From assembly GCF_006345805.1 (NCBI RefSeq), contig NC_043012.1, positions 18,352,001-18,416,000 of the forward strand: DNA of 64,000 bases. Reading direction: 5' to 3'. Below are positions 1-64,000 of this stretch, one piece after another; position 1 is the stretch's first letter; each line of letters opens with the position of its first letter. The notes below the pieces were generated by a model. The model worked only from the letters and a program-made list of their open reading frames with translations. It was not told the DNA's origin and did no database searches. The DNA is from Octopus sinensis. Its lineage: Eukaryota. The position numbers were made by a program, and so were the translations under genes.

Positions 1-116
1 AACCGGCCAGAAGCTACAGTAAAACATACTTGTCCAAGGTAACACGATATGAAACTGATCCCGGAATCCTGTCATTCGGATGCAGTTTTCTTACTACACA
101 GCTTGGTCTGTGCCTA

Positions 117-117
<1 letters not shown>
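1..117 (-). mobile_element. Degraded 5' head of tRNA/CORE-type SINE (family 1), cut by the window edge
   Basis: Reverse complement TATAGGCACAGACCAAGCTGTGTAGTAAG...TTACCTTGGACAAGTATGTTTTACTGTAGC aligns with the head of the intact copies at 47301 and 61204. Confidence 0.65.

Positions 118-169
<52 letters not shown>
117..169. repeat. (TATC)n microsatellite, left flank of the Tx1-like LINE
   Basis: Perfect TATC run directly visible. Confidence 0.98.
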
Positions 170-1979
170 GAGAAACTGGTCGACAAGGCGCAAACATGCG
201 CCGTGCCAGGCCGGACCATCCATGACAACCTCCATCTGATGCGCTACATCATAGACAGGGTAGTTAACGAACCTGGCATGGGTGGGGCCCTGATCAACTT
301 GGATCAATCGAAAGCCATTGATAGGGTAGACCATCGATACTTAGAGGCAGTCCTGAGAGCGGCTGGTTTCGGTCCCGTCTTCCGCGGCTGGATAGCTGCC
401 TTGTACAGAAGCATCCGTTCGGTAATTCGCGTAAATGGACATCTATTGAGACCTTTCGACATTGCACGTTCGGTCCGTCAGGGATGCCCCCTCTCGGCGC
501 TTCTATACGTATTGACTCTTGAGCCACTACTGCGGAAGCTGGCGACTCTAAGGGGCATCCCGTGAGAATTGGGATGCGGGACGAGCGTGTCTGCATACGC
601 GGACGACGTCACCGTCATAGTGTCTAGCCACGAGCACATCGAGCTGGTCGGCGAGACACTGAAAAACCACGAAGCGGTGACAGGAGCGAAAATCAACCGG
701 GAAAAGTCAGTGGGCTTGCGACTAGGCACCTGGAGAAGCAAGCCCATGCCGTCCACCAGCGCCTCCGTCGTGGGACGCTGGACCGACGGCCCGGTTGAGT
801 TCTCGGGGTCTGGTTTGGTCCGGACCTCCAAGTGGAGAAGAACTGGAACGAGATAACGAGTAGGGTGGTCACTCTCGCCCGGCAATGGCCGAGAGGAAAC
901 TGTCCCTAAAAGGTCGAGCGGAGGTGGCGAACACGTACATCGCGTCCGTCATCTACTACCGCCTGACCGTCGTACCTTGTCCCGACCCTACCATCACCAA
1001 ACTACAACGCATCCTCTTTCGCTTCTTGTGGAAAGGATGCGTCCCGATGGTCAGGCGATCCATTTGCTGTCAACACCCGTTAAAAGGAGGGCTGGGCATG
1101 CCGTGGTTGATGATGCGCAGACATGCGCTGAGACTGCGACATCTCTGGCTCTATGTAGACGACGGTGAACAGGTGTGGTCGCCGTTTGTGAGACACGCTT
1201 TCCCGCAGCTCATCTCCATGACTGAACTGCAATCGTGGATCAAAAAGAGGCCAAGGAAGGGCGAATGGCACCGCGAGTGACGCATTGCTCTCAAGTAACT
1301 CTGCCGTCCTGGGTCAACCTTGAGTGACTCCATCACAACCAAAGCATTCTATAGGGGATTAGTGGAGGGGAGGTACGACGACGAGCTCAGGGCGAACCTA
1401 GACGTCGACGAGGAATACATGACCCGCCTTTTCGGGACGACTTTCGGGCCAGGGCCCATGGACAACTTCCAGGGATCCCTGGCCTGGCGGTGCTACCGAG
1501 AAGCGCTACCCGTTCGGGATAAGCTCTACAGACACGGCTCGAGAAACACGGGGCCGACCTGCCCGAGATGCGGTCAGAGCGACGAAACCGTTCTGCACGC
1601 ACTCGTTCAGTGTCCAACAATTTCCGACCTGTGGGCTTATGTCGAACAACTGCTGTCACGTGTGGGACGAGTCGGTTTATCAGCTGAGTCTATCGTCAAT
1701 ATTGTCACGCCTCCTTCCTTCAAACGGGAAGGAAGAGCTATTTCCATCATCCTTGTGGCTATGGCGAAAGAATGTATCTGGTGGACGCGTCTGAAAGGAT
1801 TGGAGACAAACACTTTCCTCTCTGGTCAATCTATCATCAACTTCTTCAAGTACCACTTGAAAAGGAAAGTGAGAGTAGAGAGGCAAGTTTTGTCTAGCGA
1901 ATGTTTTAAAAAAAGATGGGTGAATGTAGCAAGAATGGCACGTATGAATGACGAAGCCACCTTGAGCATAGTCCTATGA
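170..1979 (+). pseudogene. Disrupted ORF2 (reverse transcriptase plus C-terminal zinc knuckle) of the Tx1-like LINE
   Basis: ORF pieces 80-565, 569-856, 885-1280 and 1320-1979 are collinear parts of one protein. They are broken by TGA at 563-565, a frameshift near 800-810 and stops near 1278-1298. The endonuclease domain is absent. Confidence 0.9.
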
Positions 1980-2347
1980 ACCCAGAAATCGAAAACAGAG
2001 TGTTGCTTATTTGCAAAAAAAAAAAAAAAAAAGAAATATAACATGTGACTTCATTGACCGAGGTTACCGTGATCTTTTCCGTAGGCTTTTCTTTCCACGG
2101 GTAAACCTCACCTGTCCTCCCCTTTACACTTCATATTGACATTTCTGTGATAACGATCCCTATTGATCAATTTTTTTCCTCTCCCCCTTTTTTTTAACCC
2201 CCCCTTTTTTGTCCTCTTTCTCTCCTTTTACGATCCCTTTTGATCGAAACTCCCCCCTTCCTTTTTTTTTTTAACCCTTCAAAAGAAAAGCTCTACCTTG
2301 TAATTTGTTCTATCTGTGTGCAGCCCTGTGTGGCTAATAAAGAAACA
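170..2347 (+). mobile_element. 5'-truncated Tx1/L1-group non-LTR retrotransposon
   Basis: GC-rich block. RT motifs QTCAVPGRTIHDN, LDQSKAIDRVDH, VRQGCPLSALLY, AYADDV (YADD at 596-607); then LSLKGRAEVAN and KGGLGMP; C-terminal CPRC-x8-H-x4-C knuckle. Pyrimidine-rich 3' UTR ends in AATAAAGAAAC. Confidence 0.92.
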
Positions 2348-2368
2348 TATCTATCTATCTCTCTCTCA

Positions 2369-2427
<59 letters not shown>

Positions 2428-2445
2428 CATCTTTCTGTCTGTCTG
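2348..2445. repeat. (TATC)n grading into (TGTC)n, right flank of the Tx1-like LINE
   Basis: Directly visible; same motif and strand as the left flank. Confidence 0.95.
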
Positions 2446-3626
2446 TATGTGTGTATGTCTGCCTATCTCTTTCGCTATATATCTATGTGTTAAGTCAGAT
2501 GTATAGAGAAATATGCACACAGATTGGTCGATACATAAATAGATAACTGAGTGGGTATGTAGAAAGCGTGTAGCGAAAATGTTTTTGTTTTCTTAAATGA
2601 ATGGAACTGAACTTCATTGTAGAAAGCAAGAAATTTATCTGCAGTTTGCTACCGTTCTCGCTGCTGGTTTCAATGGATGAAAAGTATTCTTACCAATATA
2701 TATTGGGCGAGGTTGATTCGGTTATTGAGAGCTATGTTTAATGGCTATAAATATCAAGTAGCGTATGTCACATAGTCAAAAATATCAGTTTCACTGTCTG
2801 TTTTACTTCATCAGCTTCATATTATCTACTCCGACATCTTTATGCTTCAAATGAATTAGCAAATGATATAACCGTAGATCAAGTTTTGATATAACTTTTG
2901 TATTCATAAATCATTAGTTTTGAAGATAAAGAACAATAGCCGTGATATGTTTAGTGTTAAAATTCTTAATGTAATCCACACACTTAGGTTCTCTTTTTTC
3001 CCCAGCACATTCCTCAATCCATCTTTTTATCTTTGTGTAGGATTACATTAGAAGAATTATTATACTCTATAAGACATGAGACTGAATTAGATTTAGTTAA
3101 GTGTATAATTAAGATGATATATGTCCCGGTATTTATAGAATGATCTATGATACAAGAGATATATTATAAATCAGCTTTAGATGAATGGATAAAATTGTTG
3201 ATGTGATAAAGGACGAAGTGTTTATTATAGCTGATTAAAAACGAAAAGAACTGATCTAAACATAAGTAACGTTGTTTCGTCTAGTTCTTAAGCTGAATAA
3301 GATGGCGCGAGAAACAACTTGATGTACAGGAAAACTAATCCATTATACATGGCTCGCCGCTTTCCACTGATATGCATTTCTACAAGTTAAACTGAATAAA
3401 TGGTTTCTTTTTGTTGGGGGATTATTTTCATAATGAGAGTGCTTGAAACTTGGCTGTCTGACCGTACAGCGTTCAAAGGAAAAAAGGGATTGTTATTAGA
3501 GAATTGTGATCCCAACTTGTAAGCATAATTGTATGAAATGACATCACTGAACGTCTAGCAAAACAAATCTAGTTAAGGTGAACATATTTCCACTAATTAA
3601 ATGCACTCAATATAAATAAATAAATA

Positions 3627-3656
3627 AACAACAACAACAATGACAACAACAACAAC

Positions 3657-3706
<50 letters not shown>

Positions 3707-3767
3707 TAATAATGATAATAATAATGATAATAATAATGATAATAATAATGATAATAATAATAATCAT

Positions 3768-3800
<33 letters not shown>
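3627..3800. repeat. (AAC)n/(AAT)n microsatellite
   Basis: Directly visible, with GAT interruptions. Confidence 0.97.
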
Positions 3801-3801
<1 letters not shown>

Positions 3802-4035
3802 CCCTGATGCAGTACCAGGCAGTGGCTCTCAAATGCCCTGATGCAGTACCAGGCAGTGGCTCTCAAATGCCCTGATGCAGTACCAGTCAGTGGCTCTCAA
3901 ATGCCCTGATGCAGTACCAGGCAGTGGATCTCAAATACCCTGATGCAGTACCAGGCAGTGGCTCTCAAATGCCCTGATGCAGTACTTGGCAGTGGCTCTC
4001 AAATGCCCTGATGCAGTACCAGGCAGTGGCTCTCA
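3798..4035. repeat. 7 x 34-bp tandem repeat AATGCCCTGATGCAGTACCAGGCAGTGGCTCTCA
   Basis: GCCCTG-equivalent positions at 3801, 3835, 3869, 3903, 3937, 3971 and 4005; five substitutions in total; no spacers. Confidence 0.97.
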
Positions 4036-4558
4036 TGACTTCTGATCTTAACTGATTGGAAGTGTTATCATGTACATTGTTTTGTCTTGGTATAAAAGAT
4101 GGGCTACAGCAAATATTCTGCTCAATACAACAGATTTGCTTGTCAGTTGTTTGACCTTAACCAGTTGAGCATGTCCCTTAGTGGCTGACGATACGTGCAT
4201 CTCTGATCACGAGCAGAAGTAGTGGGGGAGCATCATAGCCATGTGTTGAGAAGGATTCTTTGGGGTTTGAATAATTCACCTCTGGAAACATGGGTGTTTC
4301 GTTCACCGTCCTTAAACAACCCTTATTCAGGGACCTTTTGAGCGGGATGGGTTACTCGATCTGAAGAAAATTCTAACTGGGCTCCACCTGCAAGGTCATG
4401 TGCTGTTTATCTTGATATGAGATCACCATGTCGCGCACATATGGTTGTGATGCATGTGCCTGGTGTACCCTTATCAGCCGGGTAGTCATGATGGGTATAC
4501 TGGGCTTCGTATATTTTACCCCAGTGTCACTTTGATGGCATGCTCTGCTCGCTCACTC
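3801..4558. mobile_element. Putative non-autonomous interspersed element inserted in (AAT)n
   Basis: Higher-GC, non-coding block with sharp boundaries against in-phase (AAT)n tracts on both sides; no TIRs or ORF seen. Confidence 0.6.
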
Positions 4559-4648
4559 AATAATAATAATAATAATATAATAATAATAATAATAATAATA
4601 TATAATAATAATAATGATAATAATGATAATAATAATGATAATAAATAA

Positions 4649-4680
<32 letters not shown>

Positions 4681-4687
4681 TAATAAT

Positions 4688-4722
<35 letters not shown>

Positions 4723-4783
4723 TTAATAATATAATAATAATAATAATAATAATGATGATAATAATATAATAATGATAATAATG

Positions 4784-4824
<41 letters not shown>

Positions 4825-4921
4825 TTAATAATAAATAATAATAATATATTAATAATAATAAATAATAATAATAATATAATATAATAATAATAATAATAAT
4901 AATGATGATAATAATAATAAT
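4559..4921. repeat. Long (AAT)n microsatellite
   Basis: Directly visible. Confidence 0.98.
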
Positions 4922-5066
4922 TGAGAAACAATATGTAAAAATAGCTGGAGCATTCAGACAAAATTTATGCATTTTGGACTAGGAAGATACTTGACATTTC
5001 CATCGCGAATAAGACTGTCGATAACAGACTAGACAAACTATAAAATATATGTTTCTGATATGTACG

Positions 5067-5068
<2 letters not shown>

Positions 5069-5140
<72 letters not shown>

Positions 5141-5250
5141 TAGATATATATATATATATGTGTGTGTGTGTGTATGTGTGTCTCTCTGTATGTATATGTA
5201 TATCTATCTATATATATATATATATCTATACATATTTACATATATATATA
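5069..5250. repeat. Compound (TA)n/(TG)n microsatellite
   Basis: Directly visible. Confidence 0.95.
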
Positions 5251-6809
5251 AAACGTTTGTGAAAAGTTTTACAAATCCAATGCAAAGTATCTTTTAACAG
5301 TAGAATGTTTAACAACGGAATAGTTTTCCACAAAAATAACTTCGAACACACCTTCTTTAAAAAAACTTATTGAATGGAAAGAAAGAATTCACGGTAGCAG
5401 TATATGACAACACAACTATTATTTTTCTATCTGAAATTGACACACACAAGGACAAACGTAAAGGAAGATAATCTAATTATGCATTGGCAAAGCCACTGCG
5501 GCCTTCTTTGTGACTTGTGCAGAACAGTTTGAGGCAGTTTCAATGAAGTCTCCCGCATCGGTTGATACGTATGACAAAATATATATTGTTAAAACTTTAT
5601 GCGTGAAGGAAAACAAAATTAGTATGCTTCATGACCGTTGATAAATTTCACATATCTCGGACAAAATGCACAAGAATTATTACTAGATATATTGCTAACA
5701 ATTTTGTCACTTGGCTCGCATCGAATACTCTAGGAAAATGGATATGTGCAAAGCAGAAAATTAGCTGGATTGTCCTCCCTGGTAGTCGTTCAGAAATTGC
5801 ATCTGGTACGCATACGTATTTAAAAGAGAGTTAAATTTTTTCAGTTCAGATGAGCTGGACAAGCTAATCGAGAGAAAATCGGCTTCTGTTAAACAACCAC
5901 TGTAATGGCTTCATAACAACTGCCTTCAAAGTTATCAGGGAGCCCTCTTCTGCTTTAATTCCAAAATCTGACAAGCTCGTGAAAAATTGCGGCGACACCC
6001 ATCATATACGAAAATAAACATAAATAGTAACAGGTGATATGTTTAGGGAGCCAAGAGAGGAACCAGTATATACTGTAGAAGAGATTCTGGATTAAGATTA
6101 AGGAACATCGGTATTCATGCACTTGCCCGGGGGAGCAACACAACAAATTTAATCAAAACCGGGAAGCAGAAACATCTGTTGTTGCCACTAACCTAAATAT
6201 TTGTAAGTTGAGAATTTGTGAGGATAAATGTATGAAAATAAATATGCCAGAAACTAACAACAGAACCAAAATGGATGGCATGCACATGATTTTTTTTTCG
6301 TTCTTGGCTTTCACCTAAACAGATTTTCTTATATTTATAACTTATTTCTAACACAGATAAGAACTTAGCACAACTTACTCTAGGCATAAACAGAGGAATT
6401 CTTATAAATTTGTCAACTGAACAAGTTTAGTTTAAAGCTCACCTATATTTATATGAATCATCTCAACACACACTTGCCCTAACCTGTGTCCTTTCACATA
6501 CTACAATACTTGTGGCCGGTTATTTTCCGTGTATTACCCGACAAAAATTGTAATTGCATAGTTTCAACCAGTACAGTTATTCAGAATACACAATAACAGC
6601 CTGTCATTAACATTGCATTTCTCTTTGGTTATTTTCTTTCTTCTAGATGGAAAGGGGAATTTTTCCCGAAATATTTTAAAAACATTAAACAAACTAATAA
6701 GGGAATACAGTATCAGTTCTTATTGCTTCCTTTCGATGACGTCATTTTACTCATTTCACCTAACTTGAAAGCTAAAAAAATATTTTTTAAATCTTTCATT
6801 TCCACAGGT

Positions 6810-7084
6810 TGCTGCTGCTACTGCTACCACTACTGTTGCCACTACTGCTGCTGCTACTGCTGCTGCTACTACTGCTGCTACTACTGCTGTTGCTGCCTCT
6901 ATTTTTCATGGACCTTTTCCCTCTTGTACTTGTTCTTCTTGTTCTTGTTATTTTGTTGTTGTTGCTGTTGTTGTAGTTGTAGCTTTTGTTGTTATTGTTC
7001 TTGTTGCTGTTGTTGTTGTTGCTCTTCTTCTTCTTCTTCTTCTTCTTCTTTTCCTCATCATCATCATCATCATCATCATCATCA
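6810..7084. repeat. Compound trinucleotide microsatellite (CTG/CTA, TTG, TTC, CAT)
   Basis: Successive triplet tracts; these explain the poly-C/S/H/D/K ORFs. Confidence 0.92.
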
Positions 7085-7609
7085 ACGTAGTGGTAATCAT
7101 AAGACACTATAATGTATAGTTTTCTTTGAGAGTGAATTGAAGAGAAAGCGTAATTAATGAATAGGAGGGAATGACGAAGGCGGAAGTTGTTGACAGCTTG
7201 ACAAGGTGTCCTGTGATTCGTGTCTGCTCATTGCAGATCATCTACTGGGTTTATATCCGTAATAGTTAGACATTCGCATAATGAGTATAGTGTAAGTGAC
7301 AATAGTTCAGATAATCTGAATAGATGTTGTTACTCGAAAAGTAAGATCTTTCACATGGCTCTATGATTGACATACGAAATAAGCAGCACTTGGTCGATTA
7401 GAAAACAATGTGATCAATAAACGTATTAATAGTTAGTGTTACCAAATGGCATATTGAAGAACCAGGAACGGAGCAAAATATCTCATATAAATGAAAATTA
7501 TTTCATACATATTCACATGCTTCTATACATACTTAAACACACGCACACATACACTCATACACTCACACACACATATTATAGAGAGAGATAGATACTTATT
7601 CACATATTT

Positions 7610-7667
7610 TTTCATTCCTTTACTTATTTCAGGCATTTGACTGCGGTTATTCTGGAGCACCGCCTTA
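7610..7667 (-). mobile_element. 3'-tail fragment of SINE family 1 or of a LINE sharing that tail
   Basis: TTTCAGGCATTTGACTGCGGTTATTCTGGAGCACCGCCTT is the reverse complement of the SINE 3' end. Confidence 0.7.
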
Positions 7668-8249
7668 TATCTATTTAGGAACAATAGGAGTCATAAATGC
7701 AATGAGAATCGTTGAAATATCATTTATTGATATATTTGAAGCTCTAACCGGTTTCACATTTTACACTGATTTTCAAAAAAATCAAATAGAAATCCTTTTC
7801 TTACATCGTAGCTGTCTTTTTTTTGCCTAGTGTTTGAAGCTTGACCTGTTTTTATAGGGAGCTCCTGACTTAAATTAGTATATGTTTTCAATAGTATTTG
7901 ATTGGTAGAGGGTAGTCACATGACAGGTCTTAGAAATTTCTGTAGGTTCCGCGCTACGTCAATGTGTTAGTATCAAATGACAATGTTTGCGTCCTAAGAA
8001 CCAGAACAACAACAAACACTTAGAGAAAAGATGGTTCTCATGAAATTCAGGATGGAAACCCAGCTATTTCAGCTAAGCGTAAATTCCAACGGCGTAAAAT
8101 TTTAAACGATTGATGCAGAAATGCAAGCAAAAATTTCAAAAGTATCCGAAGGCCGAGAAAATATTATTAAACTATAGAAAGAAAAATGTGAACACGAGAA
8201 ATAACATCCACTTCAACGGTGGGAAAGTAATGCACTTTAGTTCCCCAAT

Positions 8250-10090
8250 TATGAATCTCATTTTTAAAAAAAGTACTCTACCGAGAACCTATTCATAAAG
8301 GGTATGACGCACTACGAAAAGTTAAGCAATTACCAAAAATTAAAGACAAGGAATAAACACATGACTAAACACACTCATCCGCAGACAACAAAACGTTTTA
8401 ACAAACAAAGAATATGACTACTTGACTAATTATCTCACTTTGATTGCAAGACCCGCTAATTGTACGTTCTCCAGAAAATCCATAAGAATCAACTATTAGG
8501 AATGCATGTAAAAAACAACTTCAACTTGCATAAGCATAGAATATCCCACCGTCCTTAAATTCAGACCAAGCGTAGCAGACCGTAACTGTGAAACACACAG
8601 GCTGAGCAACTTTTTAGATATATTACTGAAATGTATGTTAAAATACATACCAAGCCTTGTAAGGTCTGACTTGGACGTGTTAAATCACCTCCCAAAATCC
8701 ATAAACAATGATACTATTATTGTATTTTGATGTTGTAAACCTACATACCACAATTTCGCATAAATATGGACTAGAAACAATATGATTCTGGCTTAAGTAA
8801 TTCCCTCATGAAAGTCTGGACTGAATTGAAAAAATGTTTCATCACTGAAGGATTAAAGTTGATCATCAAATACAACTTTTTTTTACTTCGATGGCAATAT
8901 TTACACATAAATATCTGAGATTACAATGGCGACAATAGATGTTCCGACGTACGCCAATGTAGTCATGGCATACAGGGAGGTCAAGATATATGAACAATCC
9001 AATTTAATAAGTGTCTTGAACTTCCACAGATATCAACTAGAAAACCGAAACGTTACTTAGATGACTGCCTAATCCTTTGGACGTAGACATTTGAACTACT
9101 TACTGATTTCAAAAAATCTAATCCTCAGAAACAATGATATTAACTTTACCATGGAATACAGTAAAACTCAATTATTTTCCCGGATATAATAATCATCAAA
9201 AGAGATAAAATCATTGAAACAGATGTTCACTACAAACAAATTCTAAACACTACTTACTATTCTCCTCATGCCATGCCAAACACACGAAGGATGATATCCA
9301 CTTTAATCTAGCAAGAAGAATCTGCATAATTGTTTCAAACCCTGAAACCCGCAATAAAATACCCCAGGGACTGAAGCAAGTACTACTTAAAAGACAATAC
9401 CCATTAATGCTAATAGACAACGAAATATATGCCAAAGCAATAAATATCGAAGAACTACGAAAAACGCTCCAGGTACACTCAATTATCTAACTTTTATTCC
9501 AACGCGAAACCTAAGAAGCACAGCGGTTTATAATATTATCCATCAGAACTTCCCACTACTTAAACAAGACCGAAGAATGAAACAAACATTTGAAATACAC
9601 AAAATAATCAAAAGCAAAAGACAATTAAATTCCTTCAAAAAATTCCTCATAAATCCTATATTATCTTCAACAATTCCTACACGAACAGTCAAAAAATGTG
9701 GTCGCCCCAATTTTGGGAGCTGCATCAATATTATTAAAGATACAACATGCAAATTCAAATCAGGACACACTTTTTCCGTCAAATATCACTTTACATGTTC
9801 TTCAAGGTATGTAATATACACTATGAAATGTCAAGTATGTAATGAAGATTACACAGATCATACAAAGCTTACTCTAAGAAATAGACTAACCATTCACCGA
9901 CAATAAATCCGATACACCAATACTAGACAGATTCCACTGAGTGGTCACATAGACATATATGCAAAAATAAGTCTGTTAAATTCTAGGTCTTCTCACACTT
10001 TCTATGTTTAGCGAATACTACAGATGAAGCGTAGATACACGAAGGAAATAGTTTCATACAAAAGTACAAACCCAGACTTGAAAAATTTAA
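8250..10090 (+). mobile_element. Degraded Penelope-like element (RT, Cys-rich linker, GIY-YIG; Neptune-like)
   Basis: Frame-broken motifs LKFRPSVADRNCETHRLSNFLDILLK (~8555), FDVVNLHT (~8727), RYLDDC (9051-9068), YLLFSSCHAKHTKDDIHFNLARRICIIV (~9251). ORF 9577-9906 has KCGRPNFGSC...FTCSSRYVIYTMKCQVCNEDY..HT..TLRNRLTIHR. Confidence 0.88.
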
Positions 10091-10538
10091 CAGAGTTCAT
10101 ATACAAATAAATATTCACACACGAAATTCATTCTACCACTTATCATGAGGAAGCAACACCGCTAACAGCCGCAACGTTAACCATTGCACTACATGAAATC
10201 GACTCCAGTCCACACTTTCCCATTAGATAGATTAATTATGGATTGCTTTGAGTATAACTAAACATGGTCACTCAACTGTGTCGGCCTTCTTTTCAGGCGC
10301 AAAATGTACTGCCACGTGAAACTAACACATGAATGCAGTGGGAAACGCACAGAAGTTTAGAAACTTAACCATGTGTTCATTCTCTACGAACACTTGACAG
10401 AAAAATTCAGAGAATTGATAGTACGGACTTGTTCAGTCAACTGTGTCAGCTTTAACTTACGACGCCAAACATTTTCACTTGATACTAATACATGGGCATA
10501 GGAGGAACCTACATAAATTTCTATACCAACATTTTTAT

Positions 10539-10575
<37 letters not shown>

Positions 10576-10580
10576 CATAT

Positions 10581-10949
10581 TTCCTTTTATTCTTTTATTT
10601 GTTTCAGTCATTTGCATGCGGCCCTGCTGGAGCCCCGACTATAGTCGAAGAATTTAACTCTAGCACCTTTGTAAGCATAGTACTTATTGTATCAGTCTTT
10701 TTGCCGAACCGCTATGTTTCGTAGACGTAAATACAGTAACATCGGTTATCGATTGACTGCGGGGAGGGCAAAGAAACACACACACATACGACAGGCTTCT
10801 TTCAGTTTCCGTCTACGAAATCCACTCACAAGGCGTTGGTCGGCCCGAGGCTGTAGCAGAAGACAATTGCCCAAGGTGCCACGCAGTGGGACTGAACGCG
10901 GGTTCTGTGTGGCTGGAAAGCAAACTTCTTACCATACAGCCACGCCTGG
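10581..10949 (-). mobile_element. SINE family 1, full-length diverged copy
   Basis: Head (CCCAAGGTGCCACGCAGTGGGACTGAAC on +), central CA tract and tail (TTTCAGTCATTTG) are all collinear with the other copies. Confidence 0.88.
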
Positions 10950-10977
10950 TACACATATATACATAAATACCTATATA

Positions 10978-11028
<51 letters not shown>

Positions 11029-14000
11029 GTATACCTTCTCTCTTTCTCTCACTGTCTCCAAATGTATTATAGAAATATATTATACAAATATATAATATAT
11101 AGATCGATTTGGTAGATGCGCATACACTTTATTTAAAAATGTGCTGGAAGATGCAACACGTTATCGTAAAGTATAGGATTCAGAAAATTGTTGTAACACT
11201 CACTGAACGTGGGTTCCTGATATCTACATTATAGTAAAAGGAAACAGAAATATATTGGTAAATCATATCTTTATATAATGCCGTTATATAAAGCTTAAAT
11301 AATCAAATTACATTTTGTGATGAACATACACTTTTTAACCTTATGATAATTTTGTTAATGAAGTAAGTTGGTGTAGAACAGGTACCTCCAGCTAGCACAT
11401 CAGTGCAGCCACTGATGTTTTCCTTACTTAATATAATAATTAATATTTAATTAATCCTACTCTTTATAACGTATTTGTGAAATGTGGAAAGTCTGTATGT
11501 TACATGTTTTCTGATAAATCTTAAATACTTTATCTTACTGTTTAGTCACATTACATGTTTCATCTTTATTCACAGAGAGCAAGTAGACTGGATCTAAACG
11601 TTTTAATACACATTCACCATTAACAGAAGCCGAGAACTCAACATATATGAGATTAGTAGAAATAAGTTGCTTATACATATTATACATATGTACGGGATGT
11701 AAGATAATTTATAAGCTAATTACATCTTGAAGAAATATATATATATATATTTTGCTCTGATGAACCTGTGTCTAGAAACGTTACAAGGCTAAGGTACTCG
11801 AGAGAGGATGATAGTCCTTGGTGTAACCATTTACTTTATTTTTCGCGATGGCAATAAAATCGTTAATGGAAATATTATTCTATACACTTCGAATTCTCCA
11901 AAAGAAAATGCCTTCTATTTCAACATTAATGCTTTCTTACTTTCTTTCTTTCTTTCTTTCTTTCTTTCCTTCTTTCTATTCTATATGTGTAGTCATATGT
12001 GTATTTGTTCTGATGTGTGCGTGTACGCGTATGACTTATGCTGATCAGTAAAGGCAAATAATAACAACAGCGAGTAAAACTTTAAACCGTTGGATTTCGA
12101 AAGAGTTTCCACGTTAATGTATGTTCTGCAGAGAACAAGGCAGCAAAAATCTCCGTTGTTTCATGCCATTCACGCAATCAATAGATGCCTTGAACCAGTG
12201 ATTAGTCCATTATAAACCTGCAACGAACGGCGCCGTTGTTCGCAGATTGTGATTTAAAATATACAAATGTAAAACAAAAAAAAAAAAGAAAGCGTGTGAA
12301 ATATCGAATGGTTGCATTAATATAAATCGTATTACTCTAAGGATATCTGTTAGAATTTATAAAAAAGATCGCATTTAGCATATGGAATTGAATATAAAAT
12401 CTGCCTAACAACACAATCTGCTGCCTTTCTCTCACTGTCAAAAATAAACATATAAATAAATACATAAAAAAATGAAAAGAGGTGTAATCCGAACGATCGC
12501 TGGTCTATTCATTGCTGAAGGCGGTTTTATGAGAATAATAACAGCAACTAATTGTACAGAGGCTGATCGTTTCGAAATAAAATTGAAATTCATGAATCGG
12601 CTTCCGATTTTTATTTTAATTTCAAACTATTTTACTGTGTTATTAGTGATATGTTCTAGAATAAGTTTATCAGGAGGCATTTTTCCTCTTTATAATATAA
12701 TGAATACATTCAGAATCCTTTTTAGCTGACATGCCTACATACCCACATTGACATACACACCCACAACCAAGCTCATACCTGCGAATATATACGCATACAC
12801 ATTTTACATACAAAGCGCAAACAGGAAAATTCAAAAGAAATACTCGCAAACGAAAGTCAGCTCTTAGTTTACTCGGAGACACCACATCCGCTTTAGCGTA
12901 TACTGGATTGTAAGCATGAAAGACTCAAGGCTATACATGAAATATTTAGCCTCATACAACAACCTTATAGTCACCCGCGTAGTAATAACAGTGACTCGGC
13001 AACATACACATGAGTAGACATTATACTTTTTAATATGCTATAAATATAGTGTATATGCATGGAATCTAAAAATACGTATGTATTCCTTCGGTTTTGCTAG
13101 ACGCATTTCTGGCAAGCAGACCTATATGTACATACGTACATACCATACCTTACATACATACAAAAAGATAAGGAGAATACACAAGCTTAGACATGACGGA
13201 TTCTTGGCGCCATGACTAAAATATATGGAAGCACATGAATGCAATACTTCCTGATAGTGTACGAAGAAAATGCTGGGGAACGTTGGCTTGTATTAATACA
13301 CACACGCGCGTGCATGTGTACATAGACATACACAGACAAACACACAAACACACACACAGATACACGCATATGCACACATGCAAACTTCAGACGTGTCATA
13401 AACAGTTTGAAGCACTAAAGCTTCGCAACCATATCACTCGTGCAAGAGATTTCAGATCTTATGGTGCGTAAATTATGAAAAATCTTGTTAGAATAAACAT
13501 TGGATTTTTATTGATTTCAGTTTCGAAGAGTTTTTTTTTCCTTTCATTCTAAAGAAAGAATCGACTTGAATTCTCCGCTGTTATCAACCAGATTCCTCAC
13601 AAATCGATGCACTACACAATATTTTCACGTATTATCATTGCAACAAATTTGCAGTGAAGAAAAACAAATCTTTTTATCTCTCTGTCGCCTATTTATAAAA
13701 AAAAACATATGTAAATATTGATTGGTTTGGTAGTTATTAAGGCGCGTGGAACAAAGTAAATAAAGAAATTAATAAATATCAGATTTATACTAGTATATCT
13801 ATAAAACCTATATAATCCTTTTTTATATTTTCTTTGATTTATCTATTGGTTTTGTTAATCATCTGAGCATTGTAAAATGTCCCTTGAAGGAATAGTATAA
13901 AGACCGAGTTGGATTAATATACTCGATAACTCTCTTGCAATAGTGAAAATAATTAAATTGTGAGGAAGTGTTTGGAATTGCACTGCTATTAATTTTATTG

Positions 14001-14699
14001 TTAAAAAAAAAAGAATCAACATTTTAAATGAGCAATTATAAAATCATATTATGATGTGTTTTTCTGATACTTTTCCCGGTTGCGTTTTAGATGAAGAGAA
14101 AATAGTAAAATTAGCGACTTCCAAATGACAGAGAAATTTATATCCTCTTCGAAGCATAACCCAAATTTACAACGAGAATTAATGATATTTTTGATCTGTG
14201 CACAAATATATTTAACGATCGGATAACTGTAACAAATTTAATGTGACCATAGGAAATTACTGGTATTTAATCCATCCAGTTTGAAGGACAGAATGACAAT
14301 GTAACCAGATTGTAACCTTAAAACTAGCTCTAAACAATTTACTTTACAAGTCCGAAGTCTCGCACTTTGTACAATCCTGACGAGTTTGCAATAATTATGA
14401 ATGACTGAAGTAAATTTTTGTAAGTTCACATCAACCAGAACACGTCTGACAATAAAACTTAGTATTACAAAAGCTATTTTAAACTTAAGCATTCATATAT
14501 AACTCAATTAAATATATTAATTAACTTCACTGACAATAATTTGAAAATGTCTAATATTAATATATTTTATACTTAAATGAATCTCATGGGGACAACAACG
14601 TTTTATTTAACATTTTTGTAATATATATATGATAACATGAAATGTGTTCTTTTTCAGAGGCTTACAATGCTATGTAGTTTGTCGCTAGAAATGGTTTTA

Positions 14700-15873
14700 A
14701 CAGGTCATCCCATAAGTTATCTCCGAATTTTGAATACAGAAAACAAGTGATCAAATGTTATATTTGATTGAAATTTAATCATCAAAGTACTTTCCCTGAT
14801 TATCTATGACTTCTGTCCATGTATTTGCAAGTTTTATATCCCATCAATGTAAAACTCTTTTGGTTTCAAAGCGAAGAACTCTGAAATGTCAGTTTCGACT
14901 TCCTCCTGGCTTGCAAAGGTTATGCACCCCCAAATGATTCTGTAAACTACGAAACAAATGGTAGCCTGAAGGAGCAAAGTAGGGAGAATAAGGTAGATGA
15001 GGAATTTTTTCCCAACCAATCTCTTCGATCTTCTGTGATGTGGAATTTGCAGTGTGGGGTCGCGCATTGTCCTGATGAAACATCACTCCTATTTGATTCA
15101 CTAAATCAGGTCTTTTTACTTCAAAGCTTGGTTCAAACGCTCTAATTGCTGACAGAAGACTTGAGCATTGATTGTTGCATTAGGTGGTAACAATTCAAAG
15201 TGAATTGCCCCTTTGCAATCCCATCAGATAGAGAGAAGAAACTTTTTCCCATGAAGTTCCCTTCTTGGTTATGGTTGAGCTCTTTCCCTTTTACCAAGCC
15301 ACTGTTTACGACGTTTAACATTTGGCTAGAAGATCCATTTTCCATCACCAGTCGCAAGTCTATCCAAAAAGGGTGAAATGAGTTCGCGAGAATGGTGAGA
15401 AGAACAGATGTCAACTCGCGATTTTTGGTTGCTTTCGGACAATCCAAGAGGCACCCAGTTTCCAAGTTTATGAAACTTTCCAAGTTCTTGAAGATGACGA
15501 TGAACTGTTGTATGGTTTGAACTAAGCTTTGTTGCCAACTCTTCAACTGATACTCCAAGATTTTCTACAAGTAATGCCTCAAGGAGCTTATCATAAAACG
15601 CAACTAGAAGTCCTGTTCGATCTTTATCTTCAAGGCCGAAATCTCCTCTTCTGAATTTTGCAAATAAATCTTCGACAATTTCTTCCATTGAAGCATTCTT
15701 TCCCATAAACTGACTGCATGTTTCGAGTCTCTTCGGCTGCAGAGTTTCCTTTTCTGTACTCATACAACATTATGTGTCTCAAATGCTCTTTGGATACTTC
15801 CTTGTTAGAAAGGGTTTTAATGAAAGAAATGTTAATTCTATAAAAATCGGGCAGACCTTGTGATTTGACGGGA
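14700..15873 (-). mobile_element. Degraded mariner (DD34D-type) DNA transposon
   Basis: Transposase motifs GNWVPLGLSE, FLDRLATGDGKWIF, FHQDNARPHTA, HLPYSPYFAPSGYHLF. Diverged ~32-bp TIRs at 14700-14731 and 15842-15873 align without gaps, with TA on each outer side. Confidence 0.9.
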
Positions 15874-16319
15874 TAGTTTGGACAGGAATATGATATATAA
15901 ATCAGAACACTAGTCCCCCACTAGGTGTGTCTTCTTGTATTTCCTATTACGCATGGCACATCAATACACTGTTATTTCCGGATAAGACTAACTCTGAAAA
16001 GCAGATAAGTAACAGATACAGTAAAAAAGGATAAGTTGATTATTATTAACTATTTGCCTATCAAAATAATTTTTGAAGATTAAATCAGTTCTTGCTATCC
16101 CTACGCTATAACAAGTTCGTTATCTTAAAATAAGTAAAAGCAAAGCAGAATGAGAACATAGGTCAAACCCAAAGAGGAACAAGCTCTGGAGTGAATATGA
16201 AGGAATTTCATACAAATGTAAATACCCGAAATAAGTGCTGGAACCTTAGTGCGACGTACAGTAGAAATGAGTAAGAACTCGATAGACACTCGCGCGCACA
16301 CACAATCAAAACGCAAGTA

Positions 16320-16350
<31 letters not shown>

Positions 16351-16380
16351 GTGTGTGGTGTGTGTGTATGTGTGCGTGTG

Positions 16381-16421
<41 letters not shown>

Positions 16422-16433
16422 TGTGTGTGTGTA

Positions 16434-17299
16434 TGCGAGGTGTAGTGAAAACGTATCCGACCTTTGGTAAAAAAAATTAATATTAAAAATCTAATCATTT
16501 TGATTTCTTCAAATATTTGCCTTCGGAGCCTACATATTTTTTACCAGAGTTGTTGCCATCCCTGGAAACATTTCTGGAAATCACTTTTTGCGATGCTGCA
16601 GAGCTGTGCCCTCACATTTTGCTGAATGCCCTCTGTTGACTCAAATGTGCTTCCTTTGCGTATATTCTTGAGCCTTGGAAATAGTTAAAAATCACACGGA
16701 GCCAAGAATGGGGTGGATGAATACTGACGAACAGGTGGTGTGTTTTGCTTGACGAGTAATACTTGGACGACGTGGGCAGAATGAGCGTGTGCGTTGTCAT
16801 GGTGGAGTTGCCAGTTTTTTGCAGTCCACAGGCCGGGTCGTTTGCGCCGCAGACTTTCACAAATGCGATACAGAAGCCCCAGGCAATATTCTTTGTTTAT
16901 TGTCTGGTCACAATGTGGTACATTGTCCACTGAGGTGTAGCCGTCTTTGAACTGGCTGTATCACTCCCTTATTTGTGTTTTACTCATAGTATCATCTCCA
17001 AAAGCCTTCTGAACATTCTTGATGGACTGGGCTAGCGTATGACCAAGTTTTTGGCAGAATTTAATACATAATCTTTCCTCAATGTGCTCGATCATCCTGA
17101 ATTAAAAAGAAAAATTGCGCAGCACTCTTTCGACGTCTGTACCAAACGCGTCACTGTGGGCAAATGGCACAATCTGCGGACATGAAACTGTTTACGGCTG
17201 CTCAGAAAGGACGCGGCCACCTAATTCCTGTGCGAAATTTGCTCACGCATTATTAATTTCTGCAAAAGATCAAGTTCGGATACATTTCACTACACCGCG
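16434..17299 (-). mobile_element. Internally deleted mariner-type transposon
   Basis: TIRs GGTGTAGTGAAA(A)CGTATCCGA and TCGGATACATTTCACTACACC, with TA at 16432 and 17300. C-terminal motifs WQLHHDNAHAHS and PFLAPCDF; N-terminal half missing. Confidence 0.88.
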
Positions 17300-17304
17300 T
17301 ACAT

Positions 17305-17336
<32 letters not shown>

Positions 17337-17353
17337 CACACACACACACACAC

Positions 17354-17453
<100 letters not shown>

Positions 17454-18813
17454 CAGACATATACTTTCTAAAGAACATACATCTAGTTTCAAGAAAGCCG
17501 TGTAATTTCAATTTTTGAAGATTTACCAGATTATACGTTGTTGTAAGCTGTGTCTATGGTCAAACATCTACATAAGCTGCATTCTTCCAGTAAGAAAGTA
17601 TTTACGAATACATAATTCAGCATATGGTAATCCGTTACACGAAAAGTATAATAACTCTAGAAGGTAATGATGATTTAAACAAATATAACCTAGTCCTTAT
17701 GTCGTAAATTCCTTAAATATACAATATTGGAAACAGTTATCACAAAATTATCTTTGTCATCAATGTGTACATTCATTACTTACATGTCTATATTTATTTA
17801 AACACACAAACTAACACACACGCACATACTCGCGCGCGCACACATTATGATCAATTCAGTTCCAATTCTATAGGTAACACCCATCGAAATCAAACCACAA
17901 AGTATATAAATTTCGATCATCACCTACGTCGTTTATGCAAATTATTATCTTATATCAATTTATCATTATTCCTATCAAAACAAAATATATTTACGTATTA
18001 ATGTGGATGATATTCTGATAGAATTCGGTTAAACAAACAGATCACACTACGTAACATTAAAACAGTTACAATTCTATTCTTATCTTTACAGGTAGCTGGC
18101 AATTTACATCTAATATCGAATTTCTAGCTGAAAAAGCATTTAAATATTATTAAAAATGGATTTGAAACTCTGAAAAATTTATTTCCAAGTTTGTTATAGA
18201 TTAGATATAATTATTACGACAGTTATTCATTATTTTTACACGACACTAGGATGACAAGGCAACAAAATCGTGACCACAACGGTCACAATGCTCAGGGCTG
18301 TTCCTATGGTTTTACATTCTGGTATGAAAAATCTCCGAGGTTGACTTTCCTTTCGTCTTTTCAAAAGAATTTGAGTGCTCAGATCTGCATAATCCAGTAT
18401 CATCTTCTACAAAGTTTCAGGCTTTGTGTCTATGTGATTTACTCAATGATGAAACAGAGATAATTCTATACCTTATCCGAACATATTTCCACTGATTCAT
18501 TTTAGCCATTTTCGTTTAGAAACGAACATTTTTTTATTAGTGTCTTAGCCAGGTAGTACTGTTTAGCATATATTTCAATAATAATATTTGGATATCCATA
18601 CCAATTATCCACCAATGACATTAGTTATGCATGCTTCAGAATAACAATGTATTGCTCGGTATACATTACCTTGTATATTTTCTAAATTGAACTAGACGTA
18701 TATTATGTAATTGTAAAACACATGTAATATAGAAACATATTACTGACAATTAAATTTATCTGTATGTTAAATAAATATATGTGCGCGTGTTTACGTGTGT
18801 GAACGTGTTTTTA

Positions 18814-18864
<51 letters not shown>

Positions 18865-20200
18865 AGTCATGCATGCATAACATACGTACACATATGCACA
18901 CGCACATACACACATACACATACACACACTCACACATAATATTCGTGTAAATAAATATTGTGTAATTACATATAAATAAAGTGTCACATCAGCTTCTGTA
19001 TATTTCGAAAATATTCCGACAGAAAATATTTAAGTCAAAATTTGTTTTATTCATGAAATATATTTTATCATAACTACTGAAAATTAAGTCCTCTTAAGAT
19101 ATATGGAACCATCAAGTAGATAACCCCAGAATAAATTATTAAAACCCGAAAAAAAAAACTATGTTTTCCTAATACATATAATCATACTTGTTAAAATTAT
19201 GTAAGAATTATGAATCTAAATCAATAAGAAAATTAAGCTAATTACGCTCATCGAAGTTGCCTAATCACTAACGCAACAGATAACCGTTTAATAATAGTAT
19301 TTACAGTCAACACTCTGGCGTCAAAAGAAAATATTTATACATACTAATCGTAGTAATTTTTTCATAGCATTGAATTAAATTACCATTTTCTTTATATCTT
19401 GAGAAATATGACGGTAATGGTTTAAAACTGTGTACAGAGACACTAATATGACATGTTTGTAAGGAAATTAAAGACATTATAGAGTAAATGTCTGGTTTGA
19501 TACGTTCCTTTTAACAAACACATAATATTTAATAGTTTACTTATGTAAGCTAGCGTCACTTTTGTGGAACCGTCATAAATATTTTATATCCAATCAAACC
19601 GACACCAGTTTTTACTCTTTTAAAGACTGGAAAATATTTCATCGGTTCAGCATACCACCCCGCTCAGTTATGGTAACCAGCACCGGTCGTAAAGCGGTAG
19701 TGGTCTAATACAGTCACAAATAAAGAAACTCGCATGCACAGACACAAATACACACACATACACACTCGCATACGCACTCACACATACACACGTGCAAACA
19801 TACACACATACGCAGCAGATGTAGAGGGCTTAGAGAATAGGCTCTGTTCTTTCCTATTCCTTTTTACCTTTTTTTATTGTATTTTACGCTTTTGTGTTCA
19901 CTCTGATGAAGCTGCATATACTAGATCGAATGCCCTATGAAGATGACGTATATTATTTTCAAAGTTCTTCCGTGAGCACCGACTTTCATTGGAAGGGGAA
20001 ACTGCGGTAACAAATGTTATCTCATAGAAATGTTATTTCAGGTTTTGTATTAAAAATAATCTACAGATGTGGTCCAATCTGTTTGTTTGTTGATCAAAAG
20101 TTCTCTCTCCAGTTACTGATTATTAAAATTTTACATATATGTATACATACATACATATATATAAACACAGGAATTTATTTTTTCATAACGTTTTCCCGAT

Positions 20201-20272
20201 GGCCGGATAAGTGAAGAGATGGCGGAGTGGATTTCCACCTCGGCATCCGAAACTCGGATTTTTATCATGGCT
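20201..20272 (+). ncRNA. Degenerate type I hammerhead-like motif (probable PLE pseudo-LTR remnant)
   Basis: GATAA-gTGAAGA-[GATG..GTGG ATTT CCAC..CATC]-C-GAAAC-TCGGATT-TTTATC. Stems I and II are recognisable; C3 and the cleavage triplet are mutated. Confidence 0.5.
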
Positions 20273-20310
20273 ACCGAATAATTGTCACATATCACATTTA
20301 CAGATATATA

Positions 20311-20720
20311 CCACACAGGTGTGGCTGTGTGGTAAGTAGCTTGCTTACCAGCCACATAGTTCCGGGTTCAGTCTACGTGGCATCTTGGGCAAGTGTCTTC
20401 TGCTATAGCCTCGGGCCGACTAATGCCTTGTGAATGGATTAGTTAGACGGAAACTGAAAGAAGCATGTCGGATATATGTATATATATATATATGTATGTC
20501 TGTGTGTTTGTGTGTCTGTGTTTGTCCCCATAGCAGTGCTTGAAAACCGATGCTGGTGTTTTTATGTCCCCGTCACTTAGCGGTTCGGCAAAAAGAGACC
20601 GATAGAATAAGTACTGGGCTTACGAAGAATAAGTCCCGGGGTCGAGTTGCTCGATTAAAGGCGGTGCTCCAGCATGGCCGCAGTCAAGTGACTGAAACAA
20701 GTAAAAGAGAATAAAAGAGA
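20311..20720 (+). mobile_element. SINE family 1, full-length copy
   Basis: A-box-like TGGCTGTGTGG, B-box-like GGTTCAGTC, CORE-like TTGGGCAAGTG, internal TA/TG tract, GGCGGTGCTCCAGCATGGCC tail. Confidence 0.93.
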
Positions 20721-20924
20721 AATATATATATATATTTTTTCGAAATGAAGAGTAGAGGGACAGTCGACAACTGATGAAGGGTCTTATCTCTGTTTTCTAC
20801 TTGTCCTGTCTTCCATTTTCTCGTCAGTCACGTATTTTACCCGTTTTTCCCTCGTCTGTTTAGGTATTTTATGTTATTTGAACCAAACACTGGTGACGTC
20901 CTGTGCCCATGTATGCATGTATAT

Positions 20925-20972
<48 letters not shown>

Positions 20973-20974
<2 letters not shown>

Positions 20975-21053
20975 CGGGAAGCTTTATGAAAATAAACAAA
21001 AGACGAAGGCAGGTGGAAAACAAACGAACAATTGTATTAGTATGGCGCTCAGG

Positions 21054-21056
<3 letters not shown>
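20973..21056 (-). mobile_element. Truncated copy of the (TA)n-associated element also found at 50622 and 62416
   Basis: GAAAATAAACAAAAGACGAAGGCAGGTGG...TGTATTAGTATGGCGCTCAGGAA matches both other copies; (TA)n on both sides. Confidence 0.75.
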
Positions 21057-21278
<222 letters not shown>

Positions 21279-22650
21279 AAACATGAGTAGCGTATTTGTC
21301 TATATTTGATCTGCTTCCGAAAATATAATCATTTGTACACAGCTGTTTAAACCACAAGTATGATCTCATGATATCGAGAGAGGCAATATCAAACATACTG
21401 CAAAAGAATATCACCCTTATTTTTAATAATATTATTCATATAAGTGTGTGCATGTGTGTGTGTTTGTGAGTCTGTGATTATGTGTATGTGAAATCAACAT
21501 TGAATAAATGCAATAACATAGTAAATGTGTAAACCCCAAAAATTGAAGTTTTCTCTCCTGACAACGATAATCAATTCTGCCATTTATTCTAATGATGTAT
21601 ACTAGAAGATCGATTTTTTTTACACTTGTTTGAAAATTTTTAGCCTTAAACAATTGCATGTGTGTTTCAAAAATCGTTTGAAAGATCTATGAAATAGTTC
21701 TTCTAATCGAAATTATTAAACAAAAATATAAAGGAAGTGTTTCAATATCGACATCAAATGTACAGAGGAGTCTTCTGACGAAAGTTTCACTAAATATTGA
21801 ATTACATCAAAAAGTGTTTGTACTTGAGTAAAATTTTTGAGAAGTGACAATGAGAACCATAATATGAAGTAGAAGTTTAACGACGCATCTGTAGGACACA
21901 ATAAAAGGCACAATATTATGTGAATAAATGTTTGTCGGATTTAAAAAAAAACTAAAGTAATGCATTAGATGTTTGCACACCTGTCAGGAAGATGTCTATG
22001 ATCAGTAATCATAATAGGAAACATTTAAATACTCATGTTCTTTGAAAGAACTAAAAAAAGGCTTAAAGAAAATTGAGATGCTTCAGTAGTACACAACATA
22101 CAAAAGATGACATGATAACTAGATCGATGAGGTGAACTTAGAGATAGACATTAAGTACAATACTGAAATATTAAAGTAACTGTTTATATTTGATGAGGGG
22201 CAAATATCGATTGTGAGTGTTTTATCCGTACTACCAGTGAAATAGTTAATACTATGATATAGTTAATACTATGAAGGAAACTGTTAACAAAATGGCCGAT
22301 ACTGCTAAAAGTATGAGGAAATTGTTTAAAATATTAATATATCTATTATCGATGATATTATTATATCTGCATTTGACGTTGAAAGATATTTTGTTTCAAG
22401 TATGCGCGATAATCATATAACCATGCATTATGATTGTGAAAAATATGAGAAGTATTTTTAAAAATGAGAGTGATATTGTTTGGCAGTGTGCTTGATATTG
22501 GTAAAGTGTAGCTTATTTAGAACTAAAATCCAACAATGAATAATATCATCAACACAAACAATGACGTTCTTGAGCTTTCGTATTTTGCACAGAATATGAG
22601 ACATTCTTTAATGCATGTGCGATTTATAAATATTTGTAAAGTGGAAAGGG

Positions 22651-22703
<53 letters not shown>

Positions 22704-23145
22704 ATATTGATATTGATATTGTTATTTAGAACAATACTTATCTTACAGTCGTTGTCGCAAGTTTGTTAGCATTAGTTTTGGCTACCGCTGTTGATTTCTA
22801 TTTTGATTAAATATATAACACAACTTTCGATAGAACTTGGCATTTTGTATCCCAAATAGTAAGCGTTCGTGCCACTAATGGTACAGATGTCTAAACAAAA
22901 TTCTTGTTTAGGAAACCATTGTAATGCTTTCCCGTCCATTTTTTATTTTTGCTGCGTTTCTTGTAATTTTTCAATGAGCAATCTTCGCAAATTCATGAAT
23001 TAAAAGCTTCCCTATTTTGCAGCTTTTCTACTGAAACGTATATGGCAGGTGAGTCTTTTTATACACTTGAACAACTTGTGGGAGAGAAGTCATATGTGCA
23101 CATGTAGAGCATTTCGATTGCAAATATCTTATACAATATATTATA

Positions 23146-23500
23146 TTTCCTTTTATCTTTTAATTCTTTTGGTCATTAGATTGCAGCCTTGCTTTGACAT
23201 CGCCTTGAAAAACGTCCAGTCGAATCATTCTCACGCCAGTACTTATCTTTTTAAAGTCTGGTACTTATTCTATCGGTCACTTTTTTCGAACCCTTGAGTT
23301 ACGAGGACAAGCACAGACAAAAAGATACACACACATGCACGCACATACACACACACATATACGGCCAAATCCACTCACAAGTCTTTGGTAGGTCCGAGGT
23401 CTTAGTAGAAGACACTTGCCTGTTGTTGGACGCTTTGCCACTGAACCTGGAACCTTGTGGTTGCGAAACAACATTCTTATCAGACCGCCATGCCTGCGGC
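23146..23500 (-). mobile_element. SINE family 1, old diverged copy
   Basis: TACTTATTCTATCGGTC, AAATCCACTCACAAG, TAGTAGAAGACACTTGCC and CTGAACCTGGAACC occur in the expected order. Confidence 0.8.
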
Positions 23501-24229
23501 TACTATAATATATTTTATCAGTATGCTTTCTATAAAATTATGCGGAAATGAATAAAATCATTATTTGTGATTTAGCCTCAAGTCTTCTCTTATCTATTTG
23601 ACCGATGACCAGCCTGGTGTTTACGACTGGAAGTGACGTTAACGTATATCAAAAGATAATTAAGAATTTTACTATTTGCGTTACTGTACTCTCTCTCTAT
23701 ACTGTGGTTCAAAGGTGCACTATATTTGGCGTTGAACAACTGCTCGACCAATCTATTCTGAAGCACAAATTTCCGAAACAATGTAAATTTGATTTGAATC
23801 GATTTTTATAACGCTAACACTTACTGCCGCATTGGATTTCTAATGATGCAACCACAACGACGTTCAAAACACCTGTCTTGTGTTGTGTATTATATTTCAT
23901 CGCAGTTGGTAAAGAATAAGGCCGTTGGTCACAGGTTTTTGTCTGTCCAGACTGTACTTCAGAACAAATATTGAGCTCTTACCAGTGCACTATTGCAAAA
24001 CGACAGATAGCGAAACCACACACAGACACAGACACACACACACACACAACACACACACACACACAACACACACACTCACTCACATACACACACAAGCGTG
24101 TGCGCGTGTCAGTGTACATGTATTGTCTTTGTATATGTATGTATGCATGTATGTATGTATGTGTGTATGTATGCATGAGAGTATGTGTGTATGTCTATAT
24201 CTATCTATCAATCTAAATTACTTATTTAA

Positions 24230-25290
24230 AGGTCATAATACATGTATTAAAGAGCTACCAACAGTTTCATATGTTGAGACAGCTCAAAAATATTCTTCAG
24301 GCGCAAACCACATATAGTGAACCAAAGAAATTGAATAATAGATAAAACGCGAAAAAGCTGAAAACGCAGACAGTAAACGACGGAAAACGAAAAACAGAAA
24401 CAAAAAAGTAAAAAGTAGAATTGTAAAAGTGATATCCTCCTGAGACCTTAAATGATAAGACTGGAAAGATATCAAGTCAGTCAGGAATAGTCGGAAGTCT
24501 CCAATTCTTTAAAATATATTTATACATATGCATGCAACCACTGGAAACTCCTGACCTGGAGTTCAATAGAGAGTTTGGGATATTGGATCTGAACAGGATT
24601 TGCGCTCTTTCAGCCAAATAAATTCTACATTTATTCGATCTATTCAGAGAAAGTATGGATTTCTCAATTACTTTTGGTTTATGATATAGTTCCTTGTGTA
24701 TTAATTGCGGTTTTATAAATCACATGCTGTACTTCATTATGTTTCAAACTCCATACGTACCTAGCCGAGTTAGTAGCTTTACTTTTGTCCCTATGTCGGA
24801 AGGAGGCCATGTGATTGGCATGGCGATTTTTAAATTCACCTACACATAATTTGAGTCATATGTTCAAGGAGCTCTTATGCACATTTTCCGCATTTGAAAT
24901 GACAGACACAAAGTTTTGAGAAACAGAGTCTGTAGTTGAGATGGGATGGCTAATATATCTAACAGGTTGACCGATCTGGTATGATATATTGAAAACCGGT
25001 GAGCACAATGATATACACATCATTTAAACAAACAATGTTTACAAGTAAAATTGATAAAGTTCACTATACAATAAATTTAATACAAATTGTATTCGTCTGG
25101 GGTAATTCTCCTTCGACATCCTGGAACTATTTTGTGGGAGGTAGCTCAATAACTAAAAATGAAATTAGCTATACTATCACGAAGAATTGCATTTGATTAA
25201 CAACAAGCGCATAACGTTTCGGTTGCAAAACTTTTCGTTTATGATATAGTTATTTGTGTATTAATTGCCGTTTTATAAATGTTGCTATCA
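24230..25290 (-). mobile_element. Penelope-like element 3' remnant (GIY-YIG C-terminus plus pseudo-LTR)
   Basis: Minus-strand translation GEFKNRHANHMASFRHRDKSKATNSARYVWSLK (~24840-24745) and NKCRIYLAERAQILF...LLNSRSGVSSGCMH (~24635-24528). Followed downstream by a hammerhead motif; ~44-bp direct repeat at 24678 and 25237. Confidence 0.78.
24252..24304 (-). ncRNA. Type I hammerhead ribozyme motif with intact canonical core
   Basis: Minus strand: GCGC CTGAAGA ATAT-TT-TTGAG CTGT CTCAA-C-ATAT GAAAC TGTTG GTA GCTC. Stem II has 4+5 bp, stem III is minimal, stem I has 3 of 4 pairs. Confidence 0.78.
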
Positions 25291-26414
25291 TTTTGAATAT
25301 ATATTTTCACATTTAGCTACGAATTAGAGATAATAAACCCGTTATCTTGATACGAACGCCTTGATACACTATTTTATGGCAAAATTCATTCTAAGATTCA
25401 GTTTCTTCATAAATTCTGCAAAGATTTGGAAATATACTCTCGTGTTTAGAAATGTTACGTCCCATTTTGTGCTACATTTTTTTCTTGCTCGTTTTACACC
25501 ACTCTACGAGGTTATTTTAATTTAATTCTCTCATAGGAAACCTCGCATGGCCATACGTGTTCTGTCTCTGCCTTCGAAACACGTGTCTGCTAGCGACAGC
25601 TGATGAAGGGGATTTTTCCTTGTGCAGCATGTCATGTACTTCGTTTTTCTGCTGCACATAATTGTTTTTCCCGTTTTCGTTTCGTCTTGTTCCACGTCTC
25701 TGTCCTTCTGTTGTAACAAATGGCTTTTCCGTTTTCGTTTCTGTTGATTTTTACGTCTTCTTGTGGTGTCCTGTACGTATATATATATATATTTATATAT
25801 GCATGTATATATTTATATATGCATGTATATATATACATGTAGATGTCGGTACGTACATATATGTTTGTATGTATGCATATATTTTATTTATTACACTATA
25901 TATATATATATGGGTATATATATATATGTGTGTGTGTTTGTGTGTGTGTGTGAAAATTATTAATAGAAATGATTTTTCTGCTACTTCTTCCGCTTTAATA
26001 ATTAGATGTTTATACGTTTGCAAAATGTGACTCTGAAAGCAGTTTCTCACTTAAAGGTGGTTTTCAAACTAATATTTTACAGTTTGTTACTCTCTGTTTA
26101 AACAGGAGTGTTTAATTACGAACATACACACAAGCACTAGCCACACACATGCATATACACGCATAAACACATACAGGCAAGGAAACATAGGGCTTTACAC
26201 ATGCATACATACATGTTTTCTTTCACACGCAAACGCACATATAGACACACATATAGCCATACATAAACATATATATATATATAGCCGAAATTGCTAAGAT
26301 GATCTGGTTCTTGACTGATGACTGAGGGCTTCGAATGTCCCGTCCTGTGGTTCTTGTGTCGTCTCTGTTGTGTTTCATGTTCTTGTCCATGTCTGTAATT
26401 ATTTTTACTGTTTA

Positions 26415-26512
<98 letters not shown>

Positions 26513-27807
26513 GAGGGATGTACACAAACAGCCATATACACGGATAAACACGTACACATACACACAAAGCTTTAGACCTGACGCGTACATACACGCAGAA
26601 AACGAATACGTATATACGTCTTTATTCACATATAATCATACGCACACACACACACTCACACACTCACACAATATAGTCAAAAGCATGAAGTAAATGTGTA
26701 TGTTTTTGAGCATATTGGTCAGTAGCCTTGCTGGCAGGTACCCTTGTCATTTACAGGGCTTTATAGAAACAGTTCATGCCAAAATGACCACACCCCAAAA
26801 TTCCACTTGTTTACTCTTCATTTACTTAATTATCCTTCTCCCCTCCCCTATTTTCTGTGTACGTATATGTATTAACACATTTGAACAGATAAAGATATAT
26901 ATGTGTATATATCTCTCTCTCTCTCTGTATATGTGTAAGGCTCCATGTTTTGTTTTGTGTGTATGTACGTGTTTATGTGTGTATATGCATGTGTGTGTAC
27001 GTCACTCTTTATATATCTGTTTATGTATGGGCATATGTACATGTGTTTGTGTGTGTTTGTGATTAAACATTCACTACTTAAATAATAGTTTGAAAACTGC
27101 TTTTAAGCGAGACACTTATCAGAGTCATGTTTAGTAAATGTATAAATATCTAATTATCAAAGTGGGAAAAAGTTTTGGAAAACCATTTCTAGTCATTTTT
27201 TTTAAATATAGGATCTTTTTCTGTTTGGTTTCCAATTTTAATCTCTTATATTCCTGCTCGAATTAATTTCCTATTCGGTGTAATGATATGATTATATATG
27301 CTAACCACTGTTTGGGATTAACTTCTTAGTTAATAAATAAATAACGTGGTAATAGTGTTTAAAGTTTGCGAATTTTACTCAGTCGTAAGCCACAAACTAA
27401 TTCATAGTAACACGCGAAACATGAGAAATGGAGAAAATATTTCCCACTGGCTGAGGATGTCGTGCTAAAAATAACAACGAAATAGACCTAATATCACGCA
27501 CTAAAACAATATTGCCTTTTATTTTTGAATAATCGCATAAATTCGTGACATCCCATACTGTCACACACAAAACGACGGCTTCCAAGTCTTGTTTTCTGAC
27601 AGAGTGGAATTTATCAAATTTAAACCTTTATAACTCTTTAAAAACTTTTTTTTCTGGGAAAAGGGAAATATCTCCCGGGCTTCAGCATGGAAAACGAAAT
27701 CAATATACCAAGTTTCGAAACATTGAAGTCTCGAAATTTTGCAGTCAAACTGAAAAGACCCCAAGTATTCAAAACGGTACCAAGGATTTTTAAAATTTAT
27801 TATTCTA

Positions 27808-27834
27808 CTATATATATATATATATATAATATAT

Positions 27835-27901
<67 letters not shown>

Positions 27902-27906
27902 TTATT

Positions 27907-27942
<36 letters not shown>

Positions 27943-27986
27943 TATATCTATATATATATATATATACTTATTATATATATATATAG

Positions 27987-28048
<62 letters not shown>

Positions 28049-28073
28049 TACATATATATAGATACATATATAT

Positions 28074-28118
<45 letters not shown>
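27808..28118. repeat. Long interrupted (TA)n tract
   Basis: Directly visible. Confidence 0.96.
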
Positions 28119-28120
<2 letters not shown>

Positions 28121-29056
28121 GAAGGTTGAAAAGGAATACATGATTTGATATATATTGAAAAACAATGGTAATGGTAGAAAATGCTAAAATAATGTTATAA
28201 ATAACATTTCAGTACTGGTTTCAATGATCGAGACATTTTAACTGTAAGTATGGAAAACAATTCAATTTTGGAAAAATTAAAAGGAAAGATTTTTAAAGGA
28301 ATATTTGCATAGTGTTCAAATACAAGTGGCATTTTTTTTCTTTGTTTCTGCCTGTGCCTGTCTCTCTTGTTTACTCTTGTGGGTTCGAGGTCCTTGTTTT
28401 CGTGTATACATATATAGTACCAAATAATTATTACTAGGCATAGCCAATCACAAAGAAAGAGAGACATGGTCACGTTTGAGCAGTACCATCTTCGATTAAA
28501 ACTATCCCAACGTTTTAACAACAAAAACAACGACCAGATTTGTGATATATTTTAAGTGACATGTTATTACCGGACGTAATGCAACATGTGGGCAATAAAT
28601 GATATTTATTGGTCTGTGTGTGATTTTAAACTAAAATCATTAATCTGTAAGAATTAACGTGCTGGAATCTACGTCCACTTATAGATTATGTAATTTATAT
28701 CTGCCTATAACATTGGTAATTTACTGATTAGTGTTAGCCAGAGAAATTGGGTGTAAGACATATTTAATTACTCAATTATTTTGAAGTGTAGTTCGCTGGT
28801 TGAAAATTGAAATGGCGTTTACATTAAGAATGTTAATGGTATTTTTCTATCCGTAAACGTGAAGTGTATGAAAAAGAACACATTTGCACTGTTTTATTGT
28901 CTAAAGAAAATAAATAATGTTTGAACTGTGTTATAGCATACAAGAACAATGATTCTTGATATACTGTTAACCCGGTGTAATCCTACAACGAAATTAGTAG
29001 CAAGACTTACGCTATTTTGAGACATGGAGGAAGATAAATCAACAAATGTCCATATA

Positions 29057-29087
<31 letters not shown>

Positions 29088-30802
29088 CTATATATATATA
29101 TATATATTATATATATATATATGGCCTCATATATGTTCATATATGAATTAATATATATATATATGGACCCATGCATGTATTACATGCATATGCACATATG
29201 CATATATATATTATGGATGTATATCTTATTTTATATAATAGACACACACACACAAACATACACGCACACGCATACATGTGTGTGTTTGCATTTGCAATGA
29301 GTATACTTATCTGTGTAAGTATTGTTTTAGCAGTTGTTGGAAAGAAAATATAACACAACCAAAAATGCTTCTATCATTGGATGGGATTAAAGGAAGTTAA
29401 ACTGATTCTTCTATTAGTTACAAAGGCAATGTTTTATTATCCTTGAGCTTACTGAGAGTAAATTTACAACGATATTGAGTTTGCCAGCATTACAGCAAAG
29501 CTATAGAATTTACGACGTAATCAATGTGTCTAATAAAGTTGAGCCTAGAAATTTCCATTCGACATTCGATCTTCCAAGAATTGTTTTTTAGTATCGCAAT
29601 CGTAAATCAAGTTGAATAAATTGTGATCCTGGTTTTAAATTAATCATAGAAATATGCAAAAACCTTGTTTGATAGTGTGTAGTGAAACATCAGAAAACAT
29701 TTTCGTTTTTGTTCCTTACTATATAACAATGTAATGGTCCCCAAAACAAAAAGGTAATTTCATGTAAAGACAACGGTTTGGATAGTAATTCTTGATGAGA
29801 GACTAGGTACGAGATTCGAATAAACAATTTCTTTTAAGGCTAAATACAAGGAACAATTTGAAAACACTAGAATCTATAGCTTTGTATATCGTATGTAAGA
29901 GAGCATTTGATCAATATTTTCAGGTAAAAATGTCATCCAAATAGAATTAGTTTCCTTAGAGCCATTTTCCTGTCCAATGCTTAATATGCCCGTTCTTTAA
30001 TTTGACCAGTATATGTCTCAATTTCAAAGAAACCATCTGTATTATTAAGCCAAATGAGGTAAGATATTCATACCTGGGCAAACATATCAATGAGGTTTCC
30101 GTATGGACTTGCGCAATATTTATTCTATTAAACAAGTGTGAAGAATTAAACTATTCGACATTGGAATTCGTATGAGATATCGGATTTCGTTAACTGTCAA
30201 AACTTCATTAATTGTAATGAGATGTATAATCTTTTCAATTAACTCCGTTACTCAAATGGAATTTAACTAATCAAACCGTAATGACTGAATCTAGCCGCCG
30301 AGCGCGACACGATTTGAACTCAGAATTACACGTACGCAAATAAGTATGACTAGTTCCCCCACCAAACTATTCATTCTGCTAACGCATCATTACAAAGTAA
30401 CAGAAGCAATAGTTATGTGGTCGCTCATCTACGGAAAACAGAAGGCAAATGCTTCTAAATCATATTCTAACAACTTAAAAAAGAAAGGAAGCATTTAATA
30501 ATGCCATCAAACATGTGTTTCATAAATTGACTGAGAGTCGATGGTAACTGACTGATGAAACAGATCAGATGTTGCCTTTCACACGAATAACAAAAGAAAC
30601 ATTTGTTTTATTAACGTTAATAGGTTGGATGTTGGGCATTTGGGGCGTTTGCATTTTTCCAAATTGTATGTGAATGTGTGTAATTAATTTCAACGTTAAA
30701 CGATGTTAATGATCCATAACGTACAGTATCAATATGAAATCAAAGAGAAGCATTTAGTGGGAGCTAACGAAAACTGTGGGTGTTATGGGTATTGTTACTA
30801 AG

Positions 30803-31205
30803 AAGGCAGCAAGCTGGCAGTGTCATCAACAAGCCGGTGAAATACCTTAGCGTCAAACTGTACGCCCTCTGTTCAAATTCCACCGAGACCGATTTTGCTT
30901 TTAACAATTTCAGTCTCAATAAAGTAAATACCAATTGAACACTGAGGTCGGCTTAATCGAAGTCCCTATCCGCTTAAAATCTATGGCCTACAGTCGAAAT
31001 TAGAAACTATTATAACTATTGTTATTAAGAGTTGAGAATTTGCAAAATAGTGATGTTTGCTCTGACATTTTACCTCTAAGTTAAAAAAACCTCGAGATAA
31101 ACATCAATTTTTGTACTATCGTGGGATAGTCAAATTCTGGAACGATCTAATCGACTTACATGATCTCCTACCACAAAATTGCCTTGTGCCTGAATCTGAG
31201 ATACT
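30803..31205 (+). mobile_element. One or two degraded copies of a second tRNA-derived SINE family
   Basis: A-box-like AAGGCAGCAAGCTGGCAG and B-box-like GTTCAAATTCC. The TAATCGA and G(G)CCT motifs recur in a second unit at ~31030-31205. Confidence 0.5.
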
Positions 31206-32260
31206 AATTTAGGTTATTGCAATTGTTTGTAGTAGTGCGGCCCATTTATTGACATTGGAAGAGTGTTTAATGATATTGCAGCAATGGTTATCTCATATTA
31301 CAGTCAGATAATACATAACAGCCTGTAGAAATTGGCTTGTTTTCGAGAAGTCAAGCAATCCTGTAAGTAATTTCTTTTTTCATATACTTATGTTGAGTGC
31401 AGACAATATCATTATATTGCTAATAACAACTAAGATTCTTATAGTTGTAAATATTAAGATACACGTTCAAAACAAAGATAGTTGTATTGAGAGTATGTAT
31501 AAGATAGAATAGATTAAAATAATTTATGGGAATAATGCATATTATAAAACAGATACTGATTTTTAATCATTCAGTTTATGCTAATATATATATCCTTTTA
31601 TGTAGAAAGTATATGATTTAAACTGAATCATTATGAAATGCATTGCGAACCTTTATTTAAATTATTTGGCTGACATTTTTTCTTCCTGATAATTGTTGTT
31701 GATAATATTGCTGTTTAGCACTTGTTTAGCCAATAAGATCGTAATGCATTCTGGCTATGGCCGCTTTATCGATCTTTAAAATTCGAACTGCATGATATAC
31801 AACGTTCATAATTGTTGTTTTCTTTTAAGATGGAGAGATAATGTCGGGATGGGATTGGTTGCTGTGCCTAAAAGATCGAGCAAAGATCTACAGGATACAT
31901 TGTTATGTTGTAAATGACATTATGTTTGATATGGGGGAGAGAATATATTTTGAAAACATGCTGCATTTTTTTTCTCTTTTGTTTCTTTCATTTGTTAGTC
32001 TACCGTCATAACTGTGCACCATCCAGAGCGATATTCGTAGTAAGTCAAGTGGATATGATACACCCACATTATATCCCTCACTAATGATTTTGGTAACATG
32101 TACAGAGCAGCTAACTTATGATGCATAAAGAAACACGCATAATGCATGCATACATATACAGTATGTACATGCTGCACGTACGTCACCATTATTGGAGTAA
32201 TCACCCTCCCAAGGGACTAAAACATCTCTTGATATATATATGTATATGTATATATATATA

Positions 32261-33283
32261 CTGGGTGTCCCCCCAAAATGTATACGCCCTTTAGCAGCTG
32301 ATAACTCATTTGATGTTTCTTTCTTGATGAAACCCAATGGAAGTAATGATAGCAGTCACACTAAGCATTGAACAAGAGAAATTCATTCTAAAATGCTATT
32401 GGAAGTGTGAAAACGCAGCTGAAGTGCAAATACAATTGAAGAGGGTGTTTCAAACAGATCCAACGCATTTTGAAGCCTTGTTAATGGAAAAGCTACATTC
32501 CAAGATTAGCCCATACAATTAATGACGATGATCCAGACCAAAGAGTGCAGTATTCCGATTGGTACTTGACACGATGTGTAGAAGATGCACACATCCAAAC
32601 AAAGATTGTGTGGAGTGATGAGGCCACATTCAGATTAAATGGTTCAATTAACCGCCACAACTGCACCTACAGGGGTCTTGAGAATCCGAATATTATGGTA
32701 GAACACCATGTTAATTTACCATGAGTTAGTGTGGTGTCGCTTATCATGAATTTTTTTTACGCTGCTGTGACTGGTCCCATTTACTTGCACTTGCTGCAAC
32801 ACTCTGCCATACCAAACGTTATAGAAGACTTTGAAGATGAGGAGTTTTATTTTCAGCACCCCCAGACTACCATGGCTATGTTAGATCGTTCCTTGATGAG
32901 GTCCTACAAACAGGTGAATTGGATGAAGGGGTTTCCTTGAATACCCTCCGAGTTCACCAGACCTTACAGCACTAGACAATTTTTATGGGGATACGTAAAA
33001 GACAAAGTTTACGCTATGAAACCTGCAAATAATCGCTGATTTGAGAGCAGCTATTGAATCAGAATGCACAGAAATACCAAACGAATTTTTTCGTGATATT
33101 TGCGATTCCATTGCTTTGCGTTGTCAGCAATGCCTGGACCAGAACGGACGTCAGTTTGAAAACAGGCATTGACAAAACAATAAAATAATGTCTGTAGATT
33201 CTATTAAATTTTGAATGTGAAATGTTTTTAATAAGCGCCTACTTTCCAATCATTTAAAATGTGTATTCATGTTTTGGGACACC

Positions 33284-33286
<3 letters not shown>
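32261..33286 (+). mobile_element. Degraded Tc1/mariner-superfamily transposon (rosa/DD41D-like)
   Basis: TIRs CTGGGTGTCCC..AAAATGTAT and ATTCATGTTTTGGGACACCCTG lie within (TA)n. Motifs [59 protein letters not shown]. Confidence 0.88.
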
Positions 33287-33321
<35 letters not shown>

Positions 33322-33325
<4 letters not shown>

Positions 33326-34379
33326 AATTCAGCAAAAATTTAGATTCGAATGAATACGGTACTTAAGTTAAAGGCACCATAATTTGGTATGGTATTATCC
33401 ATATCAATCAATTGGGGTGATTATGATCAAAATAAGCAACAAGGATGTCCAAAGTTAACGTAGTACAATCATTTCATGCTACTTCATTTAATGAAACAAT
33501 GTAAGTATTACATCAGTTTTAAACTTTAGAGAACTAGTAGCAGAATTATAAATTCAACTCATTTATGAAGAATTTTTACTCTGGCATCTTTGAATGTATT
33601 TTAGCTAAAGTTAATAGCCTGAGGTTAGTAGGGGTAGGGAGAATAGAGATTTCTAATAGCTTAACCATTAACAGCCATAATCTTACTTGTGATTTGAAAT
33701 AAATAACCTTTGGAGAGTTTTCTAAAGGATTCCAATAAATTTTTAGTATCTTATATAGGAATAGAGAGTATAGAAATCATTTCATATTTATAAATATATA
33801 TATATATATCAGATTATTATAAATATAGATTTATAGTTAGTAAATAGTAATTTATTTGCATCAGGGGTAGACTAGGTTTGTATTCTAAAAACCTATTATA
33901 GGATATCCCTAGTTTTATTCTAATATCAGAGGTAAGCTATTATAAGAAAATATTTAATAATTATAATATAATTTAATAATTATTAGACTAGAATCAATAT
34001 AATTTATCATGGGAGTTATTGTGTGAGATTGGTAACTGATCAAAACTATTGGTTAGAAATAGTTTTGATCATTAATAATCAGACCATTTTGGAATAGAGT
34101 TTAAATAGCATAGACGTTATTATCTATTTTATTATCAGGCTTTGAATATTAATTGAGGAAAATCAAGAAGAGCTAATCAAGTGGATATTCCAAGCAAAAA
34201 ATAGAATAAATAAAAGCATTTCAATTCGCACGTATATCAAGAGCCTTGAAAATATTTTAAAGTGTAATGGAAGGGAGGTAACCAAAATGAGCTTTAAAAT
34301 GTCACTAGGTATATGGAATTTATGCAATCCTTTATATAAAATTTTTAAATTTTTAAAGATTTTATATCACTTTATTCAA

Positions 34380-34380
<1 letters not shown>
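33322..34380 (-). mobile_element. Highly degraded AT-rich PLE-like remnant (tentative)
   Basis: Weak minus-strand motifs LKILYKGLHKFHIP (~34350-34305) and DFYTLYSYI (~33780-33753), and a GAAAtGATTGTA hammerhead-half-like motif near 33460-33475. Confidence 0.35.
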
Positions 34381-34410
<30 letters not shown>

Positions 34411-36647
34411 CTAGTTTCAGCTTATGAGCTGTGGCCATGCTGGGGCACCGCCATTTGGTGTTGCTACTTGGTTTCACTTCATGGAGGCTTTCTAGCAACT
34501 GCTATTTGGTGCATGAGAGAGTTCGATGCAGCTGCCCTCATCTGCCCCTCCTGCCGTGAAGTTGGTTCATCTGGGACACCTGACAGGAAGAGATCCAGCT
34601 TCATTTTAAAGACATCTGTATCCACCCCATGCAGGTCTCTCAGGTTCTTCGGGAGGATATTGAAGAGCTGTGGGCCTCGGAAGCCCAGGCTATCACAGAA
34701 TCTTGTCCTACATCTTGATGGCAGGTTTGGAGTCCTAGGCACCACGCAGTGGCGCCCAGTTCTGGCATTTGCGTAACTCTCGATGCCAAAGTTCAGGACA
34801 CTTCCCTCCAGGATCTTCCAGATGTATATTATGGCATATCTTTCCCGCCTACGCTCCAGGGAATATAATTTTAATCTCTTGAGTCTTTCCCAGTAGCTTA
34901 CATTCTGCATAGAGGCTATCTTCTTTGTGTAGCTTCGTTGGGTCGCCTCAAGTTCTGTGATCAACTTGACACTAGATGGTGACCATAGCTGAGAGCAATA
35001 GTCAAAGTGGCTTAGGACAAGTGTCTCCAGAGGACCATCATGGTTTCTTGTTCTCTTGTTCTAAAGGTTCTAAGAATCCATCCAGCCAGCCGTCTACATT
35101 TCAGTGTCAGTTTAGCAACATGTACATGAAAGGTCGCGTCATCACTCATGTGAATACCCAGGTCACGCACTGATTGTGCTCTGGGATTGCAATCCCTCCG
35201 GGTCCAGTGTATTCATTGGGTATTGCATTCAGTTTTGCATGCTGATAGTATAAAGCTTGAAACTTTCCAGCATTGAACTGCATGCTATTCTTTTCAGCCC
35301 ACTTGTATTTCGTCCAGCTCACATTGCAGGTGTTTAGTGTCCTCAGGGTTCTGTATTGCCTGTGAAACTTTTGTATCATCTGCATAACTTGTGATCGTGG
35401 CTCTCTGCGTGGCTGAGGGCATGTCTGAGAGGGCCATTATGAACAGTAGTGGTCCCAGAACAGTGCCCTGCGGAACACCGCTCACTATTTGTGTGTTAAT
35501 GGAGGTGGCCCCATTGGCTACTACCACCTGACTTCTATCCTTCAGAAAGTCATGAAGCCATTCTCCCAGTTTTCCAACTATGTTGAGATCACGCAGTTTG
35601 TGACATATCATTCCTTGATCGACTTTATCACTTCCACATTTGAGTGGTTGAGCAGCCGTTTCAGCACCATGTCATAGTGTTGTAGGAGCTGAGTTAAACA
35701 GCTTCTCCCTGGTCGGAAACCATGTTGGGTGTCGGGCAGCAAGTCATTCTCTTCAAGGAAGGTGATCAGCTTCCTTCTGACTATTCGTTCCATGACCTTG
35801 CTGATGTGTGAGGTCAGAGAGATAGGTCTATAGTTCTTGGCTTCCGCTCTGCTACCTCCTTTATGAATGGGGCATATTTTACCTTCCTTCAGTTTTCCTG
35901 GAAGTTTGCCAGCTGCAAGGAAGCTCTGAAAGAGGAACTGCAGTGGTCTTGCTAGGACTCTCTTACATGCTTTTAGGAGGATTGCCGGGAATCCATCGGG
36001 GCCAGTAGCTGAGTCTGTTTTCATTTCATCTATAGCCTTGGTTACATCTTCTTCCTTTATATCGATGTAATCTATCGTCGCCGCCTCTGATTTTATATCT
36101 GCAGTGTTAAAAAAGTCAGTTGGATTGGTGATTTGGATATGCCCAAGGGGTGGAGTGAAAACACTCTTGAATTGCTCATTCAGTATTTCACTTACCCTCA
36201 TTGTTTTCCTGTAAGTGTGCCATCCTTTTCGAGGAGTGGCCCTATTCTACAGTGCACTGTAGCTGTTTCTTTGGCATACCTGTAGAAAGCTCTGGGGTTA
36301 GATTTTATGTTTTCTATAGCCCAGGCTTCTCTGTCTGCTCTTTCTTTTTCATGGGAGAGTTGCAGACATTTTTCGATTTCCAACAGTTTTATTTTTAGGC
36401 GGGACTTTTCACTGCTTTCAATCTGTTTGTTTAGGCGATTTGAAAATTTCGTACGCCGTCTCATTAAAATTTTCCTCTCTCTGGGGATTTTGTTCTTGTG
36501 TACAGTAGCCTTTCTCTCTGGGACACATTTGTAGCATATGGCTTGCATTACAGACATGAATTGTTGAAGTTTCACGTCGATGTCTGGCGAGGAGAGACAT
36601 TTAGACCAGTTTTGTTTGAGGATCTCTTTCTCAATTTGTTTCCAGTT
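34381..36647 (-). mobile_element. 5'-truncated CR1-group LINE with (AATC)n tail
   Basis: ATGPDGFPAILLK, NYRPISLTSHISKVMERIV, QHGFRPGRSCLTQLL, GVPQGTVLGPLLF, SYADDTK, YWERLKRLKLYSLERRRER. Very short 3' UTR; (TTGA)n at 34381-34410 on +; several frameshifts. Confidence 0.93.
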
Positions 36648-36649
36648 TA

Positions 36650-37383
36650 TTTATATTATTAATTTTTTAAATAATCTATGCAGGTTAAACAAACTAGAAT
36701 GGTATATTATTTCTTTTTTTGCTTATAAATCATTAAGATTTGAAAATTTAGGAATAGTCAGAATTCTATTATTTAAAATATTTAAAAGTACGGATGGCAC
36801 AATGTATGCAGGATATTACTAGATCAAAACCCTTATTCAATAAGTTTGTATTATTCCTATGTTTCGAAATTTCATATGTCTCCATATAATAATATTCACA
36901 TTTATTTCTACTAGTTTTATAAGGCTGTGCCTTTCTTATTATATCCCATTTAAGGTTAAACTCGATATTTTTCCTTTCAATTGCCAAATGTTACTAGACA
37001 GCGTTGTGCAAACTACCTTATATTTAAACTTAAAACTAGAGAAATGATTGTTTAAGCGTTTTTCAGGTCTATCGAACATCCAAAATAAAAATAGCTATTA
37101 TTTGAAGTTATTATTGTGCATTTATAAATTATATTTTGGACCAGACACCGACCAGATACCGGACATCATGATCTAATTCTACAATTACAACTGGGGAAAT
37201 GATTCATTAGTATTATTTCCCTTATCTATAATTATATTGTCATATAAGTTAGGGTTGTTTGTTACTAATTGTTACTCAATTCCCTCATTTTCACATTTTA
37301 TTATTATCATTTATATTATTGATATCATTATTATTATTGTTTATATTATTGTTTATATTATTATTGTTTATTATTACTATTAC

Positions 37384-37439
<56 letters not shown>

Positions 37440-37590
37440 TTATTATTATTATCATTGCTATTTTCAAGATTTCTGGATAACTTAAATTTTTTCTATTTAA
37501 TCTAGCTATTAGCTATTATGGTACCTATATTTTTCTCTAACTTTAAGCTTAAACGTAAGGCGGATTGCACAACGCTGTCTAGTAAGCTTA
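36650..37590 (-). mobile_element. Penelope-like GIY-YIG endonuclease remnant (CxC-x5-CP type, resembling the Hydra clade)
   Basis: Minus strand CNCRIRS*CPVSGRCLVQNIIYKCTIITSNNSYFYFG, KRLNNHFSSF, TTLSSNIWQLK, LKWDIIRKAQPYKTSRNKC...LLNKGFDLVISCIH. An (AAT)n tract lies in the linker at ~37300-37455. Confidence 0.85.
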
Positions 37591-38363
37591 TGTGTGTATG
37601 TGTAAAGAAAGGAGGGTGTTTACATACATTCACACGTACATACATACAGGCATGCATACAGACATACAAAGTAGTTAAATGTTACTGAACTGTCCTAGGA
37701 AACAATAATCACATTTGGGTGTGGGTTGATCCCGGGAAAGTAATTTGTATTTAGGAGAAAATAGGCAAAATTGGAAAGGAGAGAAACGCTCAGAATGTTA
37801 TTAAAACATTTATATCTTCATATCTTCTACATATGTTTCGATGGATGCATTCAAAATACCTCCGACAGGAAAAATAATGGTCAGCTATGTTTAAATCTCA
37901 TCAGGAAAGATTTAAACAATAGGACTAGTCATTTTTACAGATATGCAGATAAAAACAGGTAAACTTTGGCAACTGTTGTCTACTACAGTTTCAGGATGAC
38001 AAATAACCTTGAAAATGTATTTGGTAATTGGTAATTGAAAGAAGCCTGTGGTATGTGTATGTGTGTGTGTGTGAATATCTGTATGCGTTTGTATATTTGG
38101 GGTGTGTGAGTCTGGTTAACTTCGCAGTTCATCAAATGCTATCGATTGTATACGTACCAGGCTAAATGAAAGAAATTCAGATGTTGATTTATTTACTTAA
38201 ATACATTCGCAGCAATCTTGACATGGAAGGAATAGTAACCTGGTTAAACAACGAATATATAGAACGATTCTCCACCAATGCGGTGATGAGGACTCATTGT
38301 CGATGGTCGATATTAACTCATACATATACAAACACAAACACACACAGAAATACGTACACTCGT

Positions 38364-38461
<98 letters not shown>

Positions 38462-38997
38462 CATATATACATACATATTTACAAACACACACGTTTAGGA
38501 AATATATTGGCCGATGAATTCTATTGAATCAAAACCTAATCATATTATATTCACAATATTGTATGTGTAGGTATGTGTGCGAGTGTGCATGTACGCGTGG
38601 GCTTGTGTGTATATGTATATAAATGTGTATGAATAAAAGTATGTACGTGTGCATGTATTACAGTCTTGATATACATATTTTTGCAGATACGAACACAATT
38701 GTGAGATTTGGGAACATAAGTCTTGGCACGAGAAATACTCCTTAATTTATTTCACGCACATATATAATTCCTTATAATTTTAGCAAAGGACTTTATTGAG
38801 AATCGTTAAATATATTATAAGCGAACGTCACCCAGTGTGTGTGCATGTACACATAGGCAGAATACGATAAATATCATTTTAATGAGGTCACGTAAAATGA
38901 CTTTCTAAATGTAAATTTTACATAGATCCATAACCACGTTCACACATACATACGCACACACAGCACATGTATATGTATATTATATATATAGGAATAA

Positions 38998-39049
<52 letters not shown>

Positions 39050-39302
39050 TATATGAATATATATATAAATATATGTATTTGCGCGTGTGTGGACATATAT
39101 ATATATATATAAATACATAAATCCTTAAAAATGTTTTAGACCGAAGGACGCGGCCACACATATATATTATTAATTTATTCTTTTACTCGGTCCAGTCACT
39201 TGAGTGTGTTCATGCTTGAGCACCACCTATATGAAGAAATATGTGTGTGTATGTGTGCATGAATATATTGATGTACGTACGTAGGTATCTCTCTCTCTCT
39301 CT

Positions 39303-39358
<56 letters not shown>

Positions 39359-39360
39359 TA

Positions 39361-39810
39361 AAAGTAAATAAGATAATAGAGATAATTAAATTAATAATAA
39401 TTCCCTAATTACAAAATTGGAATCATATCTGTTAGCTGTTTCGCTGCAAGACTTGAGAAATTAATTAGTATAATTAGTGGATTTCTCTCTAGCCTCATAA
39501 CACAATAGTATGAAAATGTAAGGGTTTATCTTTTACCACCTCCGGTATTTTTAATTATAATAATAAATTTCATAAGTCTTGAATCGAAACAGCTGTTGGA
39601 GGTGATGTCGAATTTTGTAAGTAATAAATAATTATTGATTTAGTTAGCTTCATTTTCTTATTTTCTTCAAAATATATATAAAGCCTGGTTTATCCAAGTA
39701 CGTTAGAGTTAGATATTAAATGTAATATTCAATAAATTTTGTAATAGGTAATAAACGAGTATATTCATTGGATTTTATATCCCTTAATGAGTTTTTAACC
39801 CTGAAATGTA
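39361..39810. mobile_element. Inverted pair of PLE pseudo-LTR-like fragments between (TA)n tracts
   Basis: AAGTCTTG..GAAACAGCT occurs on the minus strand (~39434-39455) and on the plus strand (~39575-39594). Confidence 0.55.
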
Positions 39811-39822
39811 CTTATTTATATA

Positions 39823-39861
<39 letters not shown>

Positions 39862-40840
39862 CTTACACACACACACACATGTATGTATGTAGGATATGTG
39901 TATGTATGTAAATATGTATGTACGTATGAATTCAAGAAAGCATGCATTAAGTAAGCTTCGTGTATCTGTGAGACGTAGGCCAACAAGAAAATACAAAACT
40001 ATTAAGTGGAACAGCGTACAAATCTCCACAGCATAGATTATTGAAGGTTCAAGAATTACATCACCGAACGAATACGTATACTTCTTTAATCTATGAGCTC
40101 TGTCGACCTACGGAATTCTCATTTTAAGCATTTTCACTAAATGCATAATATAGTGAACTCTCCGAAACAATCATATAGTTATATTAAATATAACTTTTCC
40201 TTGCCGCATTAACAGGCCAAAGAGAAAAATTTCTTATATGCATGCATTTTGTCACGTTTCGTTCATTTCTTCTCCCCTCTATCGCATTCTCTCGTTGTTT
40301 CGCATAAACCATCAATCTTGCAGGCTGAGTCCGAAACATCCCTGCATAGCGCACAGAGTGCTATACAAACACCTCTATAGAGATTACACACTCACTCACA
40401 CACACGCAAACTATTTTATTTGCGTACGTATGTATGTATAATATATATATACATATATATATATATATACATATATATACATATATATACACACACATAC
40501 ATAAATGTCTCTCTCTATATACATATGTGTATATATATATATATTTACACACACACACACACACACAACACACACACACATATATATATATATATATGTA
40601 CATGAATCTATGTATGTATATGATCTCAGCTTCATGAACGAGTGAATTTTGTAAATCAGGCAAGCTTGGTTAACTCGGGTTTATGAAGCTAAAATCAAAC
40701 GAAGCGATTATATGACCTCTCATGGAAACTCTGTGTGTATGTCGTATACAGTAATTGAGTGTTTGTGTCACAGCAGGCTAATTTTTGTTGGTTCAAAGGA
40801 ATTTCACTTTCACGTTAGCTATGTATATGTACATATATGG

Positions 40841-40899
<59 letters not shown>

Positions 40900-40970
40900 A
40901 CCACATACGCACACACACACACACATATATATATAAATTATATTTAAAGTAAATATGTATATATATATAT

Positions 40971-41023
<53 letters not shown>

Positions 41024-43149
41024 CATACATATATTCATGCATGCACATATATTTCTGTATACATGCATTTATGATGGAGAGACATGGATATATGCATTCT
41101 ACACATATGTATATGTATACACATTTATGCACTTATGCATATATGCATACACACACAAGCACATATATATGTGTGTATACAAGTGTTACTTATACTTTCA
41201 AAAGTAAAACGCACAATGTACAATTTAGTAACATAGCGGCATATTTTATTGGTGATATGGTTATTAGTACGTTGTTTCATGTCTTAATTAGGGTTTAATT
41301 ACACATCCATTTTAATAGATTTAATTACCCAGCGCAAGTTTTACAGGTGTAATTATATCAAAAGACACATCAGCGGAGTGATGTTATAGCTGGAAGAGTG
41401 CTGATGGACTTAGCTTATTTTCTGTTTTCCTTTCATAGTACGGGAAAAAATCATGAAATATAATTCCATTAAATTTAAACATATTTTACGTTGTATAAAT
41501 GGTGGATGAGAATGGTACCTAGAGAAAACGAAATTGAAGGCTAATATAAAACCTAATAGAAAAAGGAACAGAAAGTATATCCATATTCTGACCTAGACTT
41601 AAAGCACGCGTTTGAAATTTTCGAAAAAATTTTAAATTCTCTACAGGAACGTTTTATGAAAACATGTTTTACTTATATATCTATGCAACTCCATTCCCCA
41701 CGCTACATTTCAAATTTATGGGTCCTACCATTTCCCATTATGCAGCTAATCATTAAACTATTTTTCTGCGGCAGGTATATGCCGGCTTACATGTGTGTGG
41801 CTCAGCATTAACTTTTATAAAGTGAATGATATCTACGCTCCGCGTCACGTTACAAATCCAACCATTTTCTTCGTATTCCCACGGATTATTTCTGTATTTT
41901 ATAGTCTTTTTTAATTAATACAAGTTATTTATTTCAACGATTAGTAAATTTGGATATTCCTCACTTTTTCAGTGTCTACAGAGGAAATATCTTATATTCT
42001 TCATTCAAACCATGCAGCACAGTATGTTATTCTTTTCAATACTCAGTCCAATATCTGTTTAATAGTTTATGCATTAGTTATACTCTCTATCTCCATTTTC
42101 CGCCCACCTCTCTCTTCATCTGTATATACATACATACATACATATATATATATATTGTTTTGTCTTGGGTGAATCCTTATACCTAGACACAACAAAATTT
42201 GCATCAACACACGAATTTACAATTTACACAAACAGTCTTGCACACCAGATACAAAAACTAAATATATGTGTGTGTATGGGAGCGTGTATATGTGTGTGTG
42301 TGTGCATAGATATACACATGCACATACATTTAAAACTTGCACACACTTATCCTTGATTGTGGCTACATCATTCACATTACTGTTATATCCTGTGGTTTCC
42401 TTTCTTGGTGGTTGAAATATATATATATCAGATGCTGAATTCGAATTCTCCGTGTATAGTCGCTTCATGCTGCGAAATTATACATATATGCATCTGTCCT
42501 ATTACCATTACTTGATTAAATCGATTCTCTAACAGCCTTATCTGTCCAATTATAGGACAGTTCTTTACATGCTTTGAAATGATAAAATATATTGCCGCAT
42601 ATGTTTTCCAACAGACTAATAAAGTTGGGAATGATAATGACGATGATGATGATGATGATGATAATCTGATGATGATGATCAAGATGAGGATGGTGATGAT
42701 GGCTACGATGATGATGACAACTAATGTCGGAAGAAAGTAAAGTGAAAATAAAACATCAAAATAGAGTTAATATAGTACATAGAGATATACTGAAGTATAT
42801 ATACAAATATAATATAAAATTTATTCACTTCATGTTCAAATATAATCTCGCAATGGCCGGGAAAACTGTCATAAGCAACATATTGGCATTAATATTAATG
42901 AATGTAATTAAGATTAAGAAGATAATTTTAATTACCATATAGTTAACCATCTGTAGAATGTAAGCATCTTACACAAAATATGGCACTTGCTCCTGTGCCC
43001 CGTTGCGTTGAAATTTTTTAACTGCCAAATAAAAGAAGGAAATTCGTCTCCCAAACTGCATCAACGTTTATGTGAAATTTATCTTGCAGAATATTCGAGG
43101 ATAGTATCAAACATCGCAAATACTATGCATCATTGTACACCAGAATCAT

Positions 43150-43654
<505 letters not shown>

Positions 43655-45323
43655 ATTAGACGTAATTATGAGGTACGGTGGTTCCGAGAGTAGATCGATA
43701 GTGTCCGAGATCGAATGAGTAAACGTGGTTCATCGTTCCACAGTTGTATAAAATAACCAGTAGTTATTATCAGGTTCACATACACACAAACGCTCACAAA
43801 CATACACACACACAAACACAGAAACACACTCAGATACACTTACAGACAAACACAGACACGGATAATCACAGAGACACATAGACATGTGCATATACATATC
43901 TACATAAACATGGTCGCACACAAACATACACACATAAACACACACGTGTATATGTGTGTATGTGTGCGTGTATGTGTATGTGTATGTTTGGAAAAAGTTG
44001 TAACTATGTCCGGTAATGTAAGTATGTTATCATTCGTGATATTGAAGCATGTCCATAGGAATTTATGCGAATTATATATCCTGATGATATTGAATTCAAG
44101 AAAGACTTAATAGAGGGAATCTTGAGTGGAGATAATGATGGTGATATGACCAACATACTTGTAGGATCCTACAAAGATATTGATGTAATATCTGGCAATT
44201 ATGCATCGATAACTAGAAGAACAAATATTACTTAAAAGGAAAATACATTTGGTTTCTGAATTCGCGAAAGAGAATCCGTTAAATCTACTTGTGTGTTACG
44301 CATTGAAATTTATTGGTTGCTTTTGTTAAATATACTCCAATTGTTGTTATTAGTTAACGCATAACGGTGAATGACCGAGTGGTGCCTGAATATATCAGAT
44401 TATTGAAATAATTTTGAAATATTTTCCAATCAGTAACATCGAGTGCTTCCATCGTCTTTCGTTGAAGAGTCATATTTAAATTATTGCTCCTTTGCAACTT
44501 TCATTAACTTTATATGCATTCTGTAACATCATGGCTAGTCATCTCGTTTCACGGCCAGCCGGTGGTGTTCGGGATTCCTCTACTTTTGAAAATTGCGCAT
44601 TTTCACTTCACCGTAGAAAAAGCAATGTTTTTGCAATTGAGTTTGTTAAACCACTTGATAATTTACTCGTGTTTATCATCGAAATTATTAATGGTAGTAT
44701 CCTTATTCATAAGAAACCAGTAGTGACCCGTACCGGTTAAAATTAATCTATGATAGTACTAAATTCATGGTTGCCAAATATGCTTTTTTTCCTGGTTTGA
44801 TAAATGTTATTTAACGTAATGATCATTACACCGAGCCTCTTATCTTTCAAGTTTATCTTTTATGTTTCAAGTTACATTAAATGATATCTGTCTGAAAATG
44901 AAACAAGAAATGCTGCATATGCGTGTAGATTCATGTTGGACATCGGTTCGTGTGTGGTTCAATGCACGATAGCCTGTTTTAGTGTCTAATTAGGATTTGA
45001 CAAGCGTAAAAGCATTAGTACGTACATCATGCAAAGTCGTGAAATTCTTTTTCCTTGCGTGATTGTATGATTGGGCTGAGAAATGTTACACAATGGAACG
45101 CGGATTAAAACGATTTATGATGCGGCTTCAACAATTGAAAGGAAATAAATATAACTTGTTTGGGTGTTTAAGCATACATTTGCGAAATAGAGGGTTTTAC
45201 AACTAGTAGAATCTGTTTGAAAGATTCCTGATGTGAAATCGTGTGTTGAAACAGATATAGTGTGTTGTATTTTGGCTAGGTCATTTTCTTCTCTTGCAAA
45301 ATAAACGTACACACACACACACA

Positions 45324-45407
<84 letters not shown>

Positions 45408-45422
<15 letters not shown>

Positions 45423-45660
45423 ATGTATGTATATATGCGTGTGTATACTTTCGTGTATCTGTGTTTGTTCCCCCTAACATCGCTTGGCAACCGATGCTGA
45501 TGTGTTTACGTCCCCGTAACTTAGCGGTTCGGCAAAAGTGACCGATAGAATAAGTACTAGGTTTGCAGAGAATATGTCCTGGGGGCGCTTTGCTCGACTA
45601 AAGGCGATACTCCAGCATGGCCACAGTCAAATGATTGAAACAAGTAAAAGTGTAAAGAGT
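45408..45660 (+). mobile_element. SINE family 1, 3' half only
   Basis: Begins in the TA/TG tract; CCCGTAACTTAGCGGTTCGGCAAAAG through the CCAGCATGGCCACAGTCAAATGA tail. Confidence 0.88.
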
Positions 45661-45663
45661 ATA

Positions 45664-47294
45664 CTAGCAGAGGTACCAGGTGTTTCCCAGGAATGAAATT
45701 GTTCCTCATATATTGGAAGAAAAAAGCAAAATATGTTGTATACTAAATTGTTATTCTAAGTTCAATTTATTCTTCAATTCGGATACAATTGATTCTTTAA
45801 ATAGGAAATCAATTCTGAATTCATAATACAAAATATATATATATAATTAAACAAATTAAAATAGAAAATGTACCACTTATATGAAGGGAAATACATTCTA
45901 TCACGTGCTGAAGGAAATTGCGTAAGAGCTTCTGGGTAAACAAGATTCTTTATTTTCTGGTTTGGAGCTCAGAAAAATAAGTCTTTCAAACTACCGACAC
46001 TGGAGCAACCAACATAAATTTGACCACGAGAAAAGCAAGGCTCAATTAAGTTCAATCCAGTAGATTTCAGCCTGATTTTTAGCTTTATTAATAGACACTG
46101 CAAAGCAAAGACGCACCGCGAATTGTACTCGTATGAACTCAAATGGCATGTCTGTTGGTTTGACTGGAAATCTTGGAAAGAAACCGCTTCCCCCATGTCA
46201 CATCCAGTGAAGTTGGAAGCCTCTATTATATTAGTTGATAATACCTTCACAATAAACCTTGTCAGGGAGATCTAATTTTCTTAGAAGTATTATTAGGAAC
46301 CCTACCTTCAGAAAAAATTTTATGTGGAGGAGTTCCATGTGGCTCAAGAGAATTAAAGAACTCTGTTGTGGGTAATGGACAGCTTCAATTTCATCAAGAA
46401 CAGAATCAAGTGATTTGTATTCCTTAATGACTGTTGGAATCTTATTCATTAATTCATGGTTAATCCTCGCTACTATCTCATGTTTTGGAGTAGTAATTGC
46501 CCTTACACACAACCATTTATGTGAATTATAATTATAACTTATCTGGAAATAACCTGATCTTGAATTCAGTTGGGGAATTTACCATAATAGCAATATGAGC
46601 CAAACTAATATCATAATTCCGATCAAATGGTGCTTCGTTGCCGCTTACGTCATTCTCTTATAATATTACTACCAAAGGAGGACAGCCTAATTATAATTCC
46701 TTCTGTTTTTTCTAGAAGTGCACGTTCATTCGCGTGTTTGCCACAAGCAATGCCTTCAAGGTATTAGTGGGTACCAAACATCGGTAATACAACCGTTTCT
46801 CCACCACAAGACATAGTGATGGTTTCTCTTCCCCATTTCTCAATTAAAAAAAAAACTGCACTCTTTTGACATTGCTCCGATATCAATAGCTATATCTCTG
46901 TAGAATAAACATGTTTTGGATCATAGTTAAAAGCTGGTCTTTTTCTAGTCCCCTTAAAAAGCGTCTTGACAAATACTTCTTATAGAAACATACGGAGATC
47001 CATAAATGCTACAAGCCAAATATATTATGTAATCTTACAAGGCAAAATAGAACCATTGGCATAGATGTATGGCCATCTGGTAAAAGCAATCAATTGTTCT
47101 AAAATTACATACAAACCGTGTGAAACATTTGACAAGGTTTTCTAAAATAAACTATGCTTAAGATACGGCGGACGTGTTACTGCTGAAAAATTATTAATGA
47201 TGCACCTGCTCAACGAATGCAGTCGTAGCAAGAATGTAAGCAGGTATGTGCTCATGTTTGAATGTACATAGTAATGTATAAATATGAGAATAGA
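45664..47294 (-). mobile_element. Internally deleted Helitron
   Basis: Pif1 helicase C-terminal motifs RAITTPKH...KEYKSLDSV..EAVHYP, LKVGFLIILLRKLD, PCFSRGQIYVGCSSV. N-terminal AFNYDP...IGAMSKEC...MSCGGETVVLP (~46935-46782). Termini A|TCTATTCTC...decayed hairpin...CTAG|T. Confidence 0.85.
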
Positions 47295-47300
47295 TATCAA

Positions 47301-47470
47301 TATAGGCGCAGGAGTGGCTGTGTGGTAAGTAGGTTGCTAACCAACCACATGGTTCCGGGTTCAGTCGCACTGCGTGTCATCTTGGGCAAGTGTCTTCTGC
47401 TATAGCCCCGGCCGACCAATGCCTTGTGAGTGGATTTGGTAGACGGAAACTGAAAGAAGCCCGTCGTATA

Positions 47471-47566
<96 letters not shown>

Positions 47567-47790
47567 TTGTGTTTCTGTGTTGTCCCCCTACCATTGCTTG
47601 AAAACCGATGCTGGTGTGTTTACGTCCCCGTCACTTAGCGGTTGGGCAAAAGAGACCGATAGAATAAGTACTGGGCTTACAAAGAATAAGTCCTGGGGTC
47701 GATTTGCTCCACTAAAGGCGGTGCTCCAGCATGGCCGCAGTCAAATTACTGAAACAAGTAAAAGAGTAAAAGAGTAAAAGAGAGAGAGTA
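47301..47790 (+). mobile_element. SINE family 1, full-length young copy with (GTAAAAGA)n tail
   Basis: TATAGGCGCAGGAGTGGCTGTGTGGTAAG head, internal (TA)n(TG)n, repeated GTAAAAGA tail. Confidence 0.95.
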
Positions 47791-47844
47791 ATACACACAC
47801 ACGCACTCACATACATGTGTGAGAGAAAGAAAGAGAGAGAGAGG

Positions 47845-47893
<49 letters not shown>

Positions 47894-50546
47894 ACAATGA
47901 ATTCATCACTAACTGCACATGATGCTGCTTCTCCTTCTGTTAAAAGTTTGTTATTCCTGATAACTGTTTAGAACAAAATGCACTCAGTTATGAGCATTAA
48001 ATATTTCGATGTTCAACATAGTATTCCGAAGCAACAATCCCATGGTGTGAGCAACGTGCCGTTCACTCTTATACTTGTGACCCTAACATACAAAAATGAC
48101 TATCCAGTGTTGTCTTCTCGTAAAATTAGGAAAGACATGCCACTTTGATTCAAATGAACTCAAGAACGTGTCGTTGTAAACTCTTTTCAAACGTGATATC
48201 AATAAAAAGCAAATTATGTTCAGGTATATCTAGAGATGAATTTCGATTCAAAATTAATATGTAGCTTATTAATATTGTTGTTAGATTCTTACATCCACTG
48301 CCTGGATAGTAAATATAATGCACATTTTCAAACACATGATCAATGCTCAATGAAGAATATTTTATTTGGAGTCATATTGCCTGAAGCGGCTAAATAAATA
48401 TACATCAGGCAATACATTAAAGCAGGTTATATTTCGTCATCAGTACTAAACTGAAAAATAAACAACACATATTATGGCCTTACGTGTACGTCGCGCTGAA
48501 TTTTACAATAAACGTTATAGGAAAAGAAAACCATCTTAATAGAAAACAAATAATGTCATGTGACAAATATTGAACTATTAAAAGATATGAAAAACAATTC
48601 CTAAAAAAATGAATATAATTACAACATGAGGATTAAAATCAATGAGCGTACCATATCGATCGCATATAGACTGAGCGGATTTGCATGTTAGCATAGAGAA
48701 ACATGCGGATAATCTCGATCTACAAAAGATTCTGTGAATACAATATATCCCATTGTTCCTTGCTTTTATAACATTTAAAGATTATATAGACAGTTTGAAA
48801 CAATGACATATATTAACGAACTTTTCTCAGCCTCATATAAATATTAGGCGAAATTTATGAAATTATTCAGTATCATCTTAAAAACGTAATTAACAATGAT
48901 GACCACTATTCCTTCAAGTGTTGATGGGTGTCTTTAAGCATAGCTCGGTCTGATTAGAATTATGTTGGGTCTAAAACAATAATAGTATGTACGAGATGGA
49001 GATAAATCAAAACATTCTCCGTATTTAATGGGAGTTGTAGTGTGGACTTTTTTGCGTTGTCTGATTGTGCGATCGAGAGATTAGCTGCAGGAGAATTCTA
49101 TAAACTAAACCTTATTCAGAATTATCTGCCACGCATACACGCACAAAGAAAGAAATAGTGGAGAGAGACTGGCATATTAAAAAAGAAAGTAGCTTTGGAT
49201 ATAAAAAACAAATTTAAATTTTACGCGCAAAACAAGAGAAATGCGATTGCATTATTTCAACCGTAGTATTATATAGCTACATTTTGGAAAAGTATGTTAA
49301 AGCTTTGGTTCAAAGACTATGTGAGTGACTTTCTGGGGGAACTCAAGATTTGAGTGCTAATCACATATGCATTCACTTTACAATTTTAATGTATCGGTTA
49401 TACTCGGAGGTGGTTTCTCGTCCTCTGTATTGTATTTTCAGGCCTGTTTATTCTTTCAGTCATACAATATAGACAGACAAAGTCACGTGCTTTACAACCT
49501 TCAGTCTTTCAAGGATAAATCAGTATTGATCTGTCAATTTTACCCTCAATCACAAATACATAAACAGCATACGCACACACTTATACACTCGTACACACAC
49601 AGGCACACACTCACACATACGCACACACCATATACGCCTTTGAGATCAAGCGGCTTCGGGTTTATTATAAATATTGTTTGCTTAAAATGTAGAGATGTTT
49701 ACTAGCAAAGAAATTTATGATTTGAATAGTGGTTACCGATATATATCTATACGAAATTCCATCGATCTCAAAGAGTAAAGAATAACATTTTTCTTGAAGG
49801 ATTTGAAATCAGAAGCTACATCATGACATATTTAGATCGAATATAACTACACTAGATGAAGAAAAAAATATATTATAGATTCGGAGAAAATACTCTGTCG
49901 AGAGAAATCAAATAACGGGGGGATAAATACTACATTGCGATTTTAATTCACATTATTTGAAATTGAATGCAATTCCAGTGGTGATTAACATGTAAAAGGT
50001 CTGGGATATTCGTTGAGATTGACAGGTCTCTTGTCGATAGTAACAAATCATTTCTATCAAACATCGATGTCTGTCGCGCCGAAAGAGCAAAAAACAAAAA
50101 ACGTGATGTGAGCTGTCGCATGACCTGCTTTCGTGTTTTTTTTTACACCAACAGCATTGAGATTATATTCTCTCTCGCCTAACAAAAGCGGCCACCCGGC
50201 AAACTAGCAACACACACACCTCGTGTATGAGTGTTCAACTTCATTTGTACACCTCGAGCTGCTTGTAATTCATATTTGAATAGATGTGTATGTATGTATG
50301 TGGTGTGTGTGTGTGTGTGAAATATATGCTTGTTCAACCATGTAGTTGGTGAGCGAGGCATCTTATATTTCTACCTTAAAACTTACCTTATGATCCTTAT
50401 AATGGTGGATTTTTGTGATAATGTAATCTCTGAATGCTTCAATAAAATGCTGCCGAAAAAGCTTTATTCTTCATCTAATACATACGCACACGCACACACA
50501 CACACACACACACATACACACAAACACACACACACACACATACACA

Positions 50547-50602
<56 letters not shown>

Positions 50603-50621
50603 AGGAAAGTTTACGAAAATG

Positions 50622-50927
<306 letters not shown>

Positions 50928-51716
50928 TAACACGTGTATTAAGACAATGGTCATTCCGGGTTTCTGAATCAATAACATAATATCTACATCTAGCTGTTTG
51001 ATGCGAGGTTGGACATAGGAACACCTGATTAGGGAGCGGTTTTCTAAAACAAACAACCATACCTGACCAGCTATACACCTTATATTTTTGAGTCTGGTAT
51101 AACAGACTCATATAATGTAATTTAGATATTTGAATTTGTTTTCCTAATAACAAGATAAAAGAAATATGATGTCCCTAATGAGTATTTAATGTAATGTTTA
51201 TTGTTAGTAATTTTGCTTATTGATTGAACGTAAAGTAAAATATTTAGTCCGAATCATTCTCAAAAAAAGATATTTATGTGATATTTAAAAAGGATATTTA
51301 AATCAAAGTGAAAATGATCAGTTCGAAAAGCGATATCGAAAACATTTACATATTTAAGTAGAGAAATTATAATGATTATAGTGGATTCAGGCATGGCTGT
51401 GTTTCGTGTTCGAGTCCTACAGCGCCGCACTTTCCGACTGAAGCGTTAGTGCGTGGATATGACAGATGGTAAGCAAAAAAGGGTCCCATCGTACATTGAT
51501 ATATTTACATATACACACATCAAATGAGTCACACGATTCTATGAATACATATATTAGACCATACACACATACACAGGTACACAGACACACACATATTCAC
51601 TTACCTACATGTATATGAATGCCAACTGCAAGAGATCGACTTAAGTTGGACTGAAACAATTATTGTGTGCAATAAGTTTTCTCGATACTACATTTCCGGT
51701 CTTAATCTTTTATTTC

Positions 51717-51776
<60 letters not shown>

Positions 51777-51892
51777 TTCAAAACAGTTTGATTGAAATTC
51801 GTCGATGCTCTTGAATTTCGAGCGTGATGCTATTCGTCAGCCATTTTGATTCTGAATGACAAGTTGATTGTTATTATCATAAGGTGGACTGC

Positions 51893-52074
51893 GATTGGTC
51901 AAGGCAAGTCACGCTTGATGTCGGTATATGGGTAGCAGTTAGTTGGAAAATACCGCATGTTGAACTGGAAATCGGCCGCGTGGTGGTGAGGAAATCGGTC
52001 AGGTTCTTGAAGAAGAACTGTTACCCATATACCAACATCAAACCGTTACACCGCGTGACATTCCTCGACCAATC
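51893..52074. repeat. Imperfect inverted repeat (48- and 59-bp arms, 75-bp spacer)
   Basis: GATTGGTCAAGGCAAGTCACGC-TTGATGTCGGTATATGGGTAGCAGTT pairs with AACTGTTACCCATATACCAACATCAA(11 nt)GCGTGACATTCCTCGACCAATC. Confidence 0.88.
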
Positions 52075-53934
52075 CGAGCCCGTGTATGTTGTGTGTGTGT
52101 GTATGTCTGTATTTTCTACACAACTGATTGAGAAACGATGTTGGCTTGTTTATGTACCCGTAACTTACCTGTTTAGCCAATTTGATTGATAGAATTAGAA
52201 CCAGATTATAAAACTATGTATTGAGGAAGATGTAATTGACTTATTCCTCGTTGCCCTGAAATTGCTGCTCTTACTTGAAAATTTACAACCAGTATTATCA
52301 CTCATGTCCCGATTTGAGTTCTCCGTACAACCTCGGGATTGATGTATATAGTATCAGACAAGCATTGGCCATGTGCCTCTTGTTGAAGGCAATATTGCAC
52401 CCAGACTTAAATTCACGATATATCTGAATCGCTTATTTTTTCAAACAATCGTTTTGAAGAAATAACTGGCATTCCATTAACTCCGTTCCTAGGTTTTACA
52501 ATATAAATTCATATAAGGAAAATGTCCATCATTGTATACCTTTCGACGACAAGTCTTGATTTAAAAACGCTTGTCAGCATCAGTTGTTGTTTAGCTACAA
52601 TCAAGCTTTTATTAAATATGCATATAACCAAAACATTTCAAACTTTTACATTCGGTAGACGTAATGCCTCTTAGAGAACATAGTTTAATGCCAGCTTACT
52701 TTGCAAACACCGTAGATAATGATTAAAGGGAAATTTGAACGGATATGTGAGGGAAAGAAAATACTAACACGTAATTCTGCGCATTTAATATATGAAATAT
52801 ACTCATTTTAAATAAATGACTAAGATTTTCTCAGATACAAAGTTGTTCAAGGTGATATTTAAGTGATATAAAATGATAAATGCGGCATAACTGACCTGGG
52901 AATATACTTAAATGAATAAGATAAATATTGTGGTTCGATAAAGATTGATATGCAGTGTGACTTACTAAAAATATTTTCAAGTATTTGAAATTTCCCTCTT
53001 AACGGGAGAAAGAAAATAAAAACTTTGTTAGCAAGTGAAAGAAAAGTGCAGGTAGTTAAAAAGAAATTATTATTTTCATAAATATATGTTTATATGATGT
53101 GGGAAAATGAAATCTTTGTTAACAGAAATACTGACAAGAACGCATTCTTGTTGGTCTTAGTAGACACTGTAGGCGAGATATTGTCAAACTTAAATCAGGA
53201 TCGTCATTTCACATGTGATAGTTGTTCATATAGAAATAGCGACATAAGGTTTTTCAGCTTTTAGAAACAATGGCCTAACTAAAGAAACTCTAGTGGGAAA
53301 TTGACTTGAATTCAGATACGTAGCTTGAGGATAAGGCATTAAATGACAGATGGAAACACGAATGACAGACAATATCTCATTAAAATAACATAGGTTTTTG
53401 CCATAGAGAAAGTAAACCGAAATCCGAGTGCTAATTGCTTGAGATTCTCAGATAAAATGAGAAGAAAATGATAATGATTAAAACCTGTCACGCCGTATTC
53501 TCGCTATAGCTGGAATAAGTTACGCGTCATATCTGCAGGATACCCGGTAATGTGGTAATGGACAACATACGTAGAAAAAGATGATGCTGCGCATTCCGTC
53601 CATTAGTTTGTCTGCAATCGTTACTCTTGAGCTGTATATATAACAATTTCTGTTTACTTTTTCTATTGCTCAGGAGCCCAATTGGAATGAAAAGTTAAGC
53701 ATGGGGCCCCAGATCCAAGATCTGAGTGGTGTAAGAATTGAATGTTACTTTCTTAAATTTGCATCGGACCAAAGACCTCAAAATAAATGCTTAATTTTAT
53801 TCGTTTAAATCTTATCGTTCTTCCTCAGAGCCCAAGTAAGCGTTAATGAACCAAACGAATAATCAAAATTCTTCATGTGATGATCAGTCCGTCCTTTCTG
53901 CTTTAAGGCATGGTGCATATTGCATGGATGCTAT

Positions 53935-54340
53935 TATTTTCTTTTCTTTTAGTCTTTTATTTGTTTCAGTCATTTGACTGTGGCCATGCTGGAGCACCGC
54001 CTTTAGTCAAGCAAATCGACCCCACAACTTATTCTTTGTAATCCTAGTACTTATTCTATCGGTCTCTTTTGCCAAACAGCTACGTTACGGGGATGTAAAC
54101 ATACCAGCATCGGTTCCCAAGCAATGTTCGGGGGACAAACACAGACACACAAAACACACACACACACATAGATACGCTGGGCCTTCTTTCAGTTTGTGTC
54201 TACTAGATCCACTCACAAGGCTTTGATGGGCCCGAGGCTATAGTAGATGATATCGCACAAGGTGCCACGCAGTGGGACTGAACACGGAACCATGTGGTTA
54301 GTAAGCAAGCTACTTAGCACAGAGCGACTCCTGCGCTCAT
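53935..54340 (-). mobile_element. SINE family 1, full-length copy
   Basis: Reverse complement of the 47301-type copy along its whole length. Confidence 0.93.
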
Positions 54341-55551
54341 AAATCCTGTTCTCTTTGTAAGAAAGAAGAGTCTGAAGCGTTTGAACACTGAATCATAGCT
54401 CTAGCTTGATAAAGAGAACAGCAAATTATAAGTCTCCGTGAGCACCGTGTTTTTTTTTACAGACATCTCTTTACATCTGACAAAATACCTTTAAAGACAG
54501 AAAACTAAACACCGAAACTTTGCCAAATTAATCATTGAAGTAAGGATTGAAAACTACCAAAACTAAATCACCCATTGTCATTGCAAGACACTCAGTATTT
54601 TCTATGCATTTAAACATGATGAACGCGATACAACTGGGTTGCCGTTACAACCTAAAGATGTGATACTTTAGCAACATATGGAATATAATGCTAACAACTT
54701 CGTTATTACGTACAGGACTTTGAGGTCTGGAGAGAAATCAAGTTCTAATTTCTAAATGATTGGAAAGACTAAGACAACTAGTAGTATACGCATAGTTTCC
54801 TACAGATTCTAATTGGATACATGACTGTTGGAAAATAACTTCCGTTCCAAGATATTTAAAGATAATGTTCGTCTGAAACAGAGACTCAAACAAAAAACTG
54901 ATACCAAATAACAATGTATAACAATAGAGACTATATTACAAAACTAAAGTCTGAAACATTCTGCCTCGACTACTTAAATTAGCAGAATAAATAAATATTT
55001 GTATACAAAGTTATATATATATATATACACACACACACTCACACACACAGACACAGACACACACACACAAACACACACACATATACATGTATATATATAT
55101 AATTTGCATACACACATATATCTTTAGTACGGTTGTTGAGCAAAGTAAATATAGGAAAAGAGATGTACTTTGTCATGACGCAAAAATCGATTGCGAACTG
55201 AATGAATAAAACACAACTAAACAGTACACTATCAATAGTTTAAAAAGTGTTGTAATATTACTAATAGAAATACTAATATGATACGAAAATATCGGAGGAA
55301 GAAGTAACAACAGACAATTGATTCACAGTGAGATATAATAGCAGCGATGTTTAAATGTATAACTCTCTCGCTAGAGAGATACAGGGAATGAGGGAGAGAT
55401 GGATAGATTATCACTTACATGCAAATCCTATACACTCTTTCTTTCGTCCTTCCTTCCTTCCTTCCTTTCTTTCTTTCTCGATTTCGCTCTCATCGCTGTC
55501 GAGAGATTTCTACGTTTAATCGCAGTTAATATTTCATATCTGTCATATACT

Positions 55552-55560
55552 GTATATATA

Positions 55561-55592
<32 letters not shown>

Positions 55593-55604
55593 TGTTCATT
55601 TTTA

Positions 55605-55649
<45 letters not shown>

Positions 55650-55661
55650 TTATACACACAT

Positions 55662-55711
<50 letters not shown>

Positions 55712-55748
55712 CATTTTTATATTTATATATATATATATACTTATACAC

Positions 55749-55840
<92 letters not shown>
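55552..55840. repeat. (TA)n tract containing a duplicated ~115-bp unit
   Basis: ATTGTTCATTTTTATATT..CTTATACACACA occurs at 55591 and again at 55706. Confidence 0.9.
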
Positions 55841-55842
<2 letters not shown>

Positions 55843-56481
55843 ATTCTACACTAAATTTCCTGTAAGAGATATTGGAATTGCTTGCATAAGATGTATTGAT
55901 AGATAGAAAAATAAATCAAAAGAACGCTCTATATTTGTCTGTGATAGAATAGAAAAAAAATGTCATTAAACGCCATCAGTCTTTTATAAAACCTTTAGAA
56001 GTTATTCATGGATATAAAGTTAGATACATAATGCAAATATATTAGTGAAACGTCAAAAAGTTATTCATGGAAAGAAATGAAATTATTTTTTTGCTATTAA
56101 AATGCCTTAGCAAGATATTGAAATAGGGTTTTAAAGAAATTGTGTTATTTTTTCTCATTAAACAAGTAAAATATAGAAATCTCATGATTTAAATAGAAAC
56201 TTAGGTAATTTAAATTGACAATAACGCAATTTTAAAAGTAAATCGCGATTACAGATGAGCGGAAAAAAAAATTTCAAATATGAAAATATGAAGAGAAATA
56301 TCTATAAATATAAGAATATAATATATGAGAGTTGATAGATGAGCGAGAAAACATGTGTGATTATGGGAGTAAATAAAGAATATATAGATATTTATAGCGT
56401 GAGAGGGAGACAGAGCTAATGATATAGATATAGATGGAGATATACGTATTAATACATACATCATATGCATATCTACCTACC

Positions 56482-56525
<44 letters not shown>

Positions 56526-57262
56526 TAATATATATGTATATGTAGATGTATATGTATGTATATATATATATAAACATATATACATACGCACATATATATA
56601 TACATGTGTATATGTATAATATATATATATATATCCATATATATACATATGTACATATATATACATATATATACGTATATATATATAATATATATATATA
56701 TATCCACACACAATTATATATATATATATATATGTATATATTTATATACACGCAGACAAACGCACCCACATTCAGGATCACACACAAATACATACATTTT
56801 TGTACTCTCACATACACACTGGAGCGCGTGCGCACACACATATAAATCTGCAAATATATATATTTAATATATAAGTACATATGAATATAAATAAATATAT
56901 ATTTAAAGTAATAACTAAGAATTTGGGTACAGAGATTGTTAAGAGGAAATATTATATTCAATAACGATGAAACTGTATATGCAAATGTTTATTAAAGGAT
57001 ATCACACACATATAAATTGTATAAATGATATACAGCTATAGACACACATTTACATACAGCCAGCCACAAAACTGTCATCCATGCTACCACGTAATTCTTA
57101 TTAAATACATAAATATTGAAACTAAATAGATTTCACAGGAAAAATATAACTTAAAGATATATTTTGTACATAAGCATATTATGAAAGAGTATTTTCTTTG
57201 AATGTGGTTTATGAACGAACGACAATTTTAATGAGTTTATGAATTCTCTGACATAGTATATA

Positions 57263-57298
<36 letters not shown>

Positions 57299-57643
57299 TA
57301 TATATTATGTGAAATAGAAAGATGAATAATCTTGTAGTAGATTAATCAACAGTTTAACCGATACCTTAGTGCCTTTCGAAACACGTGTAGAATGAAATAA
57401 AACGATTTCTGTTCAATCTGCGTTCAGCTCCATTTCTTCAATTCACCTATATATATATATATATTATATATATATATATATATATATTTATTTATTTATA
57501 TTTGTAATTTTGCCAAATAATGAAACTAATATTAATTTTATATGAATACACACATATGAACAAGCAAAGCTATCCAAAGTACTATATATATATATATAGT
57601 ATGATTGTATATATGTGTGCATATATAAACATGCATATATATA

Positions 57644-57694
<51 letters not shown>

Positions 57695-59022
57695 GCATAT
57701 ATATACATATATATATATATAAATATATACATGCGTAAAAATTGATATTTGTATATATATATAATATATATATATATAATATATATATATTATATATATA
57801 TATATATATATATGTATCTATTTATAAGTGTACTACTGCATGTTAAAGTATATGTACTACGTATAAGCATTCATACTAGATTATGAAGAAATAATTAAGA
57901 TAAATTAATCTATATTGATTTGTACATAAGTAATGGTAAAAATGAAATCCTTTTGTCTGTCGCTTATATGAAATCCAGTGATGCTTTGACGTCGTTATAA
58001 CCTTTTATTTTTTACAAATTAAATTATTGTAATACGTAGAAACCGCGCCATGCGGTTTCAATACCCGATTGATTTGCTTTACAACACCTGTAATAATTCT
58101 TCTTTTTTTCTATCTATGGCTAGATAAATTACGCACATATCTCGTCAGTAATAGCGTGCTAACTTTATATCAAAGCATATTACATGACTCAGTATTTTGT
58201 AAATATGTATGAGTTAGGACATCACATACATACAGAGATACTTAGATACATAAATACATATATGAATACATATATACATACGCAAATAAACACACTCACA
58301 TACGTACATATATACATTTTCTCAAGCACATATATATTAAATTTACAAGGCTGCATGCAACTTCGAAATTCGGACATGGTCACCTAACGAGTCTTACGTA
58401 CGTACAAGATCATTATTTGGCTTTGATCTGACTGTGAAGGGATAATCTATTTGAAAATGACGGAAAACAACCACAAGTCAATGTAGGGATTTACATTCAG
58501 CAAATGAACCATTTCAACTTTGAAATACAGCTGAAACAACCTGACATGAGTCCCGGAGTATTTATTGAGCACGACCACGTTTAAGACTACGTCGCTGATT
58601 TGAACAGAAAGCTATTCAATACTAATGTGGAGACGTTCTATCGACCCAAAGTATTCTGCTTGCAGAGGGACTTCAGATTACCGACTTTGGCTGTCGCTCT
58701 CCAATAGTCTCCGGGTCGTTTCGTCCAACAACATTATGACGATAGGGTAGCTCGAACGAATAATTAGAGACGGTACCCAGTAATGTCTACTGTCAAATCT
58801 CTAAAAAGCTAGTGGTAGTATTTGCTAAACTTTGTGAAAAATAAATACCATATATTATTGACTTATTCTTTAAAACTGTTCAAAAATTAAATTGAAACAT
58901 AATGGAGAGTCGAGCAAATCGCTCTGACACACCAATAGGAATATATTTCGGCCTTTTCCCTCATCTCTACCCTCTCTGTGTTTATTTGTCCGTCTTGTAT
59001 GTCTGTGCGTGTATATATATAC

Positions 59023-59110
<88 letters not shown>

Positions 59111-59518
59111 ACACGTGTGTGTGTATGTGGGTATTTGTATGAGTGTGCTTCTGGTGTCTGTGTGAGAGTGTGAGAATACAACCACTATTTTTATATTTGT
59201 GTGACAGCTGAACATACTACAATATATAAGTATGTGAGAATTTTTATTTGGAACATTGTTGCTCAGTACGAATTTATGATAGAAATATTATTTTTATAAC
59301 TATAATTTTCTTCCCAAAGTGGAAGGCGTGTATAATTTTATACAATTTTAATAAATGTGCAAAACTTCCTTTCATCATAAATCATGTGTTGCATCAAAGT
59401 GAGGATAGATATAGAGAAAGGGAAGAATTTCCATTGTATGCATAAAAAGAACATCTATGTATGATGTCATGTAGGAATTTTTATACAATTGTCTGGAGAC
59501 ACATTTACACCAAGTAAT

Positions 59519-59718
59519 CTATGTATGTATGTATGTATGTATGTATGTATGTATGTATGTATGTATGTATGTATGTATGTATGTATGTATGTATGTATGT
59601 ATGTATGTATGTATGTATGTATGTATGTATGTATGTATGTATGTATGTATGTATCTATCTATCTATCTATCTGTCTGTCTATCTGTCTATTTGTCTGCCT
59701 GTCTGTCTGTCTATGTAT
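59519..59718. repeat. Compound tetranucleotide microsatellite (TATG)n-(TATC)n-(TGTC)n
   Basis: Directly visible. Confidence 0.96.
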
Positions 59719-59913
59719 GTCGGAATAACTAGGAAAGTTTTAGACAGCTGAAAAGAACGAATCGCATGGTACCGCTGGCTGCAGGTAGTAAGCCCGCTTA
59801 GCATATAAGACTTCAGGAGCTCCAACAAAACTTGTGATAAAGAGAAAATAACAATAATAATACTCATAATAATAATAATAGTAATAATAATAATAATACA
59901 TATATAAATGTAA

Positions 59914-59997
<84 letters not shown>

Positions 59998-59998
59998 C

Positions 59999-60068
<70 letters not shown>

Positions 60069-60072
60069 ATAC

Positions 60073-60103
<31 letters not shown>

Positions 60104-61203
60104 AACGTATTGTTATATATAGATGTAGGGTAAGAATTATGCACAGATAGATTTACTCACTGTTGCGGTAATGCAAGCATAGACAATCACACAAACTCTC
60201 ATGTCCGTGTGAGTTTGTGTATTTATGTATGGATTCCACTTCGAATTTCTACAATTGTCTTTGTGCATATTTTTTTTTGTGTGTGTTTGTGTGTGTTTGC
60301 GTGGGGGAGGGAGTATATCTGTGTATATTCTTGTATATGCTCACACTGCATTAGTTTTCTACTTAATCTGAACAAGAATGTAAAACTATTTTATATTGCT
60401 TTGCAATCTCGTTATTTGCATTGTGATACATATCCTAACATTTTTGTAATCTTGTGATATTATGCCGCAGTACACCATTCAACTCATCATTATGTTATTT
60501 TACATTTTCTCTCTCTCTCTCTCTTCTATGTATTCTTTTGATTGCCAATACTAACTGAATAAAGTAGACTGAGATGGAATATTTTCCATCCATTTTCTTA
60601 TTTCCTGAGTAGGTAATATCATTCTAATATTATTTTGTCTCCAATAAACAACATTGAAGTTATATCCGTCTTCTTATTATTAATACGAGACAAGGTCAAT
60701 ATATTCAGACTTAAGCTCGAATGGTATCTATATCGCGAACTATAAATGATTTTCTTTTTGGAGAAATATTTATGTCTGCGAAATATTCCTGAAATTTAAT
60801 GGCATAATTTCAAAATATCCATTTCTTTTTAAAGAAATGAAAAATGATTTCGAGTCTCACTATAAATTATGTAATTAAATTTTTTTCGTTTATTAACTGG
60901 AATTATTTAATGAAGTGTTATTACTGAGATTACTGAGATTACTGGCTAAAAAAGGACATCTTACACTCACGCAACAACGCACATATACACATGTGTATAT
61001 GTGCAAAGAAACACATCTACATAAATATATAACATACATACATACATACATACATACATACATACATAAATACTTAATACATATAGAAAACTACGAATGA
61101 CCCGTCCTTGTTTTTTCCTGTCCTTTTTTGTATCGTCTAACTGCCCGGATGTTTGGTTGCCGCCTGTTAAGTTCTTGTTCCATTTTTTCTTTATTATTTA
61201 TAC

Positions 61204-61618
61204 ATAGGCGCAGGAGTGGCTGTGTGGTAAGTAGCTTGCTTACCAACCACATGGTTCCGGGTTCAGTCCCACTGCGTGGCACCTTGGCCAAGTGTCTTCT
61301 GGCTATAGCCCCGGACCGACCAATGCCTTGTGAGTGGATTTGGTAGACGGAAACTGAAAGAAGCTTGTCGTATATATGTATATATATATATTATGTGGGT
61401 GTATATGTTTGTGTGTCTGTGTCTTCGTCCCACTAGCATTGCTTGACAACCGATGCTGGCGTGTTTACCTCCCCGTCACTTAGCGGTTCGGCAAAAGAGA
61501 CCGATAGAATAAGTACTAGGCTTACAAAGAATAAGTCCCGGGGTCGATTTGCTCGACTAAAGGCGGTGCTCCAGCATGGCCGCAGTCAAATGACTGAAAC
61601 AAGTAAAAGAGAAAGAGT
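61204..61618 (+). mobile_element. SINE family 1, full-length young copy
   Basis: Best-preserved A/B boxes (TGGCTGTGTGG, GGTTCAGTCCC), CORE-like segment and tail hairpin CAGTC-AAAT-GACTG. Confidence 0.95.
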
Positions 61619-61768
61619 AGCTAGCTAAAAGAGAATATAGCGGCGAAGGTACACACTTATGGTCTCTTATATGTAAGTACATATATATCTATCTAAATTC
61701 TGTACGACTCTCTTATTCTTCCGTTCAGCCCCTTCGGTCTTACTTCATTCTTTCCATTCTTCTTTTTC

Positions 61769-61805
<37 letters not shown>

Positions 61806-62379
61806 TTTCTTGGCCTTTCTTTCATTCTCACCTTACCTCCTCTTTCACCTCACTCTGTCTCTTTTCTTTTTTTTTCTATTTCGTCCCTCCCTAATTCTTC
61901 TATCCCTCTGGCCCTACCTCTCCCCTCTCCTTTCATGTGACCGATGTTCCGCCAAGCCTGACGTTTCTTCCCTGGTTCGACTACCAAATGTGCAACATCT
62001 GTATTCCTTCTCGTGACTTTCATCCCTAATGTTCCTGCCGTAGAGCTTCACTTCCACAAACTCCTGCGAAAATTAATTCGTCCTTAGTCGAAAGATACCT
62101 GTTGTTCATGTCCTGTTTATGTTTATGCAACATCTCTCCGTTTTCCCGTCCTTGTTTTCGTATACATTCGCTTGTTTTTTTGTCACGGAATTTAGTGCTC
62201 TTAGATTAGATTGGAGCAGCCCCGAGTGTAACCGGGCGACACTGCTGAAAAAATCAGGAAATCAACTGAAGATAGAAAAGTCCGAATGACCTATCCTTGT
62301 TTTTCCCTGTCCTTTGAATTGTCTAACTGTCCGGATGTTTTGTTGTCGCACGTTACGTTCTCGTTCCATTTTTTGTTTT

Positions 62380-62415
<36 letters not shown>

Positions 62416-62417
<2 letters not shown>

Positions 62418-62700
62418 GGTAGAGTTCACGAAAAAAAAAACAAAAGACGAAACAGGTGGTGTAGAAAACAAACAGATGTATTAGTAGAACGCTCGGGAAT
62501 TGAAAAAGTCTTTTACGTTTCTAGCCTACTCTCTTCTACAGAAAAGGGCACAGAAAAAAGCAAGGAGAGAAACTAGGAGAGACGAAAAAGTGTGTGTAGT
62601 GGCTAACGATCTGTCATGGCCACTGCCGGACAGAAGGGTCAGACAGGAGAGCGAAGTAGTAGGGGAGATAACAAAGTAAAATGACTCCCACAACGAAGGT
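62416..62700 (-). mobile_element. Longer copy of the (TA)n-associated hammerhead-bearing element
   Basis: Aligns with 50622-50790. Minus-strand CTGTAGA A GAGA GTAG GCTA GAAAC GTA AAAG at 62510-62546. The right boundary is approximate. Confidence 0.72.
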
Positions 62701-62990
62701 GCGTGCATGTATAAGAGAGTACGTGTGTGCGTATGATATTGGGCTAGTTGTCTTGACCTATGCGTCTGTATATCTTAGAAGTTTTGGAGGTGATGTACAG
62801 GTATTATATATTACAAGAAATAAGGTACTTAGGAAAATCCGCTGATTCCACTAGAGTGGATGAAAGCGCTATATATATATATGATTTATAAAAATATGTG
62901 ACATATTAATAAAGTTCTGTATATAAATATAAATAATATAAATCTGTATATAAATCTAAAACCATCGAGATTTCTGAGTATCATATTTCG

Positions 62991-63046
<56 letters not shown>

Positions 63047-63174
63047 AATGTTTGTACCAACTTCAACACTGCTGTTCTTTCGAACAGACTTTACTGTGAT
63101 TTATATATACATATCACCCGTCAAAAACGACGCATGAAGGTTTAGCTTTTCCGAACGTACTGCAGGAATGATTT

Positions 63175-63370
63175 TTTATAGCGATCAAATGTATGTCTTG
63201 TACATTAGCTCACCTCCTAAATCAAATCGACGTTGCGTGGCCAGGTGTACTGTGTACCACTCGTCAGGAGTCGAAGTGATCGCAGAGAATTCAGTACATA
63301 AACCGGTCTAGGCAGTCAAACGTGACCTCGCGATAGTGAATGCAACACTCTGACCACTAAGTCATGAGTT
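63175..63370 (-). mobile_element. Degraded tRNA-headed SINE (third family, tentative)
   Basis: Minus strand begins CATGACTTAGTGGTCAGAGTGTTGCATTCACTATCGCGAGGTC, resembling a tRNA D-arm and anticodon arm, without an intact cloverleaf. Confidence 0.45.
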
Positions 63371-63373
63371 CTC

Positions 63374-63468
<95 letters not shown>

Positions 63469-64000
63469 CGCGCGCGTGAATCTATCTTCCTTACTTTCAT
63501 TTTCACTCTCTCACCCATTCTTTTGCAGAATATGTAACGTCATTTCAATGGAAATTATTAACAACATGGTCCCAAATATTTCCTTGTGAATGGAGGGCGA
63601 GTAAAAGCCTAGTGGGTATGAAAAATTAAAACTTGGAATCAGACTGATGAACATCAATGTCCTGAGCAGATTTGAAGAATGTTTTCTTATTCTATGTCGT
63701 ATTGCTATAATAGAAAAGGAATGCTGTCTTTCTGACCACGAGTCTCTTGTGAAATCATCCGACGTGGCATCATTGTCACTCCTTGTTAAACGGATACAAG
63801 CATTTACGAAAATTAAATATGAGAAACGTAACACATTGCTTGATATAGAATGTTAATATTGAAAGGTACGGAAATTATAGAATTGGTAACGTATCAGTTC
63901 TTTGCTAAATCGAATTTGTGCAAAGCGACTTGTTTTAAATTGAGGTACTTCAGATAAATAGGAAATCTTAGAGAAAAACATAAAATACTGCCACAGGGAT

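Follow-up and report, generated by a model that had tools for sequence, protein, structure and literature searches.

A Tx1-like LINE family of Octopus sinensis with a strong preference for (TATC)n microsatellites

The window, the whole 64,000-nt stretch of Octopus sinensis DNA analysed here (NC_043012.1, positions 18,352,001 to 18,416,000), carries an L1-group, Tx1-like LINE at positions 170-2347. The copy is 5'-truncated and embedded in a (TATC)n array, and like all window features given with coordinates for this copy it is read on the forward strand. The upstream part of the array (117-169) consists of 13.2 perfect units and would include any target-site duplication, the length of which is unreadable there because the repeat is perfect. 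In the downstream part (2348-2444) a CT run interrupts the repeat after three units, so that a duplication at this copy could be at most about 13 nt long. A search of window positions 1-116 for family sequence gave no match.

The element starts at about residue 543 of the intact ORF2, within the reverse transcriptase (RT) domain, in agreement with the truncation inside RT described in a previous sequence-only reading. The GC-rich coding remnant of ORF2 (170-1979), which belongs to a family designated A, retains the RT core, the C-terminal region and the zinc-binding domain. The RT remnant (Pfam RVT_1, 170-721) contains the YADD motif at 596-607 and an in-frame stop at 563-565. Comparison with other family A copies revealed two frame-shifting one-base deletions, near 801 and 888. 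Two more in-frame stops are found at 1278-1280 and 1296-1298, and the zinc-binding domain (zf-RVT, PF13966) is recognised in broken frames at 1479-1634. The 3' UTR (1980-2347) encloses the sole A-run of the copy (2015-2032) and an AATAAA signal (2336-2341) and ends in ...AATAAAGAAACA at 2347. As the sequence-only reading had noted, a terminal poly(A) is absent and both junctions lie in (TATC)n of the same strand. A 14-nt GATC-loop-GATC hairpin motif occurs twice (2155-2168 and 2232-2245); it is common to the related families A, B, C and D but not to family E. The position of each junction of the window copy is ambiguous by 1-3 nt. At the 5' break the corresponding sequence in intact copies is ...GTCATC|GAG, and the ATC may represent microhomology. 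At the other end, nearly all copies of the family share the T at 2348.

The damage in the window copy, two one-base deletions and three stops in 1.8 kb, contradicts the earlier description of few lesions. Its ORF2 is 98.2-98.3% identical to three family A copies with an intact ORF2 (L130, L153 and L154), and it combines a divergence of 1.7% with five breaks. Four family A ORF2s are at least 99.9% identical to each other, which indicates that family A was mobile very recently. Judged from these identities, the family is very young and recently active, and the window copy somewhat older than the youngest burst. Retained CpGs had also been read as a sign of youth. The observed/expected ratio is 1.0 in the window copy and 0.85 in the rest of the window, and since the latter is also high, CpG retention is a poor marker of youth and was dropped as an age marker. 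Elsewhere the window holds many simple repeats (243 rows in the repeat listing), a 34-bp minisatellite in seven copies immediately after an (AAT)n array (3798-4035), and two regions (35001-36000 and 61001-62000) with a GC content of 0.47 and 0.43 compared to about 0.33.

The 19-nt 3' end of the family has 5,806 exact occurrences genome-wide, the reversed control none, and the 5'-end motif, which marks full-length 5' ends, has 292. Full-length copies measure 5.9-6.2 kb, and two of them (L121 and L124) have both reading frames intact, encoding an ORF1 of 704 and an ORF2 of 1,145 amino acids. Pfam domains Exo_endo_phos, RVT_1 and zf-RVT were identified in the ORF2 of L121, and a putative zinc knuckle in ORF1 as a weak match to zf-CCHC below the Pfam cut-off (E 0.004). 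The solved structure nearest to ORF2 is that of L1 ORF2p, and the closest named homologue is a protein of Argonauta hians, with 69% identity across the RT core. At full-length 5' ends (L161-L190, around positions 1480-1500) a short GGAC/AGAC run with a period of 4 bp and a variable number of units directly follows the TATC array.

Directly after 4,101 of the 5,806 exact 3' ends we found W-TATCTATC, that is, two in-phase TATC units; 1,705 lack two exact units, and poly(A) follows none of the 5,806. A repeat tail would account for the 3' side alone, and the 5' junctions were therefore scored. As an unbiased sample, we took the first 42 places listed for contig C1 regardless of flank, with at least three TATC units within 60 nt as the criterion; one 5' junction was N-masked and six 5' boundaries were placed by eye. 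TATC was present at 30 of the 41 readable 5' junctions, in copies of 79 to 6,199 nt and irrespective of the point of truncation, and at 32 of the 42 3' junctions. It also adjoins 28 of the first 30 of the 292 full-length 5' ends, and GATA on the element's own strand was found at none of 40 sampled junctions. The corresponding background, at least three TATC units within 60 nt upstream, is 0.17% of sampled positions on the plus strand and 0% on the minus strand, a rate that refers to the rest of this single window, 61 kb. The published rule for a microsatellite-specific Tx1 family is that over 20% of its flanks contain the same repeat (PMC4494074), a proportion exceeded in both sets of sampled junctions and in the genome-wide 3' ends.

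The 5' junctions without three units comprise four with short or degenerate TATC, one with (TA)n and six with unrelated flanks, mostly in more diverged copies. Together with the 1,705 3' ends they indicate a strong preference for TATC rather than exclusivity. TA repeats are an occasional target, as a 5'-inverted copy on C1 near 21.75 Mb (L083) is flanked by (TA)n at either end. In our judgement it is highly probable that TATC is preferred by the family, whether by an endonuclease or an RNA-pairing route, and the flank tabulation bears out the GATA/TATC targeting that had been proposed from the window copy.

Variants in the repeats make target-site duplications visible at some sites. A scan of 121 junction pairs gave 16 with a non-periodic match, 12 of which were not scored as duplications, mostly because the terminal base was the only marker; the four scored measure 22 nt (L036), 17 nt (L077), 10 nt (L121) and 7 nt (L058). 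A further duplication of 16 nt was read by eye in L135. These marked duplications of 7-22 bp copy variants of the host array and show that the element inserted into pre-existing arrays. The phase of the repeat is fixed at the 3' end and free at the 5' end (11/9/8/6 across 34 junctions), and mean 5' microhomology at these 34 junctions is 1.44 nt versus 0.62 nt in the null. Four copies at solo sites (L058, L088, L056 and L053) received at most one TATC unit and no array, so long 3' arrays derive from the target. This junction pattern is consistent with target-primed reverse transcription at arrays that were already present.

The same evidence bears on a reading in which a TATC tail seeds the arrays, and the 5' arrays are tails of earlier copies rather than independent host microsatellites. 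Head-to-tail stacks of the kind it predicts do exist (L038, L041, L050, L086 and L089), but another family 3' end lies within 400 nt upstream in only three of 40 unbiased copies, and upstream of the window copy there is none in positions 1-116. The reproduction of host variants in the marked duplications and the absence of a gained array at solo sites also speak against it. We regard this reading as largely refuted and very improbable.

Chance insertion followed by passive retention in repeat-rich DNA, or errors of assembly at repeats, would be in line with the abundance of repeats in the window and with two pairs of loci that resemble duplicate assemblies. L038 and L041 are near-identical stacks on a chromosome and on an unplaced contig, and L029 and L030 are likewise near-identical, on two unplaced contigs; both pairs are likely haplotype duplicates that slightly inflate the counts. 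Neither process would be expected to yield a single motif in a single strand and phase. Moreover, TA, CA and AAT arrays are much commoner in the window than TATC, yet they were the target of only one of the 42 sampled copies, and a sister family, described below, uses another repeat. The fixed phase and strand refute these explanations, to which we attach next to no probability.

A search with a distant homologue, from which 20 of 40 matches were retrieved, revealed three more families. Families C and D are 80-83% identical to family B in ORF2 and likewise TATC-flanked; the TATC target is thus common to the four related families A, B, C and D. Family E (70% ORF2 identity) has 537 exact 3' ends, and the first 30 of these are followed by ATT in 29 cases and by TATC in none. 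The 5' ends of family E are less clear, since 17 of 30 extended past the flank and, among the 13 that could be read, several boundaries are uncertain; ATT adjoins five of these 13 ends and three of five long copies. Because of this low 5' proportion, the ATT targeting of family E is less well established. In an RT tree of 29 selected sequences, with weak deep nodes and one distant LINE as the outgroup, families A-D were joined (98.5/99) and family E was their sister (82/96). The outgroup was a 605-aa frame from an unrelated LINE (L085:5610-7424, minus strand). Family E copies L156, L159, L200 and L203 lie head to tail with 5-11 ATT units between them, and family D (L147, L148 and L160) has an internal (TA)n in the 3' UTR where A and B have the A-run.

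The most probable reading of the locus, in our view, is that of a broken copy of a recently active L1-group, likely Tx1-clade, LINE that inserts into existing (TATC)n in one orientation and phase, likely through an APE nick on the GATA strand. The APE endonuclease would prefer the GATA strand and probably nick it between T and A (5'-AGAT/AG-3'). Once released, the 3' end could pair with UAU(C) just beyond the AAUAAA signal, so that reverse transcription would be primed there and the poly(A) tail left uncopied; the target-site duplication would arise from a second nick at a distance of 7-22 nt.

Alternatively, targeting could be achieved mainly by RNA-DNA pairing, where a loosely T/A-specific endonuclease nicks widely and only those nicks are primed that pair with UAUC read through from the donor array. 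The ATT family would then differ mainly in its RNA tail. Such pairing would account for the lack of poly(A) at all exact ends although AATAAA lies 6 nt from the end, for the fixed 3' phase, for insertions at TATA and TATT sites, and for the excess of ATT at the 3' over the 5' ends of family E. It would also agree with a finding that counts against the endonuclease reading: the β-hairpin loop of the endonuclease, which has a reported effect on L1 specificity, is essentially identical in family E and families A-D. However, the solo-site copies gained no more than one TATC unit, and the endonuclease differs between the two groups in an Arg-to-Tyr change and a three-residue loop deletion that are confined to the TATC families. 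The Tx1L endonuclease of Xenopus, moreover, is reported to nick its target specifically by itself in vitro (PMC1950540). We consider a mainly RNA-based mechanism unlikely, and it is compatible with the endonuclease reading if both act jointly.

Under the endonuclease reading, the ATT to TATC shift would likely have come about through the loops at the positions of L1 Arg155 and Asn118 and not through the β-hairpin. The residue aligned with Arg155 is Tyr in all 34 readable loci of families A-D, Arg in all five of family E, and Arg or Lys in all 204 homologues with the motif (from 267 proteins over 900 aa); in one further copy of the TATC families (L033) this residue is His. In families A-D the Arg155 loop has also lost three residues, and the Asn118 loop is altered relative to family E. 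In L1, contacts are described between Arg155 and the backbone at +2/+3 and between Asn118 and the major groove (PMC8565326). From the junctions we infer a nick at a T/A step in both groups (AGAT/AG and AAT/AA); if this holds, the TATC and ATT targets first diverge at +2/+3. The link between residue and target is a lead rather than proof, because it reflects a single evolutionary event. According to PMC1950540, point mutations left the nicking pattern of L1 unchanged, further factors act in vivo, and loop grafts between distant endonucleases failed to transfer specificity. We put forward only tentatively, as possible but doubtful, a natural target switch from (ATT)n to (TATC)n between octopod sister LINEs, with the β-hairpin unchanged, via Arg-to-Tyr at the Arg155 position, the three-residue deletion and the changed Asn118 loop, and with microsatellite targeting gained independently of Kibi and Koshi. 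If true, APE target choice would sit outside the canonical hairpin, and the two groups would provide a minimal pair with which to prove it.

The features of the family are those of the L1 group: an ORF2 with an N-terminal APE endonuclease, RT and a C-terminal zinc-binding domain, a separate ORF1, 5' truncation, target-site duplications and no LTRs. In phmmer searches, proteins bearing the automatically annotated name 'Transposon TX1' matched its RT with 182-207 bits, and human L1 ORF2p with 106 bits, about half of that. The octopod families cluster with unnamed proteins (100/99), apart from a fish group (98/99), in the RT tree, which contained neither L1-clade nor Tx1L sequences. Membership of the Tx1 clade, suggested from the window copy, is likely on these comparisons. 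Human L1 (PDB 8sxt and 1vyb) shares the ORF2 layout, variable duplications, 5' truncation, occasional 5' inversion and probably the T/A-step nick, but has a poly(A) end and a weak TTTT/AA preference, and the zinc knuckle of the octopod ORF1 is a further difference. Xenopus Tx1L, which gives the clade its name, is likewise a site-specific APE LINE (PMC1950540). It differs in using a unique site in Tx1D, where the octopod family leaves variable duplications of 7-22 bp, and its hairpin loop is two residues longer than that of L1, whereas the octopod loop has the L1 length.

Microsatellite-targeting Tx1 elements have been described before, and in teleosts Kibi inserts into (TC)n and Koshi into (TTC)n (PMC4494074, PMC3812793). 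The octopod family resembles these as a Tx1-type APE-RT LINE inserting specifically into a microsatellite, but its target is (TATC)n. Its RT shares 39-41% identity with Tx1-type proteins of fish, among them Tetraodon BAC82605.1, which we take to be Kibi/Koshi-type proteins, and its ORF2 has 1,145 amino acids as against 1,318 on the Kibi/Koshi side. Judged by its target and RT grouping, and with the fish references so assigned, the family is not of the Kibi/Koshi lineage. Crocodilian Tx1 families share a tetranucleotide target but with other motifs, (TTCC)n and (TTTC)n, and they are placed near Kibi and Koshi (PMC4494074). Non-LTR elements of other clades target ACAY (Waldo), AC (MinoAg1), TAA (Dong) and TG (Togen) repeats (PMC3812793, PMC4640811); none of these four is listed with a TATC/GATA target, and the repeat of Dong is that used by family E. 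The accessible text of PMC4640811, PMC3747384 and PMC4758252 names no TATC target. Cephalopod repeat papers count L1-Tx1 families, 80 of them in O. vulgaris (PMC13282606), and their accessible parts give no targets (PMC13282606, PMC8967140, PMC10294476). In line with the sequence-only reading, which knew of no such family, a search of the open literature, with subscription papers, Repbase and Dfam outside its scope, found no LINE targeting TATC/GATA. Tx1 families targeting TC, TTC, TTCC and TTTC are already known.

How APE-type retrotransposons choose microsatellites has been described as poorly understood (PMC3812793). Here the ATT and TATC targets are divided between sister families that share about 70% ORF2 identity and both have open frames; the determinants should therefore be mappable by small swaps, and the pair would permit a direct test of how LINEs switch targets. 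In addition, thousands of GATA arrays with element-derived flanks would affect cephalopod microsatellite markers and repeat annotation.

At one place (L008/L028, C3:159.24 Mb) two 310-nt 3' pieces lie head to head, both ending in TATC, resembling twin priming. Half or more of the family words were found in 20 sequencing-run rows from nine studies under six organism labels, with no RNA run among those listed, and the four sequencing runs examined, which yielded no usable flanks, contained 3,373, 3,044, 2 and 11 matching contigs.
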